From Zancudomyces culisetae HAW-14-8 (taxonomy: Eukaryota; Fungi; Kickxellomycota): a DNA stretch of 64,000 nt. Location of the stretch: assembly GCA_052426225.1 (NCBI GenBank), contig JBNJNM010000011.1, positions 3,844,001-3,908,000 of the forward strand, given 5' to 3'. Shown one piece after another: positions 1 through 64,000 of the stretch (position 1 is the stretch's first letter; each line of letters begins with the position of its first letter). Below the pieces are notes generated by a model. It did no database searches. It was not told the DNA's origin and saw nothing but the letters and a program-made list of their open reading frames with translations. The position numbers were made by a program, and so were the translations under genes.

Positions 1-168
1 AGGGTCGATGAACCAGAACGTGTTGCGGAGGGAACGATGTCGTTTATGTTTGAGTCAATGTTCCAAATGAAAGTTGCAGACTGGGCCCTGAACAAAGATG
101 GGAAAGTGGACGAGAATTATCACAAGGCCTGGGAGGACATGCCGGTGACCTTTACTGAATCTGAGTAG
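1..168 (+). CDS. HGD: Homogentisate 1,2-dioxygenase, C-terminal fragment (5' partial)
   Basis: Frame 1 reads RVDEPERVAEGTMSFMFESMFQMKVADWALNKDGKVDENYHKAWEDM..*, matching the HGD/HmgA C-terminus (PERIADGTMAFMFES...LDENYHKCW). TAG at 166-168. Not in the ORF track. Confidence 0.9.
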   Translation, partial: RVDEPERVAEGTMSFMFESMFQMKVADWALNKDGKVDENYHKAWEDMPVTFTESE

Positions 169-419
169 ACGTTTTTTTTTTATTTTCCATTTTTTCGTTT
201 TTCTTTTTCGCAAACTCATAACTAATCCTTGATTATTTTCTCCTTGAATTGGCAGAGAGGTAGTTTTTGGTTGATCAAAATAAAGTTAACTAAAGAGTTT
301 AATTAACAGTAAAAAAAATAATTGGTGTATTTATAAAAGTTGGAAATAAAAAATAGTATTAATATTATAGACATTATTAAGTAAAAAATGACAAAAAGAG
401 GAATAATAGTTAATTAGGT

Positions 420-3400
420 TCAATCACGGCCAAACGGATATTGGAATGGCTCGGGAGGGGGGCCAACATTTGCATCATCGCTATTGTTCGCAGATTCAGA
501 GGCGGCTGCGGATTTTGCAGCTGCGTCAGCTTCGTTTGCGGCCTGAACCAATGCGCTTGGAATCAAATCGACGGGTGAGTCAGGAGAATTGTCGACAAGC
601 AAGACAATTCCCGAAAGTGAGCCGGATTTGACAGGCGAGTATCTGGCATCGGTGGGCCACGAGAGATAAGGTTCTTGAGCAGGTAGAACTCTGGATAGGT
701 TAGAGACACGGTTTGGAGCAGAAGGAGACGAAGGTTGGGTTTGTTTTTTGGGCTTTGGGGTTTCTGGTTTTGGAGAGGCGGGTTTGGTGGAGGCTGAGAG
801 AGAGGTCTTGGGCTTAGACTTGGTAAAGGACAAAGCTACAGGAGCAGAAGATTTTGAAGCAACAGAGACTGCAGGTTTGAAGGGAGGAGGGTAAGCAAAC
901 AGAGAAGGCTTTGCAGAAGAGTCCAAATAAAGATTTGGCAAGTCGAGGTTCTTGTCAACAGCAATGATGGCAGTTGGAGAAAACGCAAGAGGTAAGAAGT
1001 GGGCATACGGGAACCACGACCAGAACTGTGTCATCAATAGCAACCCTACACACGATTGAACATTTGGAGTTGAAGAACTGGTCAGCAGCCGGATGGAGAC
1101 ATTCCTTCCACCAGCATCCAAAATACCCTGGGCAATAACTGCGCCAACTTTTGTGGAGACATCTTCGTTTTTGTTGGAAATAACTTGGGTCAGCTTGGTT
1201 CGGAACTGGGCTGCCTTGGGATTTGTAGCCTCAGTTGCCTGCATCAAAACCAGCGACATGGCCAACAAGGCGCCTTGGCGAACATAGTCGGCGGAATCAC
1301 GAAGCATAGGCTCGACTATTTCGATTGCTTCTGGCGACCCTGATGAAGCCAATCCTATTCCCAACGCAAGAGCAGCTCCATATCTCACATGTGGGTTGTA
1401 GCTAGCAGACAGTAGCTGAACCATCGATGGGATTTGATCCGGAGAGTTGAGAAGTACATAGCCCAGCCCAATAGTAGCATTCCGTCGCACATCGTCGTTT
1501 ACATCACTAACTGCCATATGCAGCAGTCTGGAGATAGCTGTGTTTGAGCCTGTTGCAGTGTATGCTGTAGAAACAGTCAAGACACCAGCGTATCGAAGCA
1601 GTGGATCTTCGTCATTACATAACTCTTCAATCAGTCGCTCAGCAGTGTCTCGTGTCCCAAACATCACCAAACTAATTCCAATTGCAAGCCCTCGGATAAT
1701 CTTCTCGTGCTTAGTCTCTTTCGCATAGTGCAGTATATCCTCAATCGCCTGTTCCGAACCGCTGCCAAGCATAACCATTCCCATAGCCAATCCCGCCGCT
1801 TCTCCCGCAATTGCACTGTCGCTATAAAGCACTGATTTTAGGCTTTCGTATAATTCGCCATGTTGGCTCCCCATAGCAACTGTTCCCAACCCCAAACATG
1901 CGCCATGTTGCAAGACCTCTTGATCCTTTGTTTGGTAGTGTGTAAGCGCATCTTGAAGATAGCTTATCACCTCCTCATTTGTTGTCTTGGCATTAATCAA
2001 CCCCAATGCAAAAAATGCTCCACTTTCGCTATATGCCGATGATGATACGCGATCTTGAGGCAAGTATGGTTGCATTAAATCCATTCCGCGGTCTGTCTGA
2101 CCCTTATGAATCACTCCTAGCGCTGCTGTCGCCGTGAACTTACTCCAGTTGTTGGCTCTTGATAGCCACTCCAAGTTTTTACGAAGAAACTCGTCAACTG
2201 TGGTTCCTGCGTGCATATATGCGTTGCAGATTGACAGGCAACTGTGGTAAGCTGAATTTCTAGAATCCAAATGCGTGCTGATTTCCTTGAGTTGACCCAG
2301 ATCGGCGTTGTTGTTGCTAAATAGCATTTCAAGCCAAAGCTTTCGTCGTGCTTCACCACTCAAAATGTTGACCAGTTTTGAAATTTTCTCATTTTCACCT
2401 TCCTTTCCCAACAACTCGATCAATCCGCGTGTGAAATCCTGTGTAGCGTTTTCCTCCAGCTCAAATCCAATTTGGTATGCCATCAACTCTCCTTTCTCAC
2501 TTGAGTTGGCCAGTTCCAACAAAATCGCTGCACATTTTTCCTTGTTATTAATAGCCACTAGACACTGGCACACCTTCTCATAGTTCACGTTTTCCATGGC
2601 TAGCTGCTTACGGATCATTAGTTCATAAAGCGTCTCTAATACTTCCACTGTATCAACGTATTCTAGACACTCTTCCTGGATATATCGTACCAGTTCTGGT
2701 GCTTTCTCTCCTGCATCTTTCAACACTTCTTCGAGAACATCGTACCTCTGACTCTCTATTGCAAATCCTATAATACTCTTATACTCTTTACTCTCAATGC
2801 TTCGCTTGAAAACTCCCTCAATCATTTTCTCTAGTCTTGCATCCATCTGGTCTGCCATCTCCCCTCTGGCTTGCTTTTTGCGAATCTCTATGTACTCTTC
2901 AAGGCCCTTGTTCACTACTGTTTTGACATAGTCTGTTTTACCCTTTACATCAAACAGATCCTTCGCCTCTAAGGCATGATCCAAAGAGTCTTTGTATTCC
3001 TGAAGATGAAAATACACCTTTGATGCAACCAGTGCAGCCAATTCATGTCTCTTGTCCTGTGTCATCTCGACCATTTCCTCGATATGTGAGACATGATCCG
3101 ATATTTCGGCCCAAAACTCATCAATCACTTCATTGAGTCTTTCCAAACCAAAATATTGCAGTTCTTCATCTTTTTCGAACAGCAACGAAATGTATCCTCC
3201 TATTGATATTATTTAGGTGTAAATTCAGTAAACATTTGTTTTAAACCGACTTATTGCTCTACTACATAACTAAGTAGTCCATTCGGTGGGCTATAGTACA
3301 AGAAAAAAAAACACCAATGCACTAGCAAATAAAGAAGTCTTTTATTGAAAGTAATAATTACTCAATTTGGCCAAATCACCAGAAAAGTAGTTTAGCTATA

Positions 3401-3439
3401 TCATCTATGCTTACCTGCTGTTGTCAATGTGGCGGCCAT
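420..3439 (-). CDS. RPN2: 26S proteasome regulatory subunit Rpn2 (PSMD1), 2 exons
   Basis: Exon 1 3439-3415 (MAATLTTA), GTAAG..TAG intron 3414-3200, exon 2 3199-420. Motifs EFWAEIS, NWSKFTATAALGVIH, PC repeats, VSDVNDDVRR, GILDAGGRN and terminal PPEPFQYPF. Confidence 0.97.
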
Positions 3440-5793
3440 CGTGTTCGATATCTCTTTATTATCCCTACTTTACAGATTATTTCCTTTTTTTGTTATTTTA
3501 GATTGCAAATTTAGATTTGTTTATTTACTCTTATTTTCTTTGTGCTAGAAGGTATTTTCCAAATGCAAATAATTTTGAGTTGCCGCAATAACTCGTTGGA
3601 AAGCTCAGTATTTTTTTTTTAAAAAAAAAATAATCAATGCCCATAAATTACTGCATACGTAACCAACCCACCAAAACAATTTTGTATAGATTTTGTATAG
3701 CCAGCCTATTGTCCAATAGCAGCGAATGCCTATATTTAAACATTCTTGCTAGCTATTATATGTCAGATTTTTGCTAGCTTTGAGAGCACTGTTTGTCCCT
3801 CTTATACATATTGTATTTGTATATACCACATTTCTTCAGTAGATTTCTAAAATTTTCGAGAGTACTCCATTTTTGTTACAAAAAACCCAAAGAACAGGTA
3901 GCTTGGGCTGGAGGTTATTCGTATACTGGGTATACTCACCACATTTTCCCATCTGTGGTTTCCTCCTACCCTCTCCCCTTCCACGAACTCCTGAAATTAT
4001 AATATTCTGTCGCACACATTATTATTACTCAAGTTTCAGCCTCATGAATGATAGTTTTGTTTTCTTGGTAGAATGAGAAAGCCGGTGGTGTATTATGCCA
4101 ATTCCCAACTAAACGCTATAAAACAAGAGAGCTAGGCTCATCTGGCGAGGAAGAAAGTAGAAAGTTTACATCCAGACACTAATCTTGGCATTAGAAAGTT
4201 TTACATGTAGAATGTAGGTTGCCCCCTCCCCCCCTTTCACCACAGGTTTTTGTCAACCAGATTATCCCAAAGGACAAGAACTCGTCTGAAAGTATGGTTA
4301 TTCATTAGTTATCAAACAATATTTCAAACAATTTAGAATACTAGCCAACACTAAATAGCCATACAAGACATATATTTGCCATAGTGCTATAAATGTATCA
4401 TGTCGATGGATTTGACACTTGTTATTCGGTATCGTTATTGTATCTGAATTACTCAATTGTAAAGAGAGTCGGATAACAATGCTTTAAGCGAAAGCACTTT
4501 TTGCACCTCTCTTTATTTTCTCCAATCCTTTACTGCGTTTCTTACAAAAAAAAAGCAAAACTAGATGCATTAAAGTTTTATAAGCGTTAATGAGTCCGAT
4601 TGCCCAATAACAAAGAATCTTTGGCTACGCACCAGACGCTCTCCTTTTCAAACAACAGTTCAAAGAAAAGTAATCTTCCCACACATTTACGAGGGTTTAA
4701 TACCCACCAGCAATATTGCGTTACCATTCTGTCCCTTGTTTTATCTGAGTTTATAATTCTACTAAATGTTACTAATGAGGTTTTGAGGTTTATTTTATCG
4801 ATTCCCTTTTTTTTCTTTTCTTCATCCCTCTTCCCCAGTCACAGCATATTTGATTTTTTTAAGAAAAGGGTGACCATAAACCAGAATATACTGTATAAAA
4901 ACATCACGAATAAGCATAACTGAAGCAAAATATGTGCTATATTTGGAATGTTGGCTGAAGTATACACGGTATTTAGATAATTTCAAAGCATGTATTTACC
5001 TAGCACAACGTAAAGTCAAATACTAAACACGTTACTCTTTTTTTCCCTCACAATTACTTCTCGAGATTATTTAATATTGCCGAAACTCTTGAGAGAGTCG
5101 TTGGTGGAAATAAATGATATTAATAGCTTTTAGTGCCAAAAACCATATATTCCTCTCAAACATTCATGACACGCAATTCGATATATGCGTGTATACCAAA
5201 AATGGTGTTAAAGCGAGTTTGGTCTAACCAGGTTTTATACTTGGAGATTATAAATTCATCCGTTTTTATGCAAAGAAATAGTCAGACGATGTGCATATTA
5301 AATAAACAGTGGCCAGCTTTTTCTTTTATAATTAGCACATTTATTATAGGAAATAAATTTCGGCATGGTAATGTGACATGTTTTAGTGCAAACATTTCCT
5401 TTTTTTCTAAATCAAATCTAGAAAACCTAATATGGATGGATTTTACCATGTTTGCCAATTCTCGACTTTAAAAGAAAACCCGACAAACCCAATATAATCA
5501 CAGCTTTTTTTTGAAACCATCAAGTTAAAGTTAAAAATATGTTTAAGGACCATTTAATGAAAATTGTTGCGGATAAATTGAGGTCCTAGTTTTTAGCCAG
5601 TAGATGATGGTTGTGATCTAGAAGTAATGAGAAAATCAGCCCATATATCATTACTAATCAAAAAAGCATATTTGATAAGATAAGGTACATAGTTAAACTT
5701 ATTATACTTCTAGCGTGACACTCCAAGCAACAACTGATTGTTTCACACTTGAGCTCTACATATGGAGAGTTAAAGATAGGCTTTTTGACGGAA

Positions 5794-5799
5794 TATAAA
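5794..5799 (+). promoter_or_regulatory. TATA box of the globin gene
   Basis: TATAAA about 100 bp upstream of the ATG at 5894. Confidence 0.45.
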
Positions 5800-5893
5800 G
5801 CAAGAAGATTTCCTACTCTCGTTTTTGCTTAACAATATTCAACAAAAGATCTGATTTTTTCAAAGTCAAATAGACCAGAACTAGTTAATAGAG

Positions 5894-6580
5894 ATGAAGC
5901 ACATTGATGAAAAGCTTTTGGAAACCGATCTGGTATACAGATTTGGATATGTCGCAGAGCACATAGGGTTCACTGAAGATGACCGCAAGGCAATCTTGGC
6001 CGTTTCATCATTTTTGGCACCACTGGCAAAACCTATTACTGATGCGGTCTACAGCAAGCTCTTCCAATTTGATACAACCAAAAAATATTTTGTTGTCAGA
6101 CATGACGGATTTTCTGGAAAGTTGGCAGACTCGCTGGAGGAACTTAAGGTTGACGACGAAATCATCCGCTTTAGAAAGAATATGCTTGCCAAATACGTCG
6201 GAAAGATCATCAATTTTGAAATAAATAAAGAATTCGTCATGTACATAGACTGGGTAGGAAAGATCCACACTGATACTCCTGATAAAAAGTCAAAAATCAA
6301 CGTAGACTACATCCACTGCAACGCCCTTCTGGGATATGTCAATGCTGCTTTGATGGAAATCATCAACAGTGCAGGCCCAGACTCCGGTTTAACAGAAGAG
6401 CAGAAGTTCAAGGCATGTCTGGCTTTCACCAAGCTGCTATGGATCCAGAACGATAGTTTCAGCAGATATTATATTGACAAAGTCCAACCACCAGCATATA
6501 AGAAGCTTCTAACAATGGCTGGTGGAGTTCTCCTGGCCAGCGTTGCAATTAAATCGGTTTCATTGTTTTTCAGGAAATAA
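5894..6580 (+). CDS. Protoglobin/globin-sensor family single-domain globin with C-terminal hydrophobic tail
   Basis: YRFGYVAEHIGFTEDD, DAVYSKLFQFD, IRFRKNML, YIDWVGKIHT (proximal His), VDYIHCNALLGYV and KLLWIQND are typical of fungal protoglobin-domain proteins. Intronless, 228 aa. Confidence 0.85.
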   Translation: MKHIDEKLLETDLVYRFGYVAEHIGFTEDDRKAILAVSSFLAPLAKPITDAVYSKLFQFDTTKKYFVVRHDGFSGKLADSLEELKVDDEIIRFRKNMLAKYVGKIINFEINKEFVMYIDWVGKIHTDTPDKKSKINVDYIHCNALLGYVNAALMEIINSAGPDSGLTEEQKFKACLAFTKLLWIQNDSFSRYYIDKVQPPAYKKLLTMAGGVLLASVAIKSVSLFFRK

Positions 6581-7071
6581 GCTTCCTTTAATTGCCGTTT
6601 TTTGTTACATGCATTTTTTTTTAGAGGAAAAAGCGTCAATTTTACTAATAAAATACATTTTAATAAACTTTTCTCGCTCAAAGCTTTTGCTGTAAGGTGG
6701 ACAGAAAATAATAACCTTATTACGTTTAGGTAACTTTTACTATTTTCATTAGTATTTTTTTTGGCTTCATAGTACATTTATTTTCCAGGTGCGCTAATGC
6801 GATTCATCATTTTTTTTATTAAATCAGTTTATGGCTATTTTGTGGTAATTCTGAAGTTTTTATTACTTTTGGCAGAAAATTTTAAATTGGCCTCATAATC
6901 AACCAATCGAACCAGAAGACAGAAAATTTTTTTTACTGAAGTAGAAATAATCACTAACTACCATTAAACTCGAGAATATATAGTATAAACCTAAAATCAG
7001 TGTAATACTTTTCATAGCTTGCTTCCTTTGTAAAGAGGAAACACACACACTCACAGTAATCCGCTTAGAAA

Positions 7072-8255
7072 ATGGTAAAATCACATCGATTATCTTTCAT
7101 TTCTATCACCACTAACATCTGCTTTCCTCTAATTATGATTATAGTCTAAACTCGAACTCTTGAATCCTGAGGGTAAACCCATTTTTTAGGAGAAATAAAA
7201 CATAGTATATTTGTGGGTAAATATTTTAATCTTATTGTAAATTCGATTTTTTTTTTCCAATAATGTTTAGGTCTCCGTATTGACGGTCGGAGAGCAAACG
7301 AATTACGAAAAATCACTTGTAAAACGAACGTCCTACATTCCACTGATGGCTCTGCGTACTACGAGCAAGGAAACACAAAGGTCTTAGTAGGTGTCTTTGG
7401 GCCCCATGAGGTAATACCTAGTCACTTGCTTATCTTATTATTTTTACTGATTGAGATGTAATAAAATGGTTAAAATCCTGAATTGTTGTTCATAGCCAAA
7501 ACTAAGAACCACTTCGAATCTGAATCAAGTTACTTTGAACGTGGAGATAAACATGCTGCCATTTAGTACTGGAGAGCGAAGAAAGAGGGGAAAGATGGAC
7601 AAGTAAGTTTGTTTTTTTTTTTTGTTAATTTGAAATTCCAATGTGTGAAACTTTTCATCGGACCCAAATACACTTATTTACAAATCCTTGGTGGTGTGTT
7701 TGACACAAAATAGGCGATCGTTGGAGTTGGCGAATTTTATAAAGCAAACATTCCTTCCTGTTATAATCAGCGCCAATTTCATGCGCAGCCAAATAGATGT
7801 CTACATTCATTTGCTGCAGCATGATGGCAGTACACTTGCAGCCTGTATAAATGCCACGACCATTGCAATAATAGACGCAGGAATTCCTATTTACGACTAC
7901 GTTTGTGCAACGACTGCTGGGTGTATAAATGGGACGCCTGTACTTGATCTTAATTATATTGAGGAAAGTTCATTCGATTCTCCTAATCTTACTGTAGCTG
8001 TTTTGCCAAGAACAGAAAAAATTGCTCTACTACAGGTAATAAAAAATCTTTTTGCGTTATACTTCAGGATACTTCAGGATTTTTTTTATTAAACAATATA
8101 TATTACCCACTTTGTAGATGGAATCAAAGATGAAGGTTGATAAACTATCTGAGGTGTTGCTCTTAGCAAAAGTAGGCAGCAAATTTATTCACACCAAGCT
8201 TGATGAAACTGTGATTGAATCAACTGAAAATCTAATATCCAAATTTGTTCTATAA
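7072..8255 (+). CDS. RRP41: Exosome RNase PH-like subunit Rrp41/Ski6, 6 exons
   Basis: Exons 7072-7074 (ATG only), 7145-7172, 7271-7410, 7496-7602, 7714-8035, 8118-8255, all GT-AG. Product MSKLELLNPEGLRIDGRRANELR..DGSAYYEQGNTKV..GPHE..PFSTGER..SQIDVYIHLLQHDG..INA..DAGIP..DLNYIEE. Confidence 0.93.
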
Positions 8256-8536
8256 TACACACTTTATACTTGCTTTGCTATATAATTTTGTTGTAAAATA
8301 ATATAAATATACCCACACTACCTTGTCTTGATGCAGCTTTATCAAATTTTGGTTATGTTTGTGAAAGATCCTGGCTTGCAAGATGTTTATTTGTCAATTT
8401 ACCGCTTTGGGTTAACCAAAGTTAAAAATGTCTATGGAAGTATTGCAAATTACTGTATGCTCTAAATCATAAAAATGCTATATAGTTTCTATTAGAGTGG
8501 TATAAAATATTTAGTTAACCCAGAATAGATAAGAGC

Positions 8537-8962
8537 TTAAACATATGGGGTGACCCACATTATTGAGTTTGGAACTTTTCCTAGTTGTGCATAAAGAATT
8601 TTGAGCTCATTTACTGAATGTTTGTGGACAACTCTACATTTACCCGTGCAGTCAGCTTGAGTACAAACCATGATGACAGGGTTTCTTCCAAAGTTACCAC
8701 TTAGTCTTACAGATCTGAAATTTGCATACGCGTAGCACTTGTTTGGTCTAATCTTCATGGAGCCCATAAAATGGGTAAAGCATCCTGTCCGGAAAAAGTT
8801 AACAGTTAATCTTCTTTTTCTTCCACATCCACACTGGTGCAGGTCATTAAAGTTTGAGCTAGCAGCGGTACCTTCACTAGCTTGTTGGATTTCATGGTTT
8901 CCGTTTACATTAGCCAGGGTTGAGCCTAGCACCAAAGTACCAAATACTGCTAATTTAATCAT
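8537..8962 (-). CDS. Small secreted Cys-rich cationic protein, unknown function
   Basis: 141 aa with a hydrophobic signal peptide (MIKLAVFGTLVLGSTLA), an RKRR site and 7 Cys. TATATAAA at 9066-9059 on the same strand. Confidence 0.75.
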   Translation of the reverse strand: MIKLAVFGTLVLGSTLANVNGNHEIQQASEGTAASSNFNDLHQCGCGRKRRLTVNFFRTGCFTHFMGSMKIRPNKCYAYANFRSVRLSGNFGRNPVIMVCTQADCTGKCRVVHKHSVNELKILYAQLGKVPNSIMWVTPYV

Positions 8963-10430
8963 GGCGTATTGAATTTTGTTTTGCTTTATTTTGCTTTGTT
9001 TTGCGGTTATATTGAGGTGGCTTGGTTCTTCTTTTTTACAAACTCTTGAAATTGATCATTTATATACGTTTTTTTTCGCTTTCGGGGATTGTAGGTATTG
9101 TATACAACAAGTATACAATACTGAGTACCAAAATAAGTGTATGTACCTATGTAAACACACATGTAGAGCTCAAGTGTGAAACAGTCATGTTTGCTTTGGT
9201 CCTTCTAGCTGGTATAGTGCTGATCATAATGACTATCAAAGTTAAAAGGATGTAACTTGTAGGGTGGTTAATTGGTACTGTTCTCTAGCCTTTAATATTC
9301 TAGAACTAACAACTTGCTCTCAGGTTGAGTTTACTTGCGCTCATAAAAGGATGTCGAGACGATTAGCAATATCCAAAACTCTATAGAATACTACTACTTT
9401 AAATTGCTGTTTTTTATGTTCAATTGTGTATAAACGAAGATCAAAAAGTATACATCGAGCTAATAAGTTCTAAAACATTTCAGTAATGACTACAAAAATA
9501 CGAGTAAACTTTCATGGATGCACTATTTAGCTTCTAAGCTCACCATGACAAAAGAAAAGGGCTGGCTTTGAATGTTAAAATTTTGATTTGCCTTTCTGGA
9601 ATGATTTCTCCACAGCTTAATATACTCAAAATAGCATTACAAAAATTACGGATATAGCCTTTAAGAGGCTAGACCCTCAAAAATTATTTTATAAATTACC
9701 AGCTTTATAGAAATGATGTGCTAAGCCAATAATTAGATTTTTTGGCGCTTTCGCTTTACTCTAAATTCAAGTTTAACTGGCACAAGTTTCCGACATGGGC
9801 TTGTTCTCATTTAATGAGTTCTTTTTTGTGCTTTATAGGTGGTGGAGGTGTAGCAATAGTGTGTCAACTAGGTTGCGGCTTATACTGGCTTTGAATATAC
9901 GAAATATCTTTTACATGCTGTAGTTTTGCCTTTCACCTTCTACTCTAGTTAGGTTACAGCCATGTGCTTAAAAAAAAAAAACAAAAAAAAACAAAAACAA
10001 AAACGTCTTTATTATCTTAGATTAAAAGATATTTTTGATGTGGCCCCATTCTCCATGAAATAACGCCCGTGAAACATGGATACCTCAGCGAAGTCTACGG
10101 GGAAATATGGTCAATCCAGTTTGATAGATAGGTTTCTGGGAGGTTTTTATTACACCAAATAAACTAAATTTAGTCATTAATAAAATGAAACCAAGCTGGG
10201 TTAATGATACTAGTTTCTTCATTTTTATATAGAGTTATACAGAGGTGTCTATATCTCTTGCTAATACCAATTCTAAAATCGCAGTTTATCTTAATGTCCA
10301 ACCATAAAATAATCTAGAGATAAGATAGTTAGCACTGAGGTAGAAGTTAAGATAGGAGGGGGGGGGGGGGTGTTCAGCTACTACTGCTTTGTATAAGCAT
10401 AAATACAAAACAGTGGCTGGTGATTTCAAT

Positions 10431-11621
10431 CTAAACAAGAAATATCCAGATAAAAACTTGAATGATAGTATGTTTGAGTAAGTTTGTATATAAATAACGC
10501 GTTCCAGGGGCAAAAGCAGATGAGTATACACTATCGGAGCTTGCTAGCGAATCTATTTTGTCTGAAGGATGCTCCGAAAATGCGTTTAGTTGCGATTGAG
10601 TCTGTGTAGCATTCGGCGTGGATTTTATTTCTGTCGAAGTGGATGCCTGTTGACCTTGGGTAGTTGTTCCCAAGGCCAACGAAAAGGTTGAATCATTGGT
10701 TGATACAGATGCTGCAGAGGTTGAATTATCCGGATGTCCCAATTCAGAAGTTGTATCAGTTTTTTTATATATGTTAACAATTGATGTAATCCAATCCATG
10801 TAGTAGTAAATGTGTGTATATATTCCAGCTCCACCATTTATACCACACCTTCCAACATCCGTGCTGACACCTGGAGCGTACCCATAGCTTGTTAATCCAG
10901 CGATAGACGTGCTTGTATTGCTGGTCAACATCAAAGGACCTCCAGAATCACCGCTACACGAATCCTGGTTGTTTACAACAATCGAGCATATAGTTGCACC
11001 GTCGTTGTTTGTCCATTTTGGATTTACAATCTTACATGTGCTGGACGAGGACGAAGAAAGAGGTATTTGTAGTAGAACATTGGAAATGGTAGCATTCGCA
11101 TCGAGTGAAGTAACACCCCATCCGGCAGTAGAAAACACTACACCATCAGGTATTTTCCCACTATATATACTCACAGGCGTTGCGACTGTGGATGGAACGG
11201 GGGATACTAGCGCAATTAGCCCAATATCATTTAAAAGTTGGTCTTTAGAACTATATTCTGGGTGGATATACACATTGCTTGCGTTGTATCTGTTAGAGTT
11301 CATTAGATAGTTGTACACACTTCCGGCCGAAACAGAAACTTGACTAGGGCTGACAGCAGCATCATTGCTGTTAAGACAATGACCCGCTGTAACCACTACC
11401 GAGTCTGAGATTAGTGAACCTGTACACCATCTTTTTTCGCTAGCAGATGCGATGCTTATACTTACAATAAAAGGAAAAGACTGAATAGATACAGTTTCTC
11501 CATTTATAATTCTTCCAACAGCCTTGAAGTCCCTCGCTACGGCTCTTGCCAAATTTGTTGAAAGACATGGTGTTTGAAATAAAAATAATAAGCTCACAAC
11601 GTACTTGAATGTTAGCGACAT
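10431..11621 (-). CDS. Trypsin-like serine protease (S1A) with S/T-rich stalk and hydrophobic C-terminal tail
   Basis: Signal peptide, activation site VGR|IING, catalytic TAGHC / NDIGLI / GDSGGP, and S1 Asp in QDSCSGDSGG (trypsin specificity). Confidence 0.93.
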   Translation of the reverse strand: MSLTFKYVVSLLFLFQTPCLSTNLARAVARDFKAVGRIINGETVSIQSFPFIVSISIASASEKRWCTGSLISDSVVVTAGHCLNSNDAAVSPSQVSVSAGSVYNYLMNSNRYNASNVYIHPEYSSKDQLLNDIGLIALVSPVPSTVATPVSIYSGKIPDGVVFSTAGWGVTSLDANATISNVLLQIPLSSSSSSTCKIVNPKWTNNDGATICSIVVNNQDSCSGDSGGPLMLTSNTSTSIAGLTSYGYAPGVSTDVGRCGINGGAGIYTHIYYYMDWITSIVNIYKKTDTTSELGHPDNSTSAASVSTNDSTFSLALGTTTQGQQASTSTEIKSTPNATQTQSQLNAFSEHPSDKIDSLASSDSVYSSAFAPGTRYLYTNLLKHTIIQVFIWIFLV

Positions 11622-13335
11622 CTTGCTAAGTTCTATTGTGAAGTATTCGCTCTTATTTTTATATGTGTGCGGTTGTCTGTGCTTATATAATTATGTCTAT
11701 TATGTGTATTATGCTTCTGTGCCGTTGCTACCCTGTTTCCAAAGCCCGAATACTCCTGTACTCCTGCTCACCAAATATGTTGAACCGTTTATTTATATAA
11801 TAACATTGATGTTTGTTGAAAAAAAAATGACGAATTTATTTATGTAGATATGTTGAGCTGTGGTCCTTTTCAATATTGTATTTATACCAGTTTTCTTACT
11901 ATATTACCATACCACCAAATACCATCAAATACCTGTAGTGTTTTGCTTTAATTCGAAAATATTGTATATTTTTTACATTATATTTTTTTACATTGGAGGC
12001 AACGGATCGACGAATACATAAAGGCGTTAAACTGAAAATCACCCAAAAAAATAAATTTATCGCCATGTATAGGCTTAATAAAATTCAGTAATGTCCAAAA
12101 CAGGCTCTAGCTTACCTTATAGCTTACAGCTTTGCTGGGTTTAAGGTTGCCGAATAGCATTCAATTGGTAAAAGACGGGAAGTAAGCCTTAACATTAATA
12201 ATTGCAACCAAATAGCTTTACTATGGGTAGCATTTTTAAGCGATCCGAATTTACTAAACTGTGCGAAATGTTTCCTAGCCTATATAAATTTCATTGATGT
12301 CCATAATAGGCCAATGAAAAGCATAAGCTTTGTTGTAATAGTTTCAGTTTGATTTTTCCTATTTATTTTTTAACTTGCTAACACTGAATGAGCACTAAAA
12401 TTACTCCGAACTTAATGGGATTTACATTAAGTTGACCGATCTATTAAGTGTCGACTTTTAGCAGCAAATACATGGAGATGACAACATCCATATTCACACT
12501 AATTTCATAGTGAACTTTGAAGTTGCTTGTACTACCTTTTTCTATTTCCCCTATAAATTAACATTCCATTTCGCCCTTTTAATATTATTTTTCCACCCGT
12601 TGATTTAATAATCATTAATACTAGGAAAAACGAACACATTAGTTCCATTTCGTCTTCTCTTGATATCAGGCAAAGATTTTTTTTTACTCATTTGCATAAT
12701 AAACCGCTGAAGCATCAAGAAAGTTGAGTTTGTGAAAAAGCGTGGACAAATTACCACCCAAAAAACATGTTCATTGTAAACAATTGGCTCTAAAAACCAT
12801 CCCATACATCTCTTTTTAGTATGTGTCTTACACTAGACAGCCAAACAAAATGTCCCAATATAGAGGTAGTAAAAATGCTTTCATCACATGTGGCATCCTT
12901 AACTAATGTTGGGATTACCATCAAAACGTTCATGTAACAAAATACTACCTTTTTATTTTTTACAACAGAATAGCAGTAGCCGGGTTGGTGCGTATAGCTG
13001 GTATTCCTGTGCATATGCACAAAATGACGATAATTTTTAATTTTTTTAAATTGGTTGTAGAATTTTCTATCATGATATGAACTGTTATACAATAAAGGGG
13101 GTCATTGACTCGAATGTCATAATAATAAAATAACACCACTTAGCACAGATATAAAAGATGTAGTACCAAATACATTTAGGGCTTGGGGAAAAAAATTACA
13201 TGGTATAATTAAATTAAATCTGTATTAGTTTATCAAATGTAGAACATTTTAAAGTAAAGTCCTGGCAAAGGCGGGTTTTCAGAATGAGCTTGTAACAGAA
13301 TAGCTTAGATTCGTCGATACATCGAGACATGGTAC

Positions 13336-13355
13336 GACATGACATGACATGACAT
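13336..13355. repeat. (GACAT)4 microsatellite
   Basis: gacatgacatgacatgacat downstream of the aquaglyceroporin stop. Confidence 0.8.
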
Positions 13356-13443
13356 GGTAAAATGATGAAGTGAGCAGAAAGGTATACCACCTTACGCCGG
13401 ATTTTTTTAAATTTTCTAGGGAAAGGCCGAGGAGGTGGTTATC

Positions 13444-14301
13444 TTAGTCCTCGTTTGGGATGATAACGAGCTCATAGAGGCCAAAGCCAACAATTGCACC
13501 AACGATTGGAGCAACAATTGGATTCCAGAAATAATGGTTTGAAGCAGTGAATGGTTCGCTTCCCCATCCAGCAATTGCAGTGAAGATTCTTGGTCCAAAG
13601 TCACGGGCTGGATTGATGGCATACCCAGTGGTGGTACCAACACAGAGACCAATAGTAAACACCAACAGACCGACAGCAATAGGTGCGTATCCGTTCACGG
13701 GAGTCAATTTGGGCTCAAACATAGATCGAATGACAAACATCAGGATACCAGTGAGCAAACATTCAGTATAAAAGTTATCCCAGGTTGAGTTTTTTGGGTT
13801 GGGGTATGTGCAAAAAATTCCACCTGTGCCATAATCACCACCTACATGTAACTTACCATCTGGAGCGAATGTGTGGAATTGTGGTCTAAATACACCATAT
13901 GTGAGTGCGGCACCAAAAAAGGCACCCAAAACCTGACAAAAAATAAAGCCCGGGACCTTGATCCATGAGAAGTGGCCATAGACGGCGTTGGCGATAGTGA
14001 CTGCCGGATTCAGATGACCACCAGAAACACCCATTGAGATATACAAGGCCATAGCCAAGCCGAATCCCCACCCAAAAGTGATGATTACCCATTTGGCGGG
14101 TGCAAAGGTTTCATTAAAGGTAACAGTGGCAACTACAGTGTTACCAAAGAATAAAAGAAGTGCTGTTCCAAAAAACTCAGCCAAATATTCTCTCATTGCG
14201 TACCTCAGTCCGTAAAGAGGGAAGGCTCTTGGTGGCTTGTTGCCATTTCCCAAAGGCTCATGACTGGCAGAACCGTTCTTTTCTAAACCTGCATCAGACA
14301 T
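13444..14301 (-). CDS. Aquaglyceroporin (MIP/GlpF-like)
   Basis: AEFFGT, SGGHLNPAVT, GIFCTYP and GYAINPARDFGPR. The second NPA is followed by RD, the glyceroporin signature. Six hydrophobic segments. Confidence 0.95.
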   Translation of the reverse strand: MSDAGLEKNGSASHEPLGNGNKPPRAFPLYGLRYAMREYLAEFFGTALLLFFGNTVVATVTFNETFAPAKWVIITFGWGFGLAMALYISMGVSGGHLNPAVTIANAVYGHFSWIKVPGFIFCQVLGAFFGAALTYGVFRPQFHTFAPDGKLHVGGDYGTGGIFCTYPNPKNSTWDNFYTECLLTGILMFVIRSMFEPKLTPVNGYAPIAVGLLVFTIGLCVGTTTGYAINPARDFGPRIFTAIAGWGSEPFTASNHYFWNPIVAPIVGAIVGFGLYELVIIPNED

Positions 14302-14537
14302 TTTTCTTGATCTGTATAATTTAATCTCTTTCTTTCTCTAAAAACTGCTTTCTTTTCCTCCTTAGGTAGGATATAATGAATTTATATTAGCTGAAAGATG
14401 CTTGGATATTTTTTGGGTGTACAAGGGTATGAGGAAAAGCCGTACTATTTATATTGTTTGAGCATGAAAAAAAGGTCAGAAAAATAAAAGTAGTACTACC
14501 CTTCACGGATATATTGAGCATTCCGGTTGTTTTTCTG

Positions 14538-14569
14538 CTCTTCTATTTTTCTACTCTTCTATTTTTCTA
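14538..14569. repeat. 16-bp tandem duplication (CTCTTCTATTTTTCTA)2
   Basis: Two exact adjacent copies upstream of the aquaglyceroporin. Confidence 0.75.
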
Positions 14570-17500
14570 CTGATGCCAACATGTTTCGAAAAAGTTTAGA
14601 ACTCGAAAAAACCATTGGTATAACATCTCTCAAAACGTACATTCGAGAAAAATATTTGAGTATGTGTTTGGCCATAATTGTTAAGTAATAATGGGTATGT
14701 CCAGAATCACCAGAACCAAGACCTTAGGTAATAGTTAGCACTGTGTTTATTTGGAATTGGTATTAAGTAAGGTTGGCAAACTTTTGTAGATTCATGTATT
14801 TTTCGCTCGAACAAAAGCACCAGATCTCTAAAAAAAATTACTAATGAACAATTTTTAGTTATTTTGAGAACTTTAATTCGAATAACAAATTATAATATTA
14901 TTAAATAAAATAAATGGATTGGTAGCGATGGTGGCTTTATTATTAAACAAAAGCTAGAAAAGCCAAAAAGAACGCATTCAATTTCAGCTTGACCAGGCTT
15001 GAGGAAGGTTTAACCAAGCCAATAAGAATTATCCAAACTCAACGATTGGCGTACGAGCAATTTGTAAGGTCCGCTTTTATCTGGCTTGACCAACTTCGCA
15101 GAAAATTTTTTTTGCACAAAGCACAAATCAAAAAAAAATAAAAAGCAAATAACCATTGTGCAAAAAAAATACAAATATTGGAAGACTATTTAAAAACTAA
15201 AAAAAAAGGCCAGCACTAATACTTTTCAAAAGAGGTTTTCATTGGTTGTAAAATATGTTAACGCTTTGGTACTCGCATGATCCAGCTGCTTTTTCAGCTT
15301 CAACTTATTTGTAATGATTGGTAAAGTATTACTTTAAGTACTAAAGTACGTAATAACCTATCACTATTATCTAATTCATTATAAAAGTTAATTTATCTGT
15401 AACATCAGCTATAAAACTATTCGATGATTTACGTTTAGCGAAAACATTCCGTACATAAATAAAAAAAGTAAAGGCTTATTGGAAGCAGTTTACAGTGCAC
15501 GCATTTTATCCACTGATGTTTTTTAACTAGTCATTTTGCTGATTTCCAGATTAAAAAGGAAAATAGAAGCACTGTGTATGAGTTTATTTTATATATGTAT
15601 GCATGTGACTACGTGACTGGAAGTTGCTAAGAAGTATGTAAAACAAATACTAGATAGTGAATAGAAAGTCTGGATATTTTAAGCCGTTGAAAAAAATAAC
15701 ACACAATAGCAGTGAAATGAGCAAATAATGAACCTAGGTTACAATCTATTTGAAGAAGATATCATATAGCTTTTTTTTCACATGCTGCTTACGTAAACGT
15801 ATATAATAATAGTTACATATATGTTAGTCCACCACAACAAAGCACATGTAGACCCTACGCTACAGCACAACATATTTGTAATACCCAAAGTATCAATCAG
15901 GTCAAACCAGGTGATGGCCTGAACAAGAAATATTTAAATGAGCTGTGCTTTTGATTCCTACTGGTCTTCGGTGCCGGATGAAATTTATGTTGGTGCTTTT
16001 CTTACGCTTCCCCCCCTCTCAAGAATCAATAACTGCGCTAAATTCTAACTACTTAAACCAAAAGAACAAACCAAGGTCAGTCCAAAAATTAGATCAGCCT
16101 ATGAATTATATATCAGGGGTAAGCACTCAGCAAGAACCTGCAGTGAAACCTAATTATGCAACGAAAACACCATGGTACCACTATATTTTCTGTGTCATAA
16201 AAACGGGTAGCTTAATTTTTCCAATAGTTTATTTGAAATTTCCCCATTTAGGTTTCGTTCTGATTTAGGAAATGTTTACAACACATGCTTTTGCAATTAG
16301 GTTAGGTGAAGAAAGTCAAAGTTCCTAGAGAAAATTTATCACATGGAATTTAATACAAGCTAATTTTTATTTTTTTTAGCAAAGTGGGCTTATATCCAAA
16401 CAACTACCCGCAAAAATATTACATTCACAGTGATGCGGTAATACTGAGAATCGCCCTTGTTAATTGCGAGGTATATAGCCAAGAAAACGCAAATAAAAAA
16501 CAAAAATACTATCAGCTCGACAATAGAACTGTGATTGAAATTGGAGGGAGGATTCTTTTCGTGTATAATGGCAGCATTTGTGCTGTGGTACATCCGTTAA
16601 CACTGACTCACCTTTATTATTAGATATTATATAATTATGGGTGTATAATATGTGGTCATTTTATTCACAAGTTCATAGCATGATATAGTTTTGACAATAT
16701 TTATACTCAAAAGATTTCATAGAGATTTAGACTTTGAATTTTGAGTATGAACACAGACTTGAGTATGTGAAGGTAACTTATTGTGCATGAGTGTGTATGT
16801 TTGTAACGCTAGATAATTACATATGCTTATTCCCACAAATATTTTCTTTTTACCACTATCGGCTCTTCCAGATAAAGGTATATCGAGTATACAGAGTATG
16901 GAGTCGATGAATACAAAAATAGATCTCTTCCTCCTCCTCTTCTTCTTCCTCCATTATCCGGAACTCTCCTATAAACTAACAGATGCTTGCTACTTACACT
17001 CTCTCTTGCAATTAGCCGATTAAATAGTTCAATATCAGTATAATTTTCTGTACTGGTTGGGTTGAGAGTCCAAAATAAAACAAAATGCAATAAATCTTGG
17101 AAATTCAACTATAATCTCCTCGATTTATTGCCCATCAGGTTATGGCACAGAAAAATGGCAGAGTGTAGACATCAAATGAGGCAGTTTGGATAAGAAAAAG
17201 CAACCCATTTGCCGTTCTTGGGTAAAATAAAGTTGCGGTGGTTTATTTCTGAAATTACCATTATATTATCTAGCTATCTCTTTTCTAAAAAATTGTCATC
17301 AGCGTAAAGATGAGTAGTTACTATTGATTATTGTTCAGCTATTGATGGACAAGGTCCAAAGCTTCTTATGTCTAGCATTCGAGTCGAACACTAAACGTCC
17401 TATACACACATTATGATTACTATTACTATAAGGAGAGTGCTATTGTATTAGAAGACATTTACTAGGTTCTGCAATGTTACCATAATTACAGAAATTAGGA

Positions 17501-17594
17501 CCAAACCTTCAACTTTTATTGATTTTATTCCTGTTTTAACAACTAATCTAAAGCAACAGGACAAAAAAAAAAGATAGTCATGTGACTTTATGGC

Positions 17595-17747
17595 GAAAAA
17601 ATTTTTTTTATTGATCTGTCTCGGTCTGGTACCTGTTTGGCTGGATTTCCTACCTCTGCTTTTCTTTTTATTAGGTTTTGATGTAAAATATCTGAATGTA
17701 ATTGGCAACTACAGTTAAAACACACAGAAAAAAAATTTTTTTTTTCA
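17595..17747. promoter_or_regulatory. Two RRPE-like A-tract/T-tract elements upstream of IMP4
   Basis: GAAAAAATTTTTTTT at 17595-17609 and GAAAAAAATTTTTTTTTTTCA at 17727-17747, 85-240 bp before a ribosome-biogenesis gene. Confidence 0.45.
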
Positions 17748-17831
17748 GTAAAGGTGAAATAAATGGACAACAATAAGAAAAGAGCTAGAAACTAGTAGTT
17801 AGAAATTGTAAAAAGTAGTCCTTGAATAAAA

Positions 17832-18792
17832 ATGCTGAAGCGACAGAATAGATTAAGACGTGAGTATTTGTACAAGAAAAGCGTACAGGAGCAACAGGCG
17901 ACCAAAGATGCTCAAAAAAAGCGTGAGAAGGTGGGACAGATTCTGGAGGAGGGTAAACCAAAGTCGCTCATGTCAAATCAGGAACTAAAAGAGGCACGAG
18001 ATGTTATTAAAAACTTAGCACTTGACCGTGTGCAGCACGATGTGAACGATATTGATGATGAATATCTAAAGGCGGGTGTATATGATCCGAAAGTTGTGAT
18101 TACAACATCACGAGATCCAAGCTCACGTCTTCAGCAATTTGCCAAGGAAATGAGGTTAATCGTTCCGAATTCACAACGAATTAATAGAGGAAACTACGTA
18201 ATTAAAGATCTAGTAGAGACATGCCGAACAAATGAAGTAACTGATCTTGTAATCATCCACGAGCATCGCGGCGAACCTGACGGACTAATTGTCAGCCACT
18301 TGCCGTACGGACCAACAGTATTTTTCACATTGTACAACGTGGTTCTGAGACATGATATCAAAAACGTGGGAAACATGTCAGAGGCGTATCCACATTTAAT
18401 TATGGATAAGTTTAGCAGCAAGCTGGGCAAACGGATCGAAAAGGTACTGAAACATCTATTTCCTGTTCCAAAGGAGGACTCAAAGCGCGTCATGACGTTT
18501 GCCAATCAAAGTGATTTTATCTCATTTCGGTAAGTGAGCAAGTTTTTTCTAAACTCTTTAATTAACACATTGTGTAAATAAATCAATATAATTAACCATA
18601 TAAATGTGTACTGCTAGGCATCATGTATATGTAAAAACAAGTCATAAAAGTGTCGAGTTAGCAGAGGTTGGACCACGATTTGAAATGCGGCCCTATGAGA
18701 TCAAACTGGGAACGATCGATAATCCAGATTCTCAAACCGAATGGGTGCTGCGAAGCTATATGCGTACCAGTAGAAAACGCGATCAACTCTAA
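17832..18792 (+). CDS. IMP4: U3 snoRNP protein Imp4 (Brix domain), 2 exons
   Basis: Exon 1 17832-18529, GTAAGT..TAG intron 18530-18617, exon 2 18618-18792. Motifs MLKRQNRLRREYLY, DPKVVITTSRDPSSRL, HEHRGEPDGL, HLPYGPT, DFISFRHH and ELAEVGPRFEM. Confidence 0.97.
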
Positions 18793-20552
18793 TACGAGGG
18801 ATAGGGGTAGCATTTCAGGTCAAAGAACGAAGGTGGAAATCCAAAGTCTACTCCAAATGCGGCAGCCGAGGCATATGTTTTGTTATGTGAACGCACAAAT
18901 TTGTATAGAGGTGTGGAGAGGTTTGATGAGCCGCAGAAAAAAACACCAATAGATGCACCCGGGTGTACACACGCTAGATTAGGCAATATTTTTGCAAAGT
19001 TCGGGCGGCCATAGTATGTTGGGCAGCTACAGGTGAAGCCGGTGATGGTTTCTGTTTCAGCATCCATTTCTGTTGCCGTTGCTGTATCATCCATAATATG
19101 ATCATGCTCGTGATCATGCTCATTCAGGACGACTTGTCTTATTTGCAGTGGGCTTAAATTTTCTTGCGTCAAATATATTTGAATACTTATAAATGGATTG
19201 CTCGTGTTAGTTTTAAGTTTTGTCATTTCTTCCTCAATCTCTTGCAATTGGTGCGTGATCCACTCAAATCCACTAGACCTACCCTGTGTCTTTGTCCACA
19301 CAAAATATACTCGTCTTAATCTTTGGGAGTATCCTGGTCGCGTGTACTGCAGCCATAGCGATTTGATTACGGATATGAGAGGCACCGCTCCGCTATCCTC
19401 AGCCACCAACAACGCCACATCGTATTTAGTCATATCTGCTTGATCTACCACACCAGCTCCAAATGGCCCATCAACAACTAGCCCCGGAAGTCTGAACCTA
19501 CTCAATTTAATCTTCATCTTCTCATTATCATCGACCATGTTCACCCCAGCTCCCACCAGTCGACATAACCTACCTGTCCATCTGCCTACCGCACGCATGT
19601 GTATTGTCATGACCTCCTCCTCTGGTGCCGATGTCAATGTGAATGGATGCCACTCATTTACTGATACTTCCGGACAGTTGACCAATACGTATTGCCCTGC
19701 AACGTGTTTCTTTTTTGCCTTCATTTGTATCTCTACAACTCTGTTTGGGTGAAGTACAACCTTGCTGATCCGCACCTTTCGTACTGACTGTATCTGCCGC
19801 ATTATTCTCTCCAGTAAATATATGACTGCGGGGCCCAAAATATACTTCCATGTTGATCCACTTCTTCTGCAATACGGCGGTGTATCAGTCTTGTACATGC
19901 AAAACGACCCATGAACCAACATAATCCCAATCACTATATACTTTATTTTGTCTACGTAACCAATTATCCTATAATTGTCTGTTTTACGCAACCACCACAT
20001 CACTACCCCTACTAAAACCATCATCAACGTCATAATATGCCCCGTCACCGATGCCCCATTTTTCATCAGCATTTCCATAAACTGTTTACCATTTTTTTCT
20101 GCTTTCTGATATAGTACCACGTATTGCGCCACAATATGCGCTGCCCCAACCACCACCACAGTCCACATCATCTTTCTGCGTAGCTTTTTGCCACCATCAT
20201 TTCCCACCACGTATTCCTTTATCCATTTTCCAATACTGTTCTTCATTGTACATAGTTTGCTTAGTGTTAGCTTGCACTCCAGGAAAATCAGCATTGCCAC
20301 AAATACTTGTATTATCATTGCCGTTCCTTGTCCAAATACGAACCACTTTCCATGCTGGCTTCGCTCCCCTTCCCACACTTTCTCCTTTGCATATATCTCG
20401 ATTGCTGCCACTTTGATTCCAACCAACAGCCCGATCCATAGTAGCGTCATCATCCACGCCTTACCCTCAACTCTGATCCATCCAACCACTCTCCGATGCA
20501 ACCTGGTCGTACCTTTTTTGCTTGAAAATATGTTGCTATTGTTTTTTATCAT
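18789..20552 (-). CDS. NADPH oxidase (NoxB/gp91phox-like) homolog with degenerate catalytic motifs
   Basis: TM region with TGHIM and LVHGSFCM, FAD motifs EWHPFTLTSAPEE and HMRAVG, plus VDGPFG, TYYGRPNF and GVFFCG. 587-aa uninterrupted ORF; see findings for the lost residues. Confidence 0.88.
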   Translation of the reverse strand: MIKNNSNIFSSKKGTTRLHRRVVGWIRVEGKAWMMTLLWIGLLVGIKVAAIEIYAKEKVWEGERSQHGKWFVFGQGTAMIIQVFVAMLIFLECKLTLSKLCTMKNSIGKWIKEYVVGNDGGKKLRRKMMWTVVVVGAAHIVAQYVVLYQKAEKNGKQFMEMLMKNGASVTGHIMTLMMVLVGVVMWWLRKTDNYRIIGYVDKIKYIVIGIMLVHGSFCMYKTDTPPYCRRSGSTWKYILGPAVIYLLERIMRQIQSVRKVRISKVVLHPNRVVEIQMKAKKKHVAGQYVLVNCPEVSVNEWHPFTLTSAPEEEVMTIHMRAVGRWTGRLCRLVGAGVNMVDDNEKMKIKLSRFRLPGLVVDGPFGAGVVDQADMTKYDVALLVAEDSGAVPLISVIKSLWLQYTRPGYSQRLRRVYFVWTKTQGRSSGFEWITHQLQEIEEEMTKLKTNTSNPFISIQIYLTQENLSPLQIRQVVLNEHDHEHDHIMDDTATATEMDAETETITGFTCSCPTYYGRPNFAKILPNLACVHPGASIGVFFCGSSNLSTPLYKFVRSHNKTYASAAAFGVDFGFPPSFFDLKCYPYPSY

Positions 20553-21526
20553 TTTTTAGTACTATTTGCCAATATCTTGTATTATCCAACTAGATAAACA
20601 TTCTGACTTTTATGCCTCTTCTTGTTACTTTTTTTTCAAAAACTTCATTTCCTAGATTAATATAGCTATTTCATTGCCTTTATTGCTAACAACCATCATG
20701 CCCCTATAATCTGTAAATGCTAAATCCTGTTTTCCATTGGAGTTTGCCTACATTCAACAATCAAATTCCAATTGTCCTCAACAATCACTTCGATTTCCCA
20801 ATTGCTCGTTAATCCACCTCTTCAAAATTTTTTTTCCTTTCTTACTTTTTTTTGTGGTAAATGGATTTATGATGGCCTTTTCAAAAGCTCAGAGATTCTT
20901 GTTTACTTAGCTATTCATTATAGATTTTCTTTTCCTCAAGTTTATATAAACTTGACCATATTTTACCTTCATACCTAAATAATGGGATTTTACCATTAAC
21001 GATATGGCAAAAGTAAAAAAACCGGAGTATACTACAGAGCCTTACATCCCTATTTTGTTGGATGCAACCATTTTGCATGTTACTCGTTTTCTCTTTTTTT
21101 ATCGTTTTACTTGGTTTGACAACCCCTTCTTACTCTTTCTCTTGGATAAAAGTTCACACTTTCAATACCACTATATCCCGCAATAAAAGGTATGTGTAGT
21201 TATTCCTGTACTCATCCAGTGACCAAACTTTGCTCCTGTTCCCGCAAATCTGAGCTCTGGGGCTTTTCGACCAAATAAAAAAATTTTATCCATATCTTTT
21301 TTTTTTGATTGTGATTTGATTTTTCTGCCTGAAGTTAACCAACGAAATTCAACCTATAGCTGAGACACTTTTGCTCATCAAAGTTGATTTTCCAGTTCCT
21401 ATATTTCAATACAATACAATACAACACAGATACAAATAATATCAAAAACAGATTCTACATTTTAACAAAACTTTCACGTGGTCCAAGGAGCTGTACTAGA
21501 ACAGAAAAAAAATCCTCATCACCAAA

Positions 21527-22391
21527 ATGCCTTCCTTTACTAGTTCGATGGATCATCGTCGCGCATTACTGCGCAATCTTACCACCTCATTGATCAAACA
21601 TGGCCGCATAGAAACCACAGTCGCAAAAGCCAAAGAAGTCCGACGTCACGTTGAACGAGTAAGTAAATCCCCCCTCCCTCCCACATTTTTCTGCTTTCGA
21701 ACTACTGGACGGTTGTGGTTTTAGTCGTTGTAATTCAGTATAAAATGTAAAATCGCTTTTTCCGAATGATCGCTCTTGATCTTTGTGTAAACGAATAATG
21801 AAAAAATAGATGATTACAATTGCAAAACAAGATAACCCACATACAAGGCACCTCGTTTCAAAATGGATGTTCGAGCCGACTACCACAATGCCTATCCTCT
21901 TCGACCAGCTGGGAAAACGCTTTGCGGATCGACCTGGGGGCTACACCCGTATGCACAAAATCGGATTTCGTCATAATGATCGTGCTCCGATAGCCGTCAT
22001 CGAAATTCTTAAAACTGACATGCCCGACTCCGATCTTGGTTTTAAATTAACACTACGCAAGTTGGCGGCAGCCCAAATACAGCAGAACACAACCGGAAAT
22101 AGCAAAATTGTGGACCAAATCTTGGCCTCGATTCAAAACGTTGAAGATAGTAGCAACCAGGAAGATGGAAGCTCGCCATTTACACGCGACCTTCCACGAA
22201 CGGACAAATTCACTTTTAAAAAGGCTGTAAACATACGCCGTAGGGACCATCGCTTTGCAGTAAAAGTTTCCAAGCTCCTCAAAAACTACAATCTTACTGC
22301 TGGACAACTTCAAGAACAAGTTGATTTGGAATGTAACAATCTATCCGGTTTGTCATTATCTACATCGGCTTCTACTCAACCAACTAACTAA
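21527..22391 (+). CDS. MRPL17: Mitochondrial ribosomal protein bL17m, 2 exons (start uncertain)
   Basis: Exon 1 21527-21658 ([28 protein letters not shown]), GTAAGT..TAG intron 21659-21809, exon 2 with [12 protein letters not shown] and DRAPIAVIE. Confidence 0.9.
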
Positions 22392-22727
22392 CCACCCCTT
22401 ATACTCGTGATTTGTTTGGTTAGTTCATCAAGTTTATAGCATTGAGTTTGAAGAATTACTTTATTTTTTAGCTCATAGCTCTTTACATTGTTTAACTTGA
22501 ATTACTAGAAATTTACATTATTTTACTTTTTTGGTACTCTCGATGCCCATAAATGTTGTTTATATCTACCCAGGTACATTAATACGTGGTGAAGAGATAC
22601 CTTATGGCCTGTTGTAGTCAAAGCTAAGTCCAACTATCAATTTTCTGATTTACATACAAAATACAGTCTATAAACCAACGGGTAAACTATGATTACATTA
22701 AATGACTCTAAAAGAAACCAGAACAAG

Positions 22728-24431
22728 TTAATAAAGTTCAAAAACCGCTACGCATATCTCATAAACCACCTTGTATATATTTGTCACAAGCAATGGGAGA
22801 TAGAACACAGTAGCAACATACATGTATGTGTATACAAGTGGACTGTTTATGTGTGATTGCGAAAAAAAAATAAATAAGGGTGATATAGCCGTGTTCAATA
22901 TATCTATGATACCCCCTGTGTGAGTATTTAATCTTCGAGACGTATGGCGCTGATACCAACGGTCACTTTGGGGTTGACGTCGAGCTCGCATATCAGCACA
23001 TCCGCTATGATAATATGCAACTGGGCTATTTAGCTCGCGATTTAGACATCCGTCAACAACATTACCATCACCGCCAATATCTGCACGTCTTTTTCGTCGT
23101 TTGCCTGTCCTGTGTTTGGTCTGCTGTTGATAAGCTACCCCATTTATCTTAGCAACTGTTTTAAATATATCCCCAACGTTGTAAAAATCAACACACACAA
23201 AGTTAACTTGTTGAGCATGCGTCATCTCGCCATACTTGCTCTTGGTACTAGTGTTAGTGTTATTGGAATCTGGACTATTAGTTGCTTGTTTTATTAGTGC
23301 TACATGTTTCTGAATGTTTTCTTCAGAATTTACTTGCGCTGCAGATTCTCTAGTCGGTATTCCTCCATGATGGAAACCACCGATTTTTAGCGGCCTTGAT
23401 ACAAAATGGTTTAGTGTAATCAAGCCTTTTCCATTACCATAGGTTTCCGACGTAAATTCTTGACCCACAAACACTTCAAAGCTGGTGTATCTCTCAAAAA
23501 TGCCTATTGGAATTATCCTATTAAATTTTGTCTTTTGTTATTCAGCAGCTATTTCTACCACCGAAGATACGGAGTTTGATAAATAATTAGTTGGAACTCA
23601 CATAGGGTACTTTTCAAATTCGTCACTATCAATATCTGATGAAAACACAAGCAGTCTTTTATTACTCACGATTAATTCACGCAGCTTTGGCCACGCAAAT
23701 TTCGAATCCGGCGTCAGAATGTTTCTTGTATCGTTTATGTAGTACATGTGGTTTTCCAGATTTGCGTACACAAAGTCCTTATATATCCGCCTGGATGCAA
23801 ACTTGTCAAAGTTTTCCAATAATATCGTAACTATTTCTCCTGGGTTTGTGTCAAGAAATTGGTGGATTGCAACTAGTGTATCTGTAAAATAGCCAGCATC
23901 CAGAATTGTGCATCTGGTATGACATAACTTGATATTTACCAGGTCTTGACTATTATCACCATCACCATCACCATCACCACTATCGCTTTCAATGGCGTTA
24001 GGATTAGCGTCAGTGTTGATAACAACAAGCTTTCCGTTGGAACTCTTTTTTTTTATAGTTCCCACTGGTGCGTGTAAGTCTAAGGCCAATACTCTGATTC
24101 CGTCATGAAGCTGCCTTGATATTAAGCACTCTTGGTTAGCTCCGATATTATAAGCACCAACTGCAAACGAATTGTGTGAACATGGGTATGACACTTGGTT
24201 GTACCTTAATTCACAGAGTTCGGTATACCCATTGCATTTTATTTGAGCACTTCCTGCCTCCGCTGCGTGTGTACCATCATCTATTGCAGATAGTGCTAAC
24301 GCAGGTTTGCTACTGCTACAACTTGTAAAAATTATTGTGCTCGCTAATAGCAGTATCACAGCCTCCACAAGACAGCGTAGTGTGGTTTTGTTATTATTGA
24401 AGTTACCAGTACCTGGAAAAATATGCAACAT
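22728..24431 (-). CDS. Secreted PLC-like phosphodiesterase (PI-PLC X domain-like), 2 exons
   Basis: Exon 1 24431-23602, GTGAGT..TAG intron 23601-23518, exon 2 23517-22728. Motifs CNGYTELC, SHNSFA, NQ..QLHDGIR, LCHTRC, FLDTNPGEIVTILLEN, LNHF and NFVCVDFYNVG. C-terminal extent is less certain. Confidence 0.85.
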
Positions 24432-25167
24432 TTTCGATTCCTGTCTTGGATATTTCGGGATAGTGCAGGAAATAACACAGGCGTTTTTTTATTTTGCACA
24501 AAAAGGGATCGGCGGGAAAATGTAGTTTAAGTGCTATCTGTATTTGAAAGTACTTAACATATTACATTTATATACCATCTTACCCAGGTTTTTATACTGG
24601 CCTTTATAATTTGTATTATCTCATTTCTCAAAATCATCATGTTATAAACGTATTTGCTAAGCTATTCAATGGGCAAAGTTGGCTAAAAATGTAAATTTTT
24701 ATTTCCTATAACACCATGGGTCTGATTTATAGTATAACTAACTATCACCCATTTCGAACTTTCTAGTGTGCCTGTTTATTAATTTTTTGAACCTTCATGT
24801 ACTCCAAAATAGTAGTAAGTGTAAAAAGTCTCGTATGCTCAACTTCAAGTTATTCATACTGAATGTATATGAAATTCTAGAGAAACTAATAGCATGCAGA
24901 GCAAAAAAAAGCAATAAATATTACATCAATCTTACGTTGATGCATGTGTAAAAAAAAGTGATACCAGCCAAATGCTCGATGTTTATACACATCAACCCGC
25001 ATGTTCATATTTTTTAGGAAAGAAACAATAATTGATCACTTCTGATGACCAGGGCCAGTGTTTTTGAATGAATTTTCTTTATTCCGTTTCAAAAGTTAGA
25101 ATGAAACACGGGCTGTTGGCTATTTACATCCAATTATCAAAAGTAAAAAATAAATAGTTGTGCATTA

Positions 25168-25191
25168 CCCCCCCCCCCCCCCCCCTCCCCC
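25168..25191. repeat. Poly-C tract (C18-T-C5)
   Basis: Seen directly in the divergent PLC/hexokinase spacer. Confidence 0.85.
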
Positions 25192-25877
25192 TACCATAGC
25201 CGTTACGAGTAAATATTCCTCTTTTCTGTGTCTAGCATCAAAAAACCAGTTGAGCAAAAATACTCTGCGCACAAACTCCAGTTTTTGAACTTGCGAAAAT
25301 TTCAATCATTATTATTCTGCGCCCCCTCATTTTTTTATTCTCCGCTGTTTTACGGTTTTCGCCCATCACCTCCTTCTAGTCTTCGAAAAGACCATCTTTA
25401 ATTACATAAAAACCGAAACACAGCAGGCTAATTTGCATTTTCTCGGACTGTGCTTTTCTAATCCATCAGAGATTTGATCGACAAATGGACCAAACTACTT
25501 TAGAGTTTCTGTTACTAATATTAACCGGGTTTTTCCACATCTAAAAAAAACCCAGCCAAAAGCTGTTTTGATTTAATGCGAGATATTAGTGGTCCATTAC
25601 GAGTATCCATTATTCCCAAGGTAGAAAAGTCTATACATTTACTGAAATTCCAGTTTAAAGTGAGAGTGTAGTTTCCAATACCATCTTTATTTTCATCCAC
25701 ATGCCCATCAGCACAGCCAGCATTCTTTATTTTTACCTACCCCTTATTATGTAAAAGAAAAGTGGTGTGCCTAGGTAGTTTTTTACATTAACGTCGCCAA
25801 TAACTGCTTTAAAAGGCAGCTCAACAATCTGTTTAGAGTCGAAATATAATAAAAAATAATACCTTGATAAGGATAAG

Positions 25878-27536
25878 ATGACACAAAACGCTGAGCATTT
25901 CAAAGAAAGTGGTTACGAGCCCGTTGAACAGAGTGTAGGCAAAAAAAACAAAAAATTCGAAAAACTAGGCCTTAAAAAAAGCATGAGAAATGTGTTTAGC
26001 AAGATAGCCGAGCACCGACCGAGAAGGGGACTCTTGGAAAAAATAGAGGAAATAAGACAGGGCTTACAGGTTGATTTGGATATGCAACAAAGGATCATCA
26101 AAAAACTTCACATAAGCATGCAGAGGGGGTTGGAGGAAAATACCGGAAGGAACTGTGATGATGGGAGAGAGGATGCGCTGTCAATGTTTTTGAGCTATGT
26201 AACTAGCAGACCGCACGCAAAAACTGTTGTCGGTAAAGAATGTCTATCTATGGATTTAGGTGGCACTTATTTGAGAATTAGCCACGTAAAATTTAACGCT
26301 CATGATGGTGGACAGTTCAAAGATGAGTACGAAATAAAGCAGGAAAAGTACAAGATAACAGATGAGGCAAAGACGGCAACACTGTTTGAATGGGTAGCAG
26401 AGCAAGTTGAGGAATTCATGGAGACAAAAGCCATCGGCCAGATTGAGAAAGATGTATGCATTCCATGCGGTTTTACGTTTTCTTTTCCAACAGATCAAAC
26501 TGCAATAGATAAAGGTATATTACGACTTTGGTGTAAGGGATTCGCAGTTCCAGATATCGAAGGAAAGCGGGATGTGGTGGAACTCACACAAAGTGAAATG
26601 GATAAGCGGGGTGTAAAAGTAAAAATAGTCGCACTCTTAAACGACACTGTGGCCACAATGGTTGCGAGCACTTACTTCCATAGTAGGACGGCTATGTGCA
26701 CGATTTTTGGAACGGGAAACAACGCAAGCTACTGGGAAAAAATAAAAGACATACCGAAATATACACCACCTGACAAGAACAGTGGGGCTCGGGTTGGTGG
26801 TAACGATTCCAGTAACAGCAGTGGTGGTGCCAGTGATGATGAGATGGCGATCAACATTGAGTGGGGAGCATTTGATAATTTAAGAGAGGTGTTGCCATAT
26901 ACAAACTATGATAACGACATCAATCGAAGATCACCACCTATTGGCTTGCAGGTTTTGGAAAAAATGGTTGCAGGGCTTTATCTTGGTGAAGTCGTACGTG
27001 TCATCTTAGTGGATTTAATTGACCATAAGCTTTTGTTTAGCCATCAAGGGAATGATTTTATGAGCCTTAGGCGATTTTTCAGGGAGGAGTATTCTTTTGA
27101 TACGGCCCTAATATCTGTCATTGTAGCCGACGATTCTGAAGATTTGGAAGATGTTGCTGATATTATAGCTCCTGAGTTGCCAGACCACGTAAATATTACA
27201 CAATTGGACTTACTAATCATCAAATACATTTGCTTACTCACCTCTATCCGCTCTGCAAGCCTAAGCGCTGCTATGGTGGCTGGGGTTTTGTTGTTTAGAA
27301 ACAAACATGAAAGCCTTGTGCCAACTGTCCTCTCTGATGATCCCAATCAAAACATTGTTGTTGTTGGCGTGGAAGGTTCCGCCTACGACCTTCCTGGATT
27401 TAGCCAATTTTTGTCTGCTTCCACAAATTCTTTACTTTCTTACAATAATGTAAAATTTAAAGCTGTATTTGAATTTGTCCAAAATGCGTCTATCCTTGGT
27501 TCAGCTATTGTTGCGCTAATGACCTCAAGCGCCTAG
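25878..27536 (+). CDS. HXK: Hexokinase-family protein (divergent)
   Basis: DLGGT, GFTFSFP, W(C)KGF, LNDTVATM, GTGNNA, INIEWGAFD and EKMVAGLYLGE. Intronless, 552 aa. Confidence 0.92.
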   Translation: MTQNAEHFKESGYEPVEQSVGKKNKKFEKLGLKKSMRNVFSKIAEHRPRRGLLEKIEEIRQGLQVDLDMQQRIIKKLHISMQRGLEENTGRNCDDGREDALSMFLSYVTSRPHAKTVVGKECLSMDLGGTYLRISHVKFNAHDGGQFKDEYEIKQEKYKITDEAKTATLFEWVAEQVEEFMETKAIGQIEKDVCIPCGFTFSFPTDQTAIDKGILRLWCKGFAVPDIEGKRDVVELTQSEMDKRGVKVKIVALLNDTVATMVASTYFHSRTAMCTIFGTGNNASYWEKIKDIPKYTPPDKNSGARVGGNDSSNSSGGASDDEMAINIEWGAFDNLREVLPYTNYDNDINRRSPPIGLQVLEKMVAGLYLGEVVRVILVDLIDHKLLFSHQGNDFMSLRRFFREEYSFDTALISVIVADDSEDLEDVADIIAPELPDHVNITQLDLLIIKYICLLTSIRSASLSAAMVAGVLLFRNKHESLVPTVLSDDPNQNIVVVGVEGSAYDLPGFSQFLSASTNSLLSYNNVKFKAVFEFVQNASILGSAIVALMTSSA

Positions 27537-28012
27537 ACCAATCAGTATATATCATGTTATTCCGCGCTTTTCATTCTAGTTTATGATTTGCTCCGCTTTG
27601 TTTCACGTTTTAGCATTTTATCTTAGCATTTGGAAATTTTAACATTTGCTTTCACACAAAAATTAATTCCATAAATATCCATGCCTAAACGCACACTAAC
27701 TAGATATTGTGGGGTTACATATTTTCTCGCTCTTGCAATTCTTATCTGTCTATCTACTTTGTTTTACAAGTTTTTGATACACAACTCTAGTGGAGCCTGG
27801 TTCGACTTCTGGTACTGTTTGTTTGCAAGCAAAACTTGGGTAGCAACGAAAAAAAAAGAAAAAACGAATCACACATCACATTTCGGCAGGGTCAGAGCCA
27901 TTTAATATAAATCCAGTTAACACTGATATAAAAGCAACATCAACATCGATTATCAGCGGCGAAATCTTGCAATATACCTCCCCAGACTACCTTTCCACCC
28001 AGCACAAATACT

Positions 28013-28624
28013 ATGGAGCACATAAATGAACAACCGACACATATAAATTTAAAATTACAAACTTCAGAGGGATGTATAGTCCTCGCACCCAGGAATATGC
28101 TGGAGAAATTTTCCAATACAGTCAAGGATGTTATTTTACAACTCCCCGAATCGCACGAGTGTGAGGTGATTCCCCTTCCAAACATTTCAGCCACGATATT
28201 AAACAAAGTTATTGCGTATTGCTCTCATCACTACAATTCCCACCAATCCTCGGCGACTGCCAGAAAATGTACCAGCGAACCAATTGTTCCCAAAATACAG
28301 CCTTCTTCAACGTTTCAGTATTCAGGAGCTCATATAGTCAATGGCAAAACCTCTAGCAGCATCGGAAGCGCAGAATCTGGTATAAGCTTTTGTGAGTGGG
28401 ATCTCAGTTTTACTAGAATTCTCGACCAAGCCACGCTTTTTGATTTGCTTTTGGCGGCGAATTACTTGGATATAGAACAGCTTGTAAATCTGACTTGTTT
28501 TTCTATCGCCTCGCTGTATAAATCAAAATCGGTTGAAGAAATCAGAACGGCATTTGGTATAAAAAATGATTTTAGCGCTCTACAGGAGCGCCAGGTGTTA
28601 GATAATAACTCTTGGTGCGAATAG
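28013..28624 (+). CDS. SKP1: SKP1-family protein (divergent)
   Basis: LKLQTSEG, IPLPNISATILNKVIAYC, DQATLFDLLLAANYLDI, EEIRTAFGIKNDF and terminal WCE. Confidence 0.9.
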   Translation: MEHINEQPTHINLKLQTSEGCIVLAPRNMLEKFSNTVKDVILQLPESHECEVIPLPNISATILNKVIAYCSHHYNSHQSSATARKCTSEPIVPKIQPSSTFQYSGAHIVNGKTSSSIGSAESGISFCEWDLSFTRILDQATLFDLLLAANYLDIEQLVNLTCFSIASLYKSKSVEEIRTAFGIKNDFSALQERQVLDNNSWCE

Positions 28625-28730
28625 TTAGTCGTGTGTATTGATATTTCCTTTAGAAACTTTTGTTTTTATTAATGAATCAAACCTTGATAGTATATTGAAA
28701 GCCAATAATGTAATATAACAATAAAAGGAT

Positions 28731-29603
28731 TTAGATATTCGCCAAGTAGTCCCGGATTTCAGATTTTCCAAGCTTTTTAAATTGAGGCTTAGTCGTCTTC
28801 ACCTCACCTGTCGGTGTAACCATTTTTGTTACAGTGTCAGCCCCTATTATACCTATCTCAATGGAGTTCTCGTCCAACTGACCCTCAAAACCCTCTTTTA
28901 ACGCCAAAATGGCTGTATGGATTGTATCCTCCAAAATCATAAGATCTTCCGTATTCGTTCCATACCTTTTTTCCAAAAAACTTTTCAATGATGCCATGTT
29001 TTTTCCTATAGCCGTTGCTTTCCATGGAAAATATGCGCCACTTGGATCGAGCTGATACAAACATGGTCGGGCATTCCCGTGGTCATCTTCATCAATACCA
29101 GCTATTAGCAGACTTACGCCAAATGGTCTAACTCCTCCGCTTTGTGTAAATTCCTGCATTACAGAGGCTAGCTTTTTTACCAGTACATTCACTGGTGGAT
29201 CTTCTTTATATTCCATCACATATTGTTGGGCTATTTTCCGTGCCCTTGCCACCAAAACGCGATAATCTGGTCCCATCCCCGAATAACTCATTCCTATACT
29301 GCCACATATCATTTCTATCGAGCTCATCGAGCTGAGATCTATCAAACTGGTTCCAGGCTTCTTCTCGCTTACTATAACTACATTGTCTAGCCCTATTTCA
29401 TCATAATACACTGTTTATATATTCTCCCTTTTTAACAAAAATGCATTCAGAAAAAAAAATAAAACTATATAAAAACAATATAAAAACACACCTTTAATTC
29501 CTACTGTTGCTGTTCCATTACCAACAGCGGTTAATGCATGTTCTATTTGTCCCAATTTGCCGCTGGGTGAAAACGTTGTCAGCGAAAAATTATGTAAGCT
29601 CAT
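28731..29603 (-). CDS. PRE8: 20S proteasome subunit alpha-2, 2 exons
   Basis: Exon 1 29603-29492 ([19 protein letters not shown]), intron 29491-29393, exon 2 with [40 protein letters not shown] and LKEGFEG. Confidence 0.96.
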
Positions 29604-31466
29604 TTTTTTATAGTTTGCTTTGCTAGCGGGCTCGAGATCTGCTAATGTGTAATCGTTTTTTAGTAGCTAGTTCTGAAATAACTGTTTTAATTGTTTGTTT
29701 TGGGCTAGTAAACCACCTTTATTTACCTTTTGTGAATATACTTGCTTTTACAAAAATTGAAAGCCGAAAATTGATGACGTTATGTAAATATTTTTGTTTT
29801 GTATGCTATTTAAAAATAATTTTTAATTCCTAAAGCGGGTATGAGCAAAAAATTAAACTGTCTTTGAAAAAAAAAAATTATACCACAGGTATGGCTCAGC
29901 TGGGAGGCATTCAGTGATCCGTCCCGTGCACTGCTTGTACCATGTCTTGATTATTTTTACTAATATTAGTTGCAAACGTGTAATAGTCATAATTGTAGAG
30001 CACTACATGCTGCTGTACATTGTGTAAAAGGTTTTCTTTACTCAGTAGAGTGGAAACAGTTAAGGTGGTAATAACATCACTACAATGCATAAACCGCTAG
30101 ACGCTATCTGAGCCCAACAAAAGATAAACAACATATGGTCACCTTTACTGCTCCATTAAAGTCTATTTATAAAAAAACACAAAGCTAACAGTACATCTTG
30201 TAATAAAAAAAGTCGGTTATGTGTATACGACTCAAGCGATTAGCCAAGGAACACAGATTCCTAATATTCTGATGTGCAGATAGCTTGGGTAAAGAATAAA
30301 TTTGTTTCTCTCATGTTAAATTCTTATCTTTCATCCATTTGTTAGTTTGGAAGGCTAGTAAAAATCACATTATAGTTTAATAACAACGCTGTGCTTGATA
30401 AGATAATGCAAATTAGTCGTATAAGGTCTTTGCTCATTTACTTTGCCTTCAGCTTAGGCACCCTTTACTATTTTATTTAAGTATACATCTATGCTTGAAT
30501 AGCTGTAGAATCCTCGTGTCTATCATACCATTTACTAATAATACGTTGTGGTAATTAAAACATCCTATCCTCAAAGTCGATAATGCTTGGATGTGGTTTA
30601 AAATTGCTAATGTGTGTAAGTGGGGTAGTTTAATGCGTAGGTTTTTCCATTCGACTTTTATTCGCCTCCCCACCTTCGCGTGAAATTTTTAGTACAATTT
30701 GGCGCATTGACTCTTGGAGTAATAAAATATGACTTTCTGTTTGTACACGTTCCAGCAATTTTTATCGGTTAAAAAAAATATACTGTATTTCTGTTTTACT
30801 GTATGAACCAGCGTGATAGGTGATGGTAGCTTAAATTAATTCGAAACAAAGTTTTGAAACAAAAATTAGTAAAACTACCCTGGATGACAATTGATTTTGA
30901 GTCCAGGTGTTGATCTCAAGCTTTCACTGGGAGCTAAGCCTAATAGATGCATAAAACACAGCACAGTACAATTGAATAAGTTAAACAGTACGCTTTGCTC
31001 ATACTCTTTTCCGGATATCAGACCATGCTAGCTGCTAAACTAGATGAAAGTATGTAGGAAGAATCAAAATAAATATAGTGGTCTTGTGTTATAACTAGCA
31101 TTAGCAGCTAGGAGTTATCTATATTTTCATCGCCCTCCACCCTTATAAAAAATAACACTGGTAAATTAAAATTATGAACAAATTCAAGAATATAGTATTA
31201 TTATGAATATGAACATTCAGCACAACTGCTTCGAGAATAAACAATATAACTAGTACACGCATACTAATTATACGAATAGTTCTAGGGCTATAAGAATATA
31301 TCTTTAAATAGTCTGAAGCGTGGGTATTTTCTGAATATTTACGCGAGGCGAGTACGTGTATAGTTTGATTAAGTGCTCGCAATTTATATTACTTGTGGAA
31401 GTACATAGCCATTCTTCACCAACCTTACAAAAAAGTTATAGTGTTAATACAGTTTAAAAAAGGAAG

Positions 31467-32622
31467 ATGGATGTAATAAATACCAGCACTATTTCGTCTC
31501 AGACAAATGTTGTTTCTGAAACTGATTACAAAGCAAGAAAAAATACCGATTCTCTGTGTTTCACGTATCTATCAAATACGTACTGCAAAGACGATGATGG
31601 CAACATAACCTGTACAAGCTGCGACACGTCCAGGCATATCGGTAAGTTTAATTTATTTATAAACATTCTATCATATAAGCCTACCTATCTCAACGCCCTA
31701 CATACCTTCTAAACAAACATGCTTATTTCTAGATGCCGTGTATATCGTTGTGCTCTTTCTACTGGCGGGAATACTGATAGGTAAAGCAATCATTTAACTA
31801 ATATACCCATGAAGTTGTAAAAAAGAATTTATGATGTTATATGAAGGTTTTTTGTATCTAAAAACACATGTAAACATAGCTATAGCGATTAAGCTGGGTC
31901 ATAAAATGATCCAGTCTAGCAACAACATTTCAGACCAAGAACAGACCGAAACTAATCAAGGTGATTCAGATGTAAAAAAACAGAAAACACTAGCACTAAC
32001 AGAGGGTGAGTTGGAAAAATATCCTATAACTACATGTATAAAGATTCTGGAAGCGATTGGAAGGAAAAAGGACGTATCTGGAAACATAAGATGCGAATAC
32101 AGAGAAAGTGAAAAATCATATGCTGGTGTTCAAATAGTCATCGATGATGGGGTAAAGAGTAAAAATGAGGATGTGAAAGCAGGTGCAGATGCAGATATGG
32201 ATAAAATTAAAATTAAAGATGCACAAATTGATACAGGTCAAAAACTAAACGCAACAGCACTAAGTGATAGGATAGCCAACACTCTTTCGTTTGCAAGTGT
32301 ATACGAGATATTACATAGAGAGTATCAACCTGAAATGAAGCAACAAGCGGAGCAACAGCAAAAAGTCGAAAAATGCCACAAATTTGTAGAATTAAATTCT
32401 ACTGACTGTAGTGCTGAAGTGAAAAAGAGAGATAATGTTATGGGTGTGAATGAGATTGACTGTTTAATTTGTTTTGAAAAAATAGAGAGTAATGATTTTG
32501 TTAGGGAAATACCGTGTAATCATATTTACCATCGGGAGTGTCTCGATATATGGCTTTTGACAAGAGTCGGTATCTGTCCAACATGTAGATTTAATTTAAA
32601 GCCGTGCTCTCTTAAGTGCTGA
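31467..32622 (+). CDS. Single-pass membrane RING-H2 E3 ubiquitin ligase, 3 exons
   Basis: Exons 31467-31641, 31733-31780, 31880-32622 (GT-AG, frame preserved). TM AVYIVVLFLLAGILIAIAI; RING-H2 CLIC..PCNHIYHRECLDIWL..CPTCR. Confidence 0.85.
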
Positions 32623-33223
32623 ATTTTTGAAACTTTTTTTTGTGTAAAAACAATAAACTATAAGGGAAATTTGGCTGTTTTAGATTATTTAATTTTATAT
32701 TTATATGCATATGTATATTTACTCCAGAGATATATGTTTTGTTGTGGATGCTGGTCTAGTATAACCGATATTGCACCATTTTTGGAGTCCGTTTTGTGAA
32801 AAAAGTGGTCTCATTTAAAGATACAAGATTATATCAGATTTCAAGGCAAAACATTTCTGAACGTAAAACACCATCTTATTTGAGAGATGACATCGTTTTA
32901 TCCTCTTGTCAATGTGCTTTAAATAAGCGTTACAGAGCGAATTCGTGCTACAAACCATGAGAATATACATATGTAAACATACAAGAGCCACAGTCGGGTT
33001 TGAAAACATAAAAATAAATAAATTAAGCTTTATTTGTTTTAGCCAAAGGTTGGTGATATCCATCACCCATCCATCTAGCTATTCTCAGCAATTATAGAAA
33101 AACCTACCCTTATAATCTCTATCTCAAATAGGGTGCAAATCAATCGTAAAAAATATATATTATGGATCTAGGAAAAAGGTTATGTGTTGAGAGTAATAAC
33201 AGAGCACGAGTAAATTTCCCAAA

Positions 33224-34279
33224 CTAAATTGCTGGGCATACAGCAGCATGTATATGAGCCCAATGTATGGCCTTTAAAACACCTATATAATGATACCCTG
33301 CAGCTGCCAGGACAAGGCAGTGGAAAATGGTGTGAGATTGTAGCCAAATATCAAACTTTCCTGGAAACCACCTCTCTGGAACCCGGGTGCTGTAGAAGGC
33401 AACTGCTACAGTATAAAAAGCGGCCATTTTCGATAAATATCCGAGCTGTAGAGATTGCATAGTATGCGCCCAGCCAAAAGCCAAGAATGAGTGTATTCCT
33501 GGGATAACCCCAGAGGCTGCCATTCCAACGAACGTAAATGCACGCACGATTCTCCATTCGGGTAAGGAGAAGGTTGGACTAATGGAAAGATAGCACACAG
33601 CCACACCAAGGATTACGATCATCGATATGTAAAGAACCTTTAGATAGTCATGGCAGTAGAACGCGTAGAAAAATACGGGCACGCAAGATCCAGTAATTAG
33701 AGATGCTATTCCTACATAATCGCATCTATTAAAAAAGCGATGCACCTCATGGGAGTGGCACGAGAAGAGGTGGTATGCCGTAGATAAAAGCAAACAACCC
33801 ACTGCACCTGCAAGGAAGATATACATAACTATAACATCACTCCATTTAACTGTATGTATTTCCGAAGATACCCAGGAAGCCGTCGTAACCATCAAAACCA
33901 TGAATACTATTGCGCCTATGAAATGGGTCCATACATTCAAAAACTCGTTGTGTAAATACGTAAGGGATTTGATACATTCCTTGTATGATCCTGTTGGTGA
34001 TCTGTATCCTCTTGTAATAAATGTGTTGTCTCTCATCCAAGCCGGTATTTCATCCCATTGTAGCAGCTTTTGTGCTCTTTTCTTCACTTTTGTAAATGAA
34101 GATAAGTCTTCGATACCTGCCCGTAGTGTACTATGCGATTTATTTGCATTACTGTGGATCTTTTTTCGCCCACCAGTGATCTTTTGTGGACGATTGTTTG
34201 AATTGCTAACCCGTTTCCTTGGTGAAAAGAATGCCTTTTCACCTTTCTGGATCGTATCACAGCCTTTTCCTTTTGTCAT
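33224..34279 (-). CDS. IZH: PAQR/adiponectin-receptor-like protein (Izh/HlyIII family)
   Basis: PAWMRDNTFITRGYR, LHNEFLNVWTH, STAYHLFSCHS, DYVGI and RVPERWFPGKFDIWLQSHTIFH. Seven TM segments. Confidence 0.95.
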   Translation of the reverse strand: MTKGKGCDTIQKGEKAFFSPRKRVSNSNNRPQKITGGRKKIHSNANKSHSTLRAGIEDLSSFTKVKKRAQKLLQWDEIPAWMRDNTFITRGYRSPTGSYKECIKSLTYLHNEFLNVWTHFIGAIVFMVLMVTTASWVSSEIHTVKWSDVIVMYIFLAGAVGCLLLSTAYHLFSCHSHEVHRFFNRCDYVGIASLITGSCVPVFFYAFYCHDYLKVLYISMIVILGVAVCYLSISPTFSLPEWRIVRAFTFVGMAASGVIPGIHSFLAFGWAHTMQSLQLGYLSKMAAFYTVAVAFYSTRVPERWFPGKFDIWLQSHTIFHCLVLAAAGYHYIGVLKAIHWAHIHAAVCPAI

Positions 34280-37276
34280 GATGTAAAGGTGTTGTCCTGA
34301 TATCGATCCTTGGGAATGGAAATAAAGCCGCCCTGCGCTAAAGCTTAAATAAAGCTATATACCGTACTGTTATAAAAATACAAAGTAGATTCAAGCAAAT
34401 AACCTTAAAATCCCCTTCACAATCCCATCTAATCTGCGCGTTTCATATTTTTCAATCACAGTTCTAGCAGGGGGGAGGGGGAGGAGGAGAAGGGGATTTT
34501 TGTGCGCGATTTTAAAGTATAAAGCCGAAAATACCGTTGGATCACATCAGCTTTTCTCCCCTTGTTCTGGCTCCAAATCTAACAGACCTTGCTCTTGTTT
34601 TTTCTTTTTTCTTGTAATTTATACCCCCTGATAATTTGTTGCAACATTATTGGTTCACTTTATTTCAATTATTTAAAAAAAAATTTTTCTTAGCTGATAG
34701 CTGAATTATCTAAAATAATAAATTTTGCTAAACTAACCTGATAGGTTGTGTGAAAACGGGTGTTAGCAAATAAATTTGAAGTAAAAAACAGATGCTCTTC
34801 TTTTTAATTTGTAATCCACTTTTTTTTTGCAAGGTAGGTTTATCAAATAGGATAATTTCGAATCAAGAAAGAAACTATTCTCTTATCCGAAAATTTTGGT
34901 GTAACAACAATCTCTCAAATGTTGAATATCAAAATTACGAAAGCTTAGGTGCGGCACTTTGCTTAGAAGAGTAAAAAGAATTACATGCATCCCCATGCCC
35001 ATGCCCATGTCCATTCCTGTTCTAATTTTACCTCGTTAATAAAATCTATAAAAATGGTTCCCTTTCAGAATGCCTGTCCCCTTCAGAGATCGGATGTATT
35101 TTTTTTAGAAAAGGCTATAACTCAGGGAAAGGTAGAGGGCAAACATCGCTCTCCATTTACATGTCTATGTGGTAGTTTGTATATACTTCAGAAATGCAAA
35201 TTGTGGAATACTTTTGCCCTGCCACATGTTTAGATATGAAAAGGCGGATTTTTCTAGCAAGTACCAAAACAAAATGGAACTAATTGTGAATTTCCTTCCC
35301 CTTACTAGCAGAAACATGATAAGTTGAGCGCGTGTACAGGGAAAAACTGGATTGCTACCAATTTTAGGTATTGAAACCGAATTTTTAATACCAAAATTGG
35401 CAGCCATTTTAAAATCTGAAAATGAGATGTTATATGATAAATGAGGGATGTTATCCTACATTCATTCACAATTATCTTTGACCATTCGTTACACTAAGCA
35501 GCCCTTATAAGTACCTGGTCAAAATACTGTAGATTAAATCTCCCAAAAGATACGCTTGCCTAAAATGTACTCAAGTTGAATAAATGAGCACTTAAGTAAT
35601 ATGAAGAGCAGAATTGGGATTATATGTTTTGATTTTGACCATTCCGATTTGTTCGTTTTGCACTAAAAGATTTATGTGTATCTCTACTACATGCATGTAC
35701 TCGTCTTGGTTTTTACTTGGAGGAATTTTTTTTCGGAAAAAATGCCAGTGTGATGTATGTGCCGAGTATGCAGCAGGGCTTTCGTCACCATCATTATCAT
35801 CTTAAACAACCTTTATTTACTTTTTAAAATTTTGAGATAGCATTGTTTATTGTTTGCTTCTGACAGGTATATTCAGAGACAGGAAAATAGTAATATTTTC
35901 ACGATTTATCAAAAATTTCCAACTTTTGCAGAATAGATAGATGAGATGCTTATTGGTGTAAAAATTTTGTTGGCTCTTCAACTTAAGCAGAGGTAGTAGC
36001 ACAGAACGAAAAAATATTCTTGCATTATCCTTGTGTAATTTAAACAGATAAAACCAGCATGTTAAATCCCAGATAATGAACATTTTGGCAAAAGCACTGT
36101 GAATTGTATCACAATCCGCCTTTGTACAACAGAAATAAGAAGGTAGATCCGATCTGGACATGCTTTTTGTACATTTTTAGATGTCACTGTTGGTGCATTT
36201 TTTCCTGTAGAAGCCATCGCTTTTGGTATGATACCCAAAAACACACAAAAGTCAAGTTAATTAAGATGCAAATATTGCTTCTCCCAAAGTATATGAATAG
36301 TTAAGGAGAAGATGGACAAGGGTATTGGTGGGTATATTTGATGGTACCAGGGCTCAGCTAGCCTATTACCACCTCTCTGTAAAAAAACAAAAACAAAAAC
36401 AAACAAAAAATTCGGCTTTGATTGTTTTGTTATTTTAGGTTTAGTTTTCCAACTAAAAATGGCAAGCATTCCAAGTTTGCGATAGGGAGGAGGAGGTTTA
36501 TTCATTTTTTTTTCTCTCGATTATAACTGTTGGATAGATGTTACCTTTCTAGTGGGGTGTTTTTAGCCAATTACTTGAGTGAAGGTGTTTGACCTTATGT
36601 AGAGATGGACAAATTTCATTTAATTAAAAACGTACATATTAAAATTGCTACTCGAATAAAGTAAATTAAAAAGTGGATTTGTAATTATAAACATAAAACT
36701 TTATGCAAAATTTAATATCACATAAAAGGGGAAGATTAAATACTTCATAGAGGCGGCATCTAGGTCTATGGGAGAGTTGCCAATGAAGAATTAACTCGGT
36801 TATTTTTGAAATTCCACGCATTTAAAAGCTGAAATTGCAGCAAACACTGCAAAGTTAGTAAAAGGTGTTGACTAATTCATGTGAAAAGGCTCTGATAAAA
36901 AGAACATTTAGTCCTGCTTTGGAAATCAGCGCTATTAGGTTTTTTTAAGCTAAAGTGGGATTGCATCATCATTTACATTAGATTAAATCAATAAGTGTCC
37001 GCATACGGCAAGTGAAGAAATAGATTAATATTTAAGGGCGATAAAGTATAGTCGCTGAGCAGTACCTAGGTAATACATTCCTTTGAGTTTCTAAAAATAA
37101 TATCTAAAATATTACAGGCTTAAAAGGAAATAGCAGACCCTATTTACAAGCCATAAAAACCTGAAAACAAAATTATTAGCGGATTCTACATGTAGGCAAG
37201 GAAAAGACCCCTTCGTGAAAGGGGTAGGAATACTGACATTTGTACATTCACTGTAAAAAAAAACGCTGATAGTTGG

Positions 37277-37284
37277 TATATAAG
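37277..37284 (+). promoter_or_regulatory. TATA box upstream of the Cys-rich sORF
   Basis: TATATAAG about 150 bp before ATG 37435, followed by an A-rich leader. Confidence 0.45.
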
Positions 37285-37434
37285 GGCGAAAAAGTGCTAT
37301 AGAAGAGGAAGACCCGAGATAAACAATTTTTATTCTTGCTACTAACTATTTGTGTCATTGAACATAAACATAAACATAAACGTAATAACAATATAACACA
37401 AAGAAAAATTAACTAAAATAAGTACACAGAAAAT

Positions 37435-37533
37435 ATGTCTACAGAACTTTTCACCAACGGAAAACTCTCATCTTGTGACCGAGAGTGCACCTGTCCTGTG
37501 TGTTCATCAAGAGGAAGAAATGGACAGAATTAG
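37435..37533 (+). CDS. Candidate 32-aa Cys-rich microprotein (metallothionein-like CxxxCxCxxC)
   Basis: MSTELFTNGKLSSCDRECTCPVCSSRGRNGQN*. AAAATATG start context, upstream TATA and A-rich leader, AU-rich 3' region. Below the ORF-track cutoff. Confidence 0.5.
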   Translation: MSTELFTNGKLSSCDRECTCPVCSSRGRNGQN

Positions 37534-37672
37534 TCATACAGTTATCAGCCATAAAAACCAAGCAAGCACCCTTCATATAGATCAAAGTGTAATTCAGGGA
37601 TGATTATCAGTAAAGCAAGGGTACCAGGATTATTGACTTCGCTCATAAAGTGTATTGCAACATACCAGTCTG

Positions 37673-37696
37673 TATTTATTTATTTATTTATTTATT
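37673..37696 (+). repeat. (ATTT)n tract, tandem AUUUA ARE-like
   Basis: tatttatttatttatttatttatt, 140 bp after the sORF stop. Confidence 0.7.
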
Positions 37697-40600
37697 AAAA
37701 TCTCAAGGAGTAGCATAGAATTGTTTTCTATTTCGATATAACTAGTATCTTTTATTGAAAATATGGCTATCGTAAATAAAGTAGAATTGAGATGGCAGCT
37801 GTGTTTACAATAAAACAGTTTAAAATCTTACTTCACTATTTTTTGGAGTGAGGTAGGACTGATGATCTCTGTCGATATTAAGAATATTAAAGCCATTACT
37901 CTCGACACAGTCAATTGTATACATACTGAAGCATTGAGTTGAGAAAACGGGACTATGTCATATACGGCATGCTCAGAAAGAACTTACAATAAAGCAGGGA
38001 TAAAAGGCTGAAATGTGTGAGTTGACACCCAGTTGTTGGTAAAATACGCATAATGTGCGCAGTTGTATAAGTATTGATCCATGTCGAAAGTATAGTAGAG
38101 CAAGAAGCAGGGGATGTCCCGATTGAAAGAAAAAACGATGGTTGGCAATTATGTTCAGCCCACCAGATTTGCGAAGAAGTCTTGCTTTACACCAGGTATT
38201 TCTTTGGAAAAGCTTGTACCGCATGTGAAAGTGTATTTAATGAGATCGTTAACTTAATCTCATGGCTGTGATTGTGTTTGCTTTTACTAGTTATACGTTG
38301 TGCAAGCTTTGCTGGAACCCAAAGTTTCTGCATTTTTTTTTTTTGCAAAAAAAACGTTAACTGGGAATAGCCCAATGATCAAGCAATGAGGTAATGAGAG
38401 TACCCACCAGGAAGAAATCAACCTAAAATGCAGACATTTCAAATGTGCATCTAATAAGTACCCGTAACCATCCCCGCCATTTAAACTACACAAAAAAATG
38501 ATTCTTTGCAATTTATAACAAACATAGCAAATACAAAAAAAGCATAAATACATCTTATGCAAATCAGAAAAGAGCATGTTGGTTACACAGTCAATTGCCA
38601 ATCAAACTGTAAATGGGCAAATTGTCGAAATTCATCATCAGAAAAATGCTAAGAGGGAAACTGCTCTGTTGAAACATGTTGTCATTATAGCTTAGATATA
38701 TACAAATATAAGAAAGCCGGGTGGTTGATTTTGTAGAAACACATGGAGTCATCACCCAGTGCAAAAAAATCTGTAGACATTCTATCTAATCGCCTGAGCA
38801 TATAGGCTCTTGACAATGGTCAAATTGTGGCTGTAGTATAACTTTATTCTTTATCCAAGAGTGTGTTTGGGCTCACTATGTGTAATATACGATTATTACA
38901 GAGGGCTAGTAAAATCCACAATAACGGGTAAAGATACAGTTTAGCAAGTTACAAACAAGTAGACGTATTTCAACATATCAAGACATCAACTCCTCTATTT
39001 GATTGCGACCCATTAATAAAAAAATCGATACTTGCTGGGAAATCCTAGAAAACCCAATATTTGTGACTCAGCTGATATAAGGACAGCGCTGGGATATATG
39101 GTCTCATTAATAGCTGTATATAAACATTTTTATTGTAGTGATTCCTTAATACAGATATATTTTCTCGTTTATTTTGCAAAAAAAGGCAGTAAAAAGCCTC
39201 CCTATTTACATTTTGGGAAACCAATGGATTCCCCCCTGCAAATACCCATGATCCTAGCTAACCTAATAATAAATAAAATGGTGATTTGTGAAAAAATAAC
39301 CTGAAACAACCCCTTTTCTATGTTCACTGACTCCAAATATCGCTCATATATGATTTTTGTAGGAATATCACGGAACCATGTACTTTCACATTGTGTAAAA
39401 CAGAAAAAGGATGCCAAAAAGCTTTGAACACAGGTTTAAACATTGCACAAATAATACTCGAATTGTATACATTTGCCCATATAAGTAATATTCATGAGAT
39501 AAATACCTAACGAGTTTTTTATTTTTATTACGTCCATTTATTGTTGATTATATCGGGCGAGTTCAACGATAGGATTATTAATAGTTTGTAGGAACTCAGT
39601 AATTGTATACAAAACACATGTATATTCATGATACGCTGATCGTGTCTGTAAAAATAAATACATAATCGTAGGCAAATTAGCATGCTGTACAACATTCTCT
39701 ACAACAAAATATCGTAACACAACCCGGGACACTTTTTTATAACCCAACTAGTGGCTATATGAAGAGTCCAGTAAAACCGAATTAAAAGGCGACGAGGAGC
39801 GATAAATACAGAAAAGTGCAGACACAAGGCGCATAATTCAGCTCTATATACATAAGATGAAATCTGTGTCACAAGTATTTATTAAGCAATACATTTTTAC
39901 CAGCTCCAACACAGCTCGTGGTATAAAATCACATATCTTCACTTTCGAAAATTTGTTGAAATATACAGCGCTGATACCATTCACTTTCAAAGATAGTTGC
40001 ATTGGCAAAATAAGGTGATTTCTTGGAGGTAAAGCCGAGTTTAGTCGTAATGAAGTTCTTTTATTACTCCAAGATAGTTTAATTTTATTTCAAAAGCGAA
40101 AAGGAAAAGAAAACAATTACATAAAAGTTCCACTAGTATATTTGTGTGATGGGGCGAATGGTGAAAATAGACTGGCATTAGTAATTCAATGTTATTGAGC
40201 CCCAAAGGGTCGCAAAATTGCGGGTCGAAAGCAAAATAGCTTACGATAATTACATAACGCTCCACAGCACAAATTATTCATTTAAGCTCTTTTGTCTTTT
40301 TCTGGTTCGATGCTGGTTAATCGCGCTAGTTGTAGGCAAAATGCGCAAAGTGTGCAAAACAAGTAGGTTCAAAAACAGCATGCGTATTAACTATTTCTGC
40401 TTCAGTAATACAACTAATATACAAAAAATGGCGTACTTGGGAGTATAGGCGTAATTAAGCTTATATAATGTGCCATTTGCTGATTAATTTCAATGAAAAA
40501 ATAATATACAGGTCTATTAGCATATAACCATTTGGCTACCAATATTAGTTAGCTGGGTGATTAGTGCAATAAATTTATGATGGCGAGGATAAGTAGGACC

Positions 40601-42724
40601 AGATTTTGAAATGGTCATGTAATATTTGGAAAAAATACGTACGAGTGAAAGAGCAGGTGTCACCAACTTATTGTTACCTCTTTATTAGTTACTGGTATTT
40701 TCGTAAGTCCCTTTTGACAGAACAAAATTATTAAAATCTACAGGAGAAAGACGAAAGCCATATGTAGCCTAGTTCCCATAACTGATTTGCGACCATTTAG
40801 TAGCCTCATTTTTGTGAGCTAAGCTAGTAGATAAATAATATAGAATCGAGACAAATAAAACACAAGGAAAATGCGTGCATTTATATACATCATCTGTTTT
40901 TATTTTTACACAAAACCCATAAAATAAGTTGGGATGTGGTTAATTATGCTAGGGTATGGGTTACCACTGAGTATTGTATTCTTATTTTTGCATTGGTAAA
41001 AATACAAGTATACTCGTGTGAGAGCTAAAGAGGTAAGTCTTAAAAAAAGACATGAAAGAATAAGTATGTTCTACATCTACAAGATGCGGATGCAGCCTCA
41101 AAAAGTAATACAGTAAGCTTAAATTTTGTCCATCAAGTATCATATTCTCACAAGGGCTGTTGCCTGAATAACCTTATACCTGGAAAATGGAACTAAGGGG
41201 GAGAGGGTATTAGGAAACTCTCAAGCACCAGGAACGTTCTAAGAACTAGTATGAGCCACACAGTAGCCACAAACATACATATCCACTCCAGAGTTGCCAT
41301 TCACCGTCTCAATACGCAGTGCTGATCGTGGTATTTTGTTAGAATAGTCAAGTGAATTTACCTGGGCTAGGATGGCTTGAATTATCGAATAACATTGTGA
41401 TGCTCTGTCCTACTGGTACTAATTTGGAATCAATAACAAGTAATGGTAATAAAAATATATGTTTCCTACACTGCAAAAAGCATCCAAATACCAGTGACGC
41501 CGAAAAAACTTTAACGATACTATATAGCAACTTGCTAGTGCTGTAGACATGCCAATTCACGCTTGGTTTTTTGATAAACAGCGAAGGGCAGAAAAAAGAA
41601 ACAGAAAAATAGGTTCAAATGGGCCAAGTAGTTAAGAACAGACCACCGCCATTTCATATGAGTATGTGAGGAGTAATACATGAACTATGTGTATTGTTGT
41701 GGTGCGTATATATATGTAATGTCTTGCTCTATAATGTTAGATTAGCAACGTTTTAATACATATACACTTTAATCGACGACTAAAGACAGCTATAAAAACT
41801 ATAGGAGAATGAAAGTTGGTACTACTTATTTTCTCCTATCCCCCCTCTCACCGACTTGCCTTTACCACCCTCCCATTGTTTTGAGCACCGCCTTCCAATC
41901 GTTGAAAACAACTTTTTTTTAGAAATCGCTAATCGATAAGTAGAAATGTATGACTGTACAAGTAGAGAAAGAATGGTTGTATCTTTTCTAGCACTGTACA
42001 GGTTTGCTAGATTTGGAATAGTTATATATACTCAAAATGCTTGTCGTCTTCCTCTCCGAAATACTGGAAGGTACAGAGAAAACAGTTATATGAGAGATGG
42101 AGAGGACCCTGTTGTAGCTTCCATGAAAAATGAGGGCATGTGTTTATGTTCATATAGTTTAAGTTTGAATATATTTGCATGTGATATCTTGGGACTTTTA
42201 TTCGTACAAGAAAGATACAAGCGCGCACGGGTAGTTTCCACGCAATTACAAGCAGATCAAGTTAAAAATTAGCCCTCTGTGAGAGTAAAAAATAAACGTA
42301 ATGACTATAGCAGCAATATTTGCTTGAACCTAGGTGATTGTTATACATGTAGACTATTTATTATAGCCAGTTGGATTAAACACGTTGGAAAATGTTTTTC
42401 TCATTTAGAATAGCGTGTTTTGTGTTGAATTATTATGCTTGTTAAATTGGTTTCTTGGGCACAAAATAGGGGCAAACTTGTCCTTGAAAAAAAATCAAAA
42501 AAAATTTTTTTGATCACCTAAAAAAAAAAAGTAAGCAAATGAAAATGCGAATCTAAATATGAATAATCCATGTGGTAGATGGTAAACAAATGGTGAAAGT
42601 AAACAAAGCAAGTTAGAATGATGCTAAATTTTGTGCTAAAAAAGTCTGCGTACATTGATTTTGTTTTATTTATTTTATTTTATTTTATTTTATTCGTTTA
42701 CAAGAGGATTATTAGTCGAGGGAA

Positions 42725-43584
42725 ATGGACAACATGGAATCAGAGTTTTCAGAAGCAGTGGGAGCACTATTTAAACTCCAAGAGAAGTTTGACGAGTATA
42801 ACGTACAACTAAGTAAGGCTCTTTATTGCAATACCCGAAATTTTTATATCGAAAAAAAACTAACATTTTGCTGAAAAAATTTTTAGACGAGGAAATAACA
42901 AAGCTCCAGGCTGGGTATGAACACAAAAAGCGCGGAGTATACGAGGAGCGTGACAAACTGATTGCACGGATTCCCAATTTTTGGCAGCGAGCGATTGAAA
43001 ACCATATGATCTTGTCCGATCTAATTGATGTGGAAGATGCGTTGGCAATGGATAAATTGACAGGTGTTGAGGTGGTACGAGACGCCGAAAATCCTTTGAA
43101 GTACAAGATTATTTTCCGTTTTGATGAAAATGACTTGTTTACGAATCGTGAGTTGGTGCAAAACGTAGATGTGACAAACAAGGATGAACCCACACTGTCA
43201 ACCGAGACAATAATTGAGTGGAAGGGCAAAAACCTGCTTTCAAAGAGCGGCAGCGAAGGGCAAGCTGCAAAGAAAGCAGCGAGTAGCAATGGAAAACACC
43301 CAGAGTTTCAAAATGAAGATGAAGAGGACGATGATGAAGATGCCACATTCTTCAAATTCTTTACGGCTGATGGAGATGTGCAGCTAGCAGAGATAATTGC
43401 AGATGACTTTTATCCAAATTCAGTAAACTACTTCCGAGGAAGTGAAGATGATGACGATGAAATGGATTATGTCGAAGATGAGCAGGATCTGGGAGAAGGA
43501 GAAGAGGAGGAGGAAGAGGAAGAGGAAGAGGCACATGAAGGAGACGAGGAAGAGGGACATGACAGAAAGCGTGTCAGGACATGA
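42725..43584 (+). CDS. NAP-family histone chaperone (SET/TAF-I/Vps75-like), 2 exons
   Basis: Exon 1 42725-42812 (MDNMESEFSEAVGALFKLQEKFDEYNVQL), GTAAGG..CTAAC..TAG intron 42813-42886, exon 2 with RDKLIARIPNFW, IEWKGKNL, FFKFF, LAEIIADDFYPN and an acidic tail ending RKRVR. Confidence 0.9.
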
Positions 43585-43757
43585 GGTAGTGTGTTCAGGT
43601 CCATTGACATTTCTAGTAAAAAAAATAGTCTTTATCTTTATTATAATAGCAAAGTCTTAAATAAAAACCAACTGCTTTCCAACAAGGCACAGAAAAATAC
43701 CAGTAGCTAAATGAAATGAAAAATGAAGGGTGATGGAGAAGAGAGGAGATAACTTGA

Positions 43758-44780
43758 TCAAAGCAAGTTCTTAAGGTCAGGGTTGAGAATCATGTTTCCA
43801 CGGAATAAATCAAGCTGTTTATGTGTGAGTTTTGAAGGCCACTGAATATTTTCGTGAACTAGGTCCTTAAACGAGTTGTGTTCCCAGTAGCAAGTATATG
43901 AAGATAGATCAAAGTTGGTATTTGAAGCGTATTTATGTTCCCAGTAGACAAAAAGACGGCAAAGTTGGTCGATCTTTGCGCGTAAAAAAAGAGATTTCTG
44001 GTATTCAAGTTTTTTCTCCTTGGGAAGCTCAACATACCTCACAGGTCGCACTAAGGGAATTTTAGATGCGTTTTCGAGCACACTTGTTGATGTGTTTGTA
44101 TTTGTACTGCCAGTATTATTGGTGTCGGTATTAGCATTGGTGTTAAGACTATGATTGAGATACATCCTGGGGGTAATAAACTTTTGATATTTTCCACCAA
44201 ACCTGGTTTCTAGTACTCTATCCATATTTACAATCGTATCCGGTTCAACATTCTCGAGTCTATTCGGTGTTAGCTGCATAATTCCGTAAGCATTGACAAC
44301 ATGTTGTGGAGCTTTGAAACCCGTCACAATAACGGCAGGATGCCATAGATCCAGGCGTCTTAGAGCACGACTGTCTTCATGAAGGCTGAGGGGACGCAAC
44401 TTCTTATCTGGGATTTGGCGTAGTAGTTTGCTGGTCACAGATCGATCCTAGATAATTTGTATCACATATATTTCAGCTTTTGGTTTGTACCATGTGTAAA
44501 TGTTTACGCTTGTTTTGATTAACGACTACAATTCAGATACTTTATTTGTATTTTTTATTCTTTTTGCAAATATAGGCAAAAATAAATAAATAAAAACAAC
44601 AAAAAGTATTATGATAGCGTAGCTTTTGATATTGAGAACAGGAGAATGGATTTATGAAACCAATCCAAAGTAGAAAAATCAAATTACCTGTAGATTCTTG
44701 CTAGTTGAAACTAACACAGTGTTGTCGCGAATGTTGCGAAACAGAATGAGCCCGAGCTTTTTATCCTTGACCTTGTCCAT
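43758..44780 (-). CDS. MHR1: Mitochondrial ribosomal protein mL67/Mhr1, 2 exons
   Basis: Exon 1 44780-44688 (MDKVKDKKLGLILFRNIRDNTVLVSTSKNLQ), intron 44687-44448, exon 2 with LRQIPDKK..RLDLWHP and C-terminal YWE..W..H..L.RGN. This resembles the Mhr1 FRN..QV / RKDLWRP pattern. Confidence 0.72.
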
Positions 44781-44852
44781 ATGTGAATTTTCAAGAGTGT
44801 AAAATCTATGATTGTCGAATTTCGAAAAATGGTATCTATAATTTTTCTTAGC

Positions 44853-44862
44853 TGAAAATTTT
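44853..44862. promoter_or_regulatory. RRPE-like element TGAAAATTTT
   Basis: Exact RRPE consensus about 75 bp upstream of the MHR1-like start. Confidence 0.4.
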
Positions 44863-45152
44863 ATCAATCAAGATTTTTTATGTACTGAAAAAAAGCAAAT
44901 CAGTTTAATTCAACCAAAGTATTTTAGTTATTAAAAAAAAAGAAAAAAAAGTGTTGGAGGCGAGAGAGGAGGTGGGGGAGTTGTCCAGAATTTGGACTAT
45001 AAATTGCCGACCTCAGCTAAAAACTCCAAGGAAAGAGGACATGACAAAAAAATTTTTTTTTTCTCGAATTTATTATTAGTGTTAAAAGAAAACAAAGCAT
45101 AAATCGTGTTTAGAATAATTTTTAAAGAGCATAAAGCGAACTGTGATGTGCT

Positions 45153-48100
45153 TTATTGTGAATCATTTTTCCTGTATTTGGTAGCTAACTTACCAACCAA
45201 AGATGCAGTTGCAGCACTGGTTGTGGCAGAATACAAAAGTGGAGACTGTGTAACAGATGATGTATCATTTGCCGAGCTAGTAGCTGTGGTATTAGGCAAG
45301 AGCTGATTTCTTTCGCTTGATCCGGCAGCCTCTTGGCTGGGATATGTGACTGCAGTTGCGGATGCTTCTTTAGATGCCTTCATGGAGCTTCTGACACGAG
45401 AAAAGAATTTCAAGACGTTTTTGACGTCCTTTGCAGCCTGGGTGCGATTCATCTCGCTTCTTGTAATCGTTGGTCTATGTTGTTGCTCGGCGCTTTCGGT
45501 CCGTTGTAGGCCGAAACAGACGCCAAAATCGGGCAGAGTGCGAACAAGCAGGCCAACAGGAACGGACAGCGAACCAATTAATATAGTTGCAATCCATTGG
45601 GAGCCGGTTAGTGGAGTAGTAGAGAATGCAAGACCACCATAGGTAACGATCAGATACTGCAGCACAACGATGCAAAGTTGAACATACAAAAAGCCATGAT
45701 CGTGCAAAATATTCTCAAGCAAGTTGAACTGTGATGGTGCAATGCGGCGACAGTTGAGTTCGTTAAATACCTGTAGAAACACAAAGGTATTGAAGATAAT
45801 AGTGCCGAGCACACGGTTGCCTTCAGGAGTGTGAGGTAGCTTAAACAGTGCGTGACCTTTGTTGAGCAACACAAGATTAACTGCGACTTGGAATGCAGCC
45901 TCAATAGTGATCATGCGCCACATTTCAAAAGTAATCAGACTGGCATTTTTGGGGATAGGCAATCGTTCGAGTAAGTGTGCAGTGGGACCTTCAGTAGCCA
46001 AGGCAAGCGCAGCAAGGGTATCCATAATCATGTTGACCCACAAAAGCTGAACAGCTGTTAGCACGGACTCTCCACTAGACGAAACCAAACTACTGATGAA
46101 TGTAAGAAGCACAGCGGTGATGTTGACAGTCAGTTGGAACTGCAAGAATTTGCGTACCGACACATTGACAGCGCGACCCCATTTGAGTGCCTGGACAATT
46201 GATGAGAAGTTGTCATCCATAAGAATAATGTCAGATGCCTCTTTGGCAACTTCAGTGCCAGCAATACCCATACTGAACCCAACATCCGCCATCTTTAGAG
46301 CTGGCGCATCGTTGGTACCATCACCAGTCATTGCAACTACTTCGTCGCGTTCTTGTAACCGAGCAACTAGAATCTGCTTATCGAGTGGGGATGATCGAGC
46401 CATAACTTGTAAGCGGGGAAGCAGTTGGTGTTGGGCTTCAGGGGAAAGTGCGCGCCACTCGGGGCCAGTAATGGAGCGACCACCCTTAGTTAGAATACCT
46501 GCGTTTTTGGCGATGGCTTCTGCAGTTTCGATGTTATCACCAGTAATCATCCGCACAAACACACCGGCACGGTGACAATCAGCGACACTATCGATAACGC
46601 TAGGCCGCAGAGGATCCATAATACCCATAAGCGAAATCCATGTCAGTTGAGCAATTGGTGCATTTTCAGGATCAAATGCTGTGTCGTGTGGCATTGTGCG
46701 AAACGCCAGCGCAAATGTGCGCAACGCCTTGCGTGCGTATCGGTAAATGTTACGCTCCAGTTCAACACGCATTGCCTGTGTCATGGCAATTGTTTGTCCA
46801 TTGCCATCCAATACATGTGTGCAGTTGGCCAACACGATTTCTGATGCACCCTTGACGTGGAGTCGGACTTCTGACTCATATGCACCTGCAACTACTGTAG
46901 CCATGTATTTCTTTTCTGATGAAAATGGCCAAACAAATAGTGGTTCATGGGCAGCTCGTAAGTTTCGGTAGTCAGCACCGCATCGCTTGATGAACTCCAA
47001 AAGTGCACATTCAGACTTGCTACCAATAAACTCAATCCGCCCATGTTCGTTTGTCCCTTCAAATGCTGCCGAGTTGACTGCCGATCCTTCATTGATCAAT
47101 TCGCTGACCTTCTCTGGCAATTTTGTCATAAATGCTACTGCCTCATCACTACTTTCCATCTCCATTTCTGCCGCCGATGCCCGCACCACTGTCATGCGGT
47201 TCTGTGTCAAAGTACCAGTCTTATCCGTACATACAGCAGTAGCGCCTCCCATCGTTTCACATGCTGCAAGCTGACGTACCAAGTTACCATCTTTAATCAT
47301 TTGAGTTGTTGCATATGCCAGCGCAATGGTGACAGCCATCGGCAAGCCTTCTGGTACTGCTACAACAACAACAGTGATACACTCAATTGCAATGTTCACT
47401 ATGTGTGAAAACACCTCCTCAGCTGGTGGAAACTCGTCTAAAAGTGCTGATTGCATCAAGTACTTGAGCAACAAACTCATGAATAGCAATCCTGCGGCGG
47501 ATATACCGTATTTGGCAATTTCTTCAGATAATGTGTCCAGTTTCTTCTGTAATGGCGTTTCTGCCGTAGCTCCAGATCCCCCACCACGCATTGCCATCAT
47601 AATCTTGCCATAAAACGAATTTTTTCCAACTGCCACAACGACAACCCGTCCCACTCCAGAAAGCACTTTTGCTCCAGACAACACAAACGGATCACGTCCC
47701 TCTTCATCCAGCGTACCTTTCTTGATAGCATCACTCTCTCCTGTCGCGCTACTCTCATCGCATACTACTTCATGTCCTGATAGGTAGACTCCATCGACAG
47801 CCATAATATCACCTGGCTCAATCAATAGCACATCACCCACAACAAGATCATGCACACCAACCTCCTCTTCTCTACCATCACGTAGTACCTTGACATTCCG
47901 GTCTTCCTTTTTGGCGTTGAGTTTTCTAAATTGTTTTTCCTTGTTGTAGTCATTAATCGCGTTCGTAAAGCAGACAACCGCCACTGCGGCCATAATCGCC
48001 ACTCCCTCAACCCATCCAACCTTGACTGGGTCGTCTTTGTGTCCGCCATAGTAATCTTCGTATATCCCGACAAGCAGTGATATAAGCGCGGCAACGCTCA

Positions 48101-48461
48101 GTAATATCATCGTCTTGTCATTAAACGCCTCCTTCACCAACTCAAAAAACGTTGCCGAGATGCTTTCTGGCAATTCGTTACGCCCAAAGTACTTTCTGCG
48201 TATCGCAAACTTCCCAGCCCCACTAATCTCTGCAGCACTCAGTTCTCCAACTTGGGAGTTACCTGTTAGCAGCTCATCATTTCTTAACCCGAATGTGGGA
48301 TCTACCAGTAGCTTTTGACAAAGGCCTTCAATCCCTCCAAGCTTTTTGAGCGATTGGGGATCCTTTGGATCCAGCATGTTGGTAAGGTACTCTGGTCGAA
48401 CGCCGAAGTTTTTAACGACTTCGATCCGCTGATCCAAAAGCGGTGTGGTTTCGGATTCCAT
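45153..48461 (-). CDS. PMC1: P2B (PMCA-type) Ca2+-transporting P-type ATPase, vacuolar Pmc1-like
   Basis: DESSATGES, VVAVPEGLP, CETMGGATAVCTDKTGTLT, KGASE, MITGDN, TGDGTNDAPALK, FLQFQLTVN and WVNMIMDT. 1102 aa. Confidence 0.96.
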   Translation of the reverse strand: MESETTPLLDQRIEVVKNFGVRPEYLTNMLDPKDPQSLKKLGGIEGLCQKLLVDPTFGLRNDELLTGNSQVGELSAAEISGAGKFAIRRKYFGRNELPESISATFFELVKEAFNDKTMILLSVAALISLLVGIYEDYYGGHKDDPVKVGWVEGVAIMAAVAVVCFTNAINDYNKEKQFRKLNAKKEDRNVKVLRDGREEEVGVHDLVVGDVLLIEPGDIMAVDGVYLSGHEVVCDESSATGESDAIKKGTLDEEGRDPFVLSGAKVLSGVGRVVVVAVGKNSFYGKIMMAMRGGGSGATAETPLQKKLDTLSEEIAKYGISAAGLLFMSLLLKYLMQSALLDEFPPAEEVFSHIVNIAIECITVVVVAVPEGLPMAVTIALAYATTQMIKDGNLVRQLAACETMGGATAVCTDKTGTLTQNRMTVVRASAAEMEMESSDEAVAFMTKLPEKVSELINEGSAVNSAAFEGTNEHGRIEFIGSKSECALLEFIKRCGADYRNLRAAHEPLFVWPFSSEKKYMATVVAGAYESEVRLHVKGASEIVLANCTHVLDGNGQTIAMTQAMRVELERNIYRYARKALRTFALAFRTMPHDTAFDPENAPIAQLTWISLMGIMDPLRPSVIDSVADCHRAGVFVRMITGDNIETAEAIAKNAGILTKGGRSITGPEWRALSPEAQHQLLPRLQVMARSSPLDKQILVARLQERDEVVAMTGDGTNDAPALKMADVGFSMGIAGTEVAKEASDIILMDDNFSSIVQALKWGRAVNVSVRKFLQFQLTVNITAVLLTFISSLVSSSGESVLTAVQLLWVNMIMDTLAALALATEGPTAHLLERLPIPKNASLITFEMWRMITIEAAFQVAVNLVLLNKGHALFKLPHTPEGNRVLGTIIFNTFVFLQVFNELNCRRIAPSQFNLLENILHDHGFLYVQLCIVVLQYLIVTYGGLAFSTTPLTGSQWIATILIGSLSVPVGLLVRTLPDFGVCFGLQRTESAEQQHRPTITRSEMNRTQAAKDVKNVLKFFSRVRSSMKASKEASATAVTYPSQEAAGSSERNQLLPNTTATSSANDTSSVTQSPLLYSATTSAATASLVGKLATKYRKNDSQ

Positions 48462-50787
48462 GTTTTTTGTTTTGATACCTTCCTTTGTATTTTTTTTTGC
48501 TTTAGTATTTCACACTTTTTTTTTAAGGATGGTTCGGATTTTTGAAGTTGATTTATGGATCCTTGCTCTTTTTTCGTGAAGCGTTATGATAAGTTTAGTA
48601 AATTAAATTTCGTGGTATTACCTTGCTTTGGTTTTTTAGAGATATCTGTATTTCAAAAAAAAAGAAGAATATAACTAAAGTGGTAATTTGATCCTAGGTT
48701 TCACACTTGCAAAAAGTATACACTATAGACACTTTCGGAGCTGTTTTAAATTAGGAGTAAAGTGAAGGCTGCTAGCTTATATAACCAAAGCATTGGCATT
48801 TTAGTGCTCAAAATATCTCCTTTTTTTAATTCTACTCTCTTCCCCCCCTTTTTTCAAAAATACGACACAATTAATAGCACGTAATTCCAACCAATTTGTA
48901 TAAATTCGCACTACCAAAACATTTTACAAACCCAATGAAGTTTGTTTTCATTTTTTAATCAGAAATAGTGAAGCATCTCTCCAGAAATATGAATAATACA
49001 CATTCATTGTATTTCAAAAATGAGCAAAGAAAAAAGGCGGGGATAAAGTCTATAGCAAAACAAGCAACTTTGTCTTTGTTTTTTATTTGCACAAATTACA
49101 GAATATCACATAAATAGTTTTTTTCTGTTTTTTTCCGCGGCCACAACAAGGCTACACGTTTTGGATAGCAGCTGAAATCTGAATTTGAACTCCGATTTGG
49201 ATAGGTATTTTTATTTTCCCATCAGTTTCAGTATCTCCTGATCGCTAAAAATTACCGCAATCTCAAGCCAAGAAAAGTATTGGCTGTTACAATTAAAGAT
49301 TGGATGAGCTGATTGATTTATTTGCAAGGATGGTCCAATACAAACAGTCTACTCTCCGGCATTTTGGCGCTGTTTATATACAGCGGCAGAGCTCTGTTCG
49401 CTTAATTCATTTTATAACTTTTGCTCAGTGTTTCAGGAGCAAAGCAGACATAGGAAGGTTTGAGTGTTATTTCCGCTAGTATTGGCATTTATCCTTTGCT
49501 TCCAAAAATATTTTAGCTTATTACCCACTAGGTATTAATATACAAACAGATACTCAAATATCCGTATATGTGTATTTTAAAGCACCTACCCTCCGAACCA
49601 GGTATGCCAATTAGGTGACTTGACAGTTAATGTATTGCATTATTACTATAAACCACCTAGCGCTACTCCCTCTTGACACTACCACCTAATTTCCGAATAC
49701 GCGTTCCTCTAGTAAATACGTGTTACTACCACTTGTTACCACCACAGTAAGAAATGAGTTGGCATGAAAAAAAAACTACCGCTTGCTGGAAATCATGCTT
49801 TTTTGTGGAAGGCCATTTATTAGTATACTTAGTAGCTAATCAACCTGAAGTAACAAATTGTTACAGTGCTGCACAAACTGTACATCTGTACTAATAAGCA
49901 TGAGTAAGGTAGCGAGCATATCTGCCCATAATGAGATGGTACTCAATTATGTCCCTCCGCTTGGTGGCCCATCACCAAAAACAAACTCTTATCTCTAAAC
50001 TTTATCGTTTTTTCATAATATATATTTTTTACTACGGTTGTTAATGACCAAAATGATAAAATGTATAGTCGATACCTCAAGTAAAAATATTAAATTATCT
50101 TGTATTTCGCAATGGTGTTTTTCTGGCACTTGTGTTTACATGTAACACCAGTTAATTGTTGAAATATTGTTATTCTTGATATATTTGGAAAATTAAAAAC
50201 GAGACTTGCAGATTCGCGACTTGGATTTTTATCTTAAATTCCATAATTTAGTTAGACGAATAAAATCTTTGCAACAGGTTTTTCACCAAAAAAAATAAAA
50301 GGGAAAAAGAAAAAAAAATCAGAATACCGCAAAAATCTGTAACAAAACAAAACAAAAAAAACAAAACAAAAAGGGAAAACAAAACAAAAAAGTAAGAGTC
50401 ATTCGCTACTTTTCTCCCAAGTGGTGTATAGCTTACAGGAACTCGCGGGGGCTGACTTTGCGGTTTGGGTTGATTAGCTCAAAAAAAATTTTCACCCAAT
50501 TCATGATAAATATTATTACAATAAACAAAATATTGTAACAAACTCGGTACATGTATACAAAAAAAAATTGTTTCATAATTAACATTAATATACATAATTT
50601 AATTATACAAAAAATAGATAAAGATGGAGCCCGAAAATGAAAATATACCAAGGTATGTGCTAAATAATAGGCCAATCTAACTAAAACACATTTATTTATT
50701 CTATTTGAACTTGACAAATCGCGTACTTTAATTCAAGTTAAAAGTACTGAATGAGTAATCCAAATAAACATATAAATTACAATTTAC

Positions 50788-51924
50788 ATGGAAAATAGCA
50801 AGCGAATGCTTGAACATGATACCGAAAGTCTGGCAAAAAAGACTAAAATGGAGGACATCTTGTCCAAAGATGATAAGCGTAGTGCGGTAAACATTTTACG
50901 AGCAATACGGACACATCGCGATGCGGGGCCATTTATGGAAGCTGTGGATCCTGTAGCACTGCAGATTCCAGATTATCCAATGATTATTAAACGACCTATG
51001 GATTTTGGGACGATTGGAGCGAAATTAAATGCGAGTGGAGGCGAGGGCGGCGGTGAAGAGAGAACAGATGTTGCGCCATACAGCTCCTTTGAGGAATTTG
51101 TTCGAGACGTGCGGTTGGTGTTTAGCAATTGCTATTTGTATAACGGGAAAGAATCGGAAATATCAAAGATGGCAAAGAATATAGAAAAGATATTTGACGG
51201 ATTACTATCCAAAAGAAAGCCATTGTCAACGACTACAATCCCAGGCTCCACAACCGCACATATAGGTGGGCAAGCCGCAGGAGAGATGTTGATGGGAGAG
51301 GAAAAAGAAAAGGAAAATGGTGCAGGAGGTGGTGGTGGGTTGAGGGGATGTCATACAATTATCAAAGAACTCTTCAAAAAGCAATATGCGAATGTTGCAT
51401 TTTATTTCTACGAACCGGTTGACTACAAAGCACTGAATATCCCATCATACCCAAAAATTATCAAGAATCCAATGGATCTCGGCACCGTAAAAACCAAACT
51501 CGCTTCAGGAGCATACAAAACTCCGTCTGATTTTCATTCTGACGTTCTTTTGATCTTCACTAACTGCTACAAATTCAATCCACCAAACCATCCAGTCCAT
51601 CAGGCCGGGAAGGACCTCGAAAAGGTTTTTAACGCCAAATGGGCTGCTATGTATCCAGACCTTGCCACCTCAAGTCACGACGTCGAAATGGACAAAACTG
51701 GAGGCGCAAGTGCGAATGATTTGTCAATTGACCAGAAACGCGAACTGTCGGTGGTGATTGAGACTCTTCCACCAGAGCGCCTGGTGGTTGCATTAGAGAT
51801 TATCCAGAGTGGCTACCCTGAAATGATTGAAGAAAAAGAAGAAATTGAGCTAGACATTGACGTGCTAGATAAAAAGGCTCTGAAAAAACTGTATGATTAT
51901 GTAGTCTTGGATATCGGTGTTTAA
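50788..51924 (+). CDS. BDF1: Compact BET protein (two bromodomains plus ET domain)
   Basis: BD1 PFMEAVDP..PDY..IKRPMD..NCYLYN; BD2 FYEPVD..KNPMDLGTV..NCYKFN; ET QKRELS..EIELDIDVL..LYDYV. Confidence 0.92.
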   Translation: MENSKRMLEHDTESLAKKTKMEDILSKDDKRSAVNILRAIRTHRDAGPFMEAVDPVALQIPDYPMIIKRPMDFGTIGAKLNASGGEGGGEERTDVAPYSSFEEFVRDVRLVFSNCYLYNGKESEISKMAKNIEKIFDGLLSKRKPLSTTTIPGSTTAHIGGQAAGEMLMGEEKEKENGAGGGGGLRGCHTIIKELFKKQYANVAFYFYEPVDYKALNIPSYPKIIKNPMDLGTVKTKLASGAYKTPSDFHSDVLLIFTNCYKFNPPNHPVHQAGKDLEKVFNAKWAAMYPDLATSSHDVEMDKTGGASANDLSIDQKRELSVVIETLPPERLVVALEIIQSGYPEMIEEKEEIELDIDVLDKKALKKLYDYVVLDIGV

Positions 51925-52085
51925 TAAACCTTCAAATTAAAATTTTATATATAAATTTTTTTGATTATATATACACACATGTAAACATTCAACTCGTTAT
52001 ATTTATTTTACGTTTCTTGCTTTAAACCAAAAAGAAACCGCTAAAAGCTACTATGAAATAACATAACCACTAAAATAAACAAAAA

Positions 52086-54507
52086 TTATTTTTTCATCCA
52101 GTTAAACTCCAACACTTTTTTGGATTTTTTTCCATCAACTGGCGCTGGGTTTTTCTCGATAATACAGTTGATCACAAAGATAAATGGATCTTGTATCTGT
52201 GTTTTCGCGACAGTGCTGGTGTTGGCATTTGCGTAGAACTTTTCAACTCCCCTGAAAGACTCCTCAAGAGCAAGCTGCAAGTCGTTCTGTGAAGCTACAA
52301 AGTATCCCTTGACGCGTTTGGAATCTCGTGCCGCTCCATTTGGATTAGTTGACAAAAGCGAAGAATGACCCAGGGATTCAGCAAACAGATCGTATCGCAG
52401 ACTATCCGACAACGAAGTTGGTGGCAAAAGCGGTACATGGTCAATTTTTTGCTGGTGGTGATTCTCTTGTTGTTCTTTTGAGTCAGCGTCATCCTCATCG
52501 TCATCATGTCCAAAATAAATTCCGCTATTATTAATCACAATTGCCACGAATGGGATGCGGTACCGCGCAGCTGTTTCGATTTCTACTGCGCTGAAACCAA
52601 ATGCCGAATCACCAAAAATTCCCAACAGGATTTTTTGATTTTTCGCAAGGGAGCTGTCGTTCCCAAGGTTCTGATAGTGGTAATAGAGGTATGACGCGAT
52701 CATGTATCCAAACCCAACCCCCATTGTTCCAAATGTCCCAGCGTCCAACCGCGTCCGTGGCTCTACAAAATCAAATACAGTGCGCCCAATGTCCATTGTA
52801 TTTGCACCTTCTGTCACCATCACAACGCGCTGCTGTCCTGATTCAAAGTCGACATTAAATTGATCATATACTTGTTTGATCACCCCAAAAGCATGGTAGT
52901 AGCTCATCAGCTTATGAGAATGGTTACTCTCATCGCCATCATTGTTGGAATAGGTTATTTTTTGTGCTAGTCGGGCACCAGCCTTGGACTTGTTCTTTGA
53001 GCTTATAACCTCTATTTCCTGCAAATACTCTTGGTTCCAGGACAGCTTAAGTTGGTTATCAAGTTCGCCGGATTCATTTTGGCCAGCGATACTATTGTCC
53101 TGCGATATTGCTTTTGCACCTTTTGTTTTTTGTTGCTTAGAAATAACAGACTCTAACAACATTCCAATCGTATCTTTCAGATCACCAACAACGTATTCCA
53201 CATTCGTTTCTTCGTCCCCATCACCACTATTTCCAGATACAGCGTCAAAGACATACACTTTCGCGTCATTAGCAAACCGTCTCCCACCATGTAAAATCCA
53301 GTTAAGTCTCGCACCAACCACTAATACCACATTTGCCTGTTGCAATACAAAACTACGCGCTGCAGATGCATTTTTGCTACCATAATCTGTGACACCACCG
53401 GTACTGCAGCCATTATCTGTGCCAATATCGGGGATCACGCCTTTTCCCATCGGTGTTGGCAGGAATGGAAGCTGTGCGAGCTTAACCAGTTGTTTAAGGG
53501 GAGTTTCAGTACGTGAAACGGCAGCACCTTTGCCCACAATAAGCAATGGCTTAATGTCATAGTTTGTGCTCGACAAAAGTGAGGCGATCTTATCAACTTG
53601 TTCCCTTACCTCTTTACAAAGTGTTTCATGCGCCTTGTTGGCATTCTGATTGCTGTTGCTGTACGATTCTGGCCCCAAGCCCGAATAATCAATTAGTCGC
53701 TGTTCTACTCGCATAGTAATCAGCACGTCTGTTAAATCAACATAGGAGGGCCCTGGAACTCCACTAATGGCCGCTTGAAAGGCAGCTGACATGACACTTC
53801 CAACCTCAGAAATAGATGTTGGTCGTGCAACATACTTGCAGTATGGTCTGCAGAGCTCCAATTGATCAAGCTCTTGAAAGTTTAGGCCCCTGTATATTCC
53901 ACTTCCATCACCACTTTTACCGCTATTTTTGGCGTTAAAAGTCGAACCTCCAAGCACGACCATGGGCCATCGGTTTGCATACGCATTAACCAACCCGCTA
54001 AGCGCATTCACTACACCAGGACCCGAAACAACCAAGCACACACCTGGTTGTTTTCCGCTTTGGTATCCTATACACGTATAAACAGTTAGTACGATGCTGT
54101 TGCCACCGAAAAAAAGAAAAAGAAACAAAAAGAAACAAAAAGAAACAAAAAAAAACAGATTGTTATTAATGCATAGCTTTTGATATGTAACATTTTATAC
54201 ATCACTGACCCCATGCCGAAGCCGCATAGCTTGCTGACTGTTCGTTCCGGAATCCAATGAACCGGATTCCATGGTTGACACATTCGTCGCCAATCTATTT
54301 TCGGAACTTCTTTTTAGTAACACTCAAAAATAACGACAACATACGTTTTGCGTTACAAAGTTATAGAGTAGGGAAGAGGGAAATGCAATTTACTTGAACT
54401 ATGGGGATTCCAACTATTCCGAAGACCACCTTTACGCCTAACAATTTAAGAGTGTTGGCAATGACTTGGGCGCCTGTTACATACTCTGTTGTTTCTGGTT
54501 GTTCCAT
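52086..54507 (-). CDS. HACL1: 2-hydroxyacyl-CoA lyase (ThDP-dependent), 3 exons
   Basis: Exons 54507-54394, 54294-54210, 54067-52086. Motifs VFGIVGIP, GFRNEQSASYAA, VCLVVSGPG, LPTPMGKG, GARLNWILH, EGANTMDIGR, RLDAGTFGTMGVG and ThDP motif GDSAFGFS..NN. Confidence 0.94.
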
Positions 54508-55021
54508 TATCAACGTCTTATTTGCATTTGATGGAGTTTGTTTTGTTGTGTTTTTTTTAGTAAAAAAGTAAACCAGAAAAAAAAGTCGTCTGTAATAGTA
54601 TTGTTATACCAGAACTGCTTTTAAGTATTCGGTTCTTTAATTTTTTTATTCACTATTTGTGTGAAACATTGCAACAGTGAAATTGGATAACATTGGAGGT
54701 TTCATGTGAAATCTAAACTGCTTAAAGCAAACTTTGCCGAATCAATCCAGTTACCAATAAATTGAAAGGAATATGAGTGATATATTGCGCTATTTGTTGT
54801 CATCGGCTTCTCCATACTGGATAGTAGGCTACTGTAAACATAAGAAAGTGCAAAAGTCTGCAAAAAATAAAAATAAAAATAAGAATGAGGAGAGCGAGCG
54901 ATCGTGGTAAAAAAAAATAGTCACAAGTGTTATTATGGATTGCGCCATAAATATTAAATAGTTAGTAATCAGGACGTAAAAATAAAGGGGAAATACAAGG
55001 GGATGAATATTTGAAAGGGTA

Positions 55022-58000
55022 TTACAAAATTAGCAAAATGGTTCTGCGATGATCAACAGGTAAAGAGTGTACCAAGCAGTCCAAAAATACACGTCGGGCT
55101 ATCTGCTTATCGTCTTCATAACCATGCTCATTGTCATTTCTTTCCTTATCGCCTTCAACGCTATTCGCCAATGTCGGTGAGAGTGGATGAGAGGACGACG
55201 AAAGTAAAGCACTCGAGAAGTCATGATCGGTTATTCCAAGCAAATTTTTTATTGTCACTATACAGCCTACTGCCGCATTTCGCACAGATAAGCTTTTTTT
55301 ATATATAGCTGATCGCACCAAAATGGGCATCCACATGGTCTCTAGTTGAGTGCTAGTAGTATGTATCTCGGGATATAAGCCCAAAAATACCGAGAATAGA
55401 TCCAGCAGAGCAGAAAGCACACGAGTGGAATGCAGAATGCGGGATGGATCTAGATCCTGATCGTATTTGTGATCACTTGTACTATTGGGGAATGGAATCC
55501 TGGAAAACGAATCACAGAAAAATTCAAAAACAAGGTTATGATCCAGTGTAGTTACAAAAGAGAGTAGTAAATGATCGGCAGTGCCGCGGATAAACTCTGA
55601 GTAGGAGTCCGCACCTTCAATGAATCGATACCTCAAGACTTCCCAAACAGCTTTGCGCAGTGCGTTAATGCTTTTGATATCAGCATACTTCTGCTTAACC
55701 ACAATTTTCAGCACTGAGAAACCAAAAATAACACCTTTAGACTCAATTGAGCTGGAGGTGCGTAGAATCTGAGTGGCTATTTCTATGTACATATCCAGTT
55801 GGTCGCTGCTATTACAGTTGCGCAGTTGCCGTTTTGCAATTTTAAACACCTCTTCTTGCTCGTCACCTTCGTTGTCGCTGAAGGCTAACAACGCCTGAAA
55901 AATATCAGCATTATCACCAATGCCATTGTTAATGCTGCTAGGGCTGTTTTGAATTTCAACCTTGTAGTTATTCAAGGTAGCTGCCAGATTAAGCTTTGCT
56001 GCTGGTTGGTCATTGAAATATCTGTTTTCAATGCTACTGTTTTTAGCAAACCCTATATTACGCCTAAATGGTTGTTTGTTTCGTAAACGGCTTTCACTAT
56101 TGCTATTGATCGTACTGTTGCTAGTACTATTTTTACTACTACGACTAATATTACTGGCATTGCTAATGTTACTTTTTGGGCTGCTAAATTTTTCAATAAC
56201 CAAAAAGTTGTCTTGTGAAGATATGCTCCGTGATTTATTGCTGTCACTGCCTATGTTAGTAGCAAGATTTCGGTTATCTTCTCTATAGCTCTCTAATGTC
56301 GACATCAGCCGCTTGCATTCATTTCGGATTGCTGGGTTTTGATCCTGTAGGCCTTTATTTATCAAATCGTTTGTCAAATTTGATTCTAGTATCACCCTGC
56401 CATTGTTACCAAATGTATTGTAATAGGGAAAAGAGGAGCACACAGACATCATACTGCTCAAAATCTCAACAACGCTAAGCCGAAGCGAAGTGTTCTTGCT
56501 GCCAAAATGAACGGTCAACTTTCTGAGTACTTGCTCAGCTATTTTTAACTGTTGTTGTTGTTGTTGTTGCTGTTGTTGTTGTATTACAGTATTTGTTGAT
56601 GACGAAAAAGAAAAAGAAAACGAAAGAACAGAAACGACAACTTGGCACAGAGCTTTGGTTACTGCCTGGTGAACTATCTTTTTGGTTGTTGTGCACAACC
56701 GAATTAGATTGTCAAATACAAACTCTATAATTCCATTTGAAAACATTAGCCTACTCCCTCCAATCTCCGCAAAAAGTTCAATTGTTTGCATACTCAGTGA
56801 TGTCCGTAAGCTGTTTAAACACTTGAGCATTCCCTCGTCGATTTTTCGCAGTTCTCGCGCAAGTTCAGTTGTATACTCTTCCGTGGCATTTCCTGCTACA
56901 ATCTGTCTGAGCCGCTGCACTGCTCTCTCACGACGCTGCCAGTTATCCTCTGTTTCTCTCCCCTCAAAGCTAGTTCCAAATTCCATGATTTCACGCCCAA
57001 CACGCTTTCCTGAGTCGACGTATAATGGTTGTACAGCCCCAAATGTACCACTACTAACACTTCCAGTATTCTCATTCATACCCCTTTTATGATTTGGGGT
57101 TCGCTGTGGGGTTAGAATCCCTCTTTCACTTCCATAGCTATCTGCTCTTACCTCTGCCCGCCTAGTATTCCCTGTTAAATTGGATGTTGTCGTTTGTAAA
57201 TTTGAGACGGGTGTCGGAGTTCGCACTGTTAACGTGTTAGCCATTTTTGTCATTCCAAACATTCCTGTTCCTCCCGACCGTGAGAGTGTTCCTTCTTGTC
57301 TACTCAATGTATTCGATAGCTGCGATTGCGTACGTAGCCCAAACCCACTATTTCTTGATGACGAACGCTGCTGATACTGGTTACGACCTCTCCCAAGACT
57401 CCCACCATATCGCTGCTGGCCTGTAGTAATCTCCTCAATTACATCATTCCTCAGCCCTCGTTTTTGCGTTAGCTTTTCTACAATTTCCTGTCGCAGATCC
57501 GTGTTATCTCGATAGATATCCTGCAATACCATCCGACTGTTCACTCGCACTCCTTCATTAGTGTCTACAAGCTGCGATACTATCAGATCAATGTATTCCC
57601 GTATGGAAAACAAAGGATATCGCTCCTTTGATTCATATACAAAGTCGCACATCATTTCTCTCACCCGTGGTGTTTTGTGTCCGAACCCTCTGCCTACTAT
57701 TTCACGCTTTAGTTCGTCTCTCAAACTTCTTTTGCTTCCAATAGTGTTAATGCTCATATTCCTGAGCTGACTTGTCAATGGCCTTTCTCTTCTTGCTTCT
57801 CCTCCTCCCACATTCTCCCCCGCAGTTAATAAAATGGTCTTATTTTCTACTATATTCCAAATTTTACCCAATAAATATACCGCCTGTGCTCGTACCTCTA
57901 GTTTTCCATCTCCCAGTCGCCCTATAACCGGCTCGATAAAAAATTGTATCAACTGTCGATATAAATGTAGACTATCCAATCTTTCCACCCAATCAATTAC

Positions 58001-58345
58001 CTGTTCTGATGCTTGCATTGCTGCAACACATACCCGGTATTTCGAGGTGTTCAACTCGCGCCCCATTGATAGTATCAACCCCTCAATCACTTTTGTCGAT
58101 ACTGTCCTGTCTTTTTGATACAATATGTTATTTATTTCCTCAATATCCTTGATTTTTTTCTCCATTCCTAATTGTGCGTTAAAAAGTAGCAAATACGATT
58201 AATTTATGGCCATAAAAAACATTATTTTACCTTTCAGATACTAAAATCATCAAAACAAGCAAGTTTAAATGGAAAATACATTACCCCCAGTATCCTGGCT
58301 TAACGACCTCGTTAGGTCATCTATTTTACTCCCGACTTTCATCAT
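55022..58345 (-). CDS. STU1: CLASP/Stu1 microtubule regulator, 2 exons
   Basis: Exon 1 58345-58285, intron 58284-58168, exon 2. TOG-like RLGDGKLEVR and HKTPRVRE; CLASP_N FEGRETEDNW..GNA..SLRTSLS; internal polyQ. Confidence 0.85.
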
Positions 58346-58361
58346 TTTTGGCTTGCGCTTC

Positions 58362-58449
58362 TTTCTTTTAATAACCCAAATTCAACTGTTCGATACAATT
58401 TTTTCTTTTAATAACCCAAATTCAACTGTTCGATACAATTTTTTCTTTT
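58362..58449. repeat. 40-bp tandem duplication upstream of STU1
   Basis: Unit TTTCTTTTAATAACCCAAATTCAACTGTTCGATACAATTT, two identical copies plus a partial third. Confidence 0.9.
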
Positions 58450-59639
58450 TAATAAGTCCAGAAGCTGCATGTTAGCTACAATATGTTACTTTATCACCGC
58501 CTTGAACGTTTGCTCTAGATTCAATATAATGTTGTTTATTTATCTTGATCGTTCTATTTATAGCGGCTGTTATACTTAAATTATTCGTACGCACTGGATA
58601 TCCATTCGAAGGCAGATCATTAACATTGGAATGTTAATGTGTGTCTCAAAGTTAGCTCACCCAATAAGTCAATTCTTGATTTAATTCAATTTATTTTAAT
58701 TTACTTGTCCTTTTAACTTGGTTGACTCTTTTTTCTCTATCATTCAGTCTCAGTAAATAGACACAATTGGTGTTTGACGTTTAAATATAGATACCTCTTA
58801 CAACTTCAGAGCAAACTAGTCTATAGATTATTACCAGCAATTCCATAAAGTACAACAAAATTTATGTGTGCAATTTTACTGAAAACCGACCTGATGTGGC
58901 TCTTCCAATATGAGGTGGGAAATATAAGTACATTAGAAAAAAAATCACTGTCAAAGTGCATCACTAGCTTTTCGTTTTTTTTGCTATATCGAACACTATC
59001 CAGCCAACAAAAAATGATGATTTACAAAATTTTTCCCATTCTTACCAGCAATTTGCCCACTCTTTTTTTTTGTGGTGACCAGGTTTTCGTATTTTTTTTG
59101 TGTGCTAGCCGCCCATTTTGTGTAATCTTTTAGTAGCCTATTGTTTTAATTTTGCAAATTGTAGTTGGAATGTGGTCATTTTGTAAAAAATTGTTGCTCC
59201 AATCTATCAAGCCCACCAATAATATCACATTCAGCGGTGGCATTTGAGTACCGGATGAATTCTCTTCAATTACCCGTTTTCAAGTTTTTTTTTTTTTTGA
59301 ATTCTAGTTACAATTTTACTGCATCATTTCCAGTACTTTCAGTTCTATTTTCCATTTTTGAGTATTTGCTCACTCTACATGGTCCCAATTTTCCGAACAT
59401 TCCACTATAAACTTAATTTTGAATGGTGGTTGCAGTATCTTATTATCTTTTACACCAAAGTAGGGCGCTACCTACATGCATTTCCTTGTTCAATAATTGC
59501 ATTTTTTCCTTACCTATTTAGTATACACTTTCCATATCTAATCATATAGTCATTGTATTTTTTCGCAGCAAATGAGTTTTATGTTAATATTTATTTTACA
59601 GGTATTAGCTTGTTAAAACAGGGTAAAAATAGCAATATA

Positions 59640-59966
59640 TTAAAGACTAACCCTGAAAAAGGCATCTCCCTCCCCAGCATGAATAAGAAAACACATCATG
59701 TTTTTAGTGCCTACTCGGAATACTTTTGACCAACTTGCCAACACCAATGATTCCAAAATGAATATATACTGTGATTTTTTATTTTTTCCCCAATGTTTTT
59801 TAGTCTTGACAATTTATACATTAGCAACTCGATAGAGTACTAATTTCACTACATACACCAATTGCTAGATATGATATTTTATCCGGTTAGTTCATTGCCT
59901 GTTTACCCGTTTTAGTTTAACTTTAATATTAACCAAACCCATGTTCTGATAAAAAATATTGGACAT
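59640..59966 (-). other. Candidate unannotated spliced micro-gene
   Basis: TATA at about 60065-60092, CT-rich leader, AAACATG at 59966, branch CTAAC plus TAG acceptor (59865), 8-nt exon, then an 88-nt GTATGT..CAG intron 59856-59769. Confidence 0.35.
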
Positions 59967-61524
59967 GTTTGAGGAAAGGGGGGAAATGGGGGGAAAGAAA
60001 GGGAGAAGTGAGAAGAAAGATGAAAGATGGATAAAGGGGCTTACATCTAACTCAGTTATTCTAGTATATATGTATGCATACATCTGCTTATACTACACAT
60101 CGCTTTTGTTTTTCCTTGATATACATTTATGTGTGCACACTGAAGCATCCTATGAAAACGCTTGCCAAAGTGAATAAAAATAACCCACGAATCGATGAGT
60201 AGGCTAGCAAAAAACATTTTCTTTCGCTTTAGCTGAAAAAAGGACTAAAAAGCTAAGCACTAATGGTTAGCTTTGGTCAGAATATATTGTGTTCCGCGAT
60301 GGGTGCAATACCGACGTCACCAGACTGTAATTGTTTCTTCCCCCCACCTTTTAGCATATTGTACATTTTTTATTATATTTTTAATTATTTCATATTAACC
60401 CATTTAGGAACGGTAATGGAAGAACAAAGAAAGCATCATTTTGCACTTTATTTTGCATGAACATTCTCAAGGCCTTGTCATAGTAATTTTTCGGTTATAT
60501 TAAAGTTTTACTGCTCATCAGATCCACCCAACCATTTCGCTTTGTTTGCGTCTTTTATTTTTTCTGAACTGAAATTGCTCAATAAAGCTGCGCTTTATTC
60601 ACACTATTCTTGGGAGATAAAAAAATGGTTAGAATATTATAGATATACGCGCCCCAATACAAAAGGCTCAGTTCCAATTTAACATGACTAACTGCTATTT
60701 TAGAGGTATTTAAAACTATGTATTTTTGTTTACTTGTTTGAAATGCTTAAACTACCCATGTATGTGTGATGATATAAGATGAACCTTTTCTTTTTCTTTT
60801 TCTCTCTTTTTTTCTTACGGACTCCAGCTTATAAATGCAAATATGCATATTTATATACTATGATCAATACAAATGGCAACTCTGGAGCCAAAAGGTAAAA
60901 ACTCAACTGATAAGGGGATCTCAACCTACAGTAATTCATTTTTACAAAACATAATCAATAACAGTACACGCTTGCTCAACCTGAGATGGGAAGAGGCTAG
61001 GATGAAATACTAAACCTAAAATAAGTGATAGTTATCAAGGATGAATCTAGCTATAGAACGAAGTGTGCACCAATATCTGTGTGGGGTTTTGTACATAAAA
61101 GTTCAGGGTGGGTCGACTATTTGGATTTGATTTGATTCCTTCAGCAAGCTTTTACGATTCTTAGACCCAAAACACGTTGTATGTACCCACAAAATAGGAT
61201 TAAAAAAATTTTTTTTGATCAATTTGGTGGATAATGAAGCAATTAATTAAATGATGTAAAATCCAAATCGTAAATGTGTTATGAATTACGTTAGTGGGAA
61301 TATTTCATAAGCATACCCAAACCTGGTCTCAATTTTCTTTTTATTCTTAAAGCTAAAGAGTATACAAAATTTGACTTGGCAAAGTAAAACTCAATTGGTT
61401 TTGATTACTATTGTAACATACCGTTTTTTTTTAGTGATTCTCTTTGAGTCCAAGTAAATCAATAGACGAAAAAAAAAACACAACCACTAGAATAATACGC
61501 AAATAAAAAACAAGGAGAGGTATA

Positions 61525-62787
61525 ATGAGCAGTTCGAACTCGAGCCGAGCACAATTATTCGTCGGAAGACTCCCAAGAGATATTAGAGTCTCTGAGCTTG
61601 AGGAGATATTTGGTGAGTATGGGAAACTCACACGATGTGATGTAAAGGTAGGTCTTTGCAAGTATTTCTAGGTACTGTTTATTGACTCATGCATTGTAGA
61701 AATCACGACCTATTTTTTTTACCAAGAATTATTCACTATAGTTTGATGATATTGAATACTTACTAAATGCTGTTTAATTGATGTTTTGTAGAGGGGACCG
61801 AATCTATGTAAGGAAGCAGACAAAAACCGAATTAAGTGAAATAATATTGCATAGTAATAATTAAATGTGCTAACTAAAATATAAATAGGCTACGGATTTG
61901 TAGAGTACGAGGACCGACGCGATGCAGAGGATGCGATCAAATACTGCGATCGCAAGAGTCTGGACGGGGAACGCATTGTAGTAGAATTTGCCAAAGGCTC
62001 AGCACGGCGAACCGACGACAACCAGTGCTTTGCATGTGGGCGTGAGGGACATTGGGCGCGAGACTGCCCAACACGGCGCAAGCGCAGCAGAAGTAGAAGT
62101 AGAGGCAGAAGTCGATCGCCATACCGCCGTGGACACCGAGAAGGTAGTCGATATAGGGAAAGAAGTAGAGGTGCTAGTAGAAGTAGGAGCAGAAGTAGTA
62201 GGAGTAGGAGTGGAAGTAGAAGTAGAAGTACTAGGAGTAGGAGTAGGAGTAGGAGTAGAACTCCAGATAGACGTCGGGCGAGAAGATACTTGAGATCAAA
62301 TTCAAGGTCAGGGTCAAGATCTCCCTCGAGATCGCGTTCCAGATCATACTCCAGATCTAGGTCGCTATCGTCCAGGAGATACTCACGATCCCGATCACGA
62401 ACAAGGTCAAGAACAAGGTCAGCGTCGCGAAGGTTGGGCTCAGTACCACGATCACGATTGCGTTCTTATTCGCGATCAAGATCACGCACACCAAACCGAA
62501 GTGGGGGTGAAAGTAGAAGTAGGAGTAGAACTAGAAGCAGAAGCAGAACTAGAAGCAGAAGCAGAACTAGAAGCAGAACTAGAAGCAGAACTAGAAGTAG
62601 GAGTAGGAGTAGGAGTAGGAGTAGAAGTAGAACTAGAAGCAGAACTAGAAGCAGAACTAGAAGCAGAACTAGAAGCAGAACTAGAAGTAGGAGTAGAAGT
62701 AGGAGTAGGAGCAGAACTAGAAGCAGAACTAGAAGTAGGAGTAGGAGTAAAAGTCGAGCTAGATCAAGCGACAAACTAGACCAATAA
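61525..62787 (+). CDS. SR splicing factor: RRM, CCHC zinc knuckle and RS domain (SRSF7/RSZ-like), 3 exons
   Basis: Exons 61525-61647, 61792-61807 (16 nt), 61889-62787. RNP2 LFVGRL, RNP1 YGFVEYEDRRDAEDAI, knuckle CFACGREGHWARDC and a long RS/RT tail. Confidence 0.92.
62512..62748 (+). repeat. Coding minisatellite (AGAAGC/AGAACT/AGGAGT units) encoding RS/RT dipeptides
   Basis: Tandem 6- and 12-bp units such as AGAAGCAGAACT repeated many times. Confidence 0.9.
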
Positions 62788-62910
62788 TAGGGGGTCTTTT
62801 TTACTTTCTTTGAGAAAGTTTATTAATTTTTGAGTTTAATTTTAGTGATAAGTCAACAAGATGTGAATAATAATAATAAAGACAAAAAAAAAAAAGAAAA
62901 AGGTGGGTTC

Positions 62911-64000
62911 TCAAGAATTTAGAAGATTTTTAAGAGCAGGTTCGTTTTTAGCAAAAAGGTCAATTTTCTGGGATCGCGCAAATTCAAGGAGTGCCTTCCT
63001 GGCGTTTGGAATCAGGAGACTATTGTCGCGGACATAGGTAAGAAGTGTGCTCCAGTAAGGAGTCTGCTTGTTGTGCGACTGATTTCCATTGCCACTGCCA
63101 TTAGTTTTGCCATTTATGGTCTCATTGATTGCATTGCCACCATTTTTAGTGGTTATATCAGAAATAGAGCTGGGAATAGAGGTAGAGGTAGAGGTAGAGG
63201 CATTGACAAGAGCGTTATAATTACCAATAATAAATAGTGACTGCTTAGCCCGAGTGATTGCCACGTTGATACGGCGCCGGTCATTTAGAAAGCCGAGCGA
63301 GCTTCCCGCACGTACACAACTGAACAGGATAATATCTTTCTCCTGTCCCTGAAACCCATCAATGGTATTGAAATCTATGGGGCCATCTGTAACGTCGTTT
63401 CCAAATGCATTCCGGAACTGATTTCTGAGCAGCCTGAGCTGTTGTTTGTATGGTGTAATAACACCAATTCGACCAAACAGTGACTCCCCAGGAAATAAAA
63501 GCGCCAAGCATCGGACTAGCAGCACAGCAAATTGTGCTTCGCGAAGATTGTACAGTGAGTGTGAGCTGCTGTTGTTTATCGTTGTACCAACCTTCTCAAA
63601 CCCATCAACATCGAAAAAGACAAGTGGAGCAAAAAACGGGGCCAGGCGATGCCACGATGCAGATCGGCTGACGCTGAGATTTTCGGCATCGAGGAGACGG
63701 CGGTCGTAGAAAAGCGAGGATGGTAAATAGCTGATGCTGGGATGCATGCGGTACTGGATACTCAGTAGCTGCACGTCGCAGTTGTTCAGCATCATGCGTA
63801 CAAATAAGCTCTGGTTGTAACCATACGATCCAGCGTCGAGCGATAGCACGGTTGGTGGCAGCTGATTCGGATCACCAACAAATACGCATTTGGTCGGGCC
63901 GTACCGTAGCGGAATGAGTGCGCTCATTTCAACAGCCTGGGATGCCTCATCGACAATGACGCATTGGAAGCGGTGTGCTGTAACAAAGACACCAAGTGAT
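62911..64000 (-). CDS. SEN1: Sen1/senataxin-like SF1 helicase, C-terminal part (5' partial)
   Basis: VIVDEASQAVEMSALIPLRYG, VGDPNQLPPTVLS, YNQSLFVRM, LLSIQYRMHP, IGVITPYKQQ, TIDGFQGQEKDII and RRINVAITRAK. Confidence 0.92.
   Translation of the reverse strand, partial: SLGVFVTAHRFQCVIVDEASQAVEMSALIPLRYGPTKCVFVGDPNQLPPTVLSLDAGSYGYNQSLFVRMMLNNCDVQLLSIQYRMHPSISYLPSSLFYDRRLLDAENLSVSRSASWHRLAPFFAPLVFFDVDGFEKVGTTINNSSSHSLYNLREAQFAVLLVRCLALLFPGESLFGRIGVITPYKQQLRLLRNQFRNAFGNDVTDGPIDFNTIDGFQGQEKDIILFSCVRAGSSLGFLNDRRRINVAITRAKQSLFIIGNYNALVNASTSTSTSIPSSISDITTKNGGNAINETINGKTNGSGNGNQSHNKQTPYWSTLLTYVRDNSLLIPNARKALLEFARSQKIDLFAKNEPALKNLLNS

What the first reader, a model, noticed from the sequence alone, without database searches (positions are those of the whole stretch)
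18789..20552. Full-length NoxB-like protein with a dismantled electron path: candidate pseudo-oxidase
Seen: an intact, intronless 587-aa ORF that aligns end to end with fungal NoxB/gp91phox. Established: NOX2 uses H101/H209 for the inner heme, H115/H222 for the outer heme, a GAGIGVTPF loop for NADPH and a terminal Phe (..KENF). Here the H101 position reads KLRRK (about 20171-20190) and the H209/H210 position reads GYVDK (about 19945-19960), so both ligands of the same heme are lost. The outer-heme pair is kept (AHIVAQ, LVHG). The NADPH loop has become LVAEDSGAVPL (about 19380-19410) with acidic residues, and the C-terminus ends KCYPYPSY. FAD motifs are preserved. Inference: coordinated loss of one heme and NADPH binding with no stop or frameshift in 1.76 kb suggests a retained non-catalytic role (Nox regulator or partner, one-heme sensor) or a different electron donor.
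Basis: partly seen in the sequence, partly recalled or inferred. Interest (0 to 1): 0.8.

Follow-up and report, generated by a model that had tools for sequence, protein, structure and literature searches.

The report
Disabled NADPH oxidase copy kept by selection
A mosquito-gut fungus (Zancudomyces culisetae) carries, beside a normal NADPH oxidase gene, a fast-evolved second copy that has lost one haem site, the oxygen site and the NADPH loop, yet stays intact and looks selected in two strains, so it is probably a working non-oxidase protein rather than a dead gene.

Summary
The NADPH loop reads A-E-D-S-G-A-V-P-L.

Further losses were found. The O2-site pair R54/H119 is Gln/Gln, CGP is CGS, and 10 residues follow the normally terminal Phe.

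The genome is Zancudomyces culisetae (Harpellales). A canonical NOX lies on the same contig. The divergent copy branches with Harpellales NOX on a terminal branch about 15 times the median. No orthologue appeared among 1.84 billion protein representatives. Among 274 aligned relatives it alone lacks both inner-haem histidines.

It is not a decaying pseudogene:
- A stop-free frame has chance about 3e-18.
- The 2016 assembly of another strain holds the same ORF with 7 synonymous and 4 non-synonymous differences (pN/pS 0.16, P=0.003) and no indels.
- The FAD subdomain is significantly the best conserved part.

Best reading: a selected pseudo-oxidase. Arg at the H101 position matches the STEAP/YedZ single-haem signature, which keeps a one-haem alternative alive. 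Expression and biochemistry are untested.

The parts
18789..20552 (-). Complete intronless CDS of the divergent NOX paralogue (587 aa plus a TAG stop at 18789-18791)
   Evidence: ORF list. End-to-end alignment with fungal NOX. The same ORF is intact in the older assembly, L013:4173-5936.
19884..20552 (-). Ferric-reductase-type transmembrane domain (residues 1-223), strongly diverged
   Evidence: Pfam Ferric_reduct scores only E=0.0022, below the cut-off. The domain was not found by the PF01794 genome scan. The word search on region 1-225 found nothing. Hydrophobic segments are kept at the positions of TM1-TM5. AF2 pLDDT is mostly 77-96 there. Only 18 of 43 family-conserved columns are kept.
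20178..20180 (-). R125, at the position of inner-haem ligand H101 of NOX2 (within KLRRK, 20172-20186)
   Evidence: The column is His in 277 of 278 other rows that cover it. Arg at this position is the STEAP/YedZ signature (PMC3591440).
19947..19952 (-). D201-K202, at the positions of H209 (inner-haem ligand) and H210 of NOX2
   Evidence: The H209 column is His in all 302 other rows that cover it.
20136..20138 (-). H139, the outer-haem ligand (NOX2 H115), kept
   Evidence: Invariant column.
19911..19913 (-). H214, the outer-haem ligand (NOX2 H222), kept
   Evidence: Invariant column.
20328..20330 (-). Q75, at the position of NOX2 R54 (O2-site / haem-propionate Arg), lost
   Evidence: Gap-free phmmer register. 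The column is R or K in 262 of 267 other rows that cover it.
20124..20126 (-). Q143, at the position of NOX2 H119 (NOX-specific distal His), lost
   Evidence: H119 is one of the four NOX signature positions (PMC3591440).
20040..20045 (-). T170-G171 = NOX2 T178-G179, the NOX signature dipeptide in TM4, kept
   Evidence: Signature defined in PMC3591440.
19455..19778 (-). FAD-binding subdomain (Pfam FAD_binding_8, residues 259-366), including HPFT at 19638-19649 and GPFG at 19458-19469. This is the best conserved part.
   Evidence: In the FAD block used for the count (residues 224-370), 42 of 52 conserved columns are kept. Fisher P=1.5e-4 against the rest.
18897..19424 (-). NAD(P)H-binding subdomain (Pfam NAD_binding_6, residues 377-552), fold kept but binding motifs eroded
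   Evidence: In the NAD block used for the count (residues 371-587), 35 of 64 conserved columns are kept.
19377..19403 (-). Degenerate NADPH loop A-E-D-S-G-A-V-P-L in place of G-A-G-I-G-V-T-P-F. D386 (19395-19397) sits at the NOX2 G410 position.
   Evidence: The G410 column is Gly in 310 of 316 other rows that cover it.
18927..18941 (-). FFCGS in place of FFCGP (NOX2 P539 position is Ser)
19050..19121 (-). His/Asp/Glu-rich 24-residue stretch (EHDHEHDH...DAETE, residues 478-501). About 17 of its residues are an insertion absent from relatives, in the variable loop of the NAD subdomain. It is predicted to be disordered.
   Evidence: Insertion relative to all aligned NOX. pLDDT 59-61.
18792..18821 (-). 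10-residue C-terminal extension (residues 578-587) after the Phe that is the last residue of canonical NOX
   Evidence: pLDDT below 50.
18790..18792 (+). TAA stop of the convergent IMP4 gene, overlapping the NOX-like TAG stop by 2 nt
   Evidence: Translation of 18501-18830.

Best explanation
This is a lineage-specific, very fast-evolved paralogue of the Harpellales NADPH oxidase in Zancudomyces culisetae. It is kept by purifying selection but can no longer carry electrons from NADPH through two haems to O2. I read it as a NOX-derived pseudo-enzyme, a 'pseudo-oxidase'.

Shown:
- The NOX fold and three-domain architecture are kept.
- Both ligands of the cytosolic-side haem are replaced by charged residues, and the surrounding inner half of TM5 is rewritten.
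- The O2-site Arg and His are both Gln.
- The glycine-rich NADPH loop carries Glu-Asp.
- The C-terminus is extended beyond the FAD-capping Phe.
- The FAD subdomain and the two outer-haem His are kept.
- The ORF is intact and depleted in non-synonymous differences between two strains.

Inferred:
- The protein still folds in the membrane and probably still binds FAD and possibly one haem, as structural or sensing cofactors.
- It acts without transmembrane electron transfer, most plausibly by binding partners that it shares with the canonical oxidase, or as a membrane scaffold or sensor.
- With the inner haem gone, FAD and the outer haem would lie too far apart for useful tunnelling unless another cofactor fills the pocket. 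This rests on established knowledge of NOX structures and electron-tunnelling limits. It was not measured here.
For: Architecture and fold:
- Pfam domains.
- NOX2 at 1.5e-56.
- AF2 model with pLDDT 84 and pTM 0.79. Foldseek's top hit is NOX2 8wej_B with TM-score 0.71.

Lost catalytic positions, in one register from four alignments. Among 274 relatives that cover all four haem-His columns, only this protein lacks both inner ligands.

A canonical paralogue with every motif lies on the same contig. It keeps 151 of 159 conserved columns, against 95 of 159 for this protein.

Origin: the protein groups with Harpellales NOX (94/97 in the careful tree; 85). Its terminal branch is 4.25-4.97 substitutions per site against a median of 0.28.

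Selection:
- The probability of no stop in 587 codons at this composition is 3e-18. Shuffles give 17 or more stops.
- The older Z. culisetae assembly has the same ORF with 7 synonymous and 4 non-synonymous differences. pN/pS is 0.16, binomial P=0.0033, with no indels in the ORF while flanking DNA has them.
- The FAD subdomain is significantly better conserved than the rest.

No closer relative than 34-36% identity was found in 1.84 billion representatives.
Against: - No expression evidence. The one public run found holds only a 225-nt contig of unknown library type.
- The selection test rests on 11 differences between two assemblies, presumably two strains.
- No orthologue is known, so long-term dN/dS cannot be computed.
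- Binding of FAD or haem is inferred from kept residues only. Keeping 2 of 4 His is compatible with the 42% general retention in the TM domain.
- K421 and R425 lie near the lost 2'-phosphate Arg position, and the first Gly of the loop is Ala in plant FNR as well. Some nucleotide binding therefore cannot be excluded.
- The AF2 model leans on an alignment of canonical NOX.
- No partner was identified. There is no p22phox Pfam hit and NoxR was not confirmed.
Confidence: 0.6

Rival explanations
1. It is a one-haem redox protein with another electron source, a NOX-lineage protein that converged on the STEAP/YedZ layout. The outer haem is kept. The former inner-haem pocket, now lined by R125, R126, K127, D201, K202 and K204, would bind a flavin or another anionic cofactor. 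Electrons would come from a donor other than NADPH bound in the usual way, such as a partner reductase, free reduced flavin, or the canonical NOX.
For: - H101->Arg with H115 and H222 kept is exactly the signature that separates YedZ/STEAP from other FRD proteins (PMC3591440).
- In STEAP4 the Arg at that position (R290, 14 residues before the haem ligand H304) binds the FAD phosphates, and the flavin ring sits where NOX has its inner haem (PMC6194020). Here R125 is likewise 14 residues before H139.
- The FAD subdomain, HPFT and the Cys-Gly of the CGP motif are kept.
- The T178/G179 dipeptide is kept.
Against: - The TM5 position is Asp, not the conserved Gln of STEAP/YedZ.
- The protein is phylogenetically a NOX, not a STEAP.
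- The O2/substrate-side residues R54 and H119 are also lost.
- There is no evidence for any cofactor in the pocket.
- The basic residues may simply sit at the membrane-cytosol boundary.
- Keeping the two outer His is not statistically remarkable.
Confidence: 0.15
2. It is a non-functional relic: a gene that lost its function and is not expressed, or was inactivated too recently to show stops.
For: - About 40% of family-conserved residues are replaced.
- The terminal branch is about 15 times the median.
- Amino-acid and codon composition are shifted in the direction of a strand bias that also covers the upstream non-coding DNA. G3 is 0.31, T3 is 0.22, Met is 4.6% and Val is 10%.
- No RNA evidence.
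- The 2016 annotation called only a 134-aa fragment.
Against: - A 587-codon open frame after more than 4 substitutions per site has a chance of about 3e-18 under neutrality.
- 60% of highly conserved columns are still kept, and non-randomly by domain.
- Two strains share the intact frame with 7 synonymous and 4 non-synonymous differences and no indel.
Confidence: 0.17
3. It is still a working NADPH (or NADH) oxidase or ferric reductase that uses alternative haem ligands (for example M128/M129, K202, Y205) and a variant nucleotide loop.
For: - The overall fold, HPFT, GPFG, the Cys-Gly of the CGP motif, G412 and P415 equivalents and T178/G179 are kept.
- Met residues lie one turn from R125.
- Basic residues K421 and R425 lie near the lost 2'-phosphate Arg.
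Against: - Five independent functional sites are hit at once: the inner-haem pair, R54, H119, G410->Asp with a neighbouring Glu, and the C-terminal cap.
- All 302 other family rows that cover the H209 column have His there, and 277 of 278 have His at H101.
- CGD-type changes in these motifs abolish NOX2 activity (established knowledge, not tested here).
Confidence: 0.06

Closest known systems
Human NOX2 (gp91phox / cytochrome b-245 heavy chain) and fungal NoxA/NoxB-type oxidases
   Same: - Same 6-TM ferric-reductase domain plus FAD plus NAD(P)H dehydrogenase architecture and length.
- The dehydrogenase domain matches at 1.5e-56. The predicted fold has TM-score 0.71 to 8wej_B.
- HPFT, GPFG, the outer-haem His pair and the T178/G179 dipeptide are kept.
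- It branches inside the fungal NOX clade with Harpellales.
   Different: - The inner-haem ligands H101/H209 are R/D.
- H210 is K, R54 is Q and H119 is Q.
- The NADPH loop is A-E-D-S-G-A-V-P-L.
- CGP is CGS.
- A 10-residue tail follows the terminal Phe.
- The TM domain falls below the Pfam threshold.
- The branch is about 15 times longer.
STEAP1-4 and bacterial YedZ/MsrQ (single-haem members of the ferric-reductase-domain superfamily)
   Same: The cytosolic-side haem ligands are lost while the outer pair is kept. Arg sits at the H101 position, 14 residues before the outer-haem His of TM3, as with R290/H304 in STEAP4 (PMC3591440; PMC6194020).
   Different: - It is not related by descent. This protein is a NOX with a C-terminal FNR-type dehydrogenase domain. 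STEAPs have an N-terminal F420-type oxidoreductase domain or none.
- The TM5 position is Asp, not Gln.
- No evidence for a membrane-inserted flavin.
NOX in-paralogues lacking single signature residues (for example Dictyostelium NoxC without H119, and green-algal preNOX without one TM3 His; Zhang et al. 2013, PMC3591440)
   Same: They are extra NOX copies with lost signature residues, in species that also keep a canonical copy.
   Different: Those lack one position. Here the inner-haem pair, the O2 site and the NADPH loop are all changed.
Other fast-evolving fungal NOX paralogues with an acidic NADPH loop: Globomyces pollinis-pini KAI8899190.1 (P0262), Rozella allomycis EPZ31007.1 (P0321), and two proteins from Logan assemblies (P0209, P0241)
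   Same: Asp or Glu sits at the NOX2 G410 position of the NADPH loop. Three of them were placed on the tree, and those have long terminal branches.
   Different: - Three of them (P0209, P0241, P0262) keep all four haem His. The Rozella model covers only the last of the four positions.
- Two of them have lost the HPFT His, which this protein keeps.
- They do not group with each other or with this protein on the tree, so the origins are independent.

Membership tests
Catalytic NADPH oxidase (NOX1-4 / fungal NoxA-B type) | Architecture: 6-TM ferric-reductase domain + FAD-binding + NAD(P)H-binding subdomains | tested here: met
   - Pfam FAD_binding_8 and NAD_binding_6 are above their cut-offs. Ferric_reduct is below its cut-off.
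- The AF2 model and the Foldseek match to NOX2 cover the whole length.
Catalytic NADPH oxidase (NOX1-4 / fungal NoxA-B type) | Four haem-ligating His (NOX2 H101, H115, H209, H222) | tested here: not met
   The protein reads R125, H139, D201, H214. Only the outer pair is kept.
Catalytic NADPH oxidase (NOX1-4 / fungal NoxA-B type) | NOX signature H101, H119, T178, G179 (Zhang et al. 2013) | tested here: not met
   The protein reads R125, Q143, T170, G171, so 2 of 4 are kept.
Catalytic NADPH oxidase (NOX1-4 / fungal NoxA-B type) | O2-site Arg (NOX2 R54) | tested here: not met
   Q75.
Catalytic NADPH oxidase (NOX1-4 / fungal NoxA-B type) | FAD motif HPFT and conserved FAD subdomain | tested here: met
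   H302-P-F-T is present, and 42 of 52 conserved columns are kept.
Catalytic NADPH oxidase (NOX1-4 / fungal NoxA-B type) | Glycine-rich NADPH loop G-x-G-x-G-x-x-P and the CGP motif | tested here: not met
   The loop is A-E-D-S-G-A-V-P-L, with the G410 equivalent as Asp. CGP is CGS.
Catalytic NADPH oxidase (NOX1-4 / fungal NoxA-B type) | Chain ends at the FAD-capping Phe (..ENF) | tested here: not met
   A Phe is alignable (F577), but 10 residues follow it.
Catalytic NADPH oxidase (NOX1-4 / fungal NoxA-B type) | Descent from the NOX clade | tested here: met
   It branches with Harpellales NOX.
Catalytic NADPH oxidase (NOX1-4 / fungal NoxA-B type) | NADPH-dependent superoxide production | not testable with these tools
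   This needs a biochemical assay.
STEAP / YedZ single-haem ferric-reductase-domain proteins | First haem-spanning His (H101) replaced by a conserved Arg, outer His pair kept | tested here: met
   R125, H139 and H214. Signature from PMC3591440.
STEAP / YedZ single-haem ferric-reductase-domain proteins | Gln at the TM5 inner position | tested here: not met
   D201.
STEAP / YedZ single-haem ferric-reductase-domain proteins | Descent from the YedZ/STEAP clade; no C-terminal FNR-type dehydrogenase domain | tested here: not met
   It is a NOX by phylogeny and has the dehydrogenase domain.
STEAP / YedZ single-haem ferric-reductase-domain proteins | Flavin bound in the inner membrane pocket | not testable with these tools
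   No coordinates or cofactor modelling were available.
Pseudo-enzyme (selected, catalytically disabled homologue) | Catalytic or cofactor residues of the active family lost | tested here: met
Pseudo-enzyme (selected, catalytically disabled homologue) | Maintained by purifying selection | tested here: met
   - Intact frame, with chance probability 3e-18.
- 7 synonymous and 4 non-synonymous differences between two assemblies, P=0.0033, and no indels.
- The sample is small.
Pseudo-enzyme (selected, catalytically disabled homologue) | Expressed | tested here: inconclusive
   Only one run was found, with a 225-nt contig of unknown library type.
Unitary pseudogene | Stops, frameshifts, or neutral substitution pattern | tested here: not met
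   There are none in either assembly, and pN/pS is 0.16.

The most novel reading that the evidence does not exclude
A protein of the NOX lineage has independently rebuilt itself into a STEAP-like single-haem ferric-reductase-domain protein. The cytosolic haem pocket (R125/R126/K127, D201/K202/K204) would now hold a flavin or another anionic cofactor. Electrons would enter from a donor other than NADPH bound in the classical site. That would be a second, convergent origin of single-haem transmembrane electron transfer in eukaryotes. Together with the independently acidified NADPH loops in chytrid, Rozella-type and ascomycete-related NOX paralogues, it would point to a recurrent class of re-purposed NOX proteins in fungi.
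Probability: 0.12. Interest if true: 0.85.

Novelty: new variant of a known kind. Interest (0 to 1): 0.56.

Why it matters
NADPH oxidases are usually treated as enzymes whose only job is to make reactive oxygen. Two literature searches in the held paper library found no described NOX pseudo-enzyme.

Here a NOX paralogue has lost one haem site, the oxygen site and the NADPH loop, yet appears to be kept by selection. That gives a natural test case for functions of the NOX scaffold that do not depend on electron transfer, such as partner binding, sensing or membrane organisation.

It also bears on how the single-haem STEAP/YedZ layout can arise from a two-haem ancestor, because the same His-to-Arg change has occurred. 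The host organism is a culturable gut symbiont of vector mosquitoes with a new reference genome and transcriptome, so expression and biochemistry can be tested directly.

The independent acidic-loop NOX paralogues seen in other early-diverging fungi suggest that the phenomenon may be recurrent.

Tried and rejected
- **Expression.** The look-up of sequencing runs found one run with 9% of the words. Read laying (4,001 letters, within the operators' limit) showed a single 225-nt contig at 19818-20042 with one difference. This says nothing about expression.
- **Orthologues.** The whole-protein word search gave at best 31-34% identity. The TM-region search found nothing. The exact look-up found nothing. 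Exhaustive phmmer gave at best 34-36% identity apart from the protein's own 134-aa fragment model. Unannotated orthologues in other Harpellales genomes could not be searched, because the genome tools cover only bacteria, archaea and this assembly.
- **dN/dS against the paralogue.** Not attempted, because synonymous sites are saturated at 34% amino-acid identity.
- **Foreign origin.** Rejected, because the protein branches with Harpellales NOX.
- **A shared 'acidic-loop' subfamily.** Rejected, because those proteins do not group together.
- **Partners.** There is no hit to p22phox Pfam PF05038. The PB1 scan gave Cdc24-like, Bem1-like and CBS-PB1 proteins plus one PB1-only 517-aa ORF with no PDB match, so NoxR is not confirmed.
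- **Complex prediction.** Not used. No binding claim is made.
- **R125-D201 salt bridge.** It could not be measured, because model coordinates are not exposed.
- **Discarded run.** One search had an indexing error caused by trimmed alignment ends. It is replaced.
- **Strand composition bias.** It was examined as an explanation for the divergence. It is real and extends into the upstream non-coding DNA. It does not explain the intact frame or the domain-specific conservation.
Full report
**What is there**

window:18789-20552 on the minus strand is one uninterrupted 587-codon ORF. Pfam finds the two dehydrogenase subdomains of the NOX/ferric-reductase family: NAD_binding_6 at 7e-18 and FAD_binding_8 at 2e-15. 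The transmembrane Ferric_reduct model reaches only E=0.0022, below its curated cut-off.

phmmer against all PDB chains gives human NOX2 at 1.5e-56 through residues 224-557. The N-terminal part aligns without significance of its own, but gap-free. That alignment gives this register:
- Q75 = R54
- R125 = H101
- H139 = H115
- Q143 = H119
- T170/G171 = T178/G179
- D201 = H209
- K202 = H210
- H214 = H222

The same register comes out of three other alignments: a MAFFT alignment with 10 fungal NOX, one with 87, and an hmmalign of 322 family members to a profile that excludes the query. An AlphaFold2 model built on the 88-row alignment is confident (pLDDT 84, pTM 0.79). It matches NOX2 over its whole length (8wej_B, TM-score 0.71). 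That model leans on canonical homologues.

**What is lost and what is kept**

There are 159 alignment columns that are at least 90% conserved in 87 fungal NOX. The protein keeps 95 of them. By domain it keeps 18 of 43 in the TM domain, 42 of 52 in the FAD subdomain and 35 of 64 in the NAD subdomain. The FAD subdomain is significantly better kept than the rest (Fisher P=1.5e-4).

Lost features:
- Both ligands of the cytosolic-side haem are gone (H101->R, H209->D), and so is the neighbouring H210 (->K).
- The aromatic lining of the inner half of TM5 is rewritten (F197I, W198G, L203I, F204K, F208I).
- The O2-site Arg and distal His are both Gln (R54->Q75, H119->Q143).
- PxCRN is changed.
- The NADPH loop reads A-E-D-S-G-A-V-P-L, with Asp at the NOX2 G410 position.
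- The Arg-Asp after the second strand is not conserved, although K421 and R425 lie nearby, so I do not count that as a clear loss.
- CGP is CGS.
- Ten residues follow the Phe that ends every canonical NOX.

Kept features:
- the two outer-haem His;
- the T178/G179 dipeptide;
- HPFT and GPFG;
- the Cys-Gly of the CGP motif;
- the G412 and P415 equivalents.

A His/Asp/Glu-rich stretch (478-501), about 17 residues of it an insertion absent from relatives, and the C-terminal tail are predicted to be disordered.

Among 274 family rows that cover all four haem-His columns, only two deviate. One is this protein (R-H-D-H). The other is a 399-aa Olpidium fragment (N-H-H-H).

**Whose gene it is**

The assembly has 27.1 Mb in 25 contigs. 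A second NOX gene on the same contig (G000:C11:73965-75575) has every canonical motif. It is 100% identical to an NCBI protein of Zancudomyces culisetae. Its first exon and a short intron lie just upstream of the long ORF, so the gene is complete.

The window gene itself exists in the 2016 annotation only as a 134-aa fragment model (OMH81915.1, 'Respiratory burst oxidase-like protein'). Z. culisetae is a culturable hindgut symbiont of mosquito and black-fly larvae. Two strains have been sequenced: COL-18-3 (Illumina, 2016) and HAW-14-8 (HiFi, 27.8 Mb in 26 contigs, with a transcriptome) (PMC12611240). That the window comes from the second strain is an inference from size and contig number.

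**Where it comes from**

In maximum-likelihood trees the protein falls with Harpellales NOX. Support is 99 for Kickxellales plus Harpellales in the quick tree. The careful tree gives 94/97 for Harpellales alone, and the tree with added long-branch sequences gives 85.

Its terminal branch is 4.25-4.97 substitutions per site, against a median of 0.28. Its amino-acid make-up departs from the family. It is therefore a paralogue that arose within or at the base of Harpellales and then evolved about 15 times faster than its relatives. NoxA versus NoxB identity is not resolved.

No orthologue turned up in any search:
- The word search gives at most 31-34% identity.
- The TM region alone finds nothing.
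- An exhaustive phmmer scan of 1.84 billion cluster representatives gives 34-36% at best, apart from the protein's own fragment model.

Unannotated copies in other Harpellales genomes could not be searched with these tools.

**Dead or alive**

Three arguments speak against a decaying pseudogene.

First, at this base composition a stop-free frame of 587 codons has probability about 3e-18. 2,000 shuffles gave 17 or more stops, and the other five frames carry 13-51 stops. A sequence that has taken more than 4 substitutions per amino-acid site could not stay open without selection.

Second, what has been kept is not random. The best-kept part is the FAD subdomain.

Third, the older assembly (LSSK01000783.1, fetched as L013) is 99.3% identical over 10.3 kb and carries the same intact ORF. 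The 11 differences are 7 synonymous and 4 non-synonymous (I111L, A138V, T175A, D192G, all in the TM domain). This gives pS 0.018, pN 0.0029 and pN/pS 0.16. The binomial probability of 4 or fewer non-synonymous changes out of 11 is 0.0033. There are no indels in the ORF, while flanking non-coding DNA has several.

The sample is small, but sequencing error would not favour synonymous sites. Expression remains untested. The single public run that holds any of the sequence has one 225-nt contig of unknown library type.

**How it most likely works**

A canonical NOX passes electrons from NADPH to FAD, then to the inner haem, then to the outer haem, then to O2. Here the entry (NADPH loop), the middle (inner haem) and the exit (R54/H119) are all altered. 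NADPH-driven superoxide production is therefore very unlikely. This is inference from family knowledge, since changes in these motifs inactivate human NOX2.

The kept FAD subdomain and outer-haem ligands suggest that FAD, and possibly one haem, are still bound. I rate a selected, non-electron-transferring 'pseudo-oxidase' as most likely (0.6). It could act as a scaffold, as a partner or decoy for components shared with the canonical oxidase, or as a sensor.

I could not identify partners. There is no p22phox Pfam hit. Cdc24-like and Bem1-like PB1 proteins exist, but a NoxR was not confirmed.

The pairing of the two lost His is biologically sensible but not statistically telling. With 42% retention in the TM domain, and two of four His lost, a same-haem pair is expected one time in three.

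**The interesting alternative**

Zhang et al. (PMC3591440) showed that YedZ and STEAP proteins are set apart from all other ferric-reductase-domain proteins. In them the H101 position is a conserved Arg and the H209 position is Gln, with only the outer haem kept. The STEAP4 structure (PMC6194020) shows that this Arg (R290, 14 residues before haem ligand H304) binds the FAD phosphates. It also shows that the flavin ring occupies the place of the inner haem.

The window protein has Arg at exactly that position, 14 residues before H139. Its former pocket is now lined by five basic residues and one acidic residue. This is convergence in a NOX-lineage protein, not membership. The TM5 residue is Asp, and the protein is a NOX by descent and domain order. 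I give a STEAP-like one-haem mechanism with another electron source 0.15.

**A wider pattern, noticed in passing**

In the 322-protein alignment, four other NOX-family proteins carry Asp or Glu at the G410 position of the NADPH loop:
- Globomyces pollinis-pini KAI8899190.1
- a Rozella allomycis model
- two proteins from Logan assemblies

Three of these were placed on the tree. They keep all four haem His, sit on long branches, and group with different fungal NOX clades rather than with each other or with this protein. The Rozella model covers only the last of the four haem positions. Acidification of the NADPH loop in fast-evolving NOX paralogues thus seems to have happened several times.

**Verdict**

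The gene is a new variant of a known kind: a NOX-derived candidate pseudo-enzyme, unique among the relatives examined in having lost the inner-haem pair.

It is a single-species case without expression or biochemical data, so I score interest at 0.56. Two literature searches in the held library found no described NOX pseudo-enzyme. That is absence in that library only.

Noticed in passing
window 18789-18792: The stop codons of the convergent IMP4 gene (TAA 18790-18792, plus strand, after an intron at about 18531-18616) and of the NOX-like gene (TAG 18789-18791, minus strand) overlap by 2 nt. Each gene's 3' UTR must therefore run antisense through the other's coding region.
   Followed up: yes
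L002:1426-3240 (G000:C11:73890-75704): The canonical NOX of this genome is complete: exon 1 from the ATG at L002:3240, a short GT..AG intron, then the long ORF. In the 2016 annotation it appears only as a truncated 383-aa model ('Cytochrome', P0121). The window gene likewise appears only as a 134-aa fragment (OMH81915.1).
   Followed up: partly
P0209, P0241, P0262 (Globomyces pollinis-pini KAI8899190.1), P0321 (Rozella allomycis EPZ31007.1): These are other fungal NOX-family proteins with Asp or Glu at the NOX2 G410 position of the NADPH loop. Two have also lost the HPFT His or the Cys of the CGP motif. The three placed on the tree sit on long branches, keep all four haem His and do not form a clade.
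   Followed up: partly
window 19250-21650: There is a strong G-over-C skew on the minus strand (down to -0.47 on the plus strand). It runs from the middle of the ORF through about 1.1 kb of upstream non-coding DNA. The ORF has the highest G3 (0.31), lowest T3 (0.22) and highest Met and Val content of 15 long ORFs in the window. The cause is unknown; it may be transcription-linked bias.
   Followed up: partly
window 19050-19121: A 24-residue His/Asp/Glu-rich stretch (EHDHEHDH...), about 17 residues of it an insertion absent from relatives, lies in the variable loop of the NAD subdomain and is predicted to be disordered. It may bind metal.
   Followed up: no
window 13644-24686 versus L013: The older Z. 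culisetae assembly differs from this one by about 0.5-0.7% across 11 kb, with 101 differing alignment columns including indel columns in non-coding parts. This fits two distinct isolates and is useful for pN/pS tests on any gene of this genome.
   Followed up: partly
L014, L015, L016, L017: The PB1-domain genes of the genome are a Cdc24-like protein (RhoGEF-PH-PB1), a Bem1-like protein (SH3-SH3-PB1), a CBS-PB1 protein, and a 517-aa ORF with only a C-terminal PB1 and no PDB match. The last is a possible but unconfirmed NoxR.
   Followed up: partly
window 19818-20042: One small public run (41 million letters, library type not on record) holds a 225-nt contig of this gene at depth 29 with one difference, and nothing else within window 17800-21800, the only stretch laid. 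Its origin is unexplained.
   Followed up: no
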